64,000 nt of DNA from a virus, in IMG/VR virus record IMGVR_UViG_3300023180_000018; one strand, written 5' to 3'. The notes under the pieces were generated by a model. That model worked only from the letters and a program-made list of their open reading frames with translations. It had not been told where the DNA came from and did not search any database. The first letter of the stretch is position 1, and the number at the start of each line of letters is the position of its first letter. A program made the translations under genes and the position numbers. Positions 1-64,000 of this stretch are shown one piece after another.

Positions 1-280
1 CAATTACAACAGTTCCTGTTGAATGTGAAGCACGACTTACGTTTAATTTATTGCCATAAGCTAAAAAGCTAGAAGCAGTAAAAAACGTTTCTGCGTTTAA
101 ATTCGAAGGCTTACCATAACGAGAAACGAGAGCGTCTTCTGAACTAATTAGCAATGATTTTTCTACAGGTCCCCAACGAAAAACACCACCAATAGCTGCA
201 TCGGTGGTTGCTACCGCTGGAATTACTGTAGTAAGATCAACCTCAGTTACATTAACGCCTGGGCTTAATTGAAAAGGCAT
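1..280 (-). CDS. gp18: Tail sheath protein, N-terminal part (truncated at window edge)
   Basis: Hand translation from ATG at 280: MPFQLSPGVNVTEVDLTTVIPAVATTDAAIGGVFRWGPVEK...RYGKP...FFTASSFLAYGNKL, the typical T4 gp18 N-terminus; follows gp17. Confidence 0.95.
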   Translation of the reverse strand, partial: MPFQLSPGVNVTEVDLTTVIPAVATTDAAIGGVFRWGPVEKSLLISSEDALVSRYGKPSNLNAETFFTASSFLAYGNKLNVSRASHSTGTVVI

Positions 281-335
281 ATTGTTTTTCTCCCTATAGG
301 CTTTGTATTCAATATTGAATTGGAATCATTATAGT

Positions 336-343
336 TATTTATA
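336..343 (-). promoter_or_regulatory. T4-type late promoter TATAAATA upstream of gp18
   Basis: tatttata on + strand = TATAAATA, the gp55-dependent consensus, in the gp17-gp18 gap. Confidence 0.85.
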
Positions 344-349
344 AAAATC

Positions 350-1993
350 TTATTTTCTTAAAAACTGATCAAAATCACTGACAGCATAAATAACTTCTTC
401 AATATATTCATCTCGCCCATCATCAATTATGCCGAATGGCACCAATTCATTCATAATTTGTTCGTTATTCATATCTCTAAGATGATTTATAGTATTTATA
501 TCGGTTAATTCTTTAAAATATTGTTGATTACTTAACCACGCAAATAAACCTAGGCACATTGTTAAGTCGTCATGATTCCCTGGTTCGGCCTCATAACTAC
601 TTCCTTTTTTACTAAAAGTAGATAGTTCTTTAATTGTTTCAAAATCACTTATAATTAATTGGTTTTGTTCTATTAATAATTTCAATAAAGAACACGCTAA
701 AGATTTAACAGCTTTTGTTGTTCTTACACCTTTATCCGCTTGCCCAGAAAATCCTGCAGATAATCTTTTACCACTTCTACCCATGTTTTCCGTAAATAAC
801 ATATTTTCATATTCTAAATCCTCGAATAAAGTTACCGATACTTGTTCACCTATATCATTAATTTCTACTAATACTTGTGCATCATTATAGTGTTTTGCTA
901 ATTGATAGATAATATCAGTAAAATCTCTTGGAGTAATCATATTATCTCTAAAAATACATACTTGCAAATATGGCATTTTAGTCACATCAATAATTTGGAA
1001 TGCTGAATAATCTAGTCCTTTTCCACGAGAAACATCGACAGTCATAACATAAGATCTTTGCGCTTTTGGAGATTGATACATTTTAACCCCGTGCGATTCA
1101 TGAATAGGATCTTTATATACTAATTCTTTAAGTTTCCATCCAGCAATTAATGTTCCAGAACTACCTAAAAATTCACACTCCATTTCTTGCGCAAATTTTT
1201 CTTCATCAAAATCCATAGCAGCAAGAGTTTCTTTTCGCCAGGCTGCGTCTCTTCCAGGAACATCATTCCATTTAACTTCAATAAATTTATATCCATTCCT
1301 TCCATCTTTTGCACCTTCACACGTTTTATAAAAATGATTTAAACCATTTGGTGTAGATGTTAATAATATCTTTGTAGTATCACCAGAAGAAATTGTTGGA
1401 AATACAGAAGCAAAAAATTCATCCCAATTTTCAACAAATGCTGTTTCGTCTATATAAAGGAAAGATACAGATTTACCACGAATAGCTGAAGAAGATGTAG
1501 CTGCAGCTATAATTTTAGAACCATTTTCAAATTCAACAGTTCCTTTATTCCATTCAACTACACCTTGTTGCATCCATTTTGGTAATGCTTCATACGCAAC
1601 TTTAATTCTTTCTAAAATTTCTCTCGCAGCATCACCCTTATTTGCTAATAAAGCGACCGTTTTATGCTCATTAAATAAAATATAATGCAATATTAAACAA
1701 ACAGCAGTAGTAGTTTTACCTGCCTGACGAGATGTAACTACTACTGTTCTTCTATTATTACTAGTAGTATCAATAATTTCACTTTGATAAGGATATAAAT
1801 CTATAGGTATTAATCCACGATCAACATGAACAATTTTGATGTATGTTTGTGAAAAATGAATTGGATCAGCAGCACATTTTAAAAATTCTTGGACCATTTC
1901 TTCGGTCCAATTAATGTTTACGCCTTTTCTTTTAAGATTTACATTTCCTAAATAGGATTTATAATCATCAATATCTTCAATTGTTTGTTGCAT
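350..1993 (-). CDS. gp17: Terminase large subunit
   Basis: YLGNVNLKR N-terminus, Walker A SRQAGKTT, Walker B LYIDETAF, TSTPNGLNHFY, C-terminal nuclease DVSRGKGLDYSAF and HDDL. Confidence 0.98.
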   Translation of the reverse strand: MQQTIEDIDDYKSYLGNVNLKRKGVNINWTEEMVQEFLKCAADPIHFSQTYIKIVHVDRGLIPIDLYPYQSEIIDTTSNNRRTVVVTSRQAGKTTTAVCLILHYILFNEHKTVALLANKGDAAREILERIKVAYEALPKWMQQGVVEWNKGTVEFENGSKIIAAATSSSAIRGKSVSFLYIDETAFVENWDEFFASVFPTISSGDTTKILLTSTPNGLNHFYKTCEGAKDGRNGYKFIEVKWNDVPGRDAAWRKETLAAMDFDEEKFAQEMECEFLGSSGTLIAGWKLKELVYKDPIHESHGVKMYQSPKAQRSYVMTVDVSRGKGLDYSAFQIIDVTKMPYLQVCIFRDNMITPRDFTDIIYQLAKHYNDAQVLVEINDIGEQVSVTLFEDLEYENMLFTENMGRSGKRLSAGFSGQADKGVRTTKAVKSLACSLLKLLIEQNQLIISDFETIKELSTFSKKGSSYEAEPGNHDDLTMCLGLFAWLSNQQYFKELTDINTINHLRDMNNEQIMNELVPFGIIDDGRDEYIEEVIYAVSDFDQFLRK

Positions 1994-2387
1994 CGTCTTT
2001 ATTCATTAATTTTAGTAAATCGCTGGTGCTTCCAACAAATAAATTATTATTAATTGTTCCTGCTATTTCTTCTGGTTTTAATAAATCTTTTTTCTTTTTT
2101 TGTATTTCTAATAAATCTTTATTTACATCAACCAAAGTTTTAATCATTTGAGCTAAAACTTCATATGAACGAGGGTGTTGAGATTGATCTGCAATAGACA
2201 TTAACTCATCCATTGCGCCATGTCCTTTCTCTATAATATCATATAAGTTTTGTCTAACGTATTTTAAATCTTGTTCTGCTTCATGATCTGTTTGAATAGA
2301 TGGTTTATAAGCTGTAGGTAATTGCGTATCATTTTCTATTTCAATAGGATTCATATTTAAAACATCACTAATTATATCTTTACTCAC
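1977..2387 (-). CDS. gp16: Terminase small subunit
   Basis: DLKYVRQNLYDIIEKG...HPRSYEVL...NNNLFVGSTSDL motifs of T4-like gp16; directly upstream of gp17. Confidence 0.93.
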   Translation of the reverse strand: MSKDIISDVLNMNPIEIENDTQLPTAYKPSIQTDHEAEQDLKYVRQNLYDIIEKGHGAMDELMSIADQSQHPRSYEVLAQMIKTLVDVNKDLLEIQKKKKDLLKPEEIAGTINNNLFVGSTSDLLKLMNKDDATNN

Positions 2388-3256
2388 TATTCAATGTCCT
2401 TAGGGTCTTGTATATCTACAATAAATCCATAATTGTCTTCCGATGAAATGTTATTGGCAGAAATACTTAATGCAGAATTAGAAGTTGGTTCACCGTTTGC
2501 AGTTAATCCTGGGCTGACATCAACAGAAGCTATTGCATTAACTAAAGATGAATCAATATCATTATATAATGATGAATCATATAATTCTGTATTTGCAACG
2601 TTAATAATTCCAGAATTTTTGATAGGACCAAAGAATTGTGCTTTCATAACAAAATTTAAAGTCCAAATAAGAGATCTTCTACTGTCATAATCTCCTTCAT
2701 ATACATCATCTTGAGAAACATCAGTTAAAACTAAAGGAACATCTAAAACAATATCAGGATCATTTATTAATTTAACCGTAGTATTCCATTCTGGAGTAAA
2801 ATATGGTAAAATTTGTTCAACAATTGCAGTGCCATCTTCTGTATTCTTACAAAATACAGAAAGTGAAAAATTTATATCGTATGGAACCGGATTGTATGTA
2901 TATTTTCTGCTAGTATCATCACTTGTAACATCTTTAACAATAAACCTATTAATAGTAGATAATTTTCTTTCTGGCGCATAATTCATTCCTACAATTTCAA
3001 ATCCTAAGCGAGGTAAAACTATAGCAACAGGCCTAGTCATAGGATCTTCATCACTTTGTGCACCAGTATAACCAGTTATTCCGCCAGTAATTCTTGATAA
3101 AAATTTATCACGGGGTCCATATGCTATAGGTATTTTTATAGATTGAATTACTTTACCATTATTATCTTTTCGATTAATCCAAAGATCATTAAATAGTGTG
3201 CCAAATAGAATAACATACTTTTTTATCATTTCGTGGTAAAAAGTTTGGCCAAACAT
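2387..3256 (-). CDS. gp15: Tail sheath stabilizer / tail terminator
   Basis: MFGQTFYHEMIKKYVILFGTLFND, IPIAYGP, QILPYFTPEW; synteny. Confidence 0.95.
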   Translation of the reverse strand: MFGQTFYHEMIKKYVILFGTLFNDLWINRKDNNGKVIQSIKIPIAYGPRDKFLSRITGGITGYTGAQSDEDPMTRPVAIVLPRLGFEIVGMNYAPERKLSTINRFIVKDVTSDDTSRKYTYNPVPYDINFSLSVFCKNTEDGTAIVEQILPYFTPEWNTTVKLINDPDIVLDVPLVLTDVSQDDVYEGDYDSRRSLIWTLNFVMKAQFFGPIKNSGIINVANTELYDSSLYNDIDSSLVNAIASVDVSPGLTANGEPTSNSALSISANNISSEDNYGFIVDIQDPKDIE

Positions 3257-3984
3257 TAAATATTACCTTCAGAAAATGGATTTGTTTCACTAAAATCAAT
3301 AATATTATCACCATCTGTTTCTAAAGTTACATTATCTGCAAAAGGATCAGTTGAAATAAATGATGTATTTGCGTTTTGTATTCTTCCCGTATCAACATCA
3401 ATTATAATATCACCATTTGCGTATAAATCACCCCGATCAAGAATTCCAGCATCTAATGAATATTGTTTTTGAATTGAATCTATTGCATCTAATCCTGTAC
3501 TCAATTCTTCATTACTATATTCAAATAATTCACAACGAATATCATATGTTTGTAACCCACCCATTTGATAAAATACTGCCTCATGCTCTACAAATTTAAC
3601 TTGATAAACACGATTTGTTAATGGTAAATAAATTAAATCGCCTTCTCTTGGTCTACTTTGTATTTCAATAGCACCAATTTCATTATTAAAAACCCTTTGT
3701 GCAATAGAGAACGTAATTTCATCTCTAATTTGAACACCAAATTTAGAAAGAAAATCACCCTCTCCTTCGAATCCTTCAATATTCTTAATATACATTTCAA
3801 CCAAATACGTATTAACATATCTAGAAATTCTATCTTCGTTAAATGTAGAATCAATTGCTACTAATTGCCGCGGAGAATAATAAACGTCGTGGCCATACAT
3901 TTTAATAGACTCGATAATTAAATCTTCTATTAAATTTTTTTCTGCATAACTATCAAAGTTATTAAAAAATACATTAGTAGCCAT
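3256..3984 (-). CDS. gp14: Neck protein
   Basis: LIIESIKMYGHDVYY, FEGEGDFLSKFG, RPREGDLIY, FSETNPF; synteny. Confidence 0.95.
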   Translation of the reverse strand: MATNVFFNNFDSYAEKNLIEDLIIESIKMYGHDVYYSPRQLVAIDSTFNEDRISRYVNTYLVEMYIKNIEGFEGEGDFLSKFGVQIRDEITFSIAQRVFNNEIGAIEIQSRPREGDLIYLPLTNRVYQVKFVEHEAVFYQMGGLQTYDIRCELFEYSNEELSTGLDAIDSIQKQYSLDAGILDRGDLYANGDIIIDVDTGRIQNANTSFISTDPFADNVTLETDGDNIIDFSETNPFSEGNI

Positions 3985-3990
3985 AACTGG

Positions 3991-4018
3991 TTGACATTTC
4001 CTGTTTTTTGCGTATAAT
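3991..4018 (+). promoter_or_regulatory. Consensus sigma70-type promoter, antisense to gp13
   Basis: TTGACA (3991-3996), 16 bp spacer, TATAAT (4013-4018) in the gp13/gp14 gap. Confidence 0.6.
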
Positions 4019-4038
4019 AGCTATTGAGCTAATAATAA

Positions 4039-4782
4039 TTATCCTCTCATATCCATTACTGGTAATGAGTAGTTATTAATCATTTGTTCTTCTAGTTTAG
4101 TAATTTCTGCTTGAGCATCATCGTACAGTTTAGCGCCATTAAAGGTTATACCGCCAGGCAATTGCATCCCTTCAAATTTTGTTAAATTAGAACCCCATTG
4201 TCTTTTAATTAATTGCGTAGTATAATGCTTAAGCCATCTGTCATTCCAAACATCTGTGTATGTATCTGGATCTACGATTTCGTAAGCTTCTACTAAAACA
4301 TATTTGTCTAATTCTAAAGCAGCCTCGCCTTTATCAATGTGTAATATATTTCTATGTCTATTATAACGTATAGGAGTTCTACCTACTAAAATTTCTTGAA
4401 CTAACGCAAGATGTTCCATTGACATGTAATAATCGATTAATCCAACATTAACTAATGTATATAAATCATTTAAAGCAATTTGATATCGTATATTAAATAA
4501 ATCACCAGCACTAGTTGCAGGATCACTCATTTCAAATATTTTTACAACTCCCATTATATTTTCCGGAAGAGTAATAGATTTATCATCAATGTTTTGCTGA
4601 GTTATTTGATGCTTATAATAAACTTTTGATGTTCCATCGAAATGATAATCATAGTAAAATCTTAAAGCTTCATCAATTCTATCATCTACTTGATCATCAT
4701 CTACATTAATTTCTATTACTGGCTTACCTAAAGCTCTTAAGCAATATTCTTTAAATTCAGATCTTGTAGTTGGATTAGCCAT
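4039..4782 (-). CDS. gp13: Neck protein (short form)
   Basis: EFKEYCLRALGKPVIEINVDDDQVDDRIDEAL...KRQWGSNLTKF.GMQLPGGITFNG. Confidence 0.95.
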   Translation of the reverse strand: MANPTTRSEFKEYCLRALGKPVIEINVDDDQVDDRIDEALRFYYDYHFDGTSKVYYKHQITQQNIDDKSITLPENIMGVVKIFEMSDPATSAGDLFNIRYQIALNDLYTLVNVGLIDYYMSMEHLALVQEILVGRTPIRYNRHRNILHIDKGEAALELDKYVLVEAYEIVDPDTYTDVWNDRWLKHYTTQLIKRQWGSNLTKFEGMQLPGGITFNGAKLYDDAQAEITKLEEQMINNYSLPVMDMRG

Positions 4783-4796
4783 TATTGTATCTCTAG

Positions 4797-5609
4797 TTAA
4801 AGTGTAATTTCATCCATGTTAACACTGCCATGTAAAGCTATAAATGCTAAAATTGTATCGTCACTTGTTGCAATAATTTCTTGTGAATTTGTTGGATCAT
4901 AATCAACGTATTGATTTATTGATACGTTTTCAGAATTTATAGTAAAAGAACCATTTAAACATACAATTCTACCACCAATTGCACCTGGAAATACTTTTGT
5001 GTTCATTGTTTCTGAAGAAGAAAGTTGCGCGCAATCCCACAGTTGAGTTGGAGTATCTAATGTCTGTAAGCTTGGAGGTACACCTATTTGCCAACACTCC
5101 CAGCCGCCTACTCCGGCTACTAGTTTACTTCCAGTATTTCGAAAATAAGATTCTGGATTTAAATTTAATCCATTTTCACACACTGTAGATTCAATTTGAT
5201 TTCCAGTATCATATTGAATGATAATATCTTCTTGTGAATTTAATTTTAAAGTGTGCGTTCCATTTCCCCTAATAATCCCTATATGATAACATGGGCACAA
5301 GATTTCAGGATTATACGAAGAATGATTTGTATATACGTCATCTATATTTAACTTCAATATAGGCGTTTTTCTAATCATATTTACGTCACTTATAGTGCTA
5401 GATAAGTGCATATTTTCTCTTAAATCAATCTCGGGATCATCTCCTGCACATAATATATAATGATTTTCACTTAAAACAGATTTTAATACTACTAAATTCC
5501 TCCAATATATCTGATGATCATCAACATCAAACATACCTTTTGTAACCGTTACACCCGGACCAAAAGCAATATTAGTGTGTGAATCGTAATTTATATTTCT
5601 AACTGTCAT
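4797..5609 (-). CDS. Hypothetical protein, possible cupin-like beta fold
   Basis: 270-aa ORF tightly coupled to neighbours; C-terminal RIVCLNGSFTIN...EIIATSDDTILAFI weakly cupin-like. ORF well supported, function unknown. Confidence 0.6.
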   Translation of the reverse strand: MTVRNINYDSHTNIAFGPGVTVTKGMFDVDDHQIYWRNLVVLKSVLSENHYILCAGDDPEIDLRENMHLSSTISDVNMIRKTPILKLNIDDVYTNHSSYNPEILCPCYHIGIIRGNGTHTLKLNSQEDIIIQYDTGNQIESTVCENGLNLNPESYFRNTGSKLVAGVGGWECWQIGVPPSLQTLDTPTQLWDCAQLSSSETMNTKVFPGAIGGRIVCLNGSFTINSENVSINQYVDYDPTNSQEIIATSDDTILAFIALHGSVNMDEITL

Positions 5610-5611
5610 TT

Positions 5612-6385
5612 TTAACCTGCGCTATTTCTAGATTTTAAACATCTACCATTGTTAATTGGTAAATATTTTTCATTTATATCCATTTTTAATTTTAGAATCA
5701 TATCTGATTCTTTTTTTGCAATTTGTTCAATGTTTCTAATATATTTATAATTCAAATGATCTGTGTACTCTAATAAACGATTAAAATTATATGTCCATGC
5801 TTCTGCAACAGTACATCTTCCAGTTTTTACAAATTTTCTATAATCATGACATACAGCACTTAATCCCTTTACGCCATAATTTAAACAGTTCTTAGCATCA
5901 AACGCATGATCTATTAAAGGATCTTCTTTATGTAAATAGTTTATTGGCATATCTGTTACTGCCACTTTACTTAAAAATCCGGAATCTTGTTCAGGAATAT
6001 AATTAAATAAGAATGGATTTAATATAAAAAATGATAAATCTGCTATTCCAGGATTTGCTTTTATTCTTAAATTATTATAATAACTTGCAAGATTTGAATC
6101 TTTTGAAAAAGTATATCTTTTATTTTTATAAAACGCAAAATTCGAATTGCAAATAGAATTATATTGTAAATTAATTAAATTTAGATCGCATATAATTCCA
6201 CTGGCCAAGGCAATAGTTGGTCTTGTACAATTTTTTAATACAGTATTAACTTTTTTATTATTTTCACATTGAATAATTGACCATTTCCAATCTGGAGTAT
6301 TTTTTTTCAAAGAATTAATAGTTAAAGGTAAAAGATCATTATCATTATTTAATATGATAACATCAAATTTTTGAATGTTGCTCAT
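5612..6385 (-). CDS. Hypothetical protein, possible glycosyltransferase-related fold
   Basis: Likely start MSNIQKF at 6385, overlapping the upstream gene; beta-alpha start VIIL...LTINSLKKN resembles GT-A enzymes but no clear DxD. Confidence 0.45.
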   Translation of the reverse strand: MSNIQKFDVIILNNDNDLLPLTINSLKKNTPDWKWSIIQCENNKKVNTVLKNCTRPTIALASGIICDLNLINLQYNSICNSNFAFYKNKRYTFSKDSNLASYYNNLRIKANPGIADLSFFILNPFLFNYIPEQDSGFLSKVAVTDMPINYLHKEDPLIDHAFDAKNCLNYGVKGLSAVCHDYRKFVKTGRCTVAEAWTYNFNRLLEYTDHLNYKYIRNIEQIAKKESDMILKLKMDINEKYLPINNGRCLKSRNSAG

Positions 6386-7274
6386 GTTCAAATTTATCCT
6401 CAAAATATTTAAAATAATTATAAATTCTTTCTTCTTGATTTTTACTATCAACTGAAATCAATCCGTTAAAATTACAAGAAAATATTGATTTCAAATCTTG
6501 TTGTATTTCTTTTTTCATTTCGTTTGGATTTTTTTTATCAAAATATATATGCTTATAAAAATTGGAATAAGTATATGATCCACGTTCTTTTCCAACGTAT
6601 GCTGTATCTAACCCTTTAATAAAGGCGATAAGGCCCATTTCAGTATTTTCACAAAATCCAACTTTATTACAATTAGCAAGAATTTCATGTCCGGACAATT
6701 CTTTATTGATAATGTTATTTTTTCCAAATTTATACTGTAGATGAGATAACATAGATTCAGGTGTTATAGGATGACACTTTATTTTAGCATTTTCACTTTT
6801 TATTAATTGCGTTATTTTATCTTCATCTACAATTTTATTGTAAATATTGTTGCCGGGTAAAAATATAACAAAATCGTTATAATCTTTATTTCGCGTAGGT
6901 CTCAATGAATATTTGTCGACATGTTTCTCATATAAAATGTTGAAAATATTTTCACCATCTTCATTAATTTTTGTCTTTTTACTTTCTTTAATTATTTCAG
7001 AATTTCTTAATCTAGATGAACATCTAATATATACAAATTTACCTAAACAATCTGTATAAAAATATCCAGAAATTTTATTATCATTTCGAGAGGAATAAGA
7101 AACATCATATTCTAATTTCGTTTTTCTTTCTTCAATTTCTTTAAATGGTAATTTTTCTCGTAATTTTGTTAATTCAACGTCATTACTAACAGATCTTAAC
7201 GCGGTACCAGATTTAAAAAAATGTGCAGATATATTTCCTAAATTGTCATCACTCGCTAGAAATTTTAGTGGCAT
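6363..7274 (-). CDS. Capsule-synthesis (KpsS/KpsC-like) glycosyltransferase-like protein
   Basis: FVIFLP...KIKCHP...HEILANCNKV...NTEMGLIAFIKG resembles the KxHP...LL...V...NSTxGLEAL..G pattern of KpsS/KpsC-type GT-B domains. Confidence 0.55.
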   Translation of the reverse strand: MPLKFLASDDNLGNISAHFFKSGTALRSVSNDVELTKLREKLPFKEIEERKTKLEYDVSYSSRNDNKISGYFYTDCLGKFVYIRCSSRLRNSEIIKESKKTKINEDGENIFNILYEKHVDKYSLRPTRNKDYNDFVIFLPGNNIYNKIVDEDKITQLIKSENAKIKCHPITPESMLSHLQYKFGKNNIINKELSGHEILANCNKVGFCENTEMGLIAFIKGLDTAYVGKERGSYTYSNFYKHIYFDKKNPNEMKKEIQQDLKSIFSCNFNGLISVDSKNQEERIYNYFKYFEDKFEHEQHSKI

Positions 7275-7419
7275 TTTTTAATTCCTCAATATTTTTTTCT
7301 AATGCTATAATATCTTTTTCAAATTCATTTAATCTATCATCAACTTTTCTAAAATGTTCCATAATGATTGTAATCATAACTTCAAATTTATTATCTAATG
7401 TTTCAAAACTTTTTTCCAT
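7249..7419 (-). CDS. Small coiled-coil protein (56 aa, not in ORF track)
   Basis: MEKSFETLDNKFEVMITIIMEHFRKVDDRLNEFEKDIIALEKNIEELKNATKISSE; fills the gap, heptad pattern. Confidence 0.75.
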   Translation of the reverse strand: MEKSFETLDNKFEVMITIIMEHFRKVDDRLNEFEKDIIALEKNIEELKNATKISSE

Positions 7420-7430
7420 AATAATTCACC

Positions 7431-10232
7431 TTATAGTGTCCAAGTATTACCATCCCAAGTCTGAGGAATTAATGTATCTAACGTTGTATCGTATACTGTT
7501 AACGTAGTTCTATTAGTATCTATATCAGTATTATAACCAGTATCAAATACCGTTAACGTAGCTCTAGTAGTAATTCTGTCTGTATCATATCCAGTATCAA
7601 ACGCTGTTAACGTAGTTCTAGTAGTATCTATATCAGTATTATAACCAGTATCAAATGCGGTCAGCGTAGTTCTAGTAGTATCTATATCAGTATTATAACC
7701 AGTATCAAACGCTGTTAATGTAACTCTATCAGTGTCTCTATCAGTTGATACTGCGGTATTGAATGCCGATTCATACGCTGTTACAGTAGTTCTATCCGTA
7801 TTTTTGCCAGTATCAAATGCAGTTAACGTAGTTCTAGTAGTATCAATTGTCGTATTTTGACCAGTATCAAATGCCGTTAACGTAGTTCTATCCGTATTTT
7901 TGCCAGTATCAAATACCGTTAACGTAGTTCTAGTAGTAGCAATATTAGTACCAAATACTGAATCATACGCTGTTACAGTAGTTCTATTGGTTGCTATTGC
8001 AGTATTAAATGCTGATTCATACGCTGTTACAGTTTGTCTATCAGTATTATAACCAGTATCAAATACCGTTAACGTAGTTCTACTAGTTCCTATTGCCGTA
8101 TTGAATCCTGATTCATACGCTGTTACAGTAGTTCTATCCGTATTTTGTCCAGTCTCAAACACTGTTAATGTTTCTATGTTTGTTTCTACTGCAGTATTAA
8201 ACGCTGATTCATACGCTGTTACAGTAGTTCTATCCGTATTTTTTCCAGTCTCAAACACTGTTAATGTAATTACATTGGTTTCTACTGCGGTATTAAACGC
8301 TGAATCGTATGCTGTAATCGTATCTCTATTCGTATTTCTTAGAGTCTCAAATGCAGTTAACGTAGTTCTAGTAGTATCTTTGGTCGTATTGGCGCCAGTA
8401 TCAAATACCGTTAGTGTAGTTTTAGTAGTACTAATATTAGTACCAAATCCTGATTCATATGCTGTAACTGTATTTCTATTAGTTCCTACTGCGGTATTAA
8501 ATGATGATTCATATGCTGTAACTGTATTTCTATTAGTTGATACTGCGGTATTAAATGCTGATTCATACGCGGTAACTGTAGCTTTATTAGTTTCTACTGC
8601 GGTATTGAATGACGAATCATACGCCGTAACAGTTGATCTATTAGTTGAGACAGAGGATGTGGCCCTATTGATCTGAAATGACCCGCCACCAAATTTATCA
8701 GATTGAATTAACGGTCCTTTGTAATAAGTAAATCCATCAGGATGCGCATAGCCGCTCAGGATCAGTGGGCCACTGTATTTTTGTACCGATGCCCAGATAA
8801 CAGAGGTGGTCGCAGTACCTGATTGGGCCCAAACATACGAGCCGGCGACTATCGTATTTGGTCCTTGCGCGCCTGTAGTATTAAATACCGTCAATGTAGC
8901 TCTAGTAGTAGCAATATTAGTATTTTGTCCAGTCTCAAACACTGTTAATGTAGATCTAGTAGTACTAATATTAGTATTCAAACCCGTCTCAAACGCTGTA
9001 AGTGTAGTTTTAGTAGTATCTTTGGTCGTATTGGCGCCAGTATCAAATACCGTTAGTGTAGTTCTAGTAGTATTGATATTAGTATTAAACGCTGATTCAT
9101 ACGCGGTAACTGTAGCTCTATTAGTTCCTACTGCGGTATTAAATGCCGATTCATATGCTGTAATCGTATCTTTATTCGTATCTCTTAGAGTCTCAAACGC
9201 TGTAAGTGTAGTTCTAGTAGTAGCAATATTAGTATCTTGACCAGTCTCAAACACCGTTAATGTTTCTATGTTTGTTTCTACTGCAGTATTAAACGCTGTA
9301 ATAGTATTTTTAGTAGTATCTTTGGTCGTATTTTGTCCAGTCTCAAACACTGTTAATGTAATTATATTGGTTTCTACTGCGGTATTGAATGCTGTAATAG
9401 TATTTTTAGTAGTATCAATATTAGTATCTTTACCAGTATCAAATGCTGTAATCGTATCTTTATTGGTTGCTACTGCAGTGTTGAATGCTGTAATAGTAGA
9501 TTTAGTAGTATCAATTGTCGTATCTTGACCAGTATTAAACACCGTTAGTGTAGTTTTAGTAGTAGCAATATTAGTATTAAACGCTGAATCGTATGCTGTA
9601 ATCGTATTTTTGTTGGTTTCTACTGCAGTGTTGAATGCTGTAATCGTATTTCTGTTGGTTTCTATTGCAGTATTGAATGCCGATTCATATGCTGTAATCG
9701 TATCACGATTAGTTTCTACTGCAGTATTAAACGCTGTAACCGTATCTCTAGTAGTATCAATTGTCGTATCTTGACCAGTATCAAACACCGTATTAAAAGC
9801 AGTAATCGTATCACGATTAGTTTCTACTGCAGTATTGAATGCTGAAACAAAAGCAGTAACCGTATTACGATTAGTTTCTACTGCAGTATTGAATGCTGAA
9901 ACAAAAGCAGTAACCGTATTACGATTAGTTTCTACTGCAGTATCAAACGCGGTAATAAATGCAGTTACTGTAGCTTTATTGGTTGCTACTGCGGTATTAA
10001 ATGCTGATACGAAAGCAGTAAGAGTAGTACGATTCGTATTGAATGTAGTAAGGAATAATGTATCAATTGTAGCATTATAAAAATCACCTAAAGAAATAGC
10101 GCCAGTAGGTTTAGCTGGATCTGGAAATTGTCGTACATAATTAATGTTTAGACTGATACTACTATTGCTAGTATTACCCATCTCGACATTAATGTCAGAC
10201 ATTGATATTGGGCCTGAACCTTGTAGCGCCAT
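7431..10232 (-). CDS. Thr-rich repeat fibre/adhesin with two mirror-complementary arms and a central tip domain
   Basis: N-terminal MALQGSGPISMSDINVEMG...GAISLGDFYN fibre-attachment-like motif; 22+22 repeat units of 14/18/22 aa flanking an 88-aa central segment. Confidence 0.8.
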   Translation of the reverse strand: MALQGSGPISMSDINVEMGNTSNSSISLNINYVRQFPDPAKPTGAISLGDFYNATIDTLFLTTFNTNRTTLTAFVSAFNTAVATNKATVTAFITAFDTAVETNRNTVTAFVSAFNTAVETNRNTVTAFVSAFNTAVETNRDTITAFNTVFDTGQDTTIDTTRDTVTAFNTAVETNRDTITAYESAFNTAIETNRNTITAFNTAVETNKNTITAYDSAFNTNIATTKTTLTVFNTGQDTTIDTTKSTITAFNTAVATNKDTITAFDTGKDTNIDTTKNTITAFNTAVETNIITLTVFETGQNTTKDTTKNTITAFNTAVETNIETLTVFETGQDTNIATTRTTLTAFETLRDTNKDTITAYESAFNTAVGTNRATVTAYESAFNTNINTTRTTLTVFDTGANTTKDTTKTTLTAFETGLNTNISTTRSTLTVFETGQNTNIATTRATLTVFNTTGAQGPNTIVAGSYVWAQSGTATTSVIWASVQKYSGPLILSGYAHPDGFTYYKGPLIQSDKFGGGSFQINRATSSVSTNRSTVTAYDSSFNTAVETNKATVTAYESAFNTAVSTNRNTVTAYESSFNTAVGTNRNTVTAYESGFGTNISTTKTTLTVFDTGANTTKDTTRTTLTAFETLRNTNRDTITAYDSAFNTAVETNVITLTVFETGKNTDRTTVTAYESAFNTAVETNIETLTVFETGQNTDRTTVTAYESGFNTAIGTSRTTLTVFDTGYNTDRQTVTAYESAFNTAIATNRTTVTAYDSVFGTNIATTRTTLTVFDTGKNTDRTTLTAFDTGQNTTIDTTRTTLTAFDTGKNTDRTTVTAYESAFNTAVSTDRDTDRVTLTAFDTGYNTDIDTTRTTLTAFDTGYNTDIDTTRTTLTAFDTGYDTDRITTRATLTVFDTGYNTDIDTNRTTLTVYDTTLDTLIPQTWDGNTWTL
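7506..8633 (-). repeat. C-terminal repeat arm (22 units, 376 aa, residues 534-909)
   Basis: Units start T[LVI]T[AV][FY]; 42/54/66-bp imperfect tandem repeats. Confidence 0.95.
8898..10025 (-). repeat. N-terminal repeat arm (22 units, 376 aa, residues 70-445)
   Basis: Same unit grammar; unit lengths are the exact reverse of the other arm. Confidence 0.95.
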
Positions 10233-10251
10233 TTAAATTTCTCTTATATAT

Positions 10252-10791
10252 TTAACTATTTATAGTTTTAAGTTCATCTATTTGTTTTTGTTGTTCTTTG
10301 ACAACTTCAATGAGCAAAGCTACTATTCTGTCATATTTTACGGCTAATAATCCATTTTCTCTTTCTGCTACAAGTTCAGGTAAAACATTTTGTAATTCTT
10401 GTGCAATAACTCCTACATCTGCTTTTCTAATATTATAATCATCAACTCCGCCTACACTTTCTAAATGGGCATCAGTCCAATCAAAGTTATATCCATTTAA
10501 AGCTTTTACTTTTTCAATAGGATTTTCAATATTTCTTACATTTTCTTTTAACCTAGAATCAGATGAATAAAACGCAGTTATATCGCCTGTTGCAGTAATA
10601 TTGCCAGTAACTGAAATTCCTGCAGAAAAAGTCATCGCACCTGCGGCGGTATCTGCAACATCACTTCTCAAAAAGTTTGCGCCTTCAATTCCATCCACCG
10701 TATCTGCATTTAATCCAGACCCAGGCCCATCATTACCGGCGTGCCAAACAAGTGAACCACCTATAGTTGTTCCTGTTCTAAGTTTCGACAT
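10252..10791 (-). CDS. Short fibre adaptor with intramolecular chaperone (peptidase S74) domain
   Basis: GDITAFYSSDSRLKENV...GVIAQEL...PELV...VKYDRIVALLIEVVKEQQKQI. Confidence 0.88.
   Translation of the reverse strand: MSKLRTGTTIGGSLVWHAGNDGPGSGLNADTVDGIEGANFLRSDVADTAAGAMTFSAGISVTGNITATGDITAFYSSDSRLKENVRNIENPIEKVKALNGYNFDWTDAHLESVGGVDDYNIRKADVGVIAQELQNVLPELVAERENGLLAVKYDRIVALLIEVVKEQQKQIDELKTINS
10257..10264 (-). promoter_or_regulatory. Late promoter TATAAATA for the Thr-repeat gene
   Basis: Exact consensus 25 bp upstream of ATG 10232. Confidence 0.75.
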
Positions 10792-10942
10792 TATTATTCT
10801 CTATTAAATTAAGTAATTCTTGCATTCTTTCAATATATTGATTTTCAATAGATCGTCTTTCTTCTTCAGTATTTCCTAGATCTATTTGAGTATTTATAAA
10901 ACCAATTTCGTTTAATGCTGCATCGATTTCTTCTTGTGTCAT
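10778..10942 (-). CDS. Small acidic hypothetical protein (54 aa, not in ORF track)
   Basis: MTQEEIDAALNEIGFINTQIDLGNTEEERRSIENQYIERMQELLNLIENNNVET; ATGA overlap with the upstream stop. Confidence 0.7.
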   Translation of the reverse strand: MTQEEIDAALNEIGFINTQIDLGNTEEERRSIENQYIERMQELLNLIENNNVET

Positions 10943-12447
10943 ACCCTTACCCTCAAATACGCTTTACGTTTATACGTACTATCACTAGCGCCAGAACCAT
11001 CTTCTTTAATTAATCTCGGTGTTCCTGCCGTGTTTATACCTATTGCTGCATATGTATTTCTTACATCAGCAGCATTAGTATTCCATAGATAAATTGTCCC
11101 ATAACCTTTTTTCCACATAAAAGATCCGGCATTTACTAATAAATTTCGTAAATTTGGATTATTATCGTGCAATAATTCAGTACCTATTGCATCGTAGGAT
11201 GTTAGAATCCAATAATTACCATTAGCTACACTATTGATAGCACTTGCTAAATTATCTGCTGCAGTGCCTGAATCATGTATATCATACGTTGTATTTGAAA
11301 CTATTCCAAACGTAGATCCATTTACGACAGTTAATTGTAATCCTCTTCCTGTTGCAACACCGGTCGAAGAACCATTTACAGTAACTGCTCTATTACCTTC
11401 TACAGCAAAAACGTCTGTACCGTCATCGCTTCTTGCCTGGCCAACACCCGCTGTTCCGGTTGCAGTGATTTCAGTGCCTTCAACAATTCTATCTGCTAAC
11501 AGCGTATCAATACTTCTATCATATTTAAACCTACTCGTATATGTAGGCTCAGTAATTTCTGTTAACTCTAAGTTATCAATATGAACATGAGTTCCTCGTG
11601 CATTTTGTGCTTGATACGTAAATCCAATTTTTAAATCATTATATAAATTAAAATATCCTGCGGCTGCACCCCCTGTATATTTTGCGTCATATGCTCCAGT
11701 GGTTGGGTTATTAACCCACTCTGTTTCTGGATCTGTTCCTAGTGTTGGTGCGGGTCGTGCATCCCTTTTTCTATATAAATTTCCATTATAACGAATTCCA
11801 TAATCACCGCCAGACGGATATTGAGTAGTTGAGTTCCAATCATATGCTCCTGCTACCCAGTTTAAATAAGTATTGCTCACCGTAAATTCATATGAAAAAT
11901 GCTGCCATTCCCAAGTATCAAATGCTGATATAGTAGACGACCATGGTGATGTTAAATTAACTCCATTTGAAGACCATCCAACAGTATATGCAATATAATT
12001 CTGCATGCCGTAACCACCACTATATCCGCGATAGTCATAACTGAATCTAAATTTTTTCCCATCAGTTCTTAAAGTAGTTGGATCCGGAAATAAACGCATC
12101 CCTCCCCAAGTATTACTACTCGCAATATCTGGGGCTCTTTTAATGACATACCCATAACGATTGCCTGCTATAGTATTACGTTCACGACTCGATACAGATA
12201 TATTCGCTTGTGTATATGTACCATAATCTCCGCCAATTGTTCCAGTATCTGGAGATTTAGTAGGTGATTTATCATAAATTATATCATACCCTTCATCTAC
12301 ATCATATACTTGAAGATCACCATTCGATTTAAGCTTCATTTGGCCAGCTGGCAAACTTGCAGTAGTATCAATTTCTCCACCACCACTAGTACCATTGACC
12401 AAAGTTAATTCATTATAATTTTTTCTATAAATTAATTTACTAGTCAT
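10939..12447 (-). CDS. Putative receptor-binding/virion protein with C-terminal ILEI/GG-type lectin-like domain
   Basis: GRGLQLTVVN...TYDIH...NLASAINSV...WILTSYDA...LLVNAGS...RNTYAAIG fits the ILEI/PANDER pattern; aromatic-rich CBM-like middle. Confidence 0.65.
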   Translation of the reverse strand: MTSKLIYRKNYNELTLVNGTSGGGEIDTTASLPAGQMKLKSNGDLQVYDVDEGYDIIYDKSPTKSPDTGTIGGDYGTYTQANISVSSRERNTIAGNRYGYVIKRAPDIASSNTWGGMRLFPDPTTLRTDGKKFRFSYDYRGYSGGYGMQNYIAYTVGWSSNGVNLTSPWSSTISAFDTWEWQHFSYEFTVSNTYLNWVAGAYDWNSTTQYPSGGDYGIRYNGNLYRKRDARPAPTLGTDPETEWVNNPTTGAYDAKYTGGAAAGYFNLYNDLKIGFTYQAQNARGTHVHIDNLELTEITEPTYTSRFKYDRSIDTLLADRIVEGTEITATGTAGVGQARSDDGTDVFAVEGNRAVTVNGSSTGVATGRGLQLTVVNGSTFGIVSNTTYDIHDSGTAADNLASAINSVANGNYWILTSYDAIGTELLHDNNPNLRNLLVNAGSFMWKKGYGTIYLWNTNAADVRNTYAAIGINTAGTPRLIKEDGSGASDSTYKRKAYLRVRV

Positions 12448-12448
12448 A

Positions 12449-15400
12449 TTATGCGAAATCGAATATCAAATCACCGGCCGCATCCTCATACATCGACCAT
12501 GTTCCTGGGGTATTATTAACTTTAACAGCGCTTCCGTTAGTTATCAGCTCTATATCTCCACCAGAGTACATATCCGCAGTAGCTTCTATATCTCCTACAA
12601 CTTTGACTACAGTTCGTGTTTCTGTTCCAGAAAATATCCATCCATCAGTGCTATTACCGCCTGTAGTTGTAACCGCGCCATCAGAATGTAAATATTGAAT
12701 AGTACCTACTTGTCCATACGATCCCGAAGCATGGTCACTAAAATCAATAGTTGCCCCAGCACCATTTGTAGCAGAACGAACAGTAATACCACTATCGCTT
12801 GTAAATGTTTTCGCACCAGTAAAATTTTGTGTAGTTGTAAGATGTGCGGTATCAGCATCTAAATAATCAGAAGCAATAACACTACCGTTCCATGTACCTG
12901 TAGCAATTGTACCCAAAGTTGTCACATTCGATGATCCTGTCCACCCACCAAGGCCGTCGGGTGTTACAGCCCGAGTGGCATCAGTGCCCGTATTTGTTTC
13001 GGCTATAGTTGCTAACTCGACGATACCAGAAACTGTCGTACTAGCAGCTGGCTCATCACCAGTGTTTGTACCACTAAGATTAGAAATATATGCTGTACTA
13101 ATTGCACTACCTTGCCAAGTACCTGAAGTGATAGTACCAACTTGTGTGATAGCTAAGGCATTAATGTCAGCTTGTGTCTGATCTGCTGTTGCACCATCTT
13201 CTACGTTAATCAATGCTCTTACTTCAGCAGCAGTAAGGTCTACAGGATTTGCTGCTGATCCTGTATTATTACCTTTGATGGTATTATTTGACATATTACT
13301 AAGTTTATCATTTGAAACGGCATCATCAGCAATCATCTCTGCAGCTACTTGAACTTCTCCAATCAAACCTGCTGCTGTTCCACCCAATAATCTATTACCG
13401 GTAACAAGATTTTGCATTTTAGCATATGTTACAGCATCATCAGCAATAACAGTTGCTCCATCACCGGTTGATGTTACGTCGCCGGTGTGGTTGGGGTGTG
13501 TATAAGCATTAGCATTAGTATCGATGGTATCTAACTTGGTACCATCAGTTGCAACATCTCGGCCATCGACGGTACCGGTAAGAGTAATATTTCCTTGGAC
13601 ATCAAATACAGCGCCTGAGCCACTATAGCGAAGTATATTATCACTTGAATCATCAACTATAGCAAGGGTCATATCACCACTTGCACCAGCCTTAAAAACA
13701 AAACCTTCACCGGGATCTGCAATTTCTAATTGATTAACTCCAGTTATATTAAAATTCGTTCCAGAAATGCCGTTATTAATATCAAACCCACTAATACCGC
13801 CACTAGCAACCAGTCCTCCACTAAACGTCTTAGCGCCTGTAAATGTTTGTGCACCAGTTAGATGGGCAGTATCTGAATCAAGATATGCTGAAGCAATAAC
13901 ACTACCGTTCCATGTACCAGATGAAATAGTACCAAGTGTTGTGATGCTAGTACTGCCAGCCCAAGTAGATAGTGCTGTATTTTCTACATTGTTAAGACTT
14001 AAATCAGTTTTAACTTCTGACGCACTTCTTCCTTCTAATCCGGATGCAGTAAATTTAGCATAGTCATTATCAGCAACAGTTGCAGAGTCTATAACTACGC
14101 TATTAGTGTCTGCAATACCAAAGGTAAGTGCATCCTGTTTACCACTCACTGTAGTATTTAAAGCAGCAATGTCTACGCCGTCGACTGTTCCTGTTAAAGT
14201 AAAGTTTCCACTAGCGTCAAAAGCTGCAATTTCAGCACTTCCATGAAAAATTTGTAGTTCTGAAGAATCGTTATCATTAGCATCAAAATATAAATTTAAA
14301 CCTGCAAGTGATTTAATAGAAGTTGCATTTGTACCGTTTCCACTGGCGTCGTCATCAAAATCAATTGTTGATGCTTGAGTAGATCCTGTGATTGTATCTA
14401 ACGTAATTCCGCCGCTGAACGTTTTTGCACCAGTAAAGGTTTGTGTACCCGATAGATGAGCAGTATCAGAATCAAGATAAGCCGACGCAATAACACTGCC
14501 TTGCCAAGTACCAGATGAAATAGTACCAACTTGTGTGATTGCTAATGCATTAATGTCAGCTTGAGTCTGATCTGCTGTTGCACCATCTTCTACACCAGTT
14601 GCAATATTATGATAAGTACTACCATCATTTGTAAATTCCCAGCGATCATTAGTTTCATTATATTGTAATAATACGTTTGCAGATGTTCCACGTTCAAGTT
14701 CAATACCACCATTCTGTGATGGAGTTCCTGTTTCATCAGAATTCAAAATAAGTATCGAATCACCAATATTAACTTCGTTTGAATTAATTGTAGTTGTTGT
14801 ACCAGAAACAGTCAAGTTACCACTAACTATTACATCGCCTGACATAGTAAGTTGAACGTCAGCAGCATCTCCAATTGTAGTATCAGTACTAATTTGTCCT
14901 AATCGTGTTCTTAAATTAGCAACACTGACATCTTCATCAGTATTATCGCTCGCTGGTATTGTTACAGTTGAAACATCAATCGCTGTAATATGTCCATTAG
15001 CATCCGACGTTACACTTGTAACAGCCTCAAATGTTCCACCATACGCTGGAGCATCTGTAGAAGTTGTATCAGATCTGGTGGGTGTTGGGTGAATATAATT
15101 AATAGTTCCGGCTTGATCTACGTCTAAGTTTGTTCTTGCAGTAGCAGCATCTGAAGCGCCAGTACCGCCGTGGGCAACGGCAACGTCTGTACCTTGCCAT
15201 GTACCTGTTGCAATAGTACCAAGAGTTGTTATATTAGTTGATCCTGGCCATGTAGATAGTGCAGTGTTTTCTACGTTGTTAAGACTAAGATCAGTCTTAA
15301 CTTCAGAAGCGTTTCTTCCTTCAAGACCTGTAGCTGTAAATTTAGCATAGTCATTGTCAGCTACTGTCGCTGAGTTTATAACTACACTATTTGTATCTGC

Positions 15401-16627
15401 AATGCCAAATGTAAGCGCATCTTGTTTTGCATTCCAAGTAGCAGCAGATGAAATGTAAGCATCGGCAATCGCTGTACCTTGCCAAGTACCTGAAGTGATA
15501 GTACCTACTTCAGTAATTGCTAGTGAATTAATATCTGCTTGTGTTTGATCTGCTGTTGCGTTAGTTTCAATACCTTCGAGCTTTGTTACTTGCTCGTCCG
15601 TCATTGCGCCCCATGCAGAAGTATTTGCCGCAGGAATACTTGCGTTTGTTCCAGTGCTGCTTGTAATTTCTAAAGCAGTATCATTCGCAGTTGCGGTTAA
15701 ATCTGTTACACCAGTTGGTAGAGTAAAATTGTTTGCTTGAACTGCAGTAACGTGACCTCTTGCATTTGTAGTGACAGAAGAAATAGCAGTAAACGTACCT
15801 TCATTAGCAAGAGTATTATTTCCCGCAGTAGGATCTGATCTTGTTACATCAGCGTGATTAATAACAATGTCAGTTTCTGTTGATTTATCGGCTGTAAAAT
15901 CACCGCCGGTAATTGTTAAACTTATTTCTGTTCCTTCGTTAATATCCAATAAACCATCATTAGGTACAGCGCCAGCGGGTAGTGTAAATGTATTTGCCTG
16001 AATTGCTGTAACATGCCCGCGAGCATTTGTTGTTACACCAGTAATCGCGCTAAATGTACCTTCATGTGTAAGTGTATCTGCGCCTGCAGCTGGATCTGAT
16101 CTTGTTACATCAGCGTGATTAATAACAATGTCAGTTTCTGTTGATTTGTTTGCAGTAAAATCGCCACCAGTAATAGTAAGAGCAATCTCTGTGCCTTGGT
16201 TTATATCAAGTAATGCGTCATTAATATCAGACGGGACTGCGTATCTTCCATCTAAATTTATAACAACGTCTGATAATTGTCCAGATCTTGTTAGAGTAAG
16301 ATTGCCATCTCCTGTTCCAAAACTTCCACCGTCGACGTAATTATCTGTGGTTGAAACTGTTTGGAAAGTTAAAGTACCTTCGCCGTCGGTTACGAGAATT
16401 TGTGCATTAGCGCCATCTGATGTTGGAAATGCATAATCTCCAATTTGAAAAGAAGAAACATTTGCACCTATTTCGAAAAGGGTTGTTCCATCTGTAGAAT
16501 AAAGAATTCTATCATTGACGTTAATGGCTAATTCGCCGACATCAATAAATGCAGAATCTTCAGTATTTGCAACTTCTGGTAGATTGCCCGCAACATTTGT
16601 GCGTTTTATTTGAAATTTAGTAGCCAT
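12449..16627 (-). CDS. Long tail fibre protein with internal repeats
   Basis: N-terminal FQIKRT...GELAINVNDRILY; repeated GT(I/V)xxGTW(Q/N)G, ATADQTQADINALAI, QTFTGAKTF modules. Confidence 0.85.
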   Translation of the reverse strand: MATKFQIKRTNVAGNLPEVANTEDSAFIDVGELAINVNDRILYSTDGTTLFEIGANVSSFQIGDYAFPTSDGANAQILVTDGEGTLTFQTVSTTDNYVDGGSFGTGDGNLTLTRSGQLSDVVINLDGRYAVPSDINDALLDINQGTEIALTITGGDFTANKSTETDIVINHADVTRSDPAAGADTLTHEGTFSAITGVTTNARGHVTAIQANTFTLPAGAVPNDGLLDINEGTEISLTITGGDFTADKSTETDIVINHADVTRSDPTAGNNTLANEGTFTAISSVTTNARGHVTAVQANNFTLPTGVTDLTATANDTALEITSSTGTNASIPAANTSAWGAMTDEQVTKLEGIETNATADQTQADINSLAITEVGTITSGTWQGTAIADAYISSAATWNAKQDALTFGIADTNSVVINSATVADNDYAKFTATGLEGRNASEVKTDLSLNNVENTALSTWPGSTNITTLGTIATGTWQGTDVAVAHGGTGASDAATARTNLDVDQAGTINYIHPTPTRSDTTSTDAPAYGGTFEAVTSVTSDANGHITAIDVSTVTIPASDNTDEDVSVANLRTRLGQISTDTTIGDAADVQLTMSGDVIVSGNLTVSGTTTTINSNEVNIGDSILILNSDETGTPSQNGGIELERGTSANVLLQYNETNDRWEFTNDGSTYHNIATGVEDGATADQTQADINALAITQVGTISSGTWQGSVIASAYLDSDTAHLSGTQTFTGAKTFSGGITLDTITGSTQASTIDFDDDASGNGTNATSIKSLAGLNLYFDANDNDSSELQIFHGSAEIAAFDASGNFTLTGTVDGVDIAALNTTVSGKQDALTFGIADTNSVVIDSATVADNDYAKFTASGLEGRSASEVKTDLSLNNVENTALSTWAGSTSITTLGTISSGTWNGSVIASAYLDSDTAHLTGAQTFTGAKTFSGGLVASGGISGFDINNGISGTNFNITGVNQLEIADPGEGFVFKAGASGDMTLAIVDDSSDNILRYSGSGAVFDVQGNITLTGTVDGRDVATDGTKLDTIDTNANAYTHPNHTGDVTSTGDGATVIADDAVTYAKMQNLVTGNRLLGGTAAGLIGEVQVAAEMIADDAVSNDKLSNMSNNTIKGNNTGSAANPVDLTAAEVRALINVEDGATADQTQADINALAITQVGTITSGTWQGSAISTAYISNLSGTNTGDEPAASTTVSGIVELATIAETNTGTDATRAVTPDGLGGWTGSSNVTTLGTIATGTWNGSVIASDYLDADTAHLTTTQNFTGAKTFTSDSGITVRSATNGAGATIDFSDHASGSYGQVGTIQYLHSDGAVTTTGGNSTDGWIFSGTETRTVVKVVGDIEATADMYSGGDIELITNGSAVKVNNTPGTWSMYEDAAGDLIFDFA

Positions 16628-16677
16628 ATTGTTCTCTATATAGATATAAACAATAACTTATATAAGTTACCCTATTT

Positions 16678-16685
16678 TATTTATA
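16678..16685 (-). promoter_or_regulatory. Late promoter TATAAATA
   Basis: Exact consensus upstream of the 1392-aa fibre gene. Confidence 0.7.
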
Positions 16686-17307
16686 CAAACTTTGGCCCGT
16701 AAACCCACCAAACAATTGACTTTCTTAGTCCAGTTTTTACTCTACCAACTCGATGTAAAGTCCAGGAAGGAAATGCAATTAAAGTATTTCTTTTTTGTTC
16801 TAACGTAGTTAGTACACCAGAATCCATTATTTGGAATTTTCCACCTTTATATTCTTCTGGATCTGATAGAATTAAACTAAAACTTAATTTTCTATGCATT
16901 GCAGAATTCATTTCTAAATTTGTATTTAAATCTGAAAATTTATCACAATGTAAAGAATAGTGTTGACCTTTATAATACGATGTCAATTGTATAAAATTAA
17001 AACCAGTTAGATTAAATCCAAAATAAGCATCATTGATACTTTCTGTTAATGTATAGAGAGAATGGAACGCAGCAATAGATAATTCATTTGTATCATCGTA
17101 GTTATAAAAACTTAAATTAGAAGATCTAATTTTTGAGTCTTTTATTCCATCACTACTGTCGATACCATCTTTTCTTATTGCTTGAGGATCTGTTGAATTA
17201 AAATATTCTTCTAAAATATTTAATTCGTCTTCTGGCATAGCATTTTCAAAAATTAAATAATCTTCTTGACATAATAATTTTTTTTCTGGATAGGGCGTTA
17301 ATGGCAT
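16681..17307 (-). CDS. 2OG-Fe(II) oxygenase (prolyl-4-hydroxylase-like)
   Basis: Y.LHCD, RKLSFSLILSDPEEYKGG, FPSWTLHRV, RKSIVWWVYGP. Confidence 0.92.
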   Translation of the reverse strand: MPLTPYPEKKLLCQEDYLIFENAMPEDELNILEEYFNSTDPQAIRKDGIDSSDGIKDSKIRSSNLSFYNYDDTNELSIAAFHSLYTLTESINDAYFGFNLTGFNFIQLTSYYKGQHYSLHCDKFSDLNTNLEMNSAMHRKLSFSLILSDPEEYKGGKFQIMDSGVLTTLEQKRNTLIAFPSWTLHRVGRVKTGLRKSIVWWVYGPKFV

Positions 17308-17335
17308 AATATAATTCCATAATATAAAATACTAT

Positions 17336-18280
17336 TTATGTATTTTTTAAAGCATCTATTTCGGCTTTGAGTGCTTTGCACACTGATATTAAAAACGCAG
17401 ATAGTTTTTGATAATCTACAGCTTTAAATCCATTTTCACGAGTTTCAACTAATGTAGGTTGTATTTCTTCAATTTCTTGTGCAATTACACCAATAGCGTG
17501 ACCGGTTTGTTGATGAATATCTGGAAAAGGAATCCAATCATATTCATATCCATTTATTTGATCTAACTTAGATAAAGCATCAGTGATAGGAGTAATATTT
17601 TCTTTTAATCTTTGATCCGAAGAAGCAAACGCTGTAACATCACCGGTACAAGAAAGTGCACCTACGATTCTACTATTTCCATTAACATGTAAAGCATATG
17701 CGCCGGGAGCAGTATTAACGCCTACTCTAGTTGCAGTTGTATCAACGTGTAAAATTGGAGTTGCAACAGCACCAAATACTGTATTTCCACCAGTAACATT
17801 AAGTACTTCATCTGCAGAAAGATATTTAAAAACTACGTCTGAACCAGTTCCAAAGTTGATAGCTTGATCGTCAACTAAAGTAACACTACCTTTTCTCATA
17901 CGAACATTTGCAGCTATATGATTTTCAGGATCAGGATCAGAAACATCACCAAAACTCAATGTTTTTTCTGCGGTACCAAAATATTCATCATCTTCATCTG
18001 AGCGTAAAAACTGGCTTGAAGATAAACCTCCGACTGCAGATCCATTTACATTAGTTAATTGAGAACCATTTCCAAAGAAATACGGCGCTACAACATTTGC
18101 AGCAGCTTCAATAGCATTTTGTGTATTTCCACTGTGTGATTGCCCAATCGACATTACGCCATTAGTACCATCAACATAAAATTTATTAGTGTTTACTGTA
18201 ATATTAGCATCACCTATAACGACGTCGCCGTCTGTAGTTAAGCCTTCTAATACTTCAAATTTTATTGCTTGATTTGCCAT
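17336..18280 (-). CDS. Tail fibre protein with S74 chaperone domain
   Basis: GDVTAFASSDQRLKENI...GVIAQEIE...VDYQKL. Confidence 0.88.
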   Translation of the reverse strand: MANQAIKFEVLEGLTTDGDVVIGDANITVNTNKFYVDGTNGVMSIGQSHSGNTQNAIEAAANVVAPYFFGNGSQLTNVNGSAVGGLSSSQFLRSDEDDEYFGTAEKTLSFGDVSDPDPENHIAANVRMRKGSVTLVDDQAINFGTGSDVVFKYLSADEVLNVTGGNTVFGAVATPILHVDTTATRVGVNTAPGAYALHVNGNSRIVGALSCTGDVTAFASSDQRLKENITPITDALSKLDQINGYEYDWIPFPDIHQQTGHAIGVIAQEIEEIQPTLVETRENGFKAVDYQKLSAFLISVCKALKAEIDALKNT

Positions 18281-18283
18281 TTA

Positions 18284-18697
18284 TTAGATCCTAAAAATGC
18301 CAGAAGTATTCCAAGTGACGTCAATATTACCGCCACTAGGAGTAATTGGAAAACCTGTAATACCAGTATCTAACCACGCTACTAATCTAGATGTTGTTGT
18401 AACTGATGTGTCAATCCAAATGAGTAATGCTTCACATGGATCGCCGGCAGGAACAGATAAGAACGATACATCATCAGCGTTAAAAATACCATCTGTAACT
18501 GTTTTATTAGATAAAGTTATTGTAGAAATAATACTAGCACCAGGAATATCTGAATAGAAAGTATCTGTTGGATCATACGTTCCACCAGCAACACCAGTAT
18601 CAATTAATGAAACTTTAACGGTAGAAGTGCTAAGAGCTGTATCAGAATCTCCATTCAATAATGCTTGCTTATAATCTGGATATATCGCATTAGCCAT
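18284..18697 (-). CDS. Putative virion structural protein
   Basis: MANAIY..YKQALL...DADDV-like SF...GFPITPSGGNIDVTWN; lies in the fibre cluster. Confidence 0.6.
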   Translation of the reverse strand: MANAIYPDYKQALLNGDSDTALSTSTVKVSLIDTGVAGGTYDPTDTFYSDIPGASIISTITLSNKTVTDGIFNADDVSFLSVPAGDPCEALLIWIDTSVTTTSRLVAWLDTGITGFPITPSGGNIDVTWNTSGIFRI

Positions 18698-18893
18698 CTA
18701 CTTTTTCCTCTTTTTCTTCTGTTTCAGTTTGTTGTGGTGTTAATTGACTAATTTGTGTTTGTAAGTTATCAATAACTTCTTTTGCAACCTGTAATTGTGT
18801 TTCTAAGTTAATAACATCAGCTAATGCTGCGTTTAGTTTTCCTTGTTGTACTTGTACATATTTGTTAATAAAATCAACTTGTCCAGCTTCCAT
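18690..18893 (-). CDS. Small coiled-coil protein
   Basis: 67-aa ORF, Q/L heptads, coupled to neighbours. Confidence 0.7.
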   Translation of the reverse strand: MEAGQVDFINKYVQVQQGKLNAALADVINLETQLQVAKEVIDNLQTQISQLTPQQTETEEKEEKVDG

Positions 18894-18911
18894 AATTTAT
18901 TCACCTTTTAT

Positions 18912-20066
18912 TTAAAATGTTCCTCCGTCCAAACTTGTAAATGTCGGGACACCGCTTGCATCTAATTGTAATACGTCATATGCTACACCAGCAACCTCAG
19001 CAAGAGCGCTAGTACCTTGACCATACAATAAAGAATTTGTTGTTACACTAGATTTTCCAGTACCACCATGTTCTACTGCAAGATCTGATGTTAATGTTAA
19101 TGACGCTGCAGCTAAAGCACCCATATCTACTGGAGCTAATGTACCGGTACCTACAGTATCACCTGTAGGCTCAGTCGCTAATCCAGTGATAAATTTAAAA
19201 GTACCTGCATCTGATGCATCTCTAAATAACCCTGCGTATTTAGTACCAGTATCATCGTATTCACCATAAAATCCAAAATCTACTGCATCTGTTTGGTTAT
19301 TAGAAGCTAACTTAATCATGTTATCTTCTACTGCTAACGTTGACGTAGTAATCTCGGTAATGCTACCTTGTACATATAAATTACCAGTAGCTGTAATATC
19401 TCTAAACGTTACATCATCTGTAGTTGCAACTGGCTGTCCAATATTAATGCCAGTACCATCTACAGTAACGCCCGTACCGCCAACCGCATATAAACCTGAA
19501 GAATTGGCTAATAAACCGTCTTGTGCATCTACCGCTACATCATCAGCGTTTACAGTAATACCATTACCAGTTCCTACGGTAAGTGTTCTACTTATTGTAA
19601 TATCACCACCGCCGGTTAAACCAGAACCGGCAGTAATATTAACAGCAGAATGATCAATGTGTTCATTCGATACGAAGTTAATTAAAGCATCGTGATCAAT
19701 CGCAGCATCTCTGGCATCTACATAAGCTTTAATTGATTCAGAAGATGCAATAGAAGTATTTGAAACACCTGTAGTCATAGTATCATCATCAATGATACTA
19801 GTAATACCGTACGGCGTGCCACTTGGTCCTAACGTTACTTTAGAAGTTTTTACTTCATCAATAAATGAAATTGAATTTGCGACTAATGCTTGATTAGCTG
19901 TTAAGACTCCTGGAAATCTTTCACCGGCAATTGCAGTTACTGCACTAAAATTACCAATATATAATACGTCACCATTGCCAGACCACGCTAACTCACCATT
20001 GGCTAAACTTAAAGGTTCAGCAACGGTTTCAGATCTTTTAATTTGTATTAAGTTTTGTGTTGCCAT
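18912..20066 (-). CDS. Tail fibre / adaptor protein
   Basis: IQIKRS...LANGELAWS N-terminus, TLAVEDNMIKLA...DFGFYG, C-terminal LDGGTF. Confidence 0.8.
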   Translation of the reverse strand: MATQNLIQIKRSETVAEPLSLANGELAWSGNGDVLYIGNFSAVTAIAGERFPGVLTANQALVANSISFIDEVKTSKVTLGPSGTPYGITSIIDDDTMTTGVSNTSIASSESIKAYVDARDAAIDHDALINFVSNEHIDHSAVNITAGSGLTGGGDITISRTLTVGTGNGITVNADDVAVDAQDGLLANSSGLYAVGGTGVTVDGTGINIGQPVATTDDVTFRDITATGNLYVQGSITEITTSTLAVEDNMIKLASNNQTDAVDFGFYGEYDDTGTKYAGLFRDASDAGTFKFITGLATEPTGDTVGTGTLAPVDMGALAAASLTLTSDLAVEHGGTGKSSVTTNSLLYGQGTSALAEVAGVAYDVLQLDASGVPTFTSLDGGTF

Positions 20067-20084
20067 CTAAGACTCCAATTTAAT

Positions 20085-20330
20085 TTAGAAGCTTCCACCA
20101 TCCATATAAGCTAGTTTTATTTCATATTTTTGATTACTAGAATTATATTGGAGAGTGGCTCCATCTACTTTATTTACCTCAGTTACGCTTTCAATAGATT
20201 TTAAATCAGACAATACAATATCCTTTACAGTGTTTCTTAAAGTTAAAGGGGCGCTTGTTTGCAAACGACCAGCACTGTTATTGATATCAATTTCAAGACC
20301 GTATGATCTTTGAAAATTTTGATCTGCCAT
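20085..20330 (-). CDS. Small fibre-associated protein
   Basis: DGATLQYNSSNQKY...MDGGSF C-terminus. Confidence 0.7.
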   Translation of the reverse strand: MADQNFQRSYGLEIDINNSAGRLQTSAPLTLRNTVKDIVLSDLKSIESVTEVNKVDGATLQYNSSNQKYEIKLAYMDGGSF

Positions 20331-20353
20331 TTAAATCTCCAACTATTTGTTAT

Positions 20354-20361
20354 TATTTATA
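20354..20361 (-). promoter_or_regulatory. Late promoter TATAAATA
   Basis: Exact consensus in intergenic gap. Confidence 0.75.
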
Positions 20362-20691
20362 TTAAATTTTAGTTACACCAGGATTTACTGTTAAAATACC
20401 TTCTATAATTCTAGAAACAAGTCCTAAATCATTAGTCAATTCAACATCATAAACATATCTTCCAGGCTCCATTGAATTTGTAGTTGTAGAATCTAGTGTT
20501 AATGTAACAGTACCGTCGGGAACACTTAAAGCTACACCAATATTAATCGCAGTAGAAGAAGTATAATATCTTCTAATTTGACCTGCTCCAGTATATCCTT
20601 GTAGATCTATTGCAGCACCATCTTCTTTTAATGTAATAACAGTTTCCCAATCAGCACCTTGATCTATATTTAAATTTGCTTTCGTTGCCAT
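20362..20691 (-). CDS. Conserved virion protein (BppU-N-like Ig fold)
   Basis: ANLNIDQGADW...IDLQGYT...PGRYVYDVEL...RIIEGILTVNPGVT. Confidence 0.75.
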   Translation of the reverse strand: MATKANLNIDQGADWETVITLKEDGAAIDLQGYTGAGQIRRYYTSSTAINIGVALSVPDGTVTLTLDSTTTNSMEPGRYVYDVELTNDLGLVSRIIEGILTVNPGVTKI

Positions 20692-23600
20692 TAAGTTGTC
20701 TCTATTTTAACTACATTAAATCTATGTATATCTGTTCCTGTTGCATCAGGACAGTTTGCATTTAAAATAATATGACTATTGTTTGTTGTTGGTGTAATTG
20801 TTACATCTATGCTATTACTTATTTCGCCATATCTGGAGAAAAATACATCTGTTCCATTATGTACACACATAATTTCTACACCATACGCACTCGTAGCATC
20901 ATTTTCATTTCTACCCTGTACAATATACTTGAATCCTCGAGATTCACTGAAAGGTAAACTATCAATTTCTTGATCGCCTGTAGCAGTAACTGCGGTTTCA
21001 GTTGCTAACATAGCAACACCGTTTGCAGTTAATACTTCAATTTCTAGTGAAAAGATATTTGCTACACCTTCAACAATAATATTTGTAAATGTTGCATTAG
21101 CGTTAAAATCTGATTCTGCATTAACTGTTAAAGTATCAGCGCCATCACTACCTAAAACAGTATTATTATTAACAGTTAATGCATTAATATTTGCATCATT
21201 ACCAAAGATATCCCATCTTAATGACGATGAACCTAAATCATCACCTGAAGTTGCAGGATATAAGTATGTTGCTACAGAAGTATTAGAAAGGAATGCATCC
21301 CACCTATGAGTTGAATCTCCAAGATCTTGTCCTGTTTCGTTCGGTTTTGCTGTACTTCCAAATGTTACTGCGCCAGTGAGCGTTGAAGAAGAAGTTACTG
21401 TAGCAGTACCAGTAACTTTAAATGCTTCTGTTGGAGTATCAGTTCCACCTACATGCAATTTGGATGAAACATAACCACTACCATCAACGTTAAGGCCATC
21501 GCTAACTGCGGTGCCTGTTACATTTACGCCGGTGTCTGACGTTTGTAATTTGCTAGCAGCTGCATAATATAATTCAACAGCCCCGTCAGCAGTCATATCA
21601 ATGTAGTTTCCACCTTCTGTATTTTCGATAACTACATTATTGCCTTGTACTATTAAACTTCCAGCACCATTTTCCGTGATGTATGAATGGTTATCAGCAC
21701 TACTATGATACAATTGAAAATCTTGCTCGTCGCCTAATTGTAATTTATCGTTATCACCCGCAACAAAACCATCGGCAACAACATTACCCGTAACAGTGAT
21801 ACCACCTGCCTGTGTATCTAACTTTGCAACACTATTATGATATAGTGTTGCTTCACCGCCAGCAGTACCGACAAAATAATTTCCACCTTCAGTGTCTTCT
21901 ATAACTACACCATTAGCTTGAAGTGCTAAAGAACCTGTACCAGATTCTCGAACATATGAAGTTGTACCATCATTAAAAATTTCCATCGTGGTGCCAAGAG
22001 TAACTTTCTCGCTGTTACCCATTGTTAAACCATCAGAAATAATTGTGCCTGTTACCGTAACACCAGTATTAGTTGTTTGTAATCTTGCGGTTGCAGCAGA
22101 ATATAGAATTGCCGAAGTATTTGTACCGCTTGCAGATATAATTGGTGTAATACCGCCAGAACCATTGTCTGATGAAATAATTACATCTGCATTATCAGCA
22201 TTATTTGTAATGTTTAAATTGCCAGTTTTATTTGTAATAAGAGAAGCTGTACCATTATGATATAATTCTAGATCTTGAGCAGCACCTAGCTGTACTCTTT
22301 CATTGTCGCCTGCGACAAAACCATCTGATACAACATTACCGGTAACAACAACACCACCTGTTGCAGTAGCTAATTTAGCAGCGCCGGCATAATATAAATT
22401 TAAAGCCCCACCAGCCGCCATATCAATATAATTTCCACCTTCTGTATTTTCAAGGATCATATTATTACCTTGAAGTACTAATGAACCGCCGCCTGATTCT
22501 TTGATGATAGAATTGCCTGATGCTTCATGGAAAATTTGTAAATCTTGAGAAGCACCTAGTTGTAATTTTTCTCCATCTCCTGCAACGAAACCATCTGATA
22601 CAACGTTACCGGTAACTGTAATTCCACCGGCCTGAGTAGTAAGTTTTTGTGCATTATTGTGATACATCACGACCGCGCCATTTAATGTTGCAGTAACATA
22701 TGCTTCTGAACCGGTATGACTTCTTACTTCTAGCTTATCAGTAAATAAATTTGTATTAGTGGAACCTCTGACATCTAAAATCGCAGTATTGATATTTGCT
22801 CGTGCGCCAGTATGATAAATTGAAAGATCTGCATCAGTTCCCATCGTAATAAAGTTATTATCATCAAAATTAAGGGTATTAGCTGATTTATCCCATGTAA
22901 GAGTATTAACTGAGGTAGAACCTTCAATGCTAATATCATCTTCGAATAGTGAAGTACTTCTTACACGCAGTGTACTTGTATTAGCTAAATCAGTAATATG
23001 AACTTGATTATTATTAGCTAATAGCGCTGGTGAATCGTCTGGCGAATATAGATAGGTTCCAACACCATCATCGCCAACAAGGTAACGCGACGCATCTGCA
23101 GCGCGCAATGTAAGATCTGTTGCTTGGATAATTAATGAACCAGTTCCTGACTCAGAAATGATAGAATTATTTGCAGCAGCATCAAAATAAATTTCTAATT
23201 CGCCGTCTGTACCAAATGTTGCTTTCGCGTTATCATTCCAATTCATTGTACGTGTTGTAGCAGTCCATGTTAATGCATCTTCATTTGTTGATACCGCATC
23301 AGATTCAAACTTAACATTAGATTGAACACGCAATGTATCTGTATTTGCTTCACCTTCGATTTCAACACCATAAGACTTAGTAGCAAGTTTTTGTGTACCA
23401 TAATGATAAAGAACAACATCACCGCTACTACCATCGGCTCTAATATAATCTGCTACGCCACCGTTGCTGTCGTCTGTAGCAATAAGAATATCGGCGTTAT
23501 CAGCATTATTTTTAATAACAATGTTGCCAGTAGAGTTGTCAATTCGTGAAGTAGTAGCATCGTGATAAATAGATAAATCACCACTCGTACCAAAAGTAGC

Positions 23601-25850
23601 ATAGTTATTGTCATTAAAGTTAAGAGTATTTGCTGACTTATCCCAACTAAGAGCTTCACCGCTTGTAGAACCTTCAATGCTAATATCATCTTCGAATAGC
23701 GATGTAGATCTAACACGCAATGTATTTGTGTTAGCTAAATCAGTAATATGAACTTGATTATTATTTGATGTTAATGCAATAGTGTTATCCGGCGAATATA
23801 AGTACGTAGCAACACCATCAATGCCTTCTAAATATCTAGAATCATCTGTCGCTCTTAAAATTAAATTAGTACCTTCAATAACTAAATTTCCAGTTGCAGT
23901 TTCTGCAATGATAGAATTATTTCCAGTATTATCGAAATAAATCTCAAGATCACCGTCTGTACCGAACGTGGCCTTAGCATTGTCATTCCAATTAAATGTT
24001 CTAGTTGTAGCAGTCCATGTTAATGCATCTTCATTTGTTGATACCGCATCAGATTCAAAATCGACATTACCTTGAACTCTTAAGGTATCGGTATTAGCTT
24101 CACCTTCAATATTAATCCCGATGTTTGTTGTTTCTAATTTATTAGCATTATTATAATAAAGTTTAACGGCCAGATTTTCCTGTGCATCGATCAATGTTTC
24201 TAAACCATCAGCACTTCTTACAATAAAATTATTAGTATCTAGATAAACCTTGCCGGTACCAGATGTATCTTGTAAATATGTGTGTGATCCATCGTGACGA
24301 ATTGTGAAATCATCATCATCACCCCATGTAACAATTGTATCATCACGATAATGCCAAGTATTAGCAGATGCATCCCAGAATACGTTATTAGAGTTTAATC
24401 CTGTAGATCCATCGAAGTTTGCATCGCCTAAAACTCTTGCTGTTGAAGTATTAGCTTCGCCATACACTTCGATGCCAGTTGAATTTGTTTGAAGTTTTGC
24501 AGTATTATTATGATAGAGAGTTACTTCGCCAGCAGTATTAGCGACAATAGCATTTACTGTGCCGGTTGCGTTTTGAATTAATAAATTTGTGGCAGTCCAG
24601 ATGTGAGTATTGCCAGTTCCACTATCTACGATGTAACTATGTGAACCATTGTGGTAGATATTAAAATCATCACCTGTTCCCCATGTAGTTCTAACATTAT
24701 CGAGATGGCGCAGATATCCTTGAGTTCCTCGTGAAGCATCCCAGATTACTCTATCAACACCATTATTAGTAAATGCAACATCGCCATTTGCATAGATTGT
24801 CTGTCGTCGAACACCATTAGTTTGAAAATCAATATCAGCTGTTGTTACACCGCGGGCTGTATCATCGACTGATATTACAAGAGATTCATCGTCAATTGTT
24901 TTAATGACTGTATCTAAGTGATTTGTCGTATCAGCTAATGTTGTTTGCCAACCAATACCAGAAACACTGGCGTCTGATTTGCGAATGTTAACCCAGTGAG
25001 CATGACCCGCTGCACCATCAGTCCAATTTGTATTACCAACGTATACATTAGATGTTAATGAACCGTCGACTGTTAATTGATCGACTCGAACTTCAGCATC
25101 AACATCAAGTGCTGTATTTGCTTCAGGCGCAGTCTTTCTAATTCCAAGACCACCGGTGTTAGTGTCATGTGCCCCTTCCCAACGAGCCTGTACTGATGCA
25201 CCAGTTGCGTCATAAAAGTCAACGTTACCACTCGTAACTGTCAGACTATCTTTATTATCAACACGTAAACTTAAGATCGAATCTGCTGTACCATTTGCAC
25301 CAAGGTCTGCATCAATAATTAAACTACCATCATCATTGGTAATAATTTTACCAACTGAGTTAGAAGAGTATGTATTAAACTCAATATTTGCGCCTGTAAT
25401 TTTAAGAGAATCAACTGTAGTATTTCTAACATCACCAGTAACTTGACTACCAATTTCTAAATATTGTTCTACATAAGCATCACCATACGCTCTTAAATCA
25501 CCACTAGTTTCTGATACATGCAAATTTGCATATGTATTAGCGTTTCCAATTACGTTAATATCTTTCCAAACAATAGTTAATAAAGCAGTATTTTGTATTT
25601 CAACATTTGATGTAATAAAAAGATTAGCAGACGTAGTATAGTTACCGCCACGCAAACTATCTTCAATAACGACATCATTCGCTGTAAATTGTCCTGTTAA
25701 TACTGCATCACCATTTGTATTAGCACCAGATGTATTTGCAGTTATAACATTATCGCGCATCAGCACGATCATTTGGTTAGTTTTTTCTAACCAATCACTA
25801 AATGTAGCTGATGCGGCATTTAATTCGTCGAAACCTGATAAAAGAGCCAT
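20691..25850 (-). CDS. Large repetitive tail fibre/spike protein
   Basis: TFSDWLEKTN N-terminus; about ten DN.K..(F/L)G...DL.IYH...S.I...G.G.L...V.LY.N..KL.T...G modules. Confidence 0.85.
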   Translation of the reverse strand: MALLSGFDELNAASATFSDWLEKTNQMIVLMRDNVITANTSGANTNGDAVLTGQFTANDVVIEDSLRGGNYTTSANLFITSNVEIQNTALLTIVWKDINVIGNANTYANLHVSETSGDLRAYGDAYVEQYLEIGSQVTGDVRNTTVDSLKITGANIEFNTYSSNSVGKIITNDDGSLIIDADLGANGTADSILSLRVDNKDSLTVTSGNVDFYDATGASVQARWEGAHDTNTGGLGIRKTAPEANTALDVDAEVRVDQLTVDGSLTSNVYVGNTNWTDGAAGHAHWVNIRKSDASVSGIGWQTTLADTTNHLDTVIKTIDDESLVISVDDTARGVTTADIDFQTNGVRRQTIYANGDVAFTNNGVDRVIWDASRGTQGYLRHLDNVRTTWGTGDDFNIYHNGSHSYIVDSGTGNTHIWTATNLLIQNATGTVNAIVANTAGEVTLYHNNTAKLQTNSTGIEVYGEANTSTARVLGDANFDGSTGLNSNNVFWDASANTWHYRDDTIVTWGDDDDFTIRHDGSHTYLQDTSGTGKVYLDTNNFIVRSADGLETLIDAQENLAVKLYYNNANKLETTNIGINIEGEANTDTLRVQGNVDFESDAVSTNEDALTWTATTRTFNWNDNAKATFGTDGDLEIYFDNTGNNSIIAETATGNLVIEGTNLILRATDDSRYLEGIDGVATYLYSPDNTIALTSNNNQVHITDLANTNTLRVRSTSLFEDDISIEGSTSGEALSWDKSANTLNFNDNNYATFGTSGDLSIYHDATTSRIDNSTGNIVIKNNADNADILIATDDSNGGVADYIRADGSSGDVVLYHYGTQKLATKSYGVEIEGEANTDTLRVQSNVKFESDAVSTNEDALTWTATTRTMNWNDNAKATFGTDGELEIYFDAAANNSIISESGTGSLIIQATDLTLRAADASRYLVGDDGVGTYLYSPDDSPALLANNNQVHITDLANTSTLRVRSTSLFEDDISIEGSTSVNTLTWDKSANTLNFDDNNFITMGTDADLSIYHTGARANINTAILDVRGSTNTNLFTDKLEVRSHTGSEAYVTATLNGAVVMYHNNAQKLTTQAGGITVTGNVVSDGFVAGDGEKLQLGASQDLQIFHEASGNSIIKESGGGSLVLQGNNMILENTEGGNYIDMAAGGALNLYYAGAAKLATATGGVVVTGNVVSDGFVAGDNERVQLGAAQDLELYHNGTASLITNKTGNLNITNNADNADVIISSDNGSGGITPIISASGTNTSAILYSAATARLQTTNTGVTVTGTIISDGLTMGNSEKVTLGTTMEIFNDGTTSYVRESGTGSLALQANGVVIEDTEGGNYFVGTAGGEATLYHNSVAKLDTQAGGITVTGNVVADGFVAGDNDKLQLGDEQDFQLYHSSADNHSYITENGAGSLIVQGNNVVIENTEGGNYIDMTADGAVELYYAAASKLQTSDTGVNVTGTAVSDGLNVDGSGYVSSKLHVGGTDTPTEAFKVTGTATVTSSSTLTGAVTFGSTAKPNETGQDLGDSTHRWDAFLSNTSVATYLYPATSGDDLGSSSLRWDIFGNDANINALTVNNNTVLGSDGADTLTVNAESDFNANATFTNIIVEGVANIFSLEIEVLTANGVAMLATETAVTATGDQEIDSLPFSESRGFKYIVQGRNENDATSAYGVEIMCVHNGTDVFFSRYGEISNSIDVTITPTTNNSHIILNANCPDATGTDIHRFNVVKIETT

Positions 25851-25855
25851 TCAAT

Positions 25856-26059
25856 TTAACCTATCTTTGCGTGAAAATCCGTAAGTATTTTTTTAATTTG
25901 TATTATATCTTTTTCTATTTTAGAAAGTCTTTTATCAACTTCTATTTGTCTAAAAGACTTTTCCCTTTCCATTTTATATCTTTTAAAATCATCAATGTTT
26001 GTATTAATAACAGCCCCATCATCAGTTTTAATAAAATCATCACTATTGTTATTTATCAT
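25856..26059 (-). CDS. Small conserved coiled-coil protein
   Basis: GAVINTN...Y...RLSKIEKDIIQIKKIL, typical gene following the VrlC-like gene in marine T4-like phages. Confidence 0.75.
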   Translation of the reverse strand: MINNNSDDFIKTDDGAVINTNIDDFKRYKMEREKSFRQIEVDKRLSKIEKDIIQIKKILTDFHAKIG

Positions 26060-26060
26060 A

Positions 26061-28832
26061 TTATGCAGAAACTCCTATCACTCTATAATCATCTATAGAA
26101 GGAACAATGGTAGATGAATCAGATAATAATACTGTCTTAATTGCAATAGCATTATATGTATCATATACTCCACCATTTTGACTAAAATATCTTACTATAT
26201 TAAAATTATCAGTGTTGTTAAACGCAGTGTATGGCGTAGAAATCTTATCAATTTTTAATCCAGTATCTTGTATATTTACATTTGCTACTGCTTCATGTAA
26301 AGTAATTTGTAAATCATTATCTACAGTATCTACTAAAAATATACCATAATTTTCTTCGAATAATGGACTATAAATTTTAACCACATCACCAGATGATAAG
26401 TCAGAAGTAAATGTTGTATTAACACCGGTTACTACAGTAGTGCCAGCATTAGTATCAACAGTTCCACTTAGTGTACTTGCACTTGGAGGATATGCAGGAA
26501 ATCCAAATTCTACTTCAATTAAATCATCTAAATCGCTTACATCACTAAATACATTTTCATTGCCGGATGTTACTTCTAATTCTGTCCAAAATTTGTCATC
26601 AAAAAGATCAGGGTCGGATTCGTTTATAATTTTAGCATAACACTTAAAATCTGTACCCGGTGGTTTATGCGCAGTATATATTACTCTAACATCTTCTGCA
26701 TTAACACCATCGCCAAATACTAATTTTTTAGAAATATGTTTACTAGCAGCTTCTCCATCATTAGTGTGTTCATTTGCATAATCGTTATTAATTTCAAAAT
26801 AAGAAGTCGCAATAGAAGAATTTTCTACGTCAAAATCTGGTGATTCGTATGTAGTAGCCGTTTCACCATTCCAACGATATAATATTCTAATTCTACAGGA
26901 TTTATCTCCAGTACCATCATCATTTTCATCATACAAATGTGTTCCATTAACTACTTCTGAAGATCTAGATAATATATATGGTGTGTATACAGCCTGTGAT
27001 GTAGAATTTATAAATTGCTCTAAGAAATTAGGAGAATTCATTTCAATTTGTCTTGTATAATCTGACGTTGTACTAACTCTAAAATTAGTACCATCAAAAT
27101 AAGTAAAAGATCCTTCTACAATAACTGTAGTTCTAGAAGGAATATCTAAATCAAATTTTGGCGTAAAAGCAGAAATTGGTAATACATCTAAAGTAGAAAC
27201 ATCGCCAGACGCACCCGAATCAATTCCAATAACAGTAGAACCAACTTCAAATCTATTTGTTGAAGTAGCTTCGGAATCTGTACAGATTAAAGTATCTCCA
27301 AGTGGATCCCAATGATATACTTGAGCCACTACAGGTTTTTTATGAGTACCATTAGTAATTGAATATGGTGCTAAATTTTTTACAATTATTCTTGTATCAC
27401 TTTTAACATCACTAATTTCAAAAATTTCAGTATTTCCAGCAGTTCCATCTGTAAGTAAAATCCAATCATCATCATTAAAATCTGCAGTAAATGTTGTATT
27501 AACACCTGTTATAATTCGATCATTACCTGTTATACTAATTGTGCCTGTTAATGTTGAAGAATCTTTATATACATATTCTCCGCCAATATAATCACCAGTG
27601 ACAGTGCCCATTGTAAAAAATTCATAATCTTCATTGACAATATTAACAGCAGCCACAGCGCTCTCATATTCGCATCCCTCAATGTCAAATTTTAAATCTT
27701 CAGTAGTTGATGCTTTTTGTTTAATATAAGATTTTGATGCGTTTGGCTTATTCTTATATCCAATATATAAATCACCTTGATGATCTTTTTGTGCACCACC
27801 AGATTTAGTATTAGTTCCAGTTTTTCTATCACCAACTTTACATGTCCACAACTCATACACATTATCTTGATATGCTACGGTAAAAGCATAATATTTTCCA
27901 GTTTTAACTCTTACTGGAGTATCAAAATCAAAAGTAGTTGCAATAGATGCATCTGAAGAAGTATTGATTTCTGATAATGTTAATGCAACTTTAGAAGATT
28001 CGTATTCTCTTTTAAAAACTGGAATTCCATCTTCAACATCAATCAAACTAACAATTACGCCTTTATCTTTTCTACCTTTACCAGAAATTGGATTTGGTTT
28101 TTTCTTAAAATATAAATTAATTCCAGTTAAATCTACAGTTTTTGCGCCTCCAAGTTTAGCATCATTTAAAAAGAAAGTTTGTACATAATCAAAATCTGCT
28201 TCTTGCTTTATTGTACGCGTACGAATCTGCGACGCGCGTTTGACAAGCTTTGGCTGTTTAGGTAATACAAATTTACCTACTCCTTGGACTCCAAGTAACT
28301 GATCTGCAATATCTTTTGCAATCTTTACTGGAGCAGTATTTGAAGTAGGTGCAATTACGTTTAATTTTTCTAATGTTTTATTGTTAATAGTAACATTAGT
28401 CGTATTTAATGTTGTTCCAAATGGAATTAGAGTAATACTTTCTTCAGATAAAGTCTTTTCTTTCATACTCATTAATTGCTCTACAGTTCCTCTTGGAATT
28501 TTCTGCCAAGCAAGCCAATACATAGAGAAAGATAAATCACCATCTTCGTCAGTCCATAAGAAAGTTTGACCATATCTGTTTCCATCACCAGAAACACCTT
28601 TTGGCTTATAACCTCTAGAACCACCATAACCATAACACCATTCAGTAATATTAAGATCTTGAAAAAATACTTTATATTTTGTATTAGGTTTTAAATTTTT
28701 AAACGTAAAAGGTCCGCGCCTTTGAATTGGTTGTATTGAAGAAGCAACGTCACTGGTTTCTCTCAAACCTTTAAATGAAGAATTAAGATCTAATTTAAAA
28801 TTCGATCCTAAGTTACCTAAATTAATATTCAT
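26061..28832 (-). CDS. Baseplate-associated structural protein (C-terminal half of VrlC/DUF4815-like protein)
   Basis: VQTFF...LTGINLYFKKK...SSDASIATTFDFDTPV...EDLKF; ends IAIKTVLLS...VPSIDDYRVIG. Confidence 0.75.
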   Translation of the reverse strand: MNINLGNLGSNFKLDLNSSFKGLRETSDVASSIQPIQRRGPFTFKNLKPNTKYKVFFQDLNITEWCYGYGGSRGYKPKGVSGDGNRYGQTFLWTDEDGDLSFSMYWLAWQKIPRGTVEQLMSMKEKTLSEESITLIPFGTTLNTTNVTINNKTLEKLNVIAPTSNTAPVKIAKDIADQLLGVQGVGKFVLPKQPKLVKRASQIRTRTIKQEADFDYVQTFFLNDAKLGGAKTVDLTGINLYFKKKPNPISGKGRKDKGVIVSLIDVEDGIPVFKREYESSKVALTLSEINTSSDASIATTFDFDTPVRVKTGKYYAFTVAYQDNVYELWTCKVGDRKTGTNTKSGGAQKDHQGDLYIGYKNKPNASKSYIKQKASTTEDLKFDIEGCEYESAVAAVNIVNEDYEFFTMGTVTGDYIGGEYVYKDSSTLTGTISITGNDRIITGVNTTFTADFNDDDWILLTDGTAGNTEIFEISDVKSDTRIIVKNLAPYSITNGTHKKPVVAQVYHWDPLGDTLICTDSEATSTNRFEVGSTVIGIDSGASGDVSTLDVLPISAFTPKFDLDIPSRTTVIVEGSFTYFDGTNFRVSTTSDYTRQIEMNSPNFLEQFINSTSQAVYTPYILSRSSEVVNGTHLYDENDDGTGDKSCRIRILYRWNGETATTYESPDFDVENSSIATSYFEINNDYANEHTNDGEAASKHISKKLVFGDGVNAEDVRVIYTAHKPPGTDFKCYAKIINESDPDLFDDKFWTELEVTSGNENVFSDVSDLDDLIEVEFGFPAYPPSASTLSGTVDTNAGTTVVTGVNTTFTSDLSSGDVVKIYSPLFEENYGIFLVDTVDNDLQITLHEAVANVNIQDTGLKIDKISTPYTAFNNTDNFNIVRYFSQNGGVYDTYNAIAIKTVLLSDSSTIVPSIDDYRVIGVSA

Positions 28833-28834
28833 CT

Positions 28835-31800
28835 CTAAATGCCTCCAATGTTGCCAATATTAATTTTTCCAATTTTAATACCTTTAATTGCAATGTTTTT
28901 TGTAACGTCTACTTTAACTGTCGTAGACGGTGCTTTTGGTTTACTGCCTGAAATTTTAGCAGTAATAGCTGCTATTGCAGGTGGTACGATTCCTTTTGAT
29001 AAATCTACACTTTTAACCACATTCTTAGGTGGAGCTGGTCTTGGCACTTTCCTCTTTTTCTTAGGAAGCGCTGGTGGCTCCGGCGGTGGCGGTGGCGGTA
29101 GATTTGGAACTGGTGGTTTTGGTGGAACCACTATTCTAGCACTGCTAGTTCTAACGCTTCCAGTCTGCTTAAACGTATCAAGAAGATCTCTAGTTCGAGC
29201 ATCCACTTTATGATCTTCACTGAAAATTATTCTTCTTGTAGAAGGCGTCTTAGGCGGCCGCTTAGGAGGTCTAGCCGGCACGACTTTAGGTGGTGCCTTA
29301 GGCGTCTTAGGCGGACTAACTACTTGCACCGTTGCTGCTATTGGAATGTTAATAGGTACAGTAGCACTAAATCCATAACCGCTAATATTTATTGTTTGCG
29401 GTAACACCACTACATCTCCAGTCGTTGTTGGAGCTGTAGAAGGTGGAACAGAAGGTGGCGAAGGCACGGGTGTTGGTGGCTTCGGCGGTGCAGGTGGAGG
29501 AGTTGCTGGAAGAGTCACAGCTACCGGTGGAGGATTAGTTGGAGGTGGAACTTTAACCGGATTTGCTTGATACACCGGATCAATCACTAATTTTGGAGCT
29601 GGATAGCAGAAAACTGCGTTCCAAGCTGTACCAACACCACTTCTAACAGTAATTGTAATTTTATTTCCAAGAGATGAATTATAAGTAAAATCATATGCTC
29701 CTAGATTAGTAACCCAATAGTTATTATCATATACTGCATTTGCCTTCACCGACCCTGCAGGTCCTTCGTCCCAGCGAATCCTTGAGCTCTTACCACCAGG
29801 CTTTTCTCTTTTTTCTGCTGCAGTAAGAGTTCTAAACGCTTTAGTAGAACTAGTGAATAAAGTAGTAGATCCCTGTTTTACTTCAAAACGATCAGCACCG
29901 TTATACACATCAAAAAATATTGTACATATTTGTCCATTGGCTGCACTATTAGATGATAATGTAAAAGTGTATGAATCTGATGGGAAAATTGATTCTTCGC
30001 CATTAAGTCCTGGGCCATTAGTGTTATTTTTATTTTTAATTGCTACACACTTAGTTTCTACCTCTTCTACTACAACAGGTGGAGGAGGAATTACTGGTGG
30101 TGGAACTGGTCTTTCACGTGTCGGTGGAACCACTGGAGGAGGTGGAGGTACTACAATTACAGGTCCATCTGTAGAACTTTTTTGACTAACAATATTAACA
30201 ACATTATATTTAAATTTAATCTTTTTACCATCACTATTTGTTGAACCATTATTAGCAGGCCTAAATGCAACTTCTAAAGGATTCTTAGATGGGCGTAGTC
30301 TATAATCATATATTGAAGAGTTTTGTGCAGGATCGTCTACGTTAGTCATTGATGCATCAATAAATTCATCAGTAAAAAATCCAAATTTATATCTTTCTAA
30401 AGTAGGATCAACTGAACTAGATAATACTTTATTTTTAACTTTTGTTTCATTATCACTTAAACTTACATAATATTCTAAAGCTGCAATCCTGTTTTCTAAG
30501 GACTTAATTTCATCCATACTATATCCAGGAGTTTGCATAGAACTCGCTTCAGTTGTAATAGTATATCTTTCCAATCTTCCGGTTTGAATAGTTTCATTAT
30601 AAACATTAACTGCTAATATCTCAGTCATGTTTTCTGATAATCTTTCAGGAAGAGATGGATATGGAGGAATATCAGCAGTATATAATAAGAACTCATCTGC
30701 CTGTCTAGCTTGTCTTAATTTTTCTCCTTCTAATATATCGAAAGTACCATCAGTATTTAAAATAATACTATCATCTCTAGAATCGTAATAAGTATAACTT
30801 AGTGTTATATCACCTTCTGGTACTGGAAACCTTTTATCTGTAGCAGCAAATCTAGTAGACTCTGTTACTGCACTTGGATTAGTTGGTGCTAATGCAGGAT
30901 CTGTCTGATATGTTGTTGTAGCTGAGGTGATAGGTCTAAAATCTAAAACTTCTCTTAAATCATAATAGTTTCCCTCAGGTCCTGTGATTTCAGGAATTTC
31001 TAATGTATTAATTACAGTTCCATCAGTATCTAATTCTGATAATGTTTTTGTATCATCTAAAGAATATGAAGAAATAGTTTTTAATCCTTCTGAAGACGTT
31101 GTAAAGCAATCTAATTCAATTAAATATACATCACTCGCACCTACTGTCCATTTTGGATTTTTCTTTAAATGTAAATAACCAACGTCTGCGTAATTTGTTT
31201 TATGATTATGATTTACGTAAAAATAATTTGTAATATTTGTATCGCTAGTAGTAGAACCGTCATAAACTGCACGAAGTCTAAAAATATCTGGTATACCTAA
31301 ACACCATGGTCCAGATGTACCTGCAGCATTAGATGAAACATCAATCTTGACATAAACTTTTCTATTAACTGTTTTTGATGTTGGATTAGTTAAAGTTATT
31401 TTTTGATTGAAGATAATTGATGTAGTTCCAACCCCAGATGTTAAACTCTCTCCGAGATCAATATCTAAATTATTTCCATTTACAGTAGCAGTTCTATTAG
31501 CCCTAGTTGAAAACTCAATTGGAACATTTGCAGGTAATATTCTTTCAAAAGTTGCAGATGCATCAATATCTGCTAATGCAGCGGTGGGTTGAAATTTAAA
31601 AGAAGTATTGTTAAGAATACTTCGTACTCGAATAATAGCTGTATTAGAACCACCATCGGTTAATTTAAGATAATCACCATCAGTCAATTCTGAAGTAAAT
31701 TGTGTACTTAATCCAGTCAATGTTCCACTACTATCTGAAGAATACGTTCCAGAAATACTATCTGATATGATTAAATCAGTTTCAGGCGTAATTATAATTT

Positions 31801-33961
31801 CTCTTTTTTCAGCAGTAGTGAGGGAACCAACGTATGGCCATGCAGCACCAGCATCTGCAGCAACGCTGAATTGGGAAAGAGTATCTACGATAATGCCAGT
31901 TTCTTCAGTTTTATATTTGTACGTAATGTTGGTTGTTTCTACTAAAGGCAATTGCGTATTATACATTAATGCGTTATTAGCAACACCATATAATTTAGCA
32001 ACAGATGTTCCTCCACCAGAACCTGGTTTAGATTCTAATATTAGATCAGCAGTAGACGTAGAAGTTCTTATTGCTTTAACATTATCAAAAGATTTTCCAG
32101 CATTCATTTTAATATCAAATAGATATATTCTAAATACTGCACCAGGATTTCCAAGATCTCCTCCACGTTCCCACACTACAGACCTAACTCTAGCCTTACC
32201 TATAGTGGATCCAATATTTGGTATTGTACCTGCTCTTACAGATAATGCATTTTGGACAGAACTTTTAAGATCTACTTGATCTCCTTCTGTAAAAGAAAGA
32301 TGTCCTGCATATTCATTTACTCTTACATAATTTCCATAGTTAAAATCTATTGCCGTATTTGAATACGTAACAATATCTTTAGATTTAGAAATTTCTAAAG
32401 TAGTATTTCTATCTGTCTTAATTCTATATCCTGAAACGTATGCTTGACCAGGATCAATAACATAATTAAATACGTTTTCAGAATCGGCCATAGAAGTTGG
32501 AGATTTTGTTGTAATGTTAAAAACATCTAAGAAATAATTACCAGATTCTTCAAATGTTCTTTCCGCCATTATATCACCAACAGCAGCTAATTCAGAACGA
32601 TCTCTTGTTTGTGTAACTTTACCTTCTGAAAATTTCCAAACAGGATAATATTCAGAATCTTCCTCAGCTTCACTATCGGTTTTAATAGTTAAAACTGGCG
32701 TTAATGATAATCTATGTGCACCCGGCGCGTTTTCATTTAAATATCCAGCTGCATTGTCATATAAGCTATTATCTACAGAACTATTTGCAACATATTCTAT
32801 TGTAGTAAATCCAGCAGAAACGTTACTTGGTGTATTGGCATATTTTTCTACAATGTGCCATTGTGGTTGTACGTTTAAAAAATATCCTTTTTGGTATATA
32901 ATACCCTCTGTAATTTCCATAGCATAACCGACACCGACTGGATCAGTAAATTCATTAGTAGCTACAGTAACTTTTGTCAAAAACGCATTGGGAGTTAGAT
33001 CTAAAGCATTGACTTGATCTGTTGATGCTTGTGTTGTTGAAATTGTTACATATGGATCAATATAATATCCAATACCAGCAGCTTGCATATTAATATTATT
33101 GATAACGCCTACAGAAGATGTATTAACAGATGCTACTGCGCCTCCGCCAACAAAATCCATAAGTACAGCTTCGTTACTAGTAGTTCCACCGGTAATATTA
33201 AAGGTTCTAGAAAAAGACCAACTAGAATTATTTGCTAAAATTAATTGACTGGTAAGTGGTTTTAATCTTAACACCACAGCTTCTGTATTAGAAGAAGTAT
33301 CAATTGCAGTAATTTCTGCTTGAGCGCCAGTGGTTGATTGGGTAATAGTTTCTCCTACTTGGAATGTACCATTAGAAAATTCTAATCCACCTGAGGTATT
33401 TTGTACTTCAATAGCTGATAGAATAACGACACTATCCGTATTAAGAAATCCTTGGGAACCATTAGCAACATCAATAGAATATAGTCTTAAATCTTCATTA
33501 TATATCGTTAATAAGTTACCATTTGAAAACTCAGGAGTAGTGCCATCAAGACCACTATTAAGATAATTTAAATATAAAGTATTGAGATTTGGATTTTGTG
33601 ATTCAAATCCAGACTCAGACTTAATTACTCTAGCCACAAGATTAGTAGATGGTTGTACAGCTAATAAACCTAAATACCGATCAACGTCAACAGCGCCACC
33701 AGTATATGTTGTATCTTTAATTTTAATATAAGGAACAGCATAGTGAAAAGTTGCATCGCATCCTTCTAATAAAGCTCCTCTATTAATAACATGATCACCA
33801 AACTTAGTAATTTGTTCTTGCAGAACACTTTGTAATTGGTTAAGTTCTCTTACTTGTACAGCAGCGCCTGGTCTAAATAAAATTTTATAATAATCTTTTG
33901 CATGCGCTGTTTCTGCGTCGTCAAAGTATGGGGATGCTTGTAAATCTGTTTGAATTGACAT
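28835..33961 (-). CDS. VrlC/DUF4815-like baseplate structural protein with Pro-rich C-terminus
   Basis: SPYFDD...YYKILFRPG.AVQVRELNQLQS..Q.QI, APGAHRL, ERTFEESGNY, LENRIAALEYYVSL, RYKFGFFTDEF; follows gp8. Confidence 0.85.
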   Translation of the reverse strand: MSIQTDLQASPYFDDAETAHAKDYYKILFRPGAAVQVRELNQLQSVLQEQITKFGDHVINRGALLEGCDATFHYAVPYIKIKDTTYTGGAVDVDRYLGLLAVQPSTNLVARVIKSESGFESQNPNLNTLYLNYLNSGLDGTTPEFSNGNLLTIYNEDLRLYSIDVANGSQGFLNTDSVVILSAIEVQNTSGGLEFSNGTFQVGETITQSTTGAQAEITAIDTSSNTEAVVLRLKPLTSQLILANNSSWSFSRTFNITGGTTSNEAVLMDFVGGGAVASVNTSSVGVINNINMQAAGIGYYIDPYVTISTTQASTDQVNALDLTPNAFLTKVTVATNEFTDPVGVGYAMEITEGIIYQKGYFLNVQPQWHIVEKYANTPSNVSAGFTTIEYVANSSVDNSLYDNAAGYLNENAPGAHRLSLTPVLTIKTDSEAEEDSEYYPVWKFSEGKVTQTRDRSELAAVGDIMAERTFEESGNYFLDVFNITTKSPTSMADSENVFNYVIDPGQAYVSGYRIKTDRNTTLEISKSKDIVTYSNTAIDFNYGNYVRVNEYAGHLSFTEGDQVDLKSSVQNALSVRAGTIPNIGSTIGKARVRSVVWERGGDLGNPGAVFRIYLFDIKMNAGKSFDNVKAIRTSTSTADLILESKPGSGGGTSVAKLYGVANNALMYNTQLPLVETTNITYKYKTEETGIIVDTLSQFSVAADAGAAWPYVGSLTTAEKREIIITPETDLIISDSISGTYSSDSSGTLTGLSTQFTSELTDGDYLKLTDGGSNTAIIRVRSILNNTSFKFQPTAALADIDASATFERILPANVPIEFSTRANRTATVNGNNLDIDLGESLTSGVGTTSIIFNQKITLTNPTSKTVNRKVYVKIDVSSNAAGTSGPWCLGIPDIFRLRAVYDGSTTSDTNITNYFYVNHNHKTNYADVGYLHLKKNPKWTVGASDVYLIELDCFTTSSEGLKTISSYSLDDTKTLSELDTDGTVINTLEIPEITGPEGNYYDLREVLDFRPITSATTTYQTDPALAPTNPSAVTESTRFAATDKRFPVPEGDITLSYTYYDSRDDSIILNTDGTFDILEGEKLRQARQADEFLLYTADIPPYPSLPERLSENMTEILAVNVYNETIQTGRLERYTITTEASSMQTPGYSMDEIKSLENRIAALEYYVSLSDNETKVKNKVLSSSVDPTLERYKFGFFTDEFIDASMTNVDDPAQNSSIYDYRLRPSKNPLEVAFRPANNGSTNSDGKKIKFKYNVVNIVSQKSSTDGPVIVVPPPPPVVPPTRERPVPPPVIPPPPVVVEEVETKCVAIKNKNNTNGPGLNGEESIFPSDSYTFTLSSNSAANGQICTIFFDVYNGADRFEVKQGSTTLFTSSTKAFRTLTAAEKREKPGGKSSRIRWDEGPAGSVKANAVYDNNYWVTNLGAYDFTYNSSLGNKITITVRSGVGTAWNAVFCYPAPKLVIDPVYQANPVKVPPPTNPPPVAVTLPATPPPAPPKPPTPVPSPPSVPPSTAPTTTGDVVVLPQTINISGYGFSATVPINIPIAATVQVVSPPKTPKAPPKVVPARPPKRPPKTPSTRRIIFSEDHKVDARTRDLLDTFKQTGSVRTSSARIVVPPKPPVPNLPPPPPPEPPALPKKKRKVPRPAPPKNVVKSVDLSKGIVPPAIAAITAKISGSKPKAPSTTVKVDVTKNIAIKGIKIGKINIGNIGGI

Positions 33962-33966
33962 TTATT

Positions 33967-36096
33967 TTAGAACTCCAAAATTACTCTTATTTCTTCAGAT
34001 TGATTTGAATCTCTAGAAACCGGTACATCGTTTTGTAAAAAGACTATAGCTCCACTAGTAGGATCTAAATCTCCATTGTATTTAGTAAAAGGCGCTGATA
34101 AAATCGCAGAAGATTCATCTCCAATAATATTTACGCCGGTACTAATATTTCCAGATACTCTTGTCAGTGTTAAATGCGTAGAATTTGCTGAATGTACATA
34201 CGCTGTAGCAGATGAATTTTCAACAGAAGATCCTTGATAAACTATTTCATTTGCTAAAAATGTTCCACTAGAAACTGCGCCTACACAGCGAGTCATCTGA
34301 TTAAAAGTAGAAAAATTATATTGACTATTTGCCGTAGCATATCTTTCATTAATATCAATGCCAGATGGTTTTGCTACTGCTCCAGAAGATAGACCAATCA
34401 TATATTCGCCTATTTCTAATTTTCCTTTTACTGCATCTAAATAAAAACTATTGCTTCCAATTTTTTGTCTAATTTTTGAAATGCAAATCCTATTCGCAAT
34501 ATAAACGTCTGTTGTAGAAGAAGTCCACGGAGGTGCATCAAATAATGTTATAGTATCCTCAGCTGAAGCACTATTAACTTCTGATATATGATGGTAATTT
34601 CCTATCGTATCATTCAAATAGATATAATCTCCAGTTTTAATATATTCATCGTACGCAGTTCCTGCTAGATTCGCAGTAATAGTAACGTTTCCACCAATAG
34701 TAGTAACTTGTGAATAAAGTCTAATCTTTTTAAACTGAACTACAGTTTCATTTAAAGAAAATTCTCCATCAGAACCATCACTATCATCTGAAGCTTTAAC
34801 GAAATGTACTTCAACATTAGCAAATACAGGATCTCGAATAATACCAAATTGTCCAAACGTATTTGTTGCTTCTACTGTACCATCTTCATCTTTATTAAAT
34901 AGGGTATATATACCTAAAGCTTTTCCTCCAAGTTCAATCGCGCTATTTGCACCATGCCCTCCCGGTGGAGGAATGATAGGTCTTATTGTTGATGCTGTTG
35001 GAACTACAATATCACCAGCAGATCCTGCAGGTCCACCATTAGCAGCGGCAGGTCCACCCGTTAATACTTCAGCTGTTGCATAATTATAATTTTCTCCAAC
35101 ATCCAATATTTCTACTTTGTATATACTATTTGACGCTGCATTATTAATTAAGGCTCTTGCTATAGCATTGCTAGATTGAGTGCCATCTGAAACAATTTTA
35201 ATCTCAGGACTTAATTCATATCTAGTAGAAGAATCTGGAGTAATTGTAAAAGTGTTTGCAACCTGTACAATCACACCAACACCTTCTAGAAGAAAAGAAT
35301 CTGTTATCCTTGACCACTGTCCCGCCCCAGTTCCACTTAATAAATGTATAATAGTATTACCATAAAATCCATCTGCTGTGCCTGAACCATCTGGTAATTT
35401 ATAAAGAAAAGTATTACTTTGAACTTTAACATCACTTAAAGTAAATTGTCCAGATACAAAATTATTATAATTCTTTCCACCATTTTCTACTAATATTACA
35501 TCTAATGATCCATCAACTGCATTAGCTTCAACTACAGTATTAGCAACAACGGGAATAAAATTTTGAGTTGCAAAATTAGAAAATGTTAAAGAGTCTATGC
35601 TATACATATACTTCCATTGATATCCATCGGAAGTTTCATAATAATCGTCGCCTGTAGTATATAAAGCAGCATCATATACTACATCACCAAAAGTTGGTTG
35701 AATTGTAGATGCTGCGTTATTTGCATTATATAAGCATTTATAAACGTGCTTATAAGAACTTTCATCAACAACAACGTAGAAAGGTTTATCATAAAGATCT
35801 GGATCATCGTCATCAAACGAAACATATGTATTACCAGCTTGCCAATCGTAGCGAGGAATCATAACTCGCATATCACTTTGATTTAATCTTTTCCCAAATA
35901 TCATATTTCTATACGTGTCAATATTTAAATCTTGTCCACTTCTTGAGGGAGCAACAACATCATCTTCAGTAACACCACTGGCCACATGATCACCAATAAA
36001 AGAGTAATACGTAGTATTGGCTGGCTCTGAAATAGATTCAACCATTTGCGTAATAAGATGCGTTTTAAATTCTCTTGGTACTATTCTTTTTGACAT
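33967..36096 (-). CDS. gp8: Baseplate wedge subunit
   Basis: IPRYDW, FYVV...VYKCLYN, SDGYQWKYMYSI, IIPPPGGHG, QSEEIRVILEF. Confidence 0.92.
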   Translation of the reverse strand: MSKRIVPREFKTHLITQMVESISEPANTTYYSFIGDHVASGVTEDDVVAPSRSGQDLNIDTYRNMIFGKRLNQSDMRVMIPRYDWQAGNTYVSFDDDDPDLYDKPFYVVVDESSYKHVYKCLYNANNAASTIQPTFGDVVYDAALYTTGDDYYETSDGYQWKYMYSIDSLTFSNFATQNFIPVVANTVVEANAVDGSLDVILVENGGKNYNNFVSGQFTLSDVKVQSNTFLYKLPDGSGTADGFYGNTIIHLLSGTGAGQWSRITDSFLLEGVGVIVQVANTFTITPDSSTRYELSPEIKIVSDGTQSSNAIARALINNAASNSIYKVEILDVGENYNYATAEVLTGGPAAANGGPAGSAGDIVVPTASTIRPIIPPPGGHGANSAIELGGKALGIYTLFNKDEDGTVEATNTFGQFGIIRDPVFANVEVHFVKASDDSDGSDGEFSLNETVVQFKKIRLYSQVTTIGGNVTITANLAGTAYDEYIKTGDYIYLNDTIGNYHHISEVNSASAEDTITLFDAPPWTSSTTDVYIANRICISKIRQKIGSNSFYLDAVKGKLEIGEYMIGLSSGAVAKPSGIDINERYATANSQYNFSTFNQMTRCVGAVSSGTFLANEIVYQGSSVENSSATAYVHSANSTHLTLTRVSGNISTGVNIIGDESSAILSAPFTKYNGDLDPTSGAIVFLQNDVPVSRDSNQSEEIRVILEF

Positions 36097-36121
36097 AATT
36101 CAATGTATCTCTATAATTGAT

Positions 36122-36129
36122 TATTTATA
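36122..36129 (-). promoter_or_regulatory. Late promoter TATAAATA upstream of gp8
   Basis: Exact consensus in the gp7-gp8 gap. Confidence 0.8.
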
Positions 36130-38952
36130 CTAAGCGTTAGAAATAACATGCGGATAAGTTACGAAATCGTCAGCGTCAATGAATGTGTATTGTTGCTCAA
36201 GAATCTGATTACGAACTGTCGGTGAGAAGAATACATCTTCGTCCTCGAATATAACATCTTGCGATGCACTAATAATAATAGTTGGAGAATAGAAAATATT
36301 CTCATTCAACAACGCAACAGTAGATTTCAATTCAAAATCAATAGATTCAGATGAAGATAGAATATCTAATTTTACGTCAGTGGTAGCTAAATAACCGCCA
36401 AACGGTTTGGTTCCAGCAACATGTAATACTTTAATTAAAGTATCTTTATAAGCATCGAAAGGCAACGCCGTTAATACTTTATAAGAATATTCTTGATAAA
36501 AATCGTTATCTTGAAGATATTTATCTGAAGATAAAAATGATCTTCTATTAGTATGATATCCTATTCCAACACCTTGTTTGCCTAGATATCCAGTAACTGA
36601 AATAGTTTTACTGGAATCATCTGATGATACTAATGTCAAATCTTCTTCTTCAAAATATCCAAATCCAGAATCTACTACTTCAACTGCGGTAGCAAATCCA
36701 TCACCAGTAAAAGCTTCAGATTTTACTATAGCGTTTAAACCAGTTCTTTGTTCTCTTCTTTCAACATAAGTACCATTATAATATTCTGGCGGGCCTTCTA
36801 TAATAGTTGCAGAAAAATTAGTATCTTCTGAAGTTACAATTTCACCCGGAATAAAATTGTTGTCTAAATCTAATCTAGTAATTTTTAACGTTAAATTTTC
36901 TCTATCATGCACTCGCAACCTTCCACGAGTACCAGAAGTCTGTCCAATCAATGCTTCACCAATATTAAAATTAAGACCTTGTGTAGATCCGGGTGGCAAT
37001 TCGTATTCTGCAAAAAAATCGTATTTTTCTATATGGTACATTCTTGGTTCATATATAATAAAAAATGGATCTGCTGCATAACCTCGACCAGGATTTCTAC
37101 TTACTATTCCTTCTATGGAACCAATAGTAATATCTTCCCAAGGGCCAAGAGTTTGCACTAAAGTATCGTTAAATCCTCTATCAAAGTTATTATTAACTTG
37201 GTATAAGTTAGAACCAATAATAGTACTTTCTGGGATTGCACTGATTAACGTATCATTAAAAGATTCTGGTATAATAACTTCTTCATTATACCCTACGATT
37301 TCAAAATTAGCTTCGGTTTCAAAGCCGGATATTGTTGTAATATTAAATGATGTTTCTACTGGATTACCTAATGCGTCTTGAACATAACAAGAACCATTAT
37401 AAAAGGTATTAACAATATTAATTATTCCTAGATTAGTGTTTGAAAAATTACCAGCACCAATAGCGGGAAAACTTACACCATCTCGTTCTCTTTCTAAAGG
37501 ATAATCTGTTCTAATACAACCAACACCATAAACTATATCAGCATAACTTTCACCGAGTTCAATATTTGAATATGCTTTTGAAACAGTACAATTAGCAAAT
37601 AATTTTCTGTAATTCCCACCAGCATCGGTATTAATTGTATAGTATTGTTCTAAAATATCTCCAGCATTTAATACACCCCCAGAAGAATCATATGTAATTG
37701 TTGCTGTATTAGAATATCCTATTACATTAGCAGACGCAGATACGCTAGTAGAACTTACTACATTAGAAACAAACGTATTACCAGTTAAATATATTTCATC
37801 TCCCAAATTACCAGCAGAATATGTATTAGAACTATAATTTACTACAATAGTTCCTTCAGTATCTCCAGCTTCATATGTAGAGCTTACAATAGTTCCAGTA
37901 AAAGTTATATTATTACCAACGTCATATGAAGTTACAGTTTCACCTATACTAAACTCTTCTGGATCTGCTACAGTAGCATCATAATCAACTGATAATAAAT
38001 CTTGCTTTACATTTTCAAATTGCATTACCGGGGTTCTTCTATATAAGAAGTCATTTCCGTCTGGATAAAAAGATCCAGTTACGCCTTCAATAGTATAATC
38101 TCTAGTAATTAAAACACGATCCGAACCTATAATTTCAGCGTTAGCTGTGTATCCCCACCCACCATCTAATAGTTCAAAATCGATTACACCAACATAACTA
38201 GTAACGTCAGTAATTCTTCCAATACCTTTTTTCCCAGCACCATCTTCAACATAAGTAGTTTCTCCTAATTCAAATCCAGAATCACTACGATTAATACTAA
38301 ACTTACTTAATGATCCTACAATTTTAGTAGTAACATTTGTGTCTTTAAATAATGTTGAAACTTGCTCGCCGGTTTTAAAATTTGTTTCTGTAACATTAGC
38401 TAAATATAAAACGCTAATAAATCTAGTATCTTTTTTTACTTTAACTAATCTTTCTACATAAGCTTCAGCACCAGTCTTATTACCTCTAATAATTTCACCA
38501 ACCATTTGAATATTTGTTGGTGATTCAACAACTTCTAAATATTGTACATCTACCCATTCATTATCTGATAATCTAAATAAATCATCTGAGGGGTAATATA
38601 CTTGTGCTTCTAATCCGTGTATTAATTTAAAAAACAAATCTATTGCACGCGGTGTACCTTTAGATCTATAAAAATCTAATGAATTTTTTATGAATAACTG
38701 TTTATTAGACGCAGTAGTAAACTGGATGTTAGAAAGATATTTTTGTTTAAAGAAAACTATAAAATCTTCAATAACTTTATCAATATCACGATAATCGGGT
38801 AATCTTCTAGCGTGATAATATATCTGATTTTCAGATTCTAACCACTCATAATATGCTTTTACAAATGAAATAAACATTTGTCCTTCTTCCCGATAAAATT
38901 CTGGGAATAGTCTTTCTGTAAAAGGACTTATGTATTTTTCTAGTTCTTTCAT
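36130..38952 (-). CDS. gp7: Baseplate wedge initiator
   Basis: FPEFYRE...FVKAYYEWLE, FYRSKGT, LQDNDFYQEYSY...LHVAGTK.FG; between gp6 and gp8. Confidence 0.85.
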   Translation of the reverse strand: MKELEKYISPFTERLFPEFYREEGQMFISFVKAYYEWLESENQIYYHARRLPDYRDIDKVIEDFIVFFKQKYLSNIQFTTASNKQLFIKNSLDFYRSKGTPRAIDLFFKLIHGLEAQVYYPSDDLFRLSDNEWVDVQYLEVVESPTNIQMVGEIIRGNKTGAEAYVERLVKVKKDTRFISVLYLANVTETNFKTGEQVSTLFKDTNVTTKIVGSLSKFSINRSDSGFELGETTYVEDGAGKKGIGRITDVTSYVGVIDFELLDGGWGYTANAEIIGSDRVLITRDYTIEGVTGSFYPDGNDFLYRRTPVMQFENVKQDLLSVDYDATVADPEEFSIGETVTSYDVGNNITFTGTIVSSTYEAGDTEGTIVVNYSSNTYSAGNLGDEIYLTGNTFVSNVVSSTSVSASANVIGYSNTATITYDSSGGVLNAGDILEQYYTINTDAGGNYRKLFANCTVSKAYSNIELGESYADIVYGVGCIRTDYPLERERDGVSFPAIGAGNFSNTNLGIINIVNTFYNGSCYVQDALGNPVETSFNITTISGFETEANFEIVGYNEEVIIPESFNDTLISAIPESTIIGSNLYQVNNNFDRGFNDTLVQTLGPWEDITIGSIEGIVSRNPGRGYAADPFFIIYEPRMYHIEKYDFFAEYELPPGSTQGLNFNIGEALIGQTSGTRGRLRVHDRENLTLKITRLDLDNNFIPGEIVTSEDTNFSATIIEGPPEYYNGTYVERREQRTGLNAIVKSEAFTGDGFATAVEVVDSGFGYFEEEDLTLVSSDDSSKTISVTGYLGKQGVGIGYHTNRRSFLSSDKYLQDNDFYQEYSYKVLTALPFDAYKDTLIKVLHVAGTKPFGGYLATTDVKLDILSSSESIDFELKSTVALLNENIFYSPTIIISASQDVIFEDEDVFFSPTVRNQILEQQYTFIDADDFVTYPHVISNA

Positions 38953-40745
38953 TATAAACGAACCTGAGTAACACTTACTTTAATATCTTGATCTCTAATA
39001 GCAAGAATAGTTCTACGTTGTGATGTAATATCTTTTTCTTCAGTTCTTGCGTATATGTCTAAATTGTTTCCAATGATTTGATCTGGTTTAAAAGCACTTA
39101 ATTGTAAAAATCCTCTAGTATAATCTACTGTTCCAATTTCTGAAAATAATCTGTGCGTATTTCCCTCGGTTGACATAATTCTCAACACACCTTCACCATC
39201 ATCTTCAATAAAACACTCATTACCTCCAATAAAAAATGGTGTTGAAGAAATAATACTTTGTTCGTTTTCAGGATGATCTCCCGGCAATTGGCCAATATCA
39301 TCTTTTAAAGCTATACTAAAATCTATATCATAATTAGCACTAGAAATTGTATTTGGATTTATACTTTTAATAGCTAACAAGTCTGTATCATTACTAACAA
39401 TAGAAAGATCTGAATCATCTATATCAGCAATTAATCGAGAATAACGTAATGTTTTATTAAAGCCGTCAATATTTTGTGTGTTATGATTCTGAATTGTAGA
39501 AATTACAAGCGCTTTAATATCTTCAGTCGATAAGCTAGTCTCATTAATATTATATTTAACTTTAGTGTTAACTAAAACGTATGTATAATCCGGCGTTATA
39601 AACACTGGATCAATTGCTAATGGACTACGCTGTTTAATAAATTGACGATAAACATTTCTTCTGGAAGGCGGAAGTTCGTCAGTAGTTTTTAAATCTACTG
39701 CTACAATAACCTTACCATATTGCGGAGGAGTTTCTTCTTCTCCTCCATACGCTGACACTGCATTAATTTCAGAAAAATTAGCTTTTAAAATTGTTTCATA
39801 ATCACTAGCGGTAACAACTCTTTCTTGCGTATTAAATGCTCTTGGCGCATTAAATTTAATTGAAGAAATACTTTCTGATATAGATCCACCAGCAGCTTTA
39901 GAAACTGTTGTAATAGAAGTGATAGTTGCCGTTCCAACTTTACCATCTGCTGAAAATTTACCAATTCCGTTTGGTAATTCACCGTTACAACGACGATATT
40001 GAAGAATTACAATTGATCTATCTTTAGGTCTTCTGCCAATAACACCATCGCCGAATAGAACTTCATATGTTTCATTTTCTGCTGCTTGAATAAAGAACGA
40101 TTGCGAAGTTGCATTTAATCCAAATAAATTATCAGCTTTCTTATAAGTTAATGTTTCAGCTCCATTATCTTCTAATACCGTTACTAAGAGACTATTAATA
40201 TCTACTGTTTTATTATTAATAATAAATCTTTGATTATCATTAGAATAATTCATTACATATTGATCTGATACATAATCACCTTCATATAATGTTACATTAT
40301 TAGAATAGAACTTTCCATCATTTCCACTAATGGCTTGAATATTTTCTGATACAGTAAATGTAAAATTTTTATTATCTACTGTACCAGTAAAAGATGTTCC
40401 TCTTGGGATTAATAATATAGCTTCGTCTGAACTATCTACCATAACAATATTAACTTTTGCTTGCGCAGATCTAAAAGAACGAGGAATATAATTTAATTCT
40501 TTAGCATGTGATACTACAGAATCCCGCATTAAAGCAGTATCTAAAAACATTTCATTTCCAATCATATTTAAATAAAATGAATTTAGATGGGTATTATGCG
40601 CAAGAATATCTAATAAAACGTTAATATTAGAAGCATCAAAATCATAATCTTTAAATAGATCTTGCGCTTTCATATACGTTTTAAAGTTATCTTTAATAGT
40701 ATCAAAATCTAATGATGTTAAATTAATGCTAGTATTTGCTGCCAT
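38952..40745 (-). CDS. gp6: Baseplate wedge subunit
   Basis: LDFDTIK...FKDYDF.ASN..VLLD.LA, RDSVVSHAKELNY.PRS, FGDGVIG, Q.RVVTASDY. Confidence 0.96.
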   Translation of the reverse strand: MAANTSINLTSLDFDTIKDNFKTYMKAQDLFKDYDFDASNINVLLDILAHNTHLNSFYLNMIGNEMFLDTALMRDSVVSHAKELNYIPRSFRSAQAKVNIVMVDSSDEAILLIPRGTSFTGTVDNKNFTFTVSENIQAISGNDGKFYSNNVTLYEGDYVSDQYVMNYSNDNQRFIINNKTVDINSLLVTVLEDNGAETLTYKKADNLFGLNATSQSFFIQAAENETYEVLFGDGVIGRRPKDRSIVILQYRRCNGELPNGIGKFSADGKVGTATITSITTVSKAAGGSISESISSIKFNAPRAFNTQERVVTASDYETILKANFSEINAVSAYGGEEETPPQYGKVIVAVDLKTTDELPPSRRNVYRQFIKQRSPLAIDPVFITPDYTYVLVNTKVKYNINETSLSTEDIKALVISTIQNHNTQNIDGFNKTLRYSRLIADIDDSDLSIVSNDTDLLAIKSINPNTISSANYDIDFSIALKDDIGQLPGDHPENEQSIISSTPFFIGGNECFIEDDGEGVLRIMSTEGNTHRLFSEIGTVDYTRGFLQLSAFKPDQIIGNNLDIYARTEEKDITSQRRTILAIRDQDIKVSVTQVRL

Positions 40746-41180
40746 TTATCTGACTCTGTATAGTGTAAGGTCTAATCTTTCTGTATCAGAAGATGTTATA
40801 ATAGCAAAGAGAATACTTACTTCAACTGAATGGGTATCTTCATCAGAAGTAACTTTAATATCTATAATATTAACCCTTGGCTCATATTGCTCTATAGTAT
40901 TTTCAATATGTTGTTTAATTTCTAAATTTGTTTGTTTGCTTTGAGGCTCAAATAAAAATCTAGATAGATTACTTCCAAATCGAGGATTTCTTAATCTTTC
41001 ATATTTATTTGTTAATAATAAATTTCTAATAGCTAGCTTAACAGCTTCAACATTAGTCTTTCTAGAAATTTGTCCAGTATTAGGATGAGGCCTAAAAGAA
41101 TGTAAGAAGTCACTGTATAGATCTAGACTTCCTCCACTCTGCTTATATAAATCTCTATGCTGTTCTATTTTAGCGCCCAT
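40746..41180 (-). CDS. gp25: Baseplate wedge / sheath initiator
   Basis: AVKLAIRNLLLTNKYER..NPRFGS...IEQYEPRV. Confidence 0.95.
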   Translation of the reverse strand: MGAKIEQHRDLYKQSGGSLDLYSDFLHSFRPHPNTGQISRKTNVEAVKLAIRNLLLTNKYERLRNPRFGSNLSRFLFEPQSKQTNLEIKQHIENTIEQYEPRVNIIDIKVTSDEDTHSVEVSILFAIITSSDTERLDLTLYRVR

Positions 41181-41205
41181 AAAAAGAGCCTCTTATATAT
41201 TAATT

Positions 41206-41213
41206 TATTTATA
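41206..41213 (-). promoter_or_regulatory. Late promoter TATAAATA upstream of gp25
   Basis: Exact consensus in intergenic gap. Confidence 0.8.
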
Positions 41214-41218
41214 ACGTA

Positions 41219-42397
41219 TTACTTAGGTGCACCAGTATCAGATTTAGGACCACTTCCTGCTGTTGGTGAACCATCATGTACATGAGTATGTAACTCAATA
41301 CCATTAGAAGTAATACTACCACCAGCATCACCAATATTAATAGTGCTTCCAGTAACGTTAATAGTAGGAGCATCCATTGCAATTGAAGCGTCGCTTGTTA
41401 TTGACATTGCTCCTACTGAATGTACGCTAGTTGTTCCATCAACATTAACAGAAGAATTGCCCTTAATCATTACAGTACTATTCTCTCCAACTGTTACTGT
41501 GCTATTACTACCGATTTCAACATTACTATTATTGCCAATTGCAACATCACTATTGTTTACTATAACAACTGAACTTGAATTTCCTACGAAAACTGTACTA
41601 TCAATATCAATTTCAACAATACCATTACCCTTTACGAGTAAATGATTATCCTTCATTGTAATAGTCCAGTTATTATCTGTAATCTTATCTACACGTCTAC
41701 CTTTAGCATCTCCTACATTTCCAATTTCAATATAAGAACCAGATGGATGATACGCGTGAATTCTTTCCGACGTGGGTGTATCATCAATTTCTATTGCATT
41801 GCCGCCTTTACTAGTATACGTTAAATTATATGGATACTTTGCAGCATATGCGCTCTTTGGTTCTTTTATTAATTCAGCATCACCTTCTATTTCTTCTTTT
41901 GGTAATGTGTTTGTTCCTCTAGCATTTGAAGCTACATCATTTAAAAACTCATCTCCATCGCTACCTACGTCAATTTGTAACATTTTTCCAGTTGATTCAT
42001 CAGTAGGTGGTTCTGGAAATCTTGACATTTTATGATAGGTACCGAATATAACTGGTACATTTGATTCTTGACCATCCATATAAAAACCGAAACAATATGT
42101 ACCAACAGCAATACCGGTTGGAGATAAACCAACAGCATCAATCCAATCTGGTACTTGATATTCTTCTAACTCAACTATCTTTTTGTGATTTAAACTAGAA
42201 GATTGAATAGCTGAAATAGGATACGCCCATAGTAAATCCTCATCTAATATACCATAACTTTTTTTATTCTTACCTAATTCACCGGTTTGCTCATGAATAA
42301 CGCGGATTTTTACACGGCCTAGCATTTCCTCGTCGTTAATATCAACAACGCGAGCAATAAACCATTTAAATACATCTCCTAACTTATAATAGCTCAC
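41219..42397 (-). CDS. gp5: Baseplate central spike (OB fold + beta-helix, no lysozyme)
   Basis: WFIARV.D..D...LGRVKIR, YPYN...GNAIEIDDTP..ERIH.YHPSGSYIEI, 8-residue V.IGNNS repeats, HTHVH tip. Confidence 0.93.
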   Translation of the reverse strand: MSYYKLGDVFKWFIARVVDINDEEMLGRVKIRVIHEQTGELGKNKKSYGILDEDLLWAYPISAIQSSSLNHKKIVELEEYQVPDWIDAVGLSPTGIAVGTYCFGFYMDGQESNVPVIFGTYHKMSRFPEPPTDESTGKMLQIDVGSDGDEFLNDVASNARGTNTLPKEEIEGDAELIKEPKSAYAAKYPYNLTYTSKGGNAIEIDDTPTSERIHAYHPSGSYIEIGNVGDAKGRRVDKITDNNWTITMKDNHLLVKGNGIVEIDIDSTVFVGNSSSVVIVNNSDVAIGNNSNVEIGSNSTVTVGENSTVMIKGNSSVNVDGTTSVHSVGAMSITSDASIAMDAPTINVTGSTINIGDAGGSITSNGIELHTHVHDGSPTAGSGPKSDTGAPK

Positions 42398-43662
42398 TAT
42401 TCTAATCCCTTATTTAAACCAATCTTTCTACAATCTAAAATCATTTCATGGCTCATCTGTCCATCTTCACCATTTCTGATCATATGCTTTATATCTTTCA
42501 CAATAAATCTTCCATTAATTAATTCAGCGTCTTCACCACCTGAGGTAACACCAGCAAATTGTGGAATATTAATACCAACACTATCACCTATCATAATCTC
42601 AGTATCACCATATACTCTTATCTTTACGCCGGTTGATAACATTTTAGATCTAAAAGCCCGCTTGAAAGGAATAGTTTTAATATGATCTGAAGCAGGTCTT
42701 AATTCATCGAATACAATCATACTTGAGATTGCTGGATATTCATGAACACTTTCGTTAAAGTTTTGACTATTTTGATCTCCTATAGAATCCGAATGCGCAT
42801 TAAAAGAGAATCCATCGTGTATATTAGTATAATCATGTGTTTCAAAATAATCGCCGTGATAGATATTGAAAGCTCTTACTTGATTACGTATTCCACCGGA
42901 TAATACACGATCAACTGATGATAACCCATCTAGTCTTTGAAAATCTAGTATATTAAAAGCATTAACTACTTTTTCAAAATCACCACCTTGATTTGATGTA
43001 TCATAAAAATAATAGAAATCATCTGCATAATCTTCTCTTTCTTTAATTAAATTTTCAATCGTAGTAAAATTGTATTGTTCATTATCTTCATAGAATATAA
43101 AAAATGAAGATGCAAATTCTGCAGATACTGCTCTTTCCGTAAGTAAATCTATTACTTGGAAAGGACGTACTCTATTCACAGCGTGATCAAAAAATCCTTT
43201 TGTCTTTTCTACGTATACGGGTTTCTCTGATCTCAGATCTACTTGAATACACTGTAACACAGCATCGCTAAACTCCATCTCTTTATATCGCTTAGAAAAA
43301 ACAATACTACTATTATAAAGAAAATCAAGAGTGACGCATTTTAATTTATAAGATTGTGCATTACCCATTGGATTTGGAGCAATACCTTCTACGCGTTCTA
43401 CAAAGAACTTATACGCACATTCTTTTCTACCTTCAGACTGTATAGCAAACTCAACAACCTCTTCACCACCCACCGGAAAATAGTCAAGTAAATCAATTCC
43501 ATCGTTTACGTAGATATCACATTGCATACAATGTTCATCTAGGGATTCATAAATATCAATTCCTGTTACTAGATTATAGATGTTAATAGGATCTATATCT
43601 GGAAATTTATATAACCAGATTGTTTGTTCTAGTATATCAACACTTCCAACGTCTGTACTCAT
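42397..43662 (-). CDS. Baseplate hub protein (gp27-like)
   Basis: Between gp53 and gp5; IDIYESL, P..GEE.V, FIFYED, VYGD....GD.V, NGRFIV..IKH. Confidence 0.75.
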   Translation of the reverse strand: MSTDVGSVDILEQTIWLYKFPDIDPINIYNLVTGIDIYESLDEHCMQCDIYVNDGIDLLDYFPVGGEEVVEFAIQSEGRKECAYKFFVERVEGIAPNPMGNAQSYKLKCVTLDFLYNSSIVFSKRYKEMEFSDAVLQCIQVDLRSEKPVYVEKTKGFFDHAVNRVRPFQVIDLLTERAVSAEFASSFFIFYEDNEQYNFTTIENLIKEREDYADDFYYFYDTSNQGGDFEKVVNAFNILDFQRLDGLSSVDRVLSGGIRNQVRAFNIYHGDYFETHDYTNIHDGFSFNAHSDSIGDQNSQNFNESVHEYPAISSMIVFDELRPASDHIKTIPFKRAFRSKMLSTGVKIRVYGDTEIMIGDSVGINIPQFAGVTSGGEDAELINGRFIVKDIKHMIRNGEDGQMSHEMILDCRKIGLNKGLE

Positions 43663-44528
43663 TATGCTTTATTCATCATATCATTAAGTTGTTTATTTAA
43701 ACTTGATGCATTATCTGCGTCGATGAGAAATAACTCTCGTTTCTTTTCATTTAAATCATTTTCGAAATCGTAAGCATTGACCGCAGAAAAATATACTTCC
43801 TCATTTTCATTAATGACTTGGTGTGTAGATACACTATCTGCATCGACTGTATATGTATCGGATGCTCCTCTTTTTGTTACAGTATAATCACTACCGGCGG
43901 TCCAATCACCATAGACATGTTGTATTGTTATCGCACTTGTGTTAGCCCAGGTTACAGTTCCATAAACGGAACTATTACTGTCTTTTATAAGGATATCGCC
44001 GGCGCTTGCGGCGGCGTCCACGGTCGCGACATTAAAACTAACATACTTATTTGTCGGTACTACGATATCTTCTTTTTGTCTAACATATCCGGAAATACCA
44101 AAAGCGTTATATATAGGACCCCAATATTTTTTACGGTCTCCAATTAAATTATTATATTGTTCGGAAGACAAGATCGTATCGTCACTTTCCCAATTATTTT
44201 TCCATTGTACAATTGCTTGTAAAGCATAATCAAAGGATCCATATTTTTTAATAATAAATTCTTGGAAATCTTGCTCGTTCAGCACTACCCCATAATACGG
44301 ATCACTAATATCATTTGCTAGATAGATTAACCAATCAAAATTCACATCGTCGTAATAATTAAATGCGAGGTGTTCTATTCGTTCGCTACTATCCATCGTA
44401 TAGGTATAGAATCGATTATAATATTCTTTGACCGTCGACGAAATATCTACTCGCTTCATTATATTAAGAGCAGGTGTACCATCATAATCGATTACAGGAA
44501 ATCTTTCGAAGAATCTTTTAATTGCCAT
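43662..44528 (-). CDS. gp53: Baseplate wedge subunit (LysM-like)
   Basis: FFERFP.IDY, ERIEHLAFNYYDD..FDWLIYLANDI.DPY, AYDFENDLNEKKR. Confidence 0.9.
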   Translation of the reverse strand: MAIKRFFERFPVIDYDGTPALNIMKRVDISSTVKEYYNRFYTYTMDSSERIEHLAFNYYDDVNFDWLIYLANDISDPYYGVVLNEQDFQEFIIKKYGSFDYALQAIVQWKNNWESDDTILSSEQYNNLIGDRKKYWGPIYNAFGISGYVRQKEDIVVPTNKYVSFNVATVDAAASAGDILIKDSNSSVYGTVTWANTSAITIQHVYGDWTAGSDYTVTKRGASDTYTVDADSVSTHQVINENEEVYFSAVNAYDFENDLNEKKRELFLIDADNASSLNKQLNDMMNKA

Positions 44529-44531
44529 ATA

Positions 44532-45887
44532 TTAACCTTGTTCGTCTTCAGAAGTATATTGTTCTATTTCTTGGAATGTCATCGATAATGTAATTGAAAC
44601 GGGTCTTCCATCAATAAAGAAAGCACTCGATCCTTCTGCTGTATAATTAATAGAAATGTTTGTTATAGCAGATCTTTTAAAGTTACCGTAATCATATATT
44701 TCACTACCCTCCCTTATTACATTAGGCTGTACAATATTCGGAAATTTCAAAAATGCTTTACCTGCGCCATTTAATTCAGGAAGAGCGTGTAACTTTATTT
44801 CTTTTAGTATCTGCTGTAATACATCACTTTCATCAAAACTACGTGGAATTAATCTCCATACCCAATTAAATTCTCGTAGGTTCAAACCCTTAAAGAATAA
44901 TGTGGGATGAGGATTAGGTACCATCCCTGCAACACTGGACACTACCCCACCTATTGCTGCATCTTCTGTCATAAATTTTTGTAATGCTAAATACCTTGCT
45001 GCATCTCTTGCTCCACTCGCACCTTCTCCAGCAGTTAACTGACCTGCCTGATTCATAATTTGTCGACCACTATCCATTAATCTTCCTTCAGACATTGATC
45101 TTGTAGCATCCGCATTAATAGAATCCAATACAGCACCTAACGCTGCTTGATCCTGTTGAGAGTGTATAATGTTATGAGCTACTGTCATGTTTTCCGGTAG
45201 AGGCAGATATACCACTATCTGTTCCCCTACACTACCCCCCTTATAAGCGTTCTCTCTCGTATATTCTAAGAACCTTAATTGCAAATAAGCCTGAGTATTC
45301 GTTTCTAAATCCATCGGGAACATTAATCCTCCGAATGGCAGATCTAGTTTACCTGTTATTTTATTTGCTGCCTTTCTTACTTTACTATTCACCGTAGACT
45401 TTAACTTAGCAGGTATACGATTTCCTAGTGACGAAAAATCTTTGGTGTGTTTAGCAACTGCGCGCGTAATATTTTTTGCTGCTTTGTTATGTGCGATTCC
45501 CTTCATGGCTACAGAGGTAATTTTAGAGGCGATCTTTGTGGGTACCCCAGCCCCCTCCAGCTTCGCACCGAGAGCACTACCCACCACTATAGCTGCCTTG
45601 TTCCCGCCTCCTAGTGAAGAGAGTTTCCCTGCGATATCTCCTGTAATTCCGCCTGCTTTTCCTAATGATCCAGCGAGGCCAGAGACACTGCTGATCTGCG
45701 CCTTTTCTAATAAAGAAGATTTTTGTTTAAGCTGACCTGTGAGTGATCCTACATCCTTTAATGCGTTATTAGAAATCTTTCTCTTCGTCTTAGAGAGAAG
45801 AGCCGAAGCAGGACTTGTCACGGCCTGTGTGACTGTATTAACTGTCTTTGATTTAACGCTATCTACTAGGTTATTATGGAATGACAT
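44532..45887 (-). CDS. gp48: Baseplate tail-tube cap with basic low-complexity N-terminal extension
   Basis: VYLPLP, NPHPTLFFKG.NLREFNW.W.LIPRS..E, ITNISINY, SITLSMTFQE. Confidence 0.85.
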   Translation of the reverse strand: MSFHNNLVDSVKSKTVNTVTQAVTSPASALLSKTKRKISNNALKDVGSLTGQLKQKSSLLEKAQISSVSGLAGSLGKAGGITGDIAGKLSSLGGGNKAAIVVGSALGAKLEGAGVPTKIASKITSVAMKGIAHNKAAKNITRAVAKHTKDFSSLGNRIPAKLKSTVNSKVRKAANKITGKLDLPFGGLMFPMDLETNTQAYLQLRFLEYTRENAYKGGSVGEQIVVYLPLPENMTVAHNIIHSQQDQAALGAVLDSINADATRSMSEGRLMDSGRQIMNQAGQLTAGEGASGARDAARYLALQKFMTEDAAIGGVVSSVAGMVPNPHPTLFFKGLNLREFNWVWRLIPRSFDESDVLQQILKEIKLHALPELNGAGKAFLKFPNIVQPNVIREGSEIYDYGNFKRSAITNISINYTAEGSSAFFIDGRPVSITLSMTFQEIEQYTSEDEQG

Positions 45888-45918
45888 AAATATCTTATCT
45901 CTTAGTGTTTAATTAATC

Positions 45919-46359
45919 ATGGCGTATAAAGGCAAATTCAAACCACGTAATCCATCCAAATATAAAGGCGATCCTACAAACATCATCTATAGGAGCCGAT
46001 GGGAATTAGTATTTATGGACTACTGTGATTCCCATAAGGATATAATAAAGTGGGCCTCTGAGGAATTCTTTATTCCATATAGGTCTCTCATAGATGGCCG
46101 TCTCCACAGATACTTTCCAGACTTCTATATAGAAAAGCTCGATAAGGATGGCCATAAAGAAATCGTAGTCATAGAAATAAAACCGCGATCTCAGACAATT
46201 GAACCTAAACCCTCTAAACAAATCACCAAAAGATATTTATATGAAGTCAGAGAATATGGACGAAATATATCTAAATGGAAAGCCGCAGAAAAATTTTGTT
46301 TAGAAAGAGGCTGGAGATTTATGATAATGACCGAGAAAGAGCTAGGGATTAAATTTTAA
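45919..46359 (+). CDS. gp4: Head completion nuclease
   Basis: MAYKGKFKP.NP.KYKGDPTNIIYRS.WE, HRYFPDF, EIKP, KWKAA..FC; CATAAATA late-like promoter at 45885-45892. Confidence 0.96.
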   Translation: MAYKGKFKPRNPSKYKGDPTNIIYRSRWELVFMDYCDSHKDIIKWASEEFFIPYRSLIDGRLHRYFPDFYIEKLDKDGHKEIVVIEIKPRSQTIEPKPSKQITKRYLYEVREYGRNISKWKAAEKFCLERGWRFMIMTEKELGIKF

Positions 46360-46390
46360 TTCTCGCGAAAGGAAACAAAGGGCAACCGGC

Positions 46391-46464
46391 TTTAAATACG
46401 GTTTTTTTTGATTAATAAATAGTAGAGAAAACACAGACGAACCCCTTTTAAATACGGTTTTTTT
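46391..46464 (+). repeat. 18-bp direct repeat tttaaatacggttttttt (46391-46408, 46447-46464), terminator-like
   Basis: Two identical copies 56 bp apart after gp4, each preceded by AACC and ending in a T tract. Confidence 0.7.
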
Positions 46465-46532
46465 ATTATGTTGCTCTCGATAGGTATTTTATATTTGTTT
46501 TTTTTACTTTTTTTACTTTTTAAGGATGATAT

Positions 46533-46688
46533 ATGATGAAATTATTGGATAAATTTGCGAATCAAATCAAAAATGATATTCAAGCAAAGAAGATTTATGA
46601 AGCTCGATGGGTTTGGTATCATACAATTCTTGCCTTCGAATTATTAATTATTATCTTTGTACTCATTGGAATTTTGATAAAAATATGA
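46533..46688 (+). CDS. Small membrane protein (51 aa, not in ORF track)
   Basis: MMKLLDKFANQIKNDIQAKKIYEARWVWYHTILAFELLIIIFVLIGILIKI; AAGGA SD; ATGA overlap with next gene. Confidence 0.75.
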   Translation: MMKLLDKFANQIKNDIQAKKIYEARWVWYHTILAFELLIIIFVLIGILIKI

Positions 46689-47254
46689 GTTTTAAGCCTT
46701 TTGTAATACGTAATGTATTAAACGAAGAAATGATTGAATATTATGATTCTTCTTTTATAGATCTTTTCTCTTGTGTTGAAAATCCGATTTTGAATCATAT
46801 GTTTAGAGGAAATATTTCTTATGTTTCTTGTCCGCGATATAGAAGAAAAGATGATATTGAAAAAGTTCGTCTTCGAATAGAAAAGAAATTAAAAAAAAGT
46901 TTATATTATACGTATGTTTTTCATGCGGAGTATTATTATGAATCGTTTATGGGTCCGCATAGAGATAATCCAGCGTGTGAAGTTTCGATTACGATGCATA
47001 TTCATGGTGATCAATCTTGGCCAATTAAGATGATTTATGATGAAAAGGTTTTATCGTTTAAAATAAATCCTGGTGATGGGATTGTTTATCCTGGTCCTGA
47101 TGTATTGCATTGGCGAGAGCCTTATCTTGGTGAACATTATAATCAATTAATGTTTCATTATTCTTCGTTTCCAATGAATGTATCAAATGAAGAAAGAATT
47201 AATATAATAGAATATGAGCAAAAAATAGATAAATATTACAGCAAATACGTTTAA
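46685..47254 (+). CDS. 2OG-Fe(II) oxygenase
   Basis: HRDNPACEVSIT...WPI...PGDGIVYPG...HWREP...QLMFHY; likely start 46685. Confidence 0.88.
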   Translation: MSFKPFVIRNVLNEEMIEYYDSSFIDLFSCVENPILNHMFRGNISYVSCPRYRRKDDIEKVRLRIEKKLKKSLYYTYVFHAEYYYESFMGPHRDNPACEVSITMHIHGDQSWPIKMIYDEKVLSFKINPGDGIVYPGPDVLHWREPYLGEHYNQLMFHYSSFPMNVSNEERINIIEYEQKIDKYYSKYV

Positions 47255-47259
47255 GAAAC

Positions 47260-47847
47260 ATGGCAACATACATCTTTGATAAAATAGCGCGAGAGCAGCA
47301 AACTGCTGGTGTTTCCGGCGTGGAAGCTCGTGATTGGCTGAGAGATAGAGCATCAGAAATCAACTCAGTGAATATACGAAAAGAAATGACGAATCGTGCA
47401 TTAACTCAATCTAATATCACAAATCAAGATATTGGACGAATGTTTATGTACTTTTATACAGCGAAAACAAAAGATAAGTTGCCTTATTGGGACAGATTTC
47501 CTTGCATCTTTGTTGTTGATGTAACAGCAGACGGATTCACGGGAATTAACTTACATTATTTAAGTCCTCTTTACAGAGCTCGTTTAATGGATAGCTTATA
47601 TACGATTCAACGTAATGATGGACTAAGAAAAAGTAAAAAGCTGCGAATGAATTATCAATTATTAAGTAGTGCAGCAAAATTTCGTTGGTTTAAGCCAACG
47701 TTTAAAAAATATTTAAGAAGTCAAGTAAGAAGTCGATATTTGTGGGTTCCTGCAGAATCGTGGGATGTAGCGTTAATGTTGCCGACTCAAAGATTTGTAC
47801 GTACAACTAAGAATAGAGTTTGGAGAGACAGTCGCAATGCCTTTTAA
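47260..47847 (+). CDS. gp2: DNA end protector protein
   Basis: GRMFMYFY.AK.KDKLPYWDRFP, GINLHYL, K.YL...VRS, W..A..LP..RF. Confidence 0.95.
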   Translation: MATYIFDKIAREQQTAGVSGVEARDWLRDRASEINSVNIRKEMTNRALTQSNITNQDIGRMFMYFYTAKTKDKLPYWDRFPCIFVVDVTADGFTGINLHYLSPLYRARLMDSLYTIQRNDGLRKSKKLRMNYQLLSSAAKFRWFKPTFKKYLRSQVRSRYLWVPAESWDVALMLPTQRFVRTTKNRVWRDSRNAF

Positions 47848-48370
47848 CATAAGCGAATTTAAAAGCAATCTAGGAAAGAATGGATTATTACGCGCTTCTC
47901 ATTATGAAGTAGAATTGTTTTTTCCTGCAATACTCGGCAATGATCGTGAATTGGTGTTAAAAACCGAGAGTGTAAACATTCCAGGATTTGCATCGTTTAG
48001 TGCTGATAATTATCGCCCATATGGTGCAGGCAAAACTATTTCTATTCCGTATGGATATAATCCAACATCAATTCAGTGTGCACATATGATTGATTCAAAC
48101 GGTGATACATTACAAAAGTTTTATGATTGGTCTGACTTAATTGTAGGAAGATCTGGTAATCAAGCACAATATCTTGTTGCTTACTATGAAGATTATATTG
48201 GTACAATGAATATTAAAATATTTAATGGTGCAGGTGATCTTTCAAAGACTATTGTTGTAAAAGAAGTATATCCAATCTCATACGATCAAGTAGGCATGGG
48301 ATGGAATGAAACAGATAGATTTTTAAGTTTGAACGTTGACTATAATTATTCGACGTATGAATATACTTAA
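47837..48370 (+). CDS. Tail tube initiator / tube-like protein (gp54-like)
   Basis: Likely start MPFNISEFKS; ESVNIPG, FYDW, YYEDYIGT, EVYP.S; between gp2 and gp26. Confidence 0.8.
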   Translation: MPFNISEFKSNLGKNGLLRASHYEVELFFPAILGNDRELVLKTESVNIPGFASFSADNYRPYGAGKTISIPYGYNPTSIQCAHMIDSNGDTLQKFYDWSDLIVGRSGNQAQYLVAYYEDYIGTMNIKIFNGAGDLSKTIVVKEVYPISYDQVGMGWNETDRFLSLNVDYNYSTYEYT

Positions 48371-48380
48371 TGAGGAGTAA

Positions 48381-49094
48381 ATGATGGCTTTACCGCAAGT
48401 AGCGTCAATAACGTTTAATTGCATTCAACCTTCTACAAGAAAAGAAATTACTTTTCGTCCTTTCCTTGTAAAAGAAGAAAAAGTGTTATTAATGGCGAAA
48501 GAAAGTGGAGAAAGAGTTGATATTTTTAATGCTATTAAAAGTATTATCAATGCGTGTGTATTAACACCCGGATTTAATGTAGACGAAATTCCTATTTTTG
48601 ATATGGAATACATCTTCATTAAATTAAGATCTGCAAGTGTATCAAACACGGTAGAGTTTCAGGTTGAAGATAGTACAGACGGTATAACGTATAATTTAAC
48701 GTTAGATCTTGATGATGTTGAAGTACAATTTCCAGATGACGTTGAAAGGAAAGTAATGATTAATGATGATCTGGGAATGATGCTTAAATATCCAACACCA
48801 AGAATTTCAGATAAAATTCGTGGTTTGACAAAGATGGCTGATATTACATATGCGACTATTAATCATTGTGTAGATTATGTGTTTGATGCTGAGGAAGTAT
48901 ATCCTTGGGCAGAGGCATCAGAAAAAGAAAGAGAAGATTGGTTAGATTCATTGCCGATCGATGCATATAATAAGATCAATGAATTTTTTGAGCGTGTACC
49001 TAAGATCGAACATATTGTGACTTATGAAAATAGTGAAGGAACTGAAAAAAGAGTCTATTTTAGGAATTTAGACGATTTTTTTACGCTGGGCTGA
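48381..49094 (+). CDS. gp26: Baseplate hub assembly chaperone
   Basis: ALP...PST.KEITFRPFLVKEEKVLLMA, FDMEYIFIKLRS.SV, ends LDDFF. Confidence 0.9.
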   Translation: MMALPQVASITFNCIQPSTRKEITFRPFLVKEEKVLLMAKESGERVDIFNAIKSIINACVLTPGFNVDEIPIFDMEYIFIKLRSASVSNTVEFQVEDSTDGITYNLTLDLDDVEVQFPDDVERKVMINDDLGMMLKYPTPRISDKIRGLTKMADITYATINHCVDYVFDAEEVYPWAEASEKEREDWLDSLPIDAYNKINEFFERVPKIEHIVTYENSEGTEKRVYFRNLDDFFTLG

Positions 49095-49261
49095 GTTACA
49101 CTGATCTCTATCTACATTATAAGCTAAACTTTGACGTAACTCAGTATCACAGGTTCACATTGATAGACATTGAGAATATGATTCCTTTTGAACGGGATTT
49201 GTATATTGAGATGTTAGCTGATAAAGTAAAAAGAGAAAACGAGCAAAGAAAGAATGGGTAA
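49079..49261 (+). CDS. gp51-like hub assembly ORF in the -1 frame of gp26, no ATG at its 5' end
   Basis: FYAGLSYTDLYLHYKLNFDVTQYHRFTLIDIENMIPFERDLYIEMLADKVKRENEQRKNG; IENMIP(W/F)ERD.Y signature. Confidence 0.8.
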   Translation, partial: FYAGLSYTDLYLHYKLNFDVTQYHRFTLIDIENMIPFERDLYIEMLADKVKRENEQRKNG

Positions 49262-51578
49262 AGCAAAAGCAGCAAGGGCAGCATTTAAAAGTCTTAGGAA
49301 AGGTAAAAAACTTCGTAAGAAAAAAGGTGCTGCCGCAAAAAATATTAAAGGTGGTGCTGCTGCGGGTGCGTTAGGAGGACTCGGCGCTGCTATTAATGAG
49401 ATGATGAGTGGTGATGAAGCAAAAGAAATGCAAACGCTCCCAGCAACTGTTACTCAAGCTGCAGCCAACACTGAAAAAGCAAAAAAACGCGAGCGAACCG
49501 AATTTAATGCTGCCGATGTACTGGAAGGCACGCTCATTCCTCGTCAAGACATCATACCTGAACTTGGACCAGAAGAAGGACAATATTCACAACACTTAAA
49601 TCTCATCATTGAAAGAGTAGCTCGATTAGAAGAAGAAGTATACAGGCAAAGCTTATTATTAAATAAAGTAGCATCAATTATTGATGAACAAACTGAGTTC
49701 CAAAAATCTGAATCAATTAAAGAAGAAAGACGATATGACGAGGAGCAAGTAGAAGAACAATCTACTGTCAGTAAAATCATTGATGCTGGTGTTGGAATGG
49801 CAAAAGCTTATGGTGCTGCAGCGGGAGTAAAGTATGGTGCAATAGCAGGCATGGCTGCGTTGTGGGCAGGCAGTGAAGTAGCGGCCGATGAACTAGAAGA
49901 TAATACTACTCCAATGGATGATGTATTTGATACATTAGAGTTTGTTGAAGAAACAGCACTTAAAGCAACAATGGGTGTTGCTGCATTAAGAGGAACACCT
50001 GTTGGACCTAAAGTAGCTGAAGCTGCGAAAGGGATGGCAGAAAAAACAAAAGCTAAGGCAGTAAAAGCTTCATCTCCATTAGTTAAAGGCGTTAAGAATG
50101 TCGCCGGTGTTGCTAAAGACTTGAAAACAGATTTAATGAAAGGACCGGGTGCTAAACCTCCTAGCACACAGCTTACTGTAGTTAAACCAAAAACACCCAT
50201 GATTGGAACAACTCCAAACGCTGCAAAAGCTATCCCACCGCAAATTAATAATGCTGCAAAATATCAAAAATATCTTGCAAACATGAAATCAGCGCAGGGT
50301 TTGATTACTAAAATTTCTAAGAAAGCCGGTGAATGGACTACCGCAACACAGAATTTTATTAAAAGCTTACCATCACGATTTGCTCAATTTATAAAGTTTT
50401 TAGGTAAGAACATCGTTAAGTGGGCTTTAATAATTGAAGCTATTATGTTTATGATTCGTTCTACAGAATTATTATTACTCGGAAGCATTACTGAAGAAGA
50501 ATGGCATAAAGGTAATAAAGAACAGATCAATAAAATTATATCTTTATTTGGTGCACCGTGGGTCATTGCTAAAATTGGATTCTTAGTTGGTAGCGTAATA
50601 CCAGTGTTAGGAAATGCGGCAGGCGGTGTTGCTGGTCTTATTATTGGTGTTATTTGGGGAGATAAAATCTATACCGCAATTGGAATGGATAAACTAGTCA
50701 GTGCATTATACGACTTTATTGTATTGGGTAAAACCGATGGTCTTAAATCTTGTTGGAATGGATTAGTAAGCTGGGTGACTAAAGAACTTCCGGCAATGAT
50801 GGCAGAAGCTGCAAAAGATGTAGCTTTAGCTGCAACTGGCGTTGATATCGCCATGACCGAAGAAGAGTTAGCAGAAAATTATGGTGAAGGAACATCAACG
50901 GCAGATATTTTACTCAAGGCCGGTGAAGGTATTGGCACAGATGAAGATGCTATTCTTGGTGCATTGAATAGAGTTAAAACAAAACAAGATTGGATACAAT
51001 TGCAACAAGATTTTAAAGCGATAAATGAGGATCAAACATTAGATGAATATTTACAAGATGAGCTTAGTGTTAATGAATATGAAAAAGCAATGGATATGGT
51101 TGACACAAATCTTGGGCTTCCTCCAAAAATCCGCGTCAATACTAAAGGTGGTGTTGTTAGATTAACCAAAGAACAAATAATCGATGGGATACAGACCAAA
51201 ACGATTAATCGTTTTGCAGGTGAAAGAGCTCTTGTAAAATTAGAAGAAAAGATTGCAGAGTCTCCAGTCAATGAAGAAACACCTATGTCGCAAAACGTTA
51301 TCATTGGTGCTGATGGATCTGAATGGAAAGTTGGAGATCCTCAAAGACCGGCACCAACGATTGGTATGGAAATTCCTGATGGTCAAGTACGTAGTACTAA
51401 TAACATTACGTACACACCGGCAGAAGATAGAGGAGGGGATCTTATTGTAGTTAAGCAACCTGCTCGTAGTGTTGTAACTAATCAAGGAATCCCAATAGGA
51501 CAAAAGGTCCCGCTTGAGACGAGACCTTCTGCTGTAGCAAGAGATAGTTTTATCTCTTCTAATCCACACTATTCTTAG
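49254..51578 (+). CDS. Tape-measure-like protein (gp29 position) with annexin-like repeat
   Basis: 774 aa, Ala/Gly/Lys-rich helical, hydrophobic GSVIPVLG..GGVAG segment, follows the chaperone genes. Confidence 0.7.
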   Translation: MGKAKAARAAFKSLRKGKKLRKKKGAAAKNIKGGAAAGALGGLGAAINEMMSGDEAKEMQTLPATVTQAAANTEKAKKRERTEFNAADVLEGTLIPRQDIIPELGPEEGQYSQHLNLIIERVARLEEEVYRQSLLLNKVASIIDEQTEFQKSESIKEERRYDEEQVEEQSTVSKIIDAGVGMAKAYGAAAGVKYGAIAGMAALWAGSEVAADELEDNTTPMDDVFDTLEFVEETALKATMGVAALRGTPVGPKVAEAAKGMAEKTKAKAVKASSPLVKGVKNVAGVAKDLKTDLMKGPGAKPPSTQLTVVKPKTPMIGTTPNAAKAIPPQINNAAKYQKYLANMKSAQGLITKISKKAGEWTTATQNFIKSLPSRFAQFIKFLGKNIVKWALIIEAIMFMIRSTELLLLGSITEEEWHKGNKEQINKIISLFGAPWVIAKIGFLVGSVIPVLGNAAGGVAGLIIGVIWGDKIYTAIGMDKLVSALYDFIVLGKTDGLKSCWNGLVSWVTKELPAMMAEAAKDVALAATGVDIAMTEEELAENYGEGTSTADILLKAGEGIGTDEDAILGALNRVKTKQDWIQLQQDFKAINEDQTLDEYLQDELSVNEYEKAMDMVDTNLGLPPKIRVNTKGGVVRLTKEQIIDGIQTKTINRFAGERALVKLEEKIAESPVNEETPMSQNVIIGADGSEWKVGDPQRPAPTIGMEIPDGQVRSTNNITYTPAEDRGGDLIVVKQPARSVVTNQGIPIGQKVPLETRPSAVARDSFISSNPHYS

Positions 51579-51907
51579 ATGATACCTAATTTATAACGAG
51601 TATTATAAGTTCTTGACGTATCATCGTGAATGTATATGTCAAGCTCACGTGCATTAGTAAACTTATTGCGAACATCACCAAAAAATGTCCTTTTCCCATC
51701 AATGGGCTTTCGACCTTTAATGCTGATACGCTTATACATCGCTTTAGTGTTTCTTATATAAGCACATTGTAAATCTAAAGAAACATTTTGATTATGAACT
51801 GCAATCGTTTTCTTAATTGCTGATAAGATATCACCCATATCTACTGCAGACATAGGATCAAGTGTACAAACGTAAAAGCTTGACTTACGATTTTGTTTGA
51901 TTTCCAT
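51575..51907 (-). CDS. Hypothetical early protein
   Basis: Likely start MEIKQNRKSS at 51907, coupled to the upstream stop. Confidence 0.7.
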   Translation of the reverse strand: MEIKQNRKSSFYVCTLDPMSAVDMGDILSAIKKTIAVHNQNVSLDLQCAYIRNTKAMYKRISIKGRKPIDGKRTFFGDVRNKFTNARELDIYIHDDTSRTYNTRYKLGII

Positions 51908-52068
51908 TATACTTTTTCTCCAAAACGATCTTCTGTCCAACCTTTAAATATATCCAAAGCTTCTTGCTTTGTCATACCAAATTGTTCTCTCAAAACTGCT
52001 GGTGCACCGAACATATTGATTGCACCAGATGCTCTCAGCTCATCTAAAAATTCATAATAGAATGTCAT
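51907..52068 (-). CDS. Small conserved phage protein (53 aa, LR.SG..NMFGA motif; not in ORF track)
   Basis: MTFYYEFLDELRASGAINMFGAPAVLREQFGMTKQEALDIFKGW; AAGGA SD; first gene after an early promoter. Confidence 0.8.
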   Translation of the reverse strand: MTFYYEFLDELRASGAINMFGAPAVLREQFGMTKQEALDIFKGWTEDRFGEKV

Positions 52069-52101
52069 ACTTTTTTATTCCTTTTTTCAATTTATGAGTA
52101 T

Positions 52102-52150
52102 ATTCTACCACATATGTTGAAAAAGTAAACCAGCACATAAGTTATTGTTT
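52102..52150 (-). promoter_or_regulatory. Early promoter copy 1: GTTTAC-17-TAGAAT with upstream AAACAATAACTTA box
   Basis: T4 early -35 GTTTAC; element repeated at 55490, 57010 and 58175. Confidence 0.85.
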
Positions 52151-52159
52151 TTATATTAG

Positions 52160-52186
52160 AAAAAATGAGGGGCCCGAAGGCCCCTC
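52160..52186 (-). terminator. Intrinsic terminator after gp32
   Basis: GAGGGGCC-TTCG-GGCCCCTC followed by T tract; C(UUCG)G tetraloop. Confidence 0.92.
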
Positions 52187-52207
52187 TAGTCGTCCAGCTT
52201 CCCAAGT

Positions 52208-53110
52208 CTATTCATTAATGAGTTTCTTGAAGAAATCAAGTGACTCATCGTCATCATCTAGAGATTCAGCTGCAGTCGAAGGGGCAGGCTTAGATTCAGC
52301 AGTGGGTGGAGTCCATGCTGGTTCATCTTCTACCTCTGTTTCTTGTGCCATCGCACTATTAGGGGAGAAGTTAACGCCTAGTACTCGCTGAAGCTTTTCC
52401 TGAAGGAAATCATAGGTCTTGAATTTATCTTCAGAAACAAGTTCCTCGAGAGCATGTTGTGATTGCCAAATCTTTTCCAAGACTTCGTCATCAGCGTGGA
52501 GGACTTCAGGCGAGTCAAATGTAGACTTATCATAATTACGATAGCCTTCCACATTACGAATTCGAAGACGGAAGTTAGCACCTTCCCATAGGTCAAAAGG
52601 ATTCACTGCATCTTCATCTTCAAACTGAGGGTGCATTAAATCATTGAGCTTATCAAAGATTTTTTTGCCGTATTCGTATAGGAATACTTTACCTTCATTT
52701 GCGGGATTACCAGGATCACTGATAACAAAAATGTTTGAGATGTAATGCAAGCGTCGCTTTTGCTTACGCGCTTGATCTTTGTCAGCATCAACACCAGAAT
52801 TCCAAAGTGAGGTATTAAACTCAGATACAGGATCTTGCTGACCAAGAGATGTCAAAGATTTCTCGATGTACCAACCACCTGGTCCTTGGAATCCATGATC
52901 CCAGTAACGAACGAATGGAACAGTTTCATTTTGTGGTGCAGGCAAGAATCGAATGACTGCTGAGCCATTACCAGCTTTATCAACTGTAGGTTTCCAAAAA
53001 CGTTCATCAACACCTCCACCTTGCTGTGGATTGCTGACTTTTTCAGCGGCTTGTGCGAGCTTTTCGAATTGCTCGGCGCGGGACTTTTTCATTTGTGCGA
53101 ATGTATTCAT
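52208..53110 (-). CDS. gp32: Single-stranded DNA-binding protein
   Basis: DERFWKP..DKAGNG.AVIRFLP, HGFQGPGGWYIE, YGKKIFDK, NPFDLWEGANF, acidic tail. Confidence 0.97.
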   Translation of the reverse strand: MNTFAQMKKSRAEQFEKLAQAAEKVSNPQQGGGVDERFWKPTVDKAGNGSAVIRFLPAPQNETVPFVRYWDHGFQGPGGWYIEKSLTSLGQQDPVSEFNTSLWNSGVDADKDQARKQKRRLHYISNIFVISDPGNPANEGKVFLYEYGKKIFDKLNDLMHPQFEDEDAVNPFDLWEGANFRLRIRNVEGYRNYDKSTFDSPEVLHADDEVLEKIWQSQHALEELVSEDKFKTYDFLQEKLQRVLGVNFSPNSAMAQETEVEDEPAWTPPTAESKPAPSTAAESLDDDDESLDFFKKLINE

Positions 53111-53177
53111 ACGTATTTTCCTTGTATTTGCAATGTATTAACAGTTTATCCACATTATTCATTATATAAGAGTATTT

Positions 53178-53206
53178 ATTCTACACCGATTCTCTAAAAA
53201 TGTCAA
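53178..53206 (-). promoter_or_regulatory. sigma70 promoter for gp32 (TTGACA-17-TAGAAT)
   Basis: tgtcaa at 53201-53206 and attcta at 53178-53183 on the + strand. Confidence 0.75.
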
Positions 53207-53765
53207 CCAGTAAAGCATTCATTTTTTTCTTATCGAACTGTAGGAATGGAGCATACTTTAATAGCTTCATCTTCTTACGTGGCCACACGACTGTGTCACT
53301 AATATTGTTTGACCAGTAATCAAATACATTAAGAGTACGATCCAACACAACGAGAGTCTCCGCTGATACTGAGCCACGATTATAGTCGTTCAGTATTTTT
53401 GGATAGTTCCCGTTAGTTACCACTAGGGCGTCATTTAAAGATTCATAATTACTCAATTCGCTTTTTACCATATAGGATAGCGACTCATGTTTTCTTTTTG
53501 CATTTTTATAACGCGTTTCGTGGATTTCATCAAAGATATTACCAACCCATACGTTGTCATCTTCAATAAAATTAGATGCTAAGAACAACTCAAGATCAGG
53601 CTTTTTGCTGAGCCTATAGTAATAGTACTTATCATTCTTAGTTTCAAAAGAAATCTTATTAACCTTAACGCTCCCATTATATTTAAAATAATCATAGGAA
53701 TCGCTTGTAAAATGTAACTTGAGCGCTTGAAATTTCTTATAAGCGTCAAATGGTTCCATAATCAT
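53181..53765 (-). CDS. gp59: Helicase loader
   Basis: ALKLHFT..SYDYFKYNG, VSAETL..L, KYAPFL. Confidence 0.92.
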   Translation of the reverse strand: MIMEPFDAYKKFQALKLHFTSDSYDYFKYNGSVKVNKISFETKNDKYYYYRLSKKPDLELFLASNFIEDDNVWVGNIFDEIHETRYKNAKRKHESLSYMVKSELSNYESLNDALVVTNGNYPKILNDYNRGSVSAETLVVLDRTLNVFDYWSNNISDTVVWPRKKMKLLKYAPFLQFDKKKMNALLVDIFRESV

Positions 53766-54022
53766 ATAGGTAGTCTTGAGATTTTTTCTAGAAAGTTAAG
53801 ACTTTCCGCTTCTTCTTGAAGCTTTGCTAATAATGCAGGATCATTCTTAATTAATTTAGCAATAGATTCGATCTCAACGTCATAAATTTCACAATAATAT
53901 ATGATTGCGTCGAGATATCCAATGTTGTCTACTTTCCTTAATCTTTCTAGTTCAGATAAAAAGTGACCTGTTCTAGTTGATTTGATTGTGTCATCAATTA
54001 CTTTTTGCATATTTAACATCAA
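53762..54022 (-). CDS. gp33: Late transcription coactivator
   Basis: YLDAIIYYCE...EIESIAKLI...KLQEEAESLNFL...RLPI. Confidence 0.9.
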   Translation of the reverse strand: MMLNMQKVIDDTIKSTRTGHFLSELERLRKVDNIGYLDAIIYYCEIYDVEIESIAKLIKNDPALLAKLQEEAESLNFLEKISRLPI

Positions 54023-54046
54023 TAAGATTCCAATTATATTTATGTC

Positions 54047-54074
54047 AAAAAATAGGGGGGCCCGAAGGCCCCCC
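54047..54074 (-). terminator. Intrinsic terminator after DUF932 gene
   Basis: GGGGGGCC-TTCG-GGCCCCCC followed by TA and a T tract. Confidence 0.92.
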
Positions 54075-54078
54075 GGTG

Positions 54079-55086
54079 TTAGGCTGCTTCAGCATACTCA
54101 AGGGCGAGACCCATCGCTTCAATATTGCGATTCTTATTCCCACCAAACCAGAGTGACTGCATGCGAGTATCAGGATTATGACCCATCGTGTGATTAGTCA
54201 TATAAGTGACAGCGTTGTAAGCTGACCACCATGTTCCTTTGCCGAACTCAGCACCAGCCTGAGTTTCGACTACTTCCATTGCATTGATAGCATTTCTTGA
54301 TGCAAGTTTACTATCACCACTCTTGAAGCTAGCCATAAGCTCTTTGAATGACACCTCACCTTTAGCGTTAGATGTTTTTGGAAATACTTTGGTGAAGTAT
54401 TCAAAGAGACTTTCCTGAGTGTACCTTTTCTTAGAAAGGAACTCAGCCACCTCACGGTAATTACCTAGCATTTGAGAAGCTTCAGCCAAGGTTGCTTTGA
54501 CTTTATCTACGTCAAAAGACTTACGATGACTTAGGCTAATGCCTAGGGCTGCTTTCCCTTGCAGCGCCATTGAGATGGTATTGTTGCATACGACTCGAAT
54601 TGGTGTAGTGCGTATGTCAACACCGCGTCCAAACTGGTGAGGATTAGACAAAAGGAGATAGTTGGTCACTTCATCCTTACCGTTGAACAGGGAAAAAGAC
54701 TCGCCGATTCGTGCGAGTCCCCAGATGATACGACCATCTTTTAGAGACCCTGCCGTCTCCATCGTCATATCACCATTCTTGACGTACTCAGAGAAGAACT
54801 CGAAAGCTTCTTCATTTTGGACAGGAATCCAATCTTCTGAGACAATGTCAAGGTAAGCGTTATCATTTGTACGAATCAACGCTTTCTTCTTTGGAGCAGG
54901 AACCATTTGACCATTGAGTTGGAAAAATACATCTTCCTTTTCAACAGTCCAATCTAAGTTTGCCGCTTGCATCATTTCTTTTGGCGACATATTAGAATCA
55001 ACTTTAACACCAAGGCCATGCCAAGGTAGTTCACCAGTATACGCCATTGATGCTTTTCCATTTACAATTTCAAGTTCGTGTGACAT
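54079..55086 (-). CDS. DUF932 family phage/plasmid protein
   Basis: PWHGLG, ANLDWTVEK, VQNEEAFEFF, ETAGSL..GR, TPIRVVCNNT, GTWWSAYNAVT. Confidence 0.92.
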   Translation of the reverse strand: MSHELEIVNGKASMAYTGELPWHGLGVKVDSNMSPKEMMQAANLDWTVEKEDVFFQLNGQMVPAPKKKALIRTNDNAYLDIVSEDWIPVQNEEAFEFFSEYVKNGDMTMETAGSLKDGRIIWGLARIGESFSLFNGKDEVTNYLLLSNPHQFGRGVDIRTTPIRVVCNNTISMALQGKAALGISLSHRKSFDVDKVKATLAEASQMLGNYREVAEFLSKKRYTQESLFEYFTKVFPKTSNAKGEVSFKELMASFKSGDSKLASRNAINAMEVVETQAGAEFGKGTWWSAYNAVTYMTNHTMGHNPDTRMQSLWFGGNKNRNIEAMGLALEYAEAA

Positions 55087-55199
55087 TACACTATTTCCTT
55101 TTTATGTTTACGATAACCACGTTTTGCAAGTTTTTTTCTATCCGCCATCACAACAGCTTTATTGTAACGACGTGCATATTTTGCTACCAAATTTTTCAT
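55086..55199 (-). CDS. Small basic protein (37 aa, not in ORF track)
   Basis: MKNLVAKYARRYNKAVVMADRKKLAKRGYRKHKKEIV; TAATG coupling at both ends. Confidence 0.75.
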   Translation of the reverse strand: MKNLVAKYARRYNKAVVMADRKKLAKRGYRKHKKEIV

Positions 55200-55459
55200 T
55201 AATGCACCGCCTTTTTACTAAGAAGACCATCGACATACCAGTTGAAAAACGTGGTAGGTCCCCAAATCTCAGAGGCACCCGAGTCGTAATACTGAGCACA
55301 AATCACTTCGGCAATCTTATCGGCCGTATCATCATGACCGTCCTGAGTCAAAAACCAATTTTTAGGCAACGTGCGGTCAGCAACCTTAGCAAGGTCTGAC
55401 GGATCTAAGTCCAACAGAGGCTCAATAAAACAGTCGTAAAAATCTAATCCATCCATCAT
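55199..55459 (-). CDS. Hypothetical acidic early protein
   Basis: First ORF after promoter copy 2, AAGG SD. Confidence 0.7.
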   Translation of the reverse strand: MMDGLDFYDCFIEPLLDLDPSDLAKVADRTLPKNWFLTQDGHDDTADKIAEVICAQYYDSGASEIWGPTTFFNWYVDGLLSKKAVH

Positions 55460-55489
55460 TTTTATTACCTTTTTCCAATTTACTAGTAT

Positions 55490-55539
55490 ATTCTACTGTA
55501 TTTTTGCGAAAAAGTAAACCAGTACATAAGTTATTGTTT
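55490..55539 (-). promoter_or_regulatory. Early promoter copy 2
   Basis: AAACAATAACTTATGTACTG-GTTTAC-18-TAGAAT. Confidence 0.85.
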
Positions 55540-55542
55540 TTG

Positions 55543-55704
55543 CTACCAATTATGTATTACATTTGCCATTATGAAAAAGCACGTAAGAAAATTAACGCCC
55601 ACAATAATAGTACGAAGGAGTGCAACGTAATTATCATAAGGTTCCGTTTTATCATCCGAAAATCCACCTAGTGCATATTTCCAAATTGTCCAGAATTTTT
55701 TCAT
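55543..55704 (-). CDS. Small membrane protein (53 aa, not in ORF track)
   Basis: MKKFWTIWKYALGGFSDDKTEPYDNYVALLRTIIVGVNFLTCFFIMANVIHNW. Confidence 0.8.
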   Translation of the reverse strand: MKKFWTIWKYALGGFSDDKTEPYDNYVALLRTIIVGVNFLTCFFIMANVIHNW

Positions 55705-56063
55705 TTTAATTTTGAAAGATACTTCGTAAAAGTTTCACTATTTTGCCAGTCTTCAGTAAACTCACGACGCCTTTTAGTGTCCACCATGTAATACAGAGAA
55801 TGTAGTATTTTAGCTTCTTCCATTGACACACGTATCGTTTTGTCATCGTCTGTTTGAACGCTATTGAGTTCTACAGGATTTCCTTCGGAATCAATGATTT
55901 TCGCTAATTGCAAAACCATTAAAGGATTTTTAAATCCTAGTCCATAGAATTCATCGGCATCTTCGAGAATTTTTTGTTTTGTTCGTTGTTTCAATTCTTC
56001 TTTCCTTTTAAGAAACATCCATTTTGTTTGATGAGAAGATTTATGAATTCTAGTTATTCTCAT
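55701..56063 (-). CDS. Hypothetical protein
   Basis: ORF coupled within the early cluster; QL.KIIDS.GNP motif. Confidence 0.7.
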   Translation of the reverse strand: MRITRIHKSSHQTKWMFLKRKEELKQRTKQKILEDADEFYGLGFKNPLMVLQLAKIIDSEGNPVELNSVQTDDDKTIRVSMEEAKILHSLYYMVDTKRRREFTEDWQNSETFTKYLSKLK

Positions 56064-56268
56064 CGTCTATCACTGTTAAAGTTACGGTTCCAGTGTCATC
56101 ATCAACAACAGATTGTAAGAAATTTACAAATCTTTCTAGTTCTTCAGTCGACATTTCTTTAAAAATGTCTGCAACATCTACACCTTCTTCATATGCTTTT
56201 GCAGCTGCTGCTAGTTTGTCTAGCTTTTTTTGTTTATAGTCCATAAGACTAACTACATTGCTCACCAT
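56050..56268 (-). CDS. Hypothetical protein
   Basis: Likely start MVSNVVSLMDYK. Confidence 0.65.
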   Translation of the reverse strand: MVSNVVSLMDYKQKKLDKLAAAAKAYEEGVDVADIFKEMSTEELERFVNFLQSVVDDDTGTVTLTVIDDENN

Positions 56269-56513
56269 GTTACGGGTTCTCCTATTACTTGAGTATTGCA
56301 AACACCATTAACCCAAACATACGCAGCAATAATCCCATCATCCATAGGATCACCCATTTCTACTGTAGAAGGAACCCTAAGTGTTTTAGCGTAATCACAC
56401 GCGATGTCACGAATATGTTCGTAATAGTCACGTTCACTTTCAGCTACAATATCATTGAGTGAATCTGCCCAGAAATCTTCTTGAGATGTATGCAACATGT
56501 GCACTCTATACAT
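56262..56513 (-). CDS. Hypothetical protein
   Basis: 83-aa acidic ORF with GGAG SD. Confidence 0.65.
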   Translation of the reverse strand: MYRVHMLHTSQEDFWADSLNDIVAESERDYYEHIRDIACDYAKTLRVPSTVEMGDPMDDGIIAAYVWVNGVCNTQVIGEPVTW

Positions 56514-56814
56514 TATCTTCTCCTAATGCTTCTAATACGTTTGAGACTGCAATTTGATTGCGGCCGCCAATATGCCAGCAATATTCACTTGCCAACATAG
56601 CTTTCCAACCACCATCGTAATCTTTCCAATTATAAATGGTAGCCACTGTACCATCATTAAATTGAATATCCCACTCAAAGTCGACTTTATCATCTCCTGA
56701 ACCTAAAAAAGTAGGTTCACCAAATGTAGCTACGATAGCATCATAAGAAGTTTCAACATAACCACGAAGACTAGTCATACCAACGTTAACAAACTCACCA
56801 ACTTGGAATTTCAT
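56506..56814 (-). CDS. Conserved hypothetical phage protein
   Basis: TSLRGY...Y..IV..FGEP...DKVDFEW...GTVATIYNWK...WHIGG. Confidence 0.8.
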   Translation of the reverse strand: MKFQVGEFVNVGMTSLRGYVETSYDAIVATFGEPTFLGSGDDKVDFEWDIQFNDGTVATIYNWKDYDGGWKAMLASEYCWHIGGRNQIAVSNVLEALGEDNV

Positions 56815-56815
56815 C

Positions 56816-56980
56816 TTAAACTCCTGTAAAAAGTAGGCCGTAGGCCAGCATTAAACCAAGCAATCCACCCATTGCTGAACAAGCTAGAATACTGACTACA
56901 AATTCTACAATGTCATTTTTAGGTTCTTCCAACTTGATATATGAAGATCCAACTTCATGGTTTAACTTAACTCTATTCAT
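56816..56980 (-). CDS. Small membrane protein
   Basis: Start MNRVKL after promoter copy 3; hydrophobic C-terminus. Confidence 0.7.
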   Translation of the reverse strand: MNRVKLNHEVGSSYIKLEEPKNDIVEFVVSILACSAMGGLLGLMLAYGLLFTGV

Positions 56981-57009
56981 ATCTATACCTTTATTTAATT
57001 TATAGTACC

Positions 57010-57058
57010 ATTCTACCATTTTTTGCGAAAAAGTAAACCAGCACATAAGTTATTGTAT
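57010..57058 (-). promoter_or_regulatory. Early promoter copy 3
   Basis: ATACAATAACTTATGTGCTG-GTTTAC-17-TAGAAT. Confidence 0.85.
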
Positions 57059-57250
57059 TGATTTAATTTTTATGAACTTTCTACGGTTGCCAGACCATTG
57101 AGAGGAAGGCTTTGATAGCCATTTCTCAGTGGTTGTACCTTCAGGAATATAGCCTACAAGTCTTTTTTTCTCATCAAAAATGTAAGTATGCAATGGAACA
57201 CGATAATCGGTAGTCCATTTATCAGTCACTTCTTGATAATAATTTAGCAT
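57050..57250 (-). CDS. Conserved hypothetical phage protein
   Basis: QEVT.W...VP.HTY...LVGYI...RRKF. Confidence 0.75.
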   Translation of the reverse strand: MLNYYQEVTDKWTTDYRVPLHTYIFDEKKRLVGYIPEGTTTEKWLSKPSSQWSGNRRKFIKIKSIQ

Positions 57251-57441
57251 TAATGTGGCTCCATTTTATGGATTGTAGTTGATGATATGGTGATGTTCAT
57301 ATTTTTCCAAAAAGAACATCCATACGTAATAGTGTCATGCATTTCTTTTGCTTCGTCTAGCGTATCGTAATAGCCAGCGGCATAACGATACCCGCGTGAA
57401 TCAATGATTGACACAATCCAAGGAAGATTCATTGATATCAA
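57250..57441 (-). CDS. Hypothetical protein
   Basis: Coupled small ORF, GGAGG SD. Confidence 0.6.
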   Translation of the reverse strand: MISMNLPWIVSIIDSRGYRYAAGYYDTLDEAKEMHDTITYGCSFWKNMNITISSTTIHKMEPH

Positions 57442-57605
57442 TTTGTATAAGCCTCCTTAAAAGACACAGAAACACAGTTAGACTCTTCTAAAACGTACAT
57501 TACCTGTCCTTTGGCAGTATATAGTTTAGTCCATTTTTCTTCACAGGGCTTGATTGCAGTACAACCAGTCATTAACAACAAAGCAGCAATTACTAAAAGT
57601 TTCAT
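57438..57605 (-). CDS. Putative small lipoprotein
   Basis: MKLLVIAALLLMTG-C lipobox-like signal; GGAG SD. Confidence 0.7.
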   Translation of the reverse strand: MKLLVIAALLLMTGCTAIKPCEEKWTKLYTAKGQVMYVLEESNCVSVSFKEAYTN

Positions 57606-57616
57606 TTTTTCTCCAA

Positions 57617-57868
57617 TTAAGATAAGTCGGCCCAATTGCCAGTTACAGGATCAATTTTACGAGGTTCACGTATTTGAAAACCATCAGGTGAAAGATCATT
57701 AAAAAGGTCTTTAGCTTCTTGTTCGAGACCTTGAGCTTTTAAATTTTGATATGCGGCATCAATAGCTTTACGCTGTTGAAGACCGCGATTATACCACTTA
57801 GAATCGTCAGAATAGTTAAAATACCAATCATGACTATTGAGCATATTAGTGAATTCTTGCAAAGTCAT
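57617..57868 (-). CDS. Conserved hypothetical phage protein (HDW...SDD motif)
   Basis: L.SHDWYFNYSDDSKWYNRG. Confidence 0.75.
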   Translation of the reverse strand: MTLQEFTNMLNSHDWYFNYSDDSKWYNRGLQQRKAIDAAYQNLKAQGLEQEAKDLFNDLSPDGFQIREPRKIDPVTGNWADLS

Positions 57869-58140
57869 TACACTAACTCCTGGTTTTTCCAGAGAACATG
57901 TTCAACTTCATTCCAAATCTGACGAAATTCATAAGAACTTTCAAAACCAGCTTCTTCAGCTGACTCATCACAACCACACAACGCTTCAATGAACGTTGAG
58001 GAAGCCATGTAATGCTTTTTCAGACCACCTCTTTCACGAATTACACCGATAAGATAGTGAGCTGAATTGCTCAAAGCTACACATGTATCACCTTGATACA
58101 ATCTGATAGCACCTTTAGCAATATTTAAATAATCAATCAT
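57868..58140 (-). CDS. Hypothetical early protein
   Basis: First ORF after promoter copy 4. Confidence 0.7.
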   Translation of the reverse strand: MIDYLNIAKGAIRLYQGDTCVALSNSAHYLIGVIRERGGLKKHYMASSTFIEALCGCDESAEEAGFESSYEFRQIWNEVEHVLWKNQELV

Positions 58141-58174
58141 TTATTTAATTTCCTTTTATCAATTTATGGTAGCT

Positions 58175-58256
58175 ATTCTACCACGGTCACACGCAAATGT
58201 ACACTTCTAAGTTATTGATTTTAAAGGGCTTTTTTTATGATTGTAAGTTATTGTTT
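58175..58256 (-). promoter_or_regulatory. Early promoter copy 4 with two upstream IHF-like boxes
   Basis: GTGTAC-18-TAGAAT; AATCAATAACTTA at 58208-58220 and AAACAATAACTTA at 58244-58256. Confidence 0.75.
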
Positions 58257-58312
58257 TTAATAGGTTTTTTTGCGAAAAAAAATGACTTTTTTTAGATTAT
58301 TTTTGAATATGG

Positions 58313-58921
58313 TTAGACGATTAGGTTATAAGCGAGGGTTATGCGGGGATTTTCGTCTTTATGTGGTTCTACGCCATGGAACATCCAACTTGGCCAGAAA
58401 TAAGCGGTAGATTCTTGTGGAACAATACTACGATGTTCAACGTTAAGAGGATTTGGATAAAATTCATACGTATTGTCAATTAGAAAATGTTCCATGTTAT
58501 GCGTCATCCACATATACCTAGCATCCATTCTTTCAAATCTAATTCTACCTTCTTGATCTGTTTCTATAAGTTCATTTGTTTTTATATAAAAGCAACCAGA
58601 TAAAAAACAAGTGCCATGGCTATGCGCAAGATTATAATCATATTGATCGTTGATATTCAACCAACAGTTTGCTAATTGAAGTGGTTTTTGAAGTTGATAC
58701 TCTTTTGCAACTTTATTTCCAAGATCTTCAATTTGGAAAATCAATTCATCATATTCGGGACTAATTCTAGGATTATAACCACTCTGCCAACCACCTCTAT
58801 TGGAAGCTATTCTTCCATCATTTTCTTCTGCATACTTTAATGCTTGTTTGGCTAACAAGTCTACATCAGCGTCGATGGATTCATAATGTACTACTTCAGA
58901 AAATAGAGTTTCAACTTTCAC
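58313..58921 (-). CDS. Putative 2OG-Fe(II) oxygenase (TIGR02466-like)
   Basis: SNRGGWQS, W.NIN...YN.AHSH...LSGCFYI, WPSWMFHGVEP...RITLAYN. Confidence 0.9.
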   Translation of the reverse strand: MKVETLFSEVVHYESIDADVDLLAKQALKYAEENDGRIASNRGGWQSGYNPRISPEYDELIFQIEDLGNKVAKEYQLQKPLQLANCWLNINDQYDYNLAHSHGTCFLSGCFYIKTNELIETDQEGRIRFERMDARYMWMTHNMEHFLIDNTYEFYPNPLNVEHRSIVPQESTAYFWPSWMFHGVEPHKDENPRITLAYNLIV

Positions 58922-59594
58922 TTAATAATCCTTGGTGATAATATTCAAAATATTTGCGAGTTTTATTTATGTAATTGTTGATATCTTCTACGAAGATTTC
59001 TGGGGTTGGTTCTTCGGCAATCGTCATAAGAATAACTATTTGTTCTACATCAAAATTATAATGTTCTTTAGCCATAATTGAATACGCTGAACACTGTAAA
59101 AAATAACTAAGGATGTCTTCTTTACTTTTACGCCTCTTTGACGTTTTGAAATCAAGTAAAGTATTCTTACCATTGTACCGACATATTAAGTCAGCGGTGC
59201 CTGCTGTCTTGAGTTCGTCAGAATACATACGTAATTCTATGCCATAAATTTCATCGACGTTATTATCAAGATATGGTTTAATCGTATTAAATTTACTAAG
59301 AGCAATAGGATTTTCTTTACTTATATCTTCGCCGAGAACATATTTTTCTGCGACGTTATGAACAGCAGTGCCCGCCCTTGCAGCTTGCTGGCCAATTTTA
59401 TTAGCCTTATCGAAGCCTACACGTCGGCGCCATTCATTAAGTTTTTTTCGACCAATAAGACTTAAAGCTGTAGTAACGGAAGGATATTTTTCTCCTCCTT
59501 CCGTTACGTACAATCTTCTCCCATCTTCATTTATTTGTTTTAGTTTCTTTGGCTCAAATAATTTAAGCGCAAAGCCCGAGTTGTTCTCGTGCAA
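58911..59594 (-). CDS. PD-(D/E)xK exonuclease
   Basis: YPSVTT, GTAVH...E, AGTADLI...LLDFKTS, YFLQ..AY. Confidence 0.9.
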   Translation of the reverse strand: MHENNSGFALKLFEPKKLKQINEDGRRLYVTEGGEKYPSVTTALSLIGRKKLNEWRRRVGFDKANKIGQQAARAGTAVHNVAEKYVLGEDISKENPIALSKFNTIKPYLDNNVDEIYGIELRMYSDELKTAGTADLICRYNGKNTLLDFKTSKRRKSKEDILSYFLQCSAYSIMAKEHYNFDVEQIVILMTIAEEPTPEIFVEDINNYINKTRKYFEYYHQGLLSES

Positions 59595-60306
59595 TGATAT
59601 ACTCCTTCACTAATGCTGAACGAACAATGTCGTTTTTATCAAATTCTATATGAGTAAAATCATTGAGACTATCTAAAATATTCATAAAATTTAATAATCC
59701 ATCACGTTCTTGTTTTTTAACTAAATCGCTTTGTCTAAAATCACCACAAAATATTACTCTACAATTGTCACCTAATCTAGTAATAACAGAGTCTAATTCG
59801 TGGAAATTCATATTGTTAACTTCATCTATTATAACAATAGAGTCGTTAAGTGTCAATCCTCGTACAAATGATGTGCACATAAAATTAACAATTCCTTTAT
59901 ATTTAAGGATATCGTATGCGTCTCCTCTTCTAAACAATTCGTTGCAGATTGATTTATAGGGCTGTTCATAAACTTTAATTTTATCTTCTTCTTTACCAGG
60001 AAGAAATCCAATATCCCTAGTGGGTACTACACTTCTGATAAGTGTTACGTTCGTATGGGTTGAGTGTATGTCGTTAAAGATTTCACTTAATGCTAAGTAC
60101 ATTGAAATGAATGTTTTGCCAGTGCCTGCCATGCCGTGGAGTAATAAGTGCGAACCGGAATCATACGCGTCAAATGTAGCTTGCTGGCTGTAGGTTTTAG
60201 GATATACCGGTTTAATATTCATACCTTTCTGTTGTATGCTATTACCTCGCTCAATCATCAAATCATTATTTCTAATTGCTCGGCGTTTTTTCTTTGAAAG
60301 TGACAT
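59563..60306 (-). CDS. phoH: PhoH-like ATPase
   Basis: GMAGTGKT, RS.VPTRDIGFLPG, RGLTL, IIDE, TRLG, GDFRQSDL, DIVRS. Confidence 0.96.
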   Translation of the reverse strand: MSLSKKKRRAIRNNDLMIERGNSIQQKGMNIKPVYPKTYSQQATFDAYDSGSHLLLHGMAGTGKTFISMYLALSEIFNDIHSTHTNVTLIRSVVPTRDIGFLPGKEEDKIKVYEQPYKSICNELFRRGDAYDILKYKGIVNFMCTSFVRGLTLNDSIVIIDEVNNMNFHELDSVITRLGDNCRVIFCGDFRQSDLVKKQERDGLLNFMNILDSLNDFTHIEFDKNDIVRSALVKEYIIAREQLGLCA

Positions 60307-60330
60307 AAGCTTCCTTTGTGGTTGTTGAAT

Positions 60331-60558
60331 TTAAAAAGTGTTTATATCAGACCCCCTATTAGCTGCTTTGATTCGTTGTAATACTTCACGAAAACCGCCG
60401 TCAGGTTTAGCACTAATGCCAGCTACTGTCGGTGGTAATTCTGAAAAGTGACGTGTTAAATGCGGGTGCTCGACTTTAAATCTATCATATTCAGAGATAG
60501 ATAGGAAGTGTTCTTCCGTTTCACCGGTGGTTTCATTTTTAAATGTATATGTCGGCAT
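60331..60558 (-). CDS. FmdB-like small conserved T4-like protein (no Cys ligands)
   Basis: MPTYTFKN..TGE...KPDGGFREVLQRIK; TATAAATA at 60564-60571. Confidence 0.75.
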   Translation of the reverse strand: MPTYTFKNETTGETEEHFLSISEYDRFKVEHPHLTRHFSELPPTVAGISAKPDGGFREVLQRIKAANRGSDINTF

Positions 60559-60562
60559 AAAA

Positions 60563-60739
60563 TTATTTATAATATTCAGATTCTAAAAAACCATTAATAT
60601 CATTAGATTTTAATTTATTTTTAAAATTTTTATCGTTAAATTCTTTAAAGCTTTTTCGCTTTTTCTTCTTTTTAAATACTCCATCTGTGTATCTATCTTC
60701 TTCATTCATAAAAGAACGCTTTTTATTTGACTTACTCAT
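60563..60739 (-). CDS. Small Lys-rich protein (58 aa, not in ORF track)
   Basis: MSKSNKKRSFMNEEDRYTDGVFKKKKKRKSF...; ATGA overlap with the upstream stop. Confidence 0.65.
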   Translation of the reverse strand: MSKSNKKRSFMNEEDRYTDGVFKKKKKRKSFKEFNDKNFKNKLKSNDINGFLESEYYK

Positions 60740-61152
60740 AGTAAACCAGGCAGTGCCTCCTCAACTAGTTTTTTAGTAATAGATTTATAGGGCATTTTTT
60801 TGTCTTTAACTGACAATAAAAGCTTTGCTTCATCTGCGTGAATTCCTTCAAGAAGCTGAATAAATAAAACTTCTCTACGTACAGGCTTGAGGCCAGGATT
60901 TGTTTGACCTTCAATAAACAAATACATTTTACGCAATTCTTGATATAAACCACTTTCATCTAAATCTTTATTTGGTTTATAGGGAGGATCTCCTTCCGGT
61001 AAAAGGAACCGAATTGAATCATCCCAAACGTACTTAAAAAATTCTTTCATCACAGGATTTCCGCGATGATAACGTAAATGTTCAATTTTTTCTTTTTTAG
61101 TTTTTTTAGCTTGTACTTCAGCTAAAACAGCGCTTACTAGTGGTGGTTTCAT
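60736..61152 (-). CDS. Conserved T4-like hypothetical protein
   Basis: LPEGDPPYKP, RREVLFIQLLEG.H..EA.LL..VKDK; habitual neighbour of rnh. Confidence 0.8.
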   Translation of the reverse strand: MKPPLVSAVLAEVQAKKTKKEKIEHLRYHRGNPVMKEFFKYVWDDSIRFLLPEGDPPYKPNKDLDESGLYQELRKMYLFIEGQTNPGLKPVRREVLFIQLLEGIHADEAKLLLSVKDKKMPYKSITKKLVEEALPGLL

Positions 61153-61153
61153 A

Positions 61154-62020
61154 TTAAAACTCGTTTAAATTTTCGGTTAAGTTTTTTAGCTTATGCTTAA
61201 TGAAATAATTAAAAAGTTGGCTTCTATCTTTAGATGCTTGATTTTCTAATTGTACATATACAGAATCACTAATTTCTTCAGGTACTTCCTTAAGATCAAT
61301 GAGTGATTTATTTCGATAAAAATTTCTAAGTTCTTCACCTTCAAATACGTCTGAAGGATCTTTGATTAATAAATCACTAATCCAATTTTTCATTTTTTTA
61401 TTAGACACAGGTTTTTGTCTAGAACCACTAACAAATACATCATCAGCACTTAAAAAATTAGGAACACCATCTCCTACATCACCCTTAATTATATGTTCAA
61501 AAAGGAATGAATAAGGATCAGAATTAGATAACCAACGTTTTCTGACAGGATCATATTGTTTAACATTAGAATAACATTGTAATTGAACAAAATCTTTATC
61601 TCCTGAAAGAATCAAAATAGGTTCTCCGCCGAGGTCTTTGCCAAATTTTTTGCATAATGCAGCAATGATATCGTCAGCTTCCGCAGTGTCGACTTGAATT
61701 GTTGGATAAGGAAAAAATTCTTTAAGTTCATCTCTGACTTTGTTTAGACTTTCAAAAATTGAATTCCAATCTAATTTGGATTCTTGTCTATTTTTTCGGC
61801 GGGAAGCTTTATAATAAGGAAAAATTTGCCGGCGCCAATTATTCTTGTCATCGCACGCAATAATTAAATCGCCAAATTCGTTTTTAAATTTTACACGATT
61901 CATACGAATTGAGTTAAGAATCATATGCCTCAGTAAATTTTCATTTACTTCTATTGAATGGCCTCCTAATTGTGCCATCAAATTAGCAATCATTACTTGG
62001 TTTAAATCTAATATAATCAT
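61154..62020 (-). CDS. rnh: RNase H / 5'-3' exonuclease
   Basis: MIILDLNQ, WRRQIFPYYK..R, EADDII, SGDKDF.QL, IIKGD.GDGVPN. Confidence 0.96.
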   Translation of the reverse strand: MIILDLNQVMIANLMAQLGGHSIEVNENLLRHMILNSIRMNRVKFKNEFGDLIIACDDKNNWRRQIFPYYKASRRKNRQESKLDWNSIFESLNKVRDELKEFFPYPTIQVDTAEADDIIAALCKKFGKDLGGEPILILSGDKDFVQLQCYSNVKQYDPVRKRWLSNSDPYSFLFEHIIKGDVGDGVPNFLSADDVFVSGSRQKPVSNKKMKNWISDLLIKDPSDVFEGEELRNFYRNKSLIDLKEVPEEISDSVYVQLENQASKDRSQLFNYFIKHKLKNLTENLNEF

Positions 62021-62045
62021 AATTTTTTATCTTTACAAAAGATAC

Positions 62046-62074
62046 ATTCTACACTATAAACATCAAAATGTCAA
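62046..62074 (-). promoter_or_regulatory. sigma70 promoter for rnh (TTGACA-17-TAGAAT)
   Basis: tgtcaa at 62069-62074 and attcta at 62046-62051. Confidence 0.8.
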
Positions 62075-62440
62075 CTAATCTTCTAAATAATTGAAATCAA
62101 AAGATAATTGAGGATTTTCTTCATTTTTCTCTACATATGGTTCATATACTTCCACAGCTAGCTTTTGGATTGGATGTTTCATATCATTACACTTAAATAA
62201 AACTGATCTTATATTTTCGTATAAAAATGAAATATCATACAACATTTTTTTGTTATTAAAAACGTATCCATATTCTGTCATATGATGAATCAGCATTCCT
62301 GCTAGCTCTTCAGAAATTTCTTCTAGATAACGATGGCTCTGTCTATTGGGTAACTCTTTTGGAAGAGTTGCATCTGTTGGAATTCTAAATTCACGCTTCT
62401 TCATTTTCTTAAGATCTGGAAACTGAATTACGTTATCCAT
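62075..62440 (-). CDS. Hypothetical protein
   Basis: MDNVIQFP N-terminus, ..HPIQ motif. Confidence 0.7.
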   Translation of the reverse strand: MDNVIQFPDLKKMKKREFRIPTDATLPKELPNRQSHRYLEEISEELAGMLIHHMTEYGYVFNNKKMLYDISFLYENIRSVLFKCNDMKHPIQKLAVEVYEPYVEKNEENPQLSFDFNYLED

Positions 62441-62441
62441 G

Positions 62442-63452
62442 CTAGGTTCCTGTGTTAATTGTAAACATTGCCTTTTTAATTGAACGATCTTTAATATTTA
62501 GGCTTAATGACTTCAAAAATGCAGTCCACTCTACAGATCGCTGTTTCCAACTATAAAATACATTTGCGTATGTTTGCATTGGTTGCAATCTAGATTGAAC
62601 GCTATCGTTAGTATAATTATCTATAACACTTTTAAGAATTTGATAGAATAAATTTGCGTGTTCATTAGCATCTTCTTGTAATTGATACATATGTGTCCAA
62701 TTTGCTGATGTTTCTGGTAATGCAGCATAATTTGAATGAACACATGCTAATCCAGCACTCATTGCTTCCATTAAACACATACAAGATGTTTCAGCCCATA
62801 CTGATGGATAAGCAAAGATATGAGATTTTTGTAATTGTTCTCTAACTACTGATTGAGGTTGCGTACCGTGATATATCATCTGGGGATGCGCTTCAATTTT
62901 ATCAAATAATTCTTTGTATTGTTCATCTCTTTTTTCCCATCCATATAATTTGAATGAAGAAAAAACATGTAGTTTTAGATTCTTATGTTCTTCTGCTAAT
63001 TTTTCAAAAACTGGTACTAAGACATTTAATCCACGATGCGGGGTAGGCGTATAAATTATATTTAATTCTTCTTTTGGATCTGGTTTTTCTATTGGTGCAA
63101 TAGGATCAATAGCGTTTTGAATAACTTGACACTTTGACCAAGGCAATCCATAATGTTGCATATAGGCTTGCATTTGCCAATTTGAAACAAAAATAAATCT
63201 ATGAAATTTATTATGATTTTCTTTTTTCTTTAAAAAATCAGATTCAGGATCTCCCGGCAAATCATGGGCCCAAAATAATCTAACCTTTGTTTCATCCAAA
63301 TCATCTCTCATTCTAGATACAACAATTTGGACATCTTCTAGTATTTTTTTATCAACATTATTTACTAACGCTTGCGATAATAATTCAGTACCACCCATTG
63401 AATTTTCATTTGTTTCATTACGAATGAATTCACCATTATAAATTTGGGACAT
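62442..63452 (-). CDS. Glycosyltransferase (GT4 / group 1)
   Basis: MGGTE, WAHD, FVSNWQ, YTPTPHRGL, YPS.WAETSC..LMEAMSAG. Confidence 0.92.
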   Translation of the reverse strand: MSQIYNGEFIRNETNENSMGGTELLSQALVNNVDKKILEDVQIVVSRMRDDLDETKVRLFWAHDLPGDPESDFLKKKENHNKFHRFIFVSNWQMQAYMQHYGLPWSKCQVIQNAIDPIAPIEKPDPKEELNIIYTPTPHRGLNVLVPVFEKLAEEHKNLKLHVFSSFKLYGWEKRDEQYKELFDKIEAHPQMIYHGTQPQSVVREQLQKSHIFAYPSVWAETSCMCLMEAMSAGLACVHSNYAALPETSANWTHMYQLQEDANEHANLFYQILKSVIDNYTNDSVQSRLQPMQTYANVFYSWKQRSVEWTAFLKSLSLNIKDRSIKKAMFTINTGT

Positions 63453-63682
63453 TATAACATTTCCTTAGCTTTAATTAAATTTTCTGTTCTTACAGAAGCA
63501 ACTTCACCCTGTAGTCCAGCTTTACTTATATGGCCAGCTGGAAAAGGGATAAGAACTTTAGAATGCTTATTCCCTTTTGATAACATATATACTCGCCGTT
63601 TTCCTTTCTTTAAATACCACACATCTTTATCGACAAATGCAGAATTTACTTTTTGGATATCTTCATTATAATCTGTTTTCAT
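63452..63682 (-). CDS. Hypothetical protein
   Basis: Coupled 76-aa ORF. Confidence 0.6.
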   Translation of the reverse strand: MKTDYNEDIQKVNSAFVDKDVWYLKKGKRRVYMLSKGNKHSKVLIPFPAGHISKAGLQGEVASVRTENLIKAKEML

Positions 63683-63893
63683 TAAAATATTCCTTCAATT
63701 TATCAAACCCACCTATTTCTTTGCCATCAATTAGAATGTGTGGGGCCATCCTAACATGCGGAAATTTTTTAATAAATCCTTCTCTATCTTTATCAATAGA
63801 TTTTTCATTAAATACCATACCCTTCATTCTCATTAATCTTTTCGCGGCTTCACAGTGTATACAATGGTTTTTGGTGTAAATTGTTGCGTGCAT
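63666..63893 (-). CDS. Glutaredoxin (NrdC/NrdH-like)
   Basis: IYTK..CIHC..AK, P.I.IDG..IGGF. Confidence 0.93.
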   Translation of the reverse strand: MHATIYTKNHCIHCEAAKRLMRMKGMVFNEKSIDKDREGFIKKFPHVRMAPHILIDGKEIGGFDKLKEYFNENRL

Positions 63894-64000
63894 TTATATC
63901 TCCTTTAAATTTTTTCCGTTAATTTTTCCACCAATAAATTCATTGTAATAACCCTCATCTAATAATACGTTTCTTTTTATTTGTTCTTCCATTTCGTAAT
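63894..64000 (-). CDS. C-terminus of a conserved T4-like protein (truncated at window edge)
   Basis: ...YEMEEQIKRNVLLDEGYYNEFIGGKINGKNLKEI*. Confidence 0.6.
   Translation of the reverse strand, partial: YEMEEQIKRNVLLDEGYYNEFIGGKINGKNLKEI

What the first reader, a model, noticed from the sequence alone, without database searches (positions are those of the whole stretch)
7431..10232. Protein 'stem-loop': two 376-aa Thr-rich arms with exactly mirrored unit lengths and a complementary pairing code
Seen in sequence: cutting the protein at each T[LVI]T[AV][FY] anchor gives 22 units before the central segment (aa 70-445) and 22 after it (aa 534-909), each arm 376 aa. N-arm lengths are 18,18,18,18,22,14,18,14,18,18,14,18,14,18,14,18,14,18,18,18,18,18; the C-arm is exactly the reverse. 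Mirror partners are complements, not copies. Type A (TVTAYESAFNTAVETNRN) always faces type B (TLTVFDTGQNTNIATTRT); short a (TITAFNTAVETNKN) faces short b (TLTVFETGKNTDRT); hybrids (TxTAYxSxFxTNIxTTxT) face hybrids; TLTAFETLRxTNxD faces itself; the lone 22-mers face each other. All 22 pairs comply. In 4-residue blocks the rules are aromatic block ([T/S]x[F/Y]x) opposite Tx[R/K/I/V]x, and TA[V/I]x opposite TGxx (TAVG faces TGAN both times it occurs). All unit lengths are 4n+2, which keeps the anchor threonines on one face of a beta-strand. The DNA is not an inverted repeat, so the symmetry is selected at protein level. Inference: the chain runs out and back as a very long antiparallel beta-ribbon (about 120 nm if fully extended at about 0.33 nm per residue). 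Cross-strand cation-pi and knob-into-hole pairs and an aperiodic length barcode would fix the register. I know of no description of a phage fibre with such a base-pair-like code.
Basis: partly seen in the sequence, partly recalled or inferred. Interest (0 to 1): 0.95.

Follow-up and report, generated by a model that had tools for sequence, protein, structure and literature searches.

The report
Mirror-coded fold-back phage fibre protein
A 933-residue fibre protein of a T4-like phage has two 390-residue threonine-rich halves that match each other in reverse order, residue by residue, under a pairing rule, so the chain almost certainly folds back on itself into a very long two-stranded beta ribbon, a design I found described in no paper.

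Summary
ORF 7431-10232 (minus strand, 933 aa) has 23 TxT anchors in each half. The 22 unit lengths of the N arm are the exact reverse of those of the C arm (1 in 2.6 million given the composition).

Every anchor pairs at i+j=982. Thr faces Thr, and an aromatic residue faces Arg/Lys/Ile/Val in 71 of 86 positions, never another aromatic. A-type half-blocks face B-type in 21-22 of 22 pairs (0 of 200,000 shuffles reach this).

Nineteen gp7-type baseplate proteins, including cultured Stenotrophomonas phage DLP_6, and six IMG/VR fibre proteins each carry their own barcode mirrored in their own C arm. They show compensated indels (+10/+10, -4/-4, -14/-14) and two-sided aromatic swaps.

Structure prediction was weak. 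A low-confidence AlphaFold model is all-beta and mirrors at exactly the predicted register.

Best reading: a fold-back antiparallel beta ribbon about 130 nm long with a foreign-looking 75-aa tip domain. Oligomeric state is open; T4 gp7 is a monomer.

The closest known structure is the T4 gp37 needle, which shares only the topology. This scan has flagged the same class on other phage DNA before.

The parts
7431..10232 (-). Whole gene, 933 aa fibre protein (28% Thr, 1 His, no Cys)
10062..10232 (-). aa 1-57: N-terminal module (two G-x-I-S-[LM]-x-D-[IF] motifs) shared with many small phage proteins that have unrelated C-terminal parts. Presumed virion-attachment adaptor (inferred).
8868..10061 (-). 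aa 58-455: N arm (outward strand). Period-4 Thr lattice with 23 TxT slips.
8655..8867 (-). aa 456-526: non-repetitive Gly/aromatic-rich tip domain at the symmetry axis. GC3 is 0.42 against 0.17-0.19 in the arms. Presumed distal receptor-binding head (inferred).
7461..8654 (-). aa 527-924: C arm (return strand), the mirror complement of the N arm at i+j=982
7431..7460 (-). aa 925-933 plus stop: short C-terminal tail after the Ile-Pro that ends the stem. It returns the chain to the N-terminal module.
   Evidence: an analogous IP landmark closes the long upper stem, above the CBM-like insert, in gp7-type relatives

Best explanation
The protein is a virion fibre made of one long intrachain hairpin.

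Residues 1-57 attach it to the particle. Residues 58-455 run outward as a beta strand. A 75-residue globular tip (aa 454-528) reverses the chain. Residues 527-924 run back alongside the first strand, antiparallel, with residue i next to residue 982-i.

One face of the ribbon carries the code. Thr:Thr pairs alternate with pairs of one aromatic and one Arg/Lys/Ile/Val. Every 14, 18 or 22 residues a TxT:TxT double pair slips the lattice by two residues. The aperiodic order of these slips allows only one register.

The other face is small and polar (Asn, Ala, Asp, Gly), with a Leu/Val/Ile pair at each anchor.

If the stem is straight it is about 130 nm long (392 paired residues at 0.33 nm each). 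The tip is the likely receptor-binding part.

Shown: the mirror register, the pairing rule, and their conservation and compensation in relatives. Inferred: beta conformation, length, function of the tip and of the N-terminal module, and the number of chains per fibre. I lean towards a single-chain ribbon that may or may not bundle.
For: - Exact mirror barcode: 23 of 23 slips at S=982.
- A/B half-block complementarity beyond 200,000 shuffles.
- Exactly one aromatic in 71 of 86 pairs, none with two.
- No DNA inverted repeat, and the N-arm barcode is not itself palindromic, so neither inverted nor direct duplication explains the global mirror.
- In gp7-type relatives the Thr-mirror peak equals the sum of two conserved proline landmarks exactly in 14 of 18 and within 1 in the other 4. 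The landmark-to-landmark span of the hairpin varies from 496 to 653 residues.
- Slips called independently in each arm are mirrored 7-17 per protein, about twice the count at any other register.
- A MAFFT alignment made without knowledge of the mirror shows +10/+10, -4/-4 and -14/-14 indels at mirror positions.
- 16 of 48 mirrored column pairs show aromatic swaps on both sides, against 1-9 in slid controls. 82% of cells hold one aromatic, against 41-52% in controls.
- A third family from IMG/VR obeys the one-aromatic rule in 90-99% of about 100 pairs each.
- AlphaFold2 with the 18-sequence alignment gives an all-beta model with strands up to 56 residues. Its strand map and pLDDT profile mirror best at exactly the sequence-derived register (r=0.90; 0.5 at +/-10; about 0 at +/-20). 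Confidence is low, pLDDT 41.5.
- The gene lies in the baseplate/fibre module of a T4-like myovirus.
Against: There is no confident 3D model. The single-sequence AlphaFold2 model has pLDDT 37 and a junk helical N arm. The alignment-based model is also below pLDDT 50 for most residues.

No close homologue of this protein itself was found, so compensation is shown in related families, not in its own lineage.

Similarity to those families may partly be compositional.

A free two-stranded ribbon over 100 nm long has no structural precedent. One face carries many exposed aromatics, which argues for some further burial.
Confidence: 0.75

Rival explanations
1. Same fold-back chain, but three copies bundle into a six-stranded needle like the T4 gp37 tip. 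The Thr/aromatic face forms the core, and rings of three aromatics alternate with three Arg/Ile.
For: Phage fibres are usually trimers (PMC3004832, Table 3). The gp37 needle is a trimer of out-and-back chains in which a Gly faces a Phe of the neighbouring chain (PMC6957217). The semi-hydrophobic Thr/aromatic face would be buried. The strict limit of one aromatic per pair would fit a crowded core.
Against: The same hairpin design is fused to gp7 in DLP_6-type phages. T4 gp7 is a monomer with 6 copies per tail (PMC3004832, Table 1). The Thr lattice encodes only one partner register; small shifts of +/-4 score far lower. There is 1 His and no HxH motif.
Confidence: 0.3
2. The mirror code is satisfied between chains. 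Two extended chains lie antiparallel, with the N arm of one on the C arm of the other, giving a fibre twice as long with attachment modules at both ends.
For: Sequence alone cannot separate intrachain from interchain pairing at i+j=982.
Against: In the gp7-type relatives this would put a baseplate domain at each end. There the C-terminal 51 residues mirror the segment just after the baseplate domain, so the chain returns to its own start. The compact 75-aa central domain fits a turn.
Confidence: 0.07
3. The paired ribbon is not straight. It winds or folds into a compact, thicker body, for example one turn per 14/18-residue unit, so the fibre is far shorter than 130 nm.
For: Unit lengths of 14-18 are close to the coil lengths of beta-solenoids and to the helical repeat expected of a strongly twisted two-stranded ribbon (my own knowledge, not tested). 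Strands in the low-confidence model are broken at mirrored places.
Against: Neighbouring turns would have to stack units of unequal length (14 next to 18). Nothing in the sequence encodes a second register.
Confidence: 0.1
4. There is no inter-arm contact. The arms are independent local solenoids or a mucin-like glycosylated disordered stalk, and the mirror order is chance or a by-product of repeat evolution.
For: High Thr content. A neighbouring gene with a glycosyltransferase-like predicted fold.
Against: The barcode probability is 1 in 2.6 million. Complementarity lies beyond 200,000 shuffles. Compensated indels and two-sided swaps occur in two other families. Pro is only 1%. The lattice Thr are nearly the only invariant columns in the gp7-type alignment.
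Confidence: 0.03

Closest known systems
Needle domain of the T4 long tail fibre tip, gp37 residues ~811-1026 (PDB 2XGF; described in PMC6957217)
   Same: The chain runs out to a distal head and back, so that N- and C-terminal segments lie together at the base (domain D10 is residues 811-881 plus 1010-1026). It is a receptor-binding tip at the turn. A small residue faces an aromatic across strands (G921/F970).
   Different: The T4 arms are about 70 residues, not 390. The T4 needle is held by seven Fe ions on HxH motifs that interleave rather than mirror; this protein has 1 His. There is no sequence similarity. T4 has no Thr lattice, no slip barcode and no mirror complementarity. The T4 needle is a proven trimer; the state here is unknown.
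gp7-position baseplate wedge protein of Stenotrophomonas phage DLP_6 (AAY80_265, P0005) and 18 metagenomic relatives
   Same: Same grammar: a period-4 Thr lattice, TxT slips 14/18 apart, the one-aromatic rule and a central small tip, with each barcode mirrored in its own C arm. phmmer E-values to this protein range from about 2e-21 (P0001) to 4e-11 (P0005).
   Different: The hairpin is a C-terminal extension of a 520-aa gp7 domain (PF23786). That domain is 37-41% identical to this window's own gp7 at 36130-38952. The N arm is interrupted by a 135-aa globular insert. The arms are about 250 residues, and the units are less regular.
IMG/VR fibre proteins with 'NDNGTLR' N-termini (loci L002, L004, L014, L021; also L009, L019)
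   Same: Mirror peak z of 5.4-7.6. Exactly one aromatic in 90-99% of pairs. A small aromatic-rich tip at the axis.
   Different: 29-37% Thr, a different N-terminal module, and an extra code element (FYF faces GG). They are not detectably homologous by the searches run.
Repeat shafts of other viral fibres (adenovirus/reovirus triple beta-spiral, T4 gp5/gp12 triple beta-helix), from my own knowledge
   Same: Long thin beta-rich shafts built from short sequence repeats.
   Different: In those shafts three parallel chains run one way, and the repeats need no mirror partner within the chain.

Membership tests
T4 gp37-type fold-back needle (PDB 2XGF) | Out-and-back chain: the segments on either side of a distal head pair antiparallel | tested here: met
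   Shown by sequence covariation only, not by structure: mirror register i+j=982 with 23 of 23 slips, and compensated indels and swaps in relatives
T4 gp37-type fold-back needle (PDB 2XGF) | HxH motifs coordinating iron along the axis | tested here: not met
   1 His in 933 aa; T4 gp37 has 7 HxH motifs at 883-998
T4 gp37-type fold-back needle (PDB 2XGF) | Detectable sequence similarity to gp37 or lambda Stf tips | tested here: not met
   No PDB chain at E<=1; no Pfam or PHROG family
T4 gp37-type fold-back needle (PDB 2XGF) | Homotrimer | not testable with these tools
   No usable oligomer prediction was obtained; needs SEC-MALS or EM
gp7 baseplate wedge proteins (PF23786) with Thr-lattice extension | N-terminal gp7 domain and a gene position between gp6 and gp8 | tested here: not met
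   No PF23786 hit in this protein. The window's gp7 is a separate gene at 36130-38952.
gp7 baseplate wedge proteins (PF23786) with Thr-lattice extension | Mirror-coded Thr-lattice hairpin | tested here: met
Fibres with a C-terminal Peptidase_S74 intramolecular chaperone | S74 domain at the C-terminus | tested here: not met
   Absent here. It is present in the neighbouring genes 10252-10791 and 17336-18280.
Mucin-like O-glycosylated Ser/Thr stalk | Pro-rich, register-free low-complexity sequence | tested here: not met
   Pro 1%, strict period-4 lattice, mirror barcode

The most novel reading that the evidence does not exclude
A single polypeptide forms a two-stranded beta 'duplex' over 100 nm long. 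Its register is set digitally by a small alphabet of cross-strand pairs (Thr:Thr, aromatic:Arg/Lys/Ile/Val, bulky:Gly) plus an aperiodic slip barcode. The stem evolves like an RNA stem, by compensated indels and swaps. Unrelated phage lineages use this design on different attachment modules (gp7, the MALQ module, the NDNGTLR module). It would be a new, programmable class of protein fibre.
Probability: 0.45. Interest if true: 0.95.

Novelty: categorically new. Interest (0 to 1): 0.86.

Why it matters
If the reading holds, phages build receptor-reaching fibres from one chain that zips onto itself under simple pairing rules. That is a protein counterpart of a nucleic-acid stem.

It would explain a set of very Thr-rich 'hypothetical' giant proteins in marine and soil phage genomes. 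It would also give a sequence-only way to find their tips, the likely host-range determinants.

It would offer protein designers a natural register code for long beta ribbons.

The case is testable now. DLP_6 is a cultured phage that carries the design on its gp7.

Tried and rejected
- **ESMFold trimer of aa 342-637:** no verdict, pLDDT under 50. It gives no evidence either way.
- **AlphaFold2 of the full protein without an alignment:** pLDDT 37, N arm modelled as helices. Uninformative.
- **Foldseek of the alignment-based model against the PDB:** no match at E<=0.001. The weak rows are beta-barrel pore stems and outer-membrane barrels, which is meaningless at this confidence.
- **ESM Atlas look-alikes of the fibre:** none.
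- **Close relatives:** The search for homologous proteins on aa 1-75, the search for related loci in viral and metagenome contigs, a type-A motif DNA scan, and tblastn against GenBank phages found nothing close. The representative search gave mostly unrelated repeat proteins.
- **One-aromatic rule as proof of partner specificity in this protein:** rejected. The count does not change when units are shuffled.
- **Direct DNA duplication as the source of the mirror:** rejected. Only the block of units 18-20 / 26-28 is a self-complementary direct repeat (unit 20 vs 28 is 98% identical). The whole N-arm barcode is not palindromic.
- **Functional coupling to the downstream phrog_26179 gene:** not established. 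The gene is adjacent in 5 loci, but it also sits before gp13 in Caulobacter phage Cr30, which has no Thr-lattice protein nearby.
- **TxT antifreeze-type solenoid:** rejected, because it needs no mirror barcode.
- **Literature (8 full-text searches):** no description of such a code was found.
Full report
**1. The observation**

The ORF at 7431-10232 on the minus strand encodes 933 residues. It has 46 anchors of the form T[LVI]T[AV][FY]. Twenty-two units lie before a central 88-residue segment and 22 after it.

The two lists of unit lengths are exact reverses of each other. With 14 units of 18, seven of 14 and one of 22, there are 2,558,160 possible orders.

The repeats are a period-4 Thr lattice in which each TxT anchor is a 2-residue slip, hence lengths of 4n+2. 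I called slips independently in each arm from the local pattern alone. All 23 N-arm slips have a mirror partner at i+j=982, and the next best register gives 15. The lattice runs from T62:T920 to T453:S529.

**2. The code**

Folding the sequence at 982 puts Thr opposite Thr on one face. Between the Thr pairs lie 86 pairs. Of these, 71 hold exactly one aromatic and none hold two (14.6 expected). In 47 of them the partner is Arg or Lys.

That face is 51% Thr plus Phe, Tyr, Arg, Lys, Ile and Val. The other face is Asn, Ala, Asp, Thr, Glu and Gly, with a Leu/Val/Ile pair in each anchor.

Within this one protein the one-aromatic count is a property of the unit design, because position k faces position 22-k. 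It does not change when C-arm units of equal length are shuffled.

Partner specificity lies in the half-blocks. A-type halves (S-A, T-A-[VI]) always face B-type halves (T-G, T-[NTD]-x). Hybrids face hybrids, and the odd 14-mer faces itself. This holds for 21 of 22 pairs by strict automatic typing. The exception is a T-for-S variant of type A. The shuffle null has mean 10.9 and maximum 20 in 200,000 trials.

There is no inverted repeat in the DNA. The N-arm barcode is not itself palindromic, so a direct duplication cannot explain the global mirror. Only units 18-20 and 26-28 form a self-complementary direct repeat.

**3. Relatives and compensation**

The protein has no close homologue in the collections searched. 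The nearest hits are 1250-1420-aa proteins with a PF23786 baseplate-wedge domain. One is AAY80_265 of the cultured Stenotrophomonas phage DLP_6. It lies between gp6 and gp8, and the DLP6 paper lists it as gp7 (PMC5349666). Its first 520 residues are 37-41% identical to this window's own gp7.

All 19 Thr-rich members show a single sharp Thr-mirror peak. In 18 members with two conserved proline landmarks (K-E-L-P and I-P-T-T-F), the landmark positions sum to that peak exactly in 14 and within 1 in 4. The span between the landmarks varies from 496 to 653 residues.

Their barcodes differ from one another, and each is mirrored in its own C arm.

A MAFFT alignment made with no knowledge of the mirror keeps mirrored column pairs mirrored in each sequence's own numbering. 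It shows three compensated events at mirror positions:
- +10/+10 in five sequences;
- -4/-4 in one sequence;
- -14/-14 in two sequences.

Sixteen of 48 mirrored column pairs show aromatic/non-aromatic swaps on both sides, for example I:Y in some sequences and F:R in others. Slid controls give 1-9.

The 51 C-terminal residues mirror the segment just after the gp7 domain. A 135-aa globular domain is therefore an insert in the outward arm, and the chain ends where the hairpin began.

A degenerate DNA pattern for the B-type motif found a third group in IMG/VR, with 29-37% Thr and 'NDNGTLR' N-termini. Its mirror z-scores are 5.4-7.6. Exactly one aromatic occurs in 90-99% of about 100 pairs per protein. 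There is an extra rule in which F-Y-F faces G-G.

**4. Structure prediction**

Single-sequence AlphaFold2 of the whole protein was uninformative. With the 18-sequence alignment of the gp7-type hairpins, AlphaFold2 gave a low-confidence model (pLDDT 41.5) that is all-beta, with strands up to 56 residues.

However, the DSSP strand map mirrors best at exactly the sequence-derived register (551 in model numbering). The pLDDT profile correlates with its own mirror at r=0.90 there, 0.5 at +/-10 and about 0 at +/-20. This is weak but independent support for intrachain antiparallel pairing. Foldseek found nothing meaningful.

**5. Context and function**

The window is part of a 106-kb IMG/VR record of a T4-like myovirus. 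The order on the minus strand is:
- gp6, gp7, gp8;
- several giant structural proteins;
- fibre proteins with S74 chaperone domains;
- this gene;
- three unknown ORFs;
- gp13, gp14, gp15 and, further downstream, terminase.

The first 55 residues are a module found at the N-terminus of many small phage proteins with unrelated C-terminal parts. I read it as the attachment adaptor.

The 75-aa tip (aa 454-528) is non-repetitive and has GC3 of 0.42, against 0.17-0.19 in the arms and 0.13-0.19 in other genes. It looks like a recently acquired module and is the natural candidate for the receptor-binding head. These functional assignments are inferences.

**6. Comparison with what is known**

The closest solved structure is the T4 gp37 needle. 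Its D10 domain is built from residues 811-881 and 1010-1026, so the chain goes out and returns, and a Gly faces a Phe across strands (PMC6957217). Its arms are about 70 residues. It is held by seven iron ions on HxH motifs that do not mirror in sequence. It is also a trimer.

The protein here has one His, no similarity to any PDB chain, and a different logic. It works like a fold-back needle, but it is not a member of that family.

**7. Number of chains**

Fibres are usually trimers. However, the same design hangs on gp7, which is a monomer present six times per T4 tail (PMC3004832, Table 1). The lattice also encodes only one partner register.

I therefore lean to a single-chain ribbon, but a bundle is not excluded. 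The aromatic-bearing face argues for some burial. An interchain antiparallel dimer and a wound, shorter body are minor rivals.

**8. Novelty**

Eight full-text literature searches found no description of a mirror-complementary fibre code.

Earlier notes of this scan report the same kind of protein in other marine T4-like and jumbo phages. Those are unchecked AI notes and I did not use them as evidence. They do agree that this is a recurrent class.

New here are the link to the gp7-fused family in a cultured phage, explicit compensated indels and two-sided swaps in an unbiased alignment, the mirror in the AlphaFold confidence profile, and the foreign codon usage of the tip.

Noticed in passing
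window 8655-8882 (aa 451-526 of the fibre): The tip domain has GC3 of 0.42, against 0.17-0.19 in both arms and 0.13-0.19 in five other genes of the window, with many GCC/GGC/GCG codons. It looks recently acquired from a higher-GC source.
   Followed up: partly
window 6363-7274 (-), 303 aa: The gene just downstream (phrog_26179) has homologues directly downstream of the Thr-lattice fibre genes in L002, L004, L008 and L014. Its best GenBank phage hit is DLP_6. ESM Atlas structure look-alikes include KpsS/LipB Capsule_synth clusters (TM 0.69 and 0.63), though there is no sequence-family hit. In DLP_6 and Caulobacter phage Cr30 it sits just before gp13, and Cr30 has no Thr-lattice protein nearby. 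The link to the fibre may therefore be positional only.
   Followed up: partly
window 10062-10232 (aa 1-57): An N-terminal module with two G-x-I-S-[LM]-x-D-[IF] motifs is shared (40-54% identity) with at least 11 proteins of 91-413 aa. Their C-terminal parts are unrelated (Gly-rich, propeller-like and others). It is a likely common virion adaptor.
   Followed up: partly
P0005 (DLP_6 AAY80_265) residues 525-712 and 1238-1288: In gp7-type relatives a 135-aa globular domain with no Pfam hit is inserted in the outward arm. The last 51 residues mirror the 50 residues before the insert, so the stem continues past the insert.
   Followed up: yes
L002, L004, L014, L021 (IMG/VR loci): A more extreme family (up to 37% Thr, 1180-1320 aa) has the same mirror logic and an added rule: F-Y-F tracts face G-G tracts near the tip.
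   Followed up: partly
window 8320-8483 and 9014-9177 (units 26-28 and 18-20): A three-unit block (A, hybrid, B) occurs as a direct DNA repeat in both arms; unit 20 and unit 28 are 98% identical. The block is its own mirror complement, so a direct duplication yields a valid paired segment. This is a possible route for stem growth next to the tip.
   Followed up: partly
window 10252-10791 (-), 179 aa: A very short protein is mostly a Peptidase_S74 intramolecular-chaperone domain, directly upstream of the fibre gene. A second S74-bearing protein lies at 17336-18280, next to a 2OG-Fe(II) oxygenase gene at 16681-17307.
   Followed up: no
window 8101-8676, 8806-9240, 9268-9528, 9835-10080 (+): Four plus-strand ORFs of 81-191 aa lie inside the fibre gene. 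They are shadow frames of the repeats (Val/Ser/Asn-rich reverse reading), not genes.
   Followed up: no

Follow-up and report, generated by a model that had tools for sequence, protein, structure and literature searches.

At the midpoint of P0001, a 933-aa fibre protein of an uncultured T4-like phage, lies an 88-aa segment that we tentatively read as the distal head of a virion fibre folded back on itself; this reading is plausible though short of probable. Within the segment, aa 460-496 form a core rich in G/C-ending codons (GC3), which is a real codon anomaly. P0001 is a late protein, and its gene lies in the window, i.e. the whole 64,000-nucleotide stretch that was analysed; the whole record spans 106 kb and is ~60% complete. 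The parts of the gene are as follows.

7431..10232, minus strand: P0001, the 933-aa fibre gene that carries the tip (listed ORF)
10026..10232, minus strand: N-terminal anchor, aa 1-69, with the motif SGxISxSDxNVExG (phrog_26817 match)
8898..10025, minus strand: N-arm, aa 70-445, 22 units of 14, 18 or 22 aa (T[LVI]T[AV][FY] anchors)
8634..8897, minus strand: 88-aa segment that separates the last anchor of the N-arm from the first of the C-arm, aa 446-533, 46.2% GC
8661..8873, minus strand: tip domain proper, aa 454-524 (GAQGPNT...FQINRA), GC 0.493, GC3 0.437
8745..8855, minus strand: GC3-rich core, aa 460-496 (maximum-likelihood segment of a change-point scan)
8709..8735, minus strand: conserved apex motif GFTYYKGPL, aa 500-508 (family motif [YFG][YF][KR][GSW])
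7506..8633, minus strand: C-arm, aa 534-909, 22 units whose lengths are those of the N-arm exactly reversed (T[LVI]T[AV][FY] anchors)
7434..7505, minus strand: C-terminal tail, aa 910-933 (...IPQTWDGNTWTL), with a WDGxxWT motif (from the sequence)

The units of the arms are those obtained when the sequence is divided at its T[LVI]T[AV][FY] anchors. The first-pass annotation had placed the segment at 8634-8897, exactly at the symmetry axis and at the apex of a hairpin. The coordinates are exact (minus strand, aa 446-533, 88 residues), and the axis is confirmed by the arms that flank the tip, each with 22 units and 376 aa, whose unit lengths form an exact palindrome around it. Such a palindrome is expected by chance about once in 1.19 million for the given multiset of lengths. 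Mirrored unit pairs are complementary in 22/22 cases, with A paired to B, a14 to b14 and the self-types to themselves. The palindromic lengths and the complementary mirrored types strongly suggest that the chain folds back with the tip distal, in line with the proposed apex, and the tip is probably the far end of the fibre. Antiparallel pairing of the arms would bring both chain ends to the virion and leave the central domain furthest out. A split unit (TLTVFNTT ... ATSSVSTNRS) within 8634-8897 brackets the tip domain, in which 10 of the 71 residues are aromatic and 11 are Gly.

The arms are probably α-helical, in which case the stalk would be ~56 nm long. Hydrophobic residues recur with a period of 3.57 residues in both arms. 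AF2 predicts helices at aa 325-453 (block-mean pLDDT mostly ~63-83, dropping towards the tip) and at aa 526-654 (pLDDT ~70-87), and the tip is thus flanked by two predicted helices of 129 residues. Packing of one arm on the other is absent from the AF2 monomer models, of which 1/5 is confident. The arms are rich in Thr and Asn, which gives them beta-leaning propensities, and they may instead form a beta ribbon. In the relatives described below, the units are irregular, with neither the 14/18/22 scheme nor the 3.57-residue period, and the arms (TTFYFNTS-type units) show no 3.6-residue period. The VIA matches are to generic long helices only, with Z <=8.6, within noise for helical models, and the VIA rows covering both predicted arm helices have rmsd >100 Å.

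The GC content is 34.3% in the window and 34.6% and 34.9% in the arms overall. The earlier hand count of 112/230 (48.7% GC) for 8651-8880 is exact; the adjacent 60 bp, for which it gave about 33% GC, have 33.3% on one side and 38.3% on the other. The tip GC3 of 0.437 compares with 0.183 and 0.171 in the arms. Across the 106-kb record, 71-codon windows have a mean GC3 of 0.185 (sd 0.070); the tip falls at the 99.4th percentile, and a window as GC3-high occurs in 8 of the 94 ORFs. From the amino acids of the tip and the synonymous usage of the genome, a GC3 of 0.195±0.044 is expected, and the earlier description of its G/C-ending codons as atypical of the genome is upheld. None of 20,000 amino-acid-conditioned simulations reached the observed value (p<5e-5; z ~5.5), whereas the GC3 of the arms agrees with the expectation conditioned in the same way. 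The change-point scan gives the core a GC3 of 0.57 vs 0.185 in the rest of the gene, with an LLR of 12.7 vs a permutation maximum of 10.1 (n=200). The 40-codon GC3 peak of the tip is the highest among the 12 tail/fibre genes checked (0.53 vs 0.25-0.40). The GC-ending codons of the tip, GCG, GCC, GGC, CTG, TCG and ATC, are rare in the genome (2-15% usage).

These statistics bear on a different explanation, in which the tip, as an apex domain, is ancient and of vertical descent and the GC3 peak is a meaningless quirk of local context or a small-sample effect. The size of the excess given the amino acids, the top rank of the tip among the structural genes checked and an LLR above all 200 permutations argue against it. 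It draws support from the family motif and a distant L082/P0017 homologue, which indicate that the domain type is old, from the fully native 2-fold codons of the tip, and from a mild apex GC3 excess in two relatives, both tiny samples (0.46 vs 0.23 in L113 and 0.30 vs 0.17 in L108). Among the tips of the relatives the GC3 shift is not consistent, and it is absent from that of L031. We consider this explanation rather unlikely.

The excess is limited to 4/6-fold codons and Ile: 3/21 of the 2-fold codons in the tip end in G or C vs 26/48 of the others (Fisher p=0.003). Its absence from the 2-fold codons makes the tip unlike an ordinary import from a GC-richer genome. The core most likely has a different history from its surroundings, either an insertion or a gene conversion from another phage. 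The codon bias of highly expressed genes was rejected as a source, since in the high-GC3 genes of this genome (gp32 and others) the enrichment lies in 2-fold codons, contrary to what the tip shows; an L082-like phage was likewise rejected as donor, since the codon pattern of L082 is the opposite of that of the tip. A cluster of GC-only palindromes (GCGCGC, GCCGGC, GGGCCC, in 45 bp) was discarded, as local GC content suffices for it: 2.7% of windows reach the same number of GC-only hexamers. Folding of the tip as an RNA element gave z=+0.77, and an Rfam search of the tip returned no match.

The usual targets of DGRs lie at the distal end of fibres, which is also the place proposed for the tip. 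Programmed diversification, with the tip as a DGR variable region or as an invertible or cassette-switching segment, is nevertheless very improbable. The first-pass annotation had suggested a search for a template copy or a reverse transcriptase; neither is present in the 106-kb record, which is ~60% complete, and a template or reverse transcriptase could lie in the missing part. RVT_1 has no match at E<=1 in the record, whereas control genomes matched, and the DNA of 8634-8897 matches only itself there, with no template repeat. Asn codons occur just 2 times in the tip, which shows no AAY-rich pattern, and Rfam elements are absent. An invertible segment was rejected, as the inverted repeats are limited to the self-palindromic coding motif TACTAATATTAGTA, which recurs in the arms.

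Homologues of the tip were sought widely. A word-indexed search at near lengths found none, with phmmer 0 of 1.84 billion representatives matched, the ESM Atlas provided no lead, and Pfam, PHROG and PDB contained no sequence match to the tip. P0001 as a whole is without a Pfam (threshold E<=0.01) or PHROG family match, and no PDB chain, fibritin structures included, matches it at E<=1. Scans of IMG/VR and the JGI metagenomes revealed no close relatives of the gene; the phage collection contained no DNA match and, beyond that, only a weak Thr-repeat one to a DLP6 baseplate protein. The only whole-protein matches, PF23786 baseplate proteins with Thr-rich repeats, were rejected as orthologues because the similarity is at the level of the repeats. 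Two single-sequence AF2 runs leave the tip unfolded with pLDDT <50, and a Foldseek search with the AF2 model, which returned nothing, is therefore uninformative for the fold of the tip. The proposal that the tip was recently acquired is not supported: no donor or homologue was found among the 1.84 billion representatives, and the YYKG apex motif is retained.

The neighbours of the fibre gene are listed here.

10252..10791, minus strand: upstream 179-aa protein with an S74 intramolecular-chaperone domain (Pfam PF13884, E=3.7e-15, and tail-fibre PHROGs)
6363..7274, minus strand: downstream 303-aa partner gene (phrog_26179, E=1.2e-42)

In most of 36 IMG/VR loci, which were found with an alignment of this neighbour gene, a Thr-rich ORF is followed directly by a phrog_26179 homologue; a single-sequence query with the neighbour found none. 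Fibre loci at the same position comprise L031/L086, L052/L108, L101, L109, L112, L113, L082 and L090/L096, each directly upstream of a phrog_26179 homologue; in each, the arms are rich in Thr and the apex is at the midpoint. The arms of L031 and L052 are ~35% identical to those of P0001 (tblastn E ~1e-55), and no similarity to their tips is detectable, in support of an apex that is the variable and modular region of these proteins. The apex modules of the family are a ~20-aa YYKGxP turn, a ~85-aa aromatic domain and a ~230-aa domain (those of L082 and L031 are 85-230 aa), combined with two N-terminal anchors; the anchor motif of P0001 is shared with L031 and L090. Seven members (P0001, L082, L101, L108, L109, L112 and L113) have a single copy of the motif [YFG][YF][KR][GSW], close to the midpoint. 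The tip matches those of L082 and its near-copy P0017 in BLASTP (E=0.014 and 0.004, respectively); the alignment to the L082 tip is weak (z=3.5, p=0.006), and P0017 is the sole match of a two-sequence tip profile against longer proteins. That different apex modules and two types of anchor occur at one genomic position supports modularity at the level of the family, and the P0001 tip is probably one of several alternative tips. The idea of an exchangeable module is supported for the apex of the family as a whole and not for a recent acquisition. Recent swapping, including the proposed recombination in the flanking repeats, hypervariability and receptor binding of the tip are conjectural.

The tip could have arisen by elaboration of an ancestral YYKGP turn, with ~45 residues added upstream and ~15 downstream. 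Given its aromatic and Gly content, it most likely serves as a small beta-rich ligand-binding head, which would be held off the particle and would probably bind a host-surface glycan. A rival explanation gives it a role in folding and registration and not in receptor binding: as a small beta domain it would nucleate the turn and fix the register of the arms, its rare codons slowing translation at the turn. The bare YYKGxP turn at the apex of relatives implies that the core role of the apex is chain reversal, the GC-ending codons of the tip are indeed among the rare ones of the genome, and the foldon of T4 fibritin, whose folding role is established (see PMC3004832), provides a precedent. Yet if a 20-aa turn suffices, the extra 50 aa look like an added function, as do the longer apexes of L082 and L031; moreover, the conserved turn itself, aa 497-515, has native-like, common codons (2/19 ending in G or C), so that the rare codons lie away from it. 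A purely structural role of this kind is fairly improbable.

The reading of the segment as the distal head of a folded-back fibre rests on the palindrome, the complementary pairs, the 3.57-residue period, the AF2 helices, the GC3 statistics, the alternative apex modules, the shared YYKG and the alignment of the tip to those of L082 and P0017, together with the place of the gene in a late structural module. P0001 lies between the S74-domain mini-fibre gene and a block running to gp13/gp14/gp15/gp17, upstream of gp13; three or four genes intervene before gp13 (56 aa, 303 aa, 279 aa, 270 aa), and a neck protein of gp13/14 type, gp15 and the terminase were identified at 350-4782. Counted against it are the tip without a match to a family, fold or homologue, the unpacked AF2 arms and their beta-leaning composition, the 2-fold codons free of GC3 excess, the reversed codon pattern of L082 and the L031 tip without a GC3 shift. 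A more specific version, in which a very long fibre that pairs with itself, perhaps 56 nm in length, carries a horizontally exchanged ligand-binding head at its apex in the middle of the chain, is possible but doubtful. If true, the phage would be presenting a host-recognition module in a manner not described before, and the complementary arms would permit replacement of the head by recombination with virion attachment undisturbed.

The gene block lies upstream of gp13, about where T4 has wac, the gene of fibritin, with the three or four intervening genes noted above. P0001 resembles fibritin in having a part for attachment at the N-terminus, a long stalk of repeats, probably helical in P0001, and a domain that would be distal. 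T4 fibritin is 53 nm long (PMC3004832), compared with ~56 nm for the stalk of P0001 if helical. Modular exchange of the distal domain of fibritin among T4-like phages, for the most part long ago (PMC3797505), is matched by the old, family-level variation of the apex in the P0001 family. The two proteins differ in that there is no sequence or Pfam (Fibritin_C) relationship between them, and in that fibritin forms a trimeric coiled coil of parallel chains whose special domain is C-terminal, whereas the P0001 chain would be folded back and has its special domain in mid-sequence.

The arrangement proposed for P0001 also resembles that of the T4 gp37 tip (Bartual et al. 2010, PDB 2XGF), in which the chain reportedly reaches the receptor-binding head and then returns: the head of gp37 is encoded mid-sequence and flanked by mutually pairing repeats, as the putative head of P0001 would be. 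The gp37 needle is reportedly an iron-binding HxH beta structure of ~200 C-terminal residues only, whereas each arm of P0001 has 376 aa, is Thr-rich, lacks His repeats and is predicted to be helical. P0001 has no sequence similarity to gp37 and no tail-fibre PHROG or PDB match. In colicins Ia/E3 (Wiener et al. 1997, PDB 1CII), the receptor-binding element reportedly sits on the apex of a very long antiparallel coiled-coil hairpin of two helices, and we use them as a working analogy for apex display with both chain ends opposite. These are bacteriocins and not virion proteins, are unrelated to P0001 in sequence, and have hairpins of 10-16 nm, in contrast to a possible 56 nm.

Distal fibre domains decide the first contact of a phage, and modular exchange of them is a main route of host-range change. 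The variable module of the P0001 family lies mid-chain, at the turn of what would be a self-pairing stalk, in contrast to the usual C-terminal tip. The natural apexes of 20, 70, 85 and 230 aa on the same scaffold form a comparison set for the role of the apex, and in the codon anomaly half of the tip bears a concrete sign of a separate history that can be checked.

We also note several features of the chain ends and of composition. Residues 1-52 of P0001 match phrog_26817, a family of unknown function, with E=3.9e-5, and in tblastn the N-terminus is 45% identical to L038 over 47 aa (E=6e-7). A related N-terminus opens the short globular proteins that L038 and L005 encode at this genomic position, and in Stenotrophomonas phage DLP6 it heads a large Ig-repeat ORF without annotation. 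The only His in the printed sequence of P0001 lies inside the tip (AHPDG), and the arms have zero. L082 matches DUF2510 weakly, with E=0.0024, short of the Pfam cut-off; its C-terminus and that of P0017 (RYWDGSQWTED) resemble the WDGxxWT motif in the tail of P0001.

P0001 is a 933-aa fibre protein of a T4-like phage, whose neck protein, gp15 and large terminase are encoded at 350-4782; the 106-kb IMG/VR contig carrying it is ~60% complete by CheckV, and the nearest isolate judged by gp13 is Stenotrophomonas phage DLP6 (63% identity). In the direction of transcription, the genes run S74-chaperone mini-fibre, P0001, a small ORF, the phrog_26179 protein, two unknown proteins and gp13. Cutting P0001 at the T[LVI]T[AV][FY] anchors yields 22 units, a central 88-aa stretch and another 22 units, and returns exactly the coordinates assigned to the central segment in the first-pass annotation.

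Features of the fibre locus
10252-10791, minus strand, S74-chaperone mini-fibre (179 aa), first gene of the order and directly upstream of P0001
7431-10232, minus strand, P0001 ORF, encoding 933 aa
8634-8897, minus strand, central stretch (aa 446-533, 88 aa), between the last N-arm and the first C-arm anchor

We also note that the 179-aa protein is very small for a complete S74 intramolecular-chaperone domain; the mature part after self-cleavage would be only ~75 aa. Most of the IMG/VR loci L082-L117 with sufficient upstream sequence have a Thr-rich ORF (126 to 1319 aa) directly upstream of the phrog_26179 homologue, and this conserved gene pair suggests that the 303-aa phrog_26179 protein (6363-7274) works on the fibre or together with it. 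No glycosyltransferase family of Pfam matched this protein.

Taken as a whole, the mirrored fibre is a more striking feature than the tip it carries. The unit lengths of the N-arm are 18, 18, 18, 18, 22, 14, 18, 14, 18, 18, 14, 18, 14, 18, 14, 18, 14, 18, 18, 18, 18 and 18, and those of the C-arm are this series exactly reversed, for which the chance with the same multiset is 1 in 22!/(15!·6!·1!), or 1 in 1,193,808. All mirrored pairs are complementary in type: AFNTAVETN-type units lie opposite FDTGxNTxIDTT-type units, short a-type opposite short b-type, and the three self-type units opposite their own kind. At the sequence level, this argues strongly for antiparallel pairing of the arms and hence for a distal position of the central domain. 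Helical arms are probable, since unit lengths of 14, 18 and 22 residues correspond to 4, 5 and 6 turns of helix, hydrophobicity in each arm has a dominant period of 3.57 residues, and single-sequence AF2 predicts a 129-residue helix on either side of the tip (aa 325-453 and aa 526-654, pLDDT ~70-87; only one of five models was confident). In the AF2 model the helices are not packed together, and VIA rows spanning both have an rmsd >100 Å; the arm composition leans to beta structure, and no 3.6-residue period is present in the arms of relatives. Helical arms would give a stalk of ~56 nm.

The earlier hand count of 112 G+C in the 230 bases of 8651-8880 (48.7%) is reproduced, compared with 34.3% for the window, 34.6% and 34.9% for the arms, and 33% and 38% for the adjoining 60 bp. 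The tip proper (aa 454-524) has a GC3 of 0.437, the arms 0.183 and 0.171. Measured against genome-wide noise, i.e. all 71-codon windows from 94 ORFs of the 106-kb record (mean 0.185, sd 0.070), the tip lies at the 99.4th percentile, and windows that high occur in just 8 of the 94 ORFs. Amino-acid content does not explain this value: with the residues of the tip kept and their codons redrawn from genome-wide synonymous usage, none of 20,000 draws reached 0.437 (expected 0.195±0.044); GC3 of both arms is as expected. When the gene is scanned for two change points, the GC3-rich core falls at aa 460-496 (8745-8855), with GC3 of 0.57 against 0.185 elsewhere (LLR 12.7, maximum over 200 permutations 10.1). 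In a comparison of twelve tail and fibre genes, the 40-codon GC3 peak of the P0001 tip ranks highest. The GC and GC3 shift of the tip is thus confirmed as real and beyond chance. Another local GC peak, at 29246-29365, is a Pro/Lys-rich stretch (PPKxPPK-like) near the C-terminus of a 1708-aa structural protein.

The GC3 excess in the tip (8661-8873) is limited to Ile and the 4- and 6-fold codons, of which 26 of 48 end in G/C, whereas the 2-fold codons are native (3 of 21; Fisher p=0.003 versus the other classes in a post hoc test). The conserved apex motif stretch, aa 497-515, is native-like, with 2 of 19 codons G/C-ending. A few other windows of the record reach the GC3 of the tip; among them are those at 44532-45887, 52208-53110, 53181-53765 and 54079-55086 (gp48-like, gp32, helicase loader and phrog_1221), where the excess falls mainly on 2-fold codons. 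High-GC3 genes of the record, including gp32, the helicase loader and gp48, show the reverse pattern (2-fold 0.33-0.40, 4-fold 0.22-0.34), and so does the GC-richer relative L082. The anomaly thus does not resemble import of ordinary high-GC DNA, since the 2-fold codons mostly end in A/T, or expression-linked codon bias, since the genome's own high-GC3 genes have the opposite class pattern.

No close relatives of P0001 were found in the collections searched, and distant same-position relatives were reached by way of gp13 and the neighbouring phrog_26179 gene. The arms of L031/L086 (1202 aa) and L052/L108 (1299 aa) are ~35% identical to those of P0001 (tblastn E ~1e-55), while tblastn gave no match to the tip in these proteins. 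The centre of L031 is a globular insert of ~230 aa, and the apex of L052, L101, L109, L112 and L113 is a turn of only ~20 aa. L082 and its near-copy P0017 (335 and 333 aa) combine short arms with an ~85-aa domain very rich in aromatics, and L090 and L096 (126-128 aa) consist of an anchor and a mini-hairpin. The N-terminal anchors are of two unrelated types, SGxISxS in P0001, L031, L090, the armless L038 and L005 proteins and an unannotated DLP6 ORF, and NDNGTLR in L052, L101 and L082. Anchor, arm length and apex module thus combine in several ways, which is the modularity at family level expected in the first-pass annotation. The C-terminal tail QTWDGNTWTL (7434-7505) resembles RYWDGSQWTED at the end of L082/P0017 (L082 6800-6874; DUF2510-like, under the Pfam cut-off). 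P0001 reads as a mosaic, because it has tip type and tail in common with L082 and anchor type with L031.

The motif [YFG][YF][KR][GSW] is found a single time, 49-58% of the way along the chain, in P0001 (FTYYKGPL, aa 501-508), L082, L101, L108, L109, L112 and L113. The tip is weakly similar to that of L082/P0017 over ~50 residues (local alignment score 49 versus 29±6 for shuffles, p=0.006), and BLASTP aligns the stretch GxTYY[KR]...D..G....I.R with E=0.014 and 0.004. Judged from these alignments, the tip is not wholly foreign, and the most economical reading is that it represents an elaborated ancestral apex turn. The GC3-rich core sits in the extra part of the tip upstream of the apex motif. 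The GC3 shift is not general to the apices of relatives, where apex versus arm is inconsistent in small samples.

GC3 of apex and arm in relatives of P0001
L082: apex 0.45, arm 0.46
L086: apex 0.24, arm 0.30
L101: apex 0.20, arm 0.19
L108: apex 0.30, arm 0.17
L113: apex 0.46, arm 0.23

The tip has no match in Pfam, PHROG, PDB or ESM Atlas and no homologue among 1.84 billion representatives, and AF2 models it with pLDDT <50. With 10 aromatic residues and 11 Gly among its 71 residues and five or six short runs of hydrophobic residues, it may be a small beta domain of a kind that is often sugar-binding. Programmed diversification is unlikely: neither the reverse transcriptase nor the template copy raised in the first-pass annotation occurs in the 106-kb record (~60% complete), and no invertible-segment repeats or RNA element were found at the tip. 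The proposal of a recently acquired or hypervariable receptor-binding tip, exchanged by recombination in the flanking repeats, is supported as to apex position, given the mirrored arms, and as to exchangeability at the family level, given the differing anchor, arm and apex combinations; recency, flanking-repeat recombination, hypervariability and receptor binding stay conjectural.

Among phage proteins, the needle and head of T4 gp37 come closest in topology. Colicins Ia and E3 carry receptor-binding elements at the apex of a coiled-coil hairpin and provide a working analogy for the tip. In position and design logic, P0001 is closest to T4 fibritin (PMC3004832), a stalk protein encoded upstream of gp13 that attaches by its N-terminal part and bears a domain at its distal end; the two have no sequence relationship. 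Fibritin is a parallel trimer with a C-terminal domain, whereas P0001 would be a folded-back chain with a mid-chain domain. The distal domain of fibritin has undergone modular exchange, most of it ancient (PMC3797505).

An 851-aa ORF at L085 4240-6795 matches the C-arm of the L031-type protein, with a non-homologous N-terminus and no visible apex; a frameshift, misassembly or truncation may account for it. In DLP6 (KU682439.2), a large ORF at the P0001-equivalent position (L119 15894-18488, continuing in L118 3-1655) is not annotated and extends into the terminal repeat of the record. Its N-terminus carries a motif like that of P0001, SSIALSDVNVEYN, ahead of apparent Ig-like repeats that take the place of Thr-rich arms.
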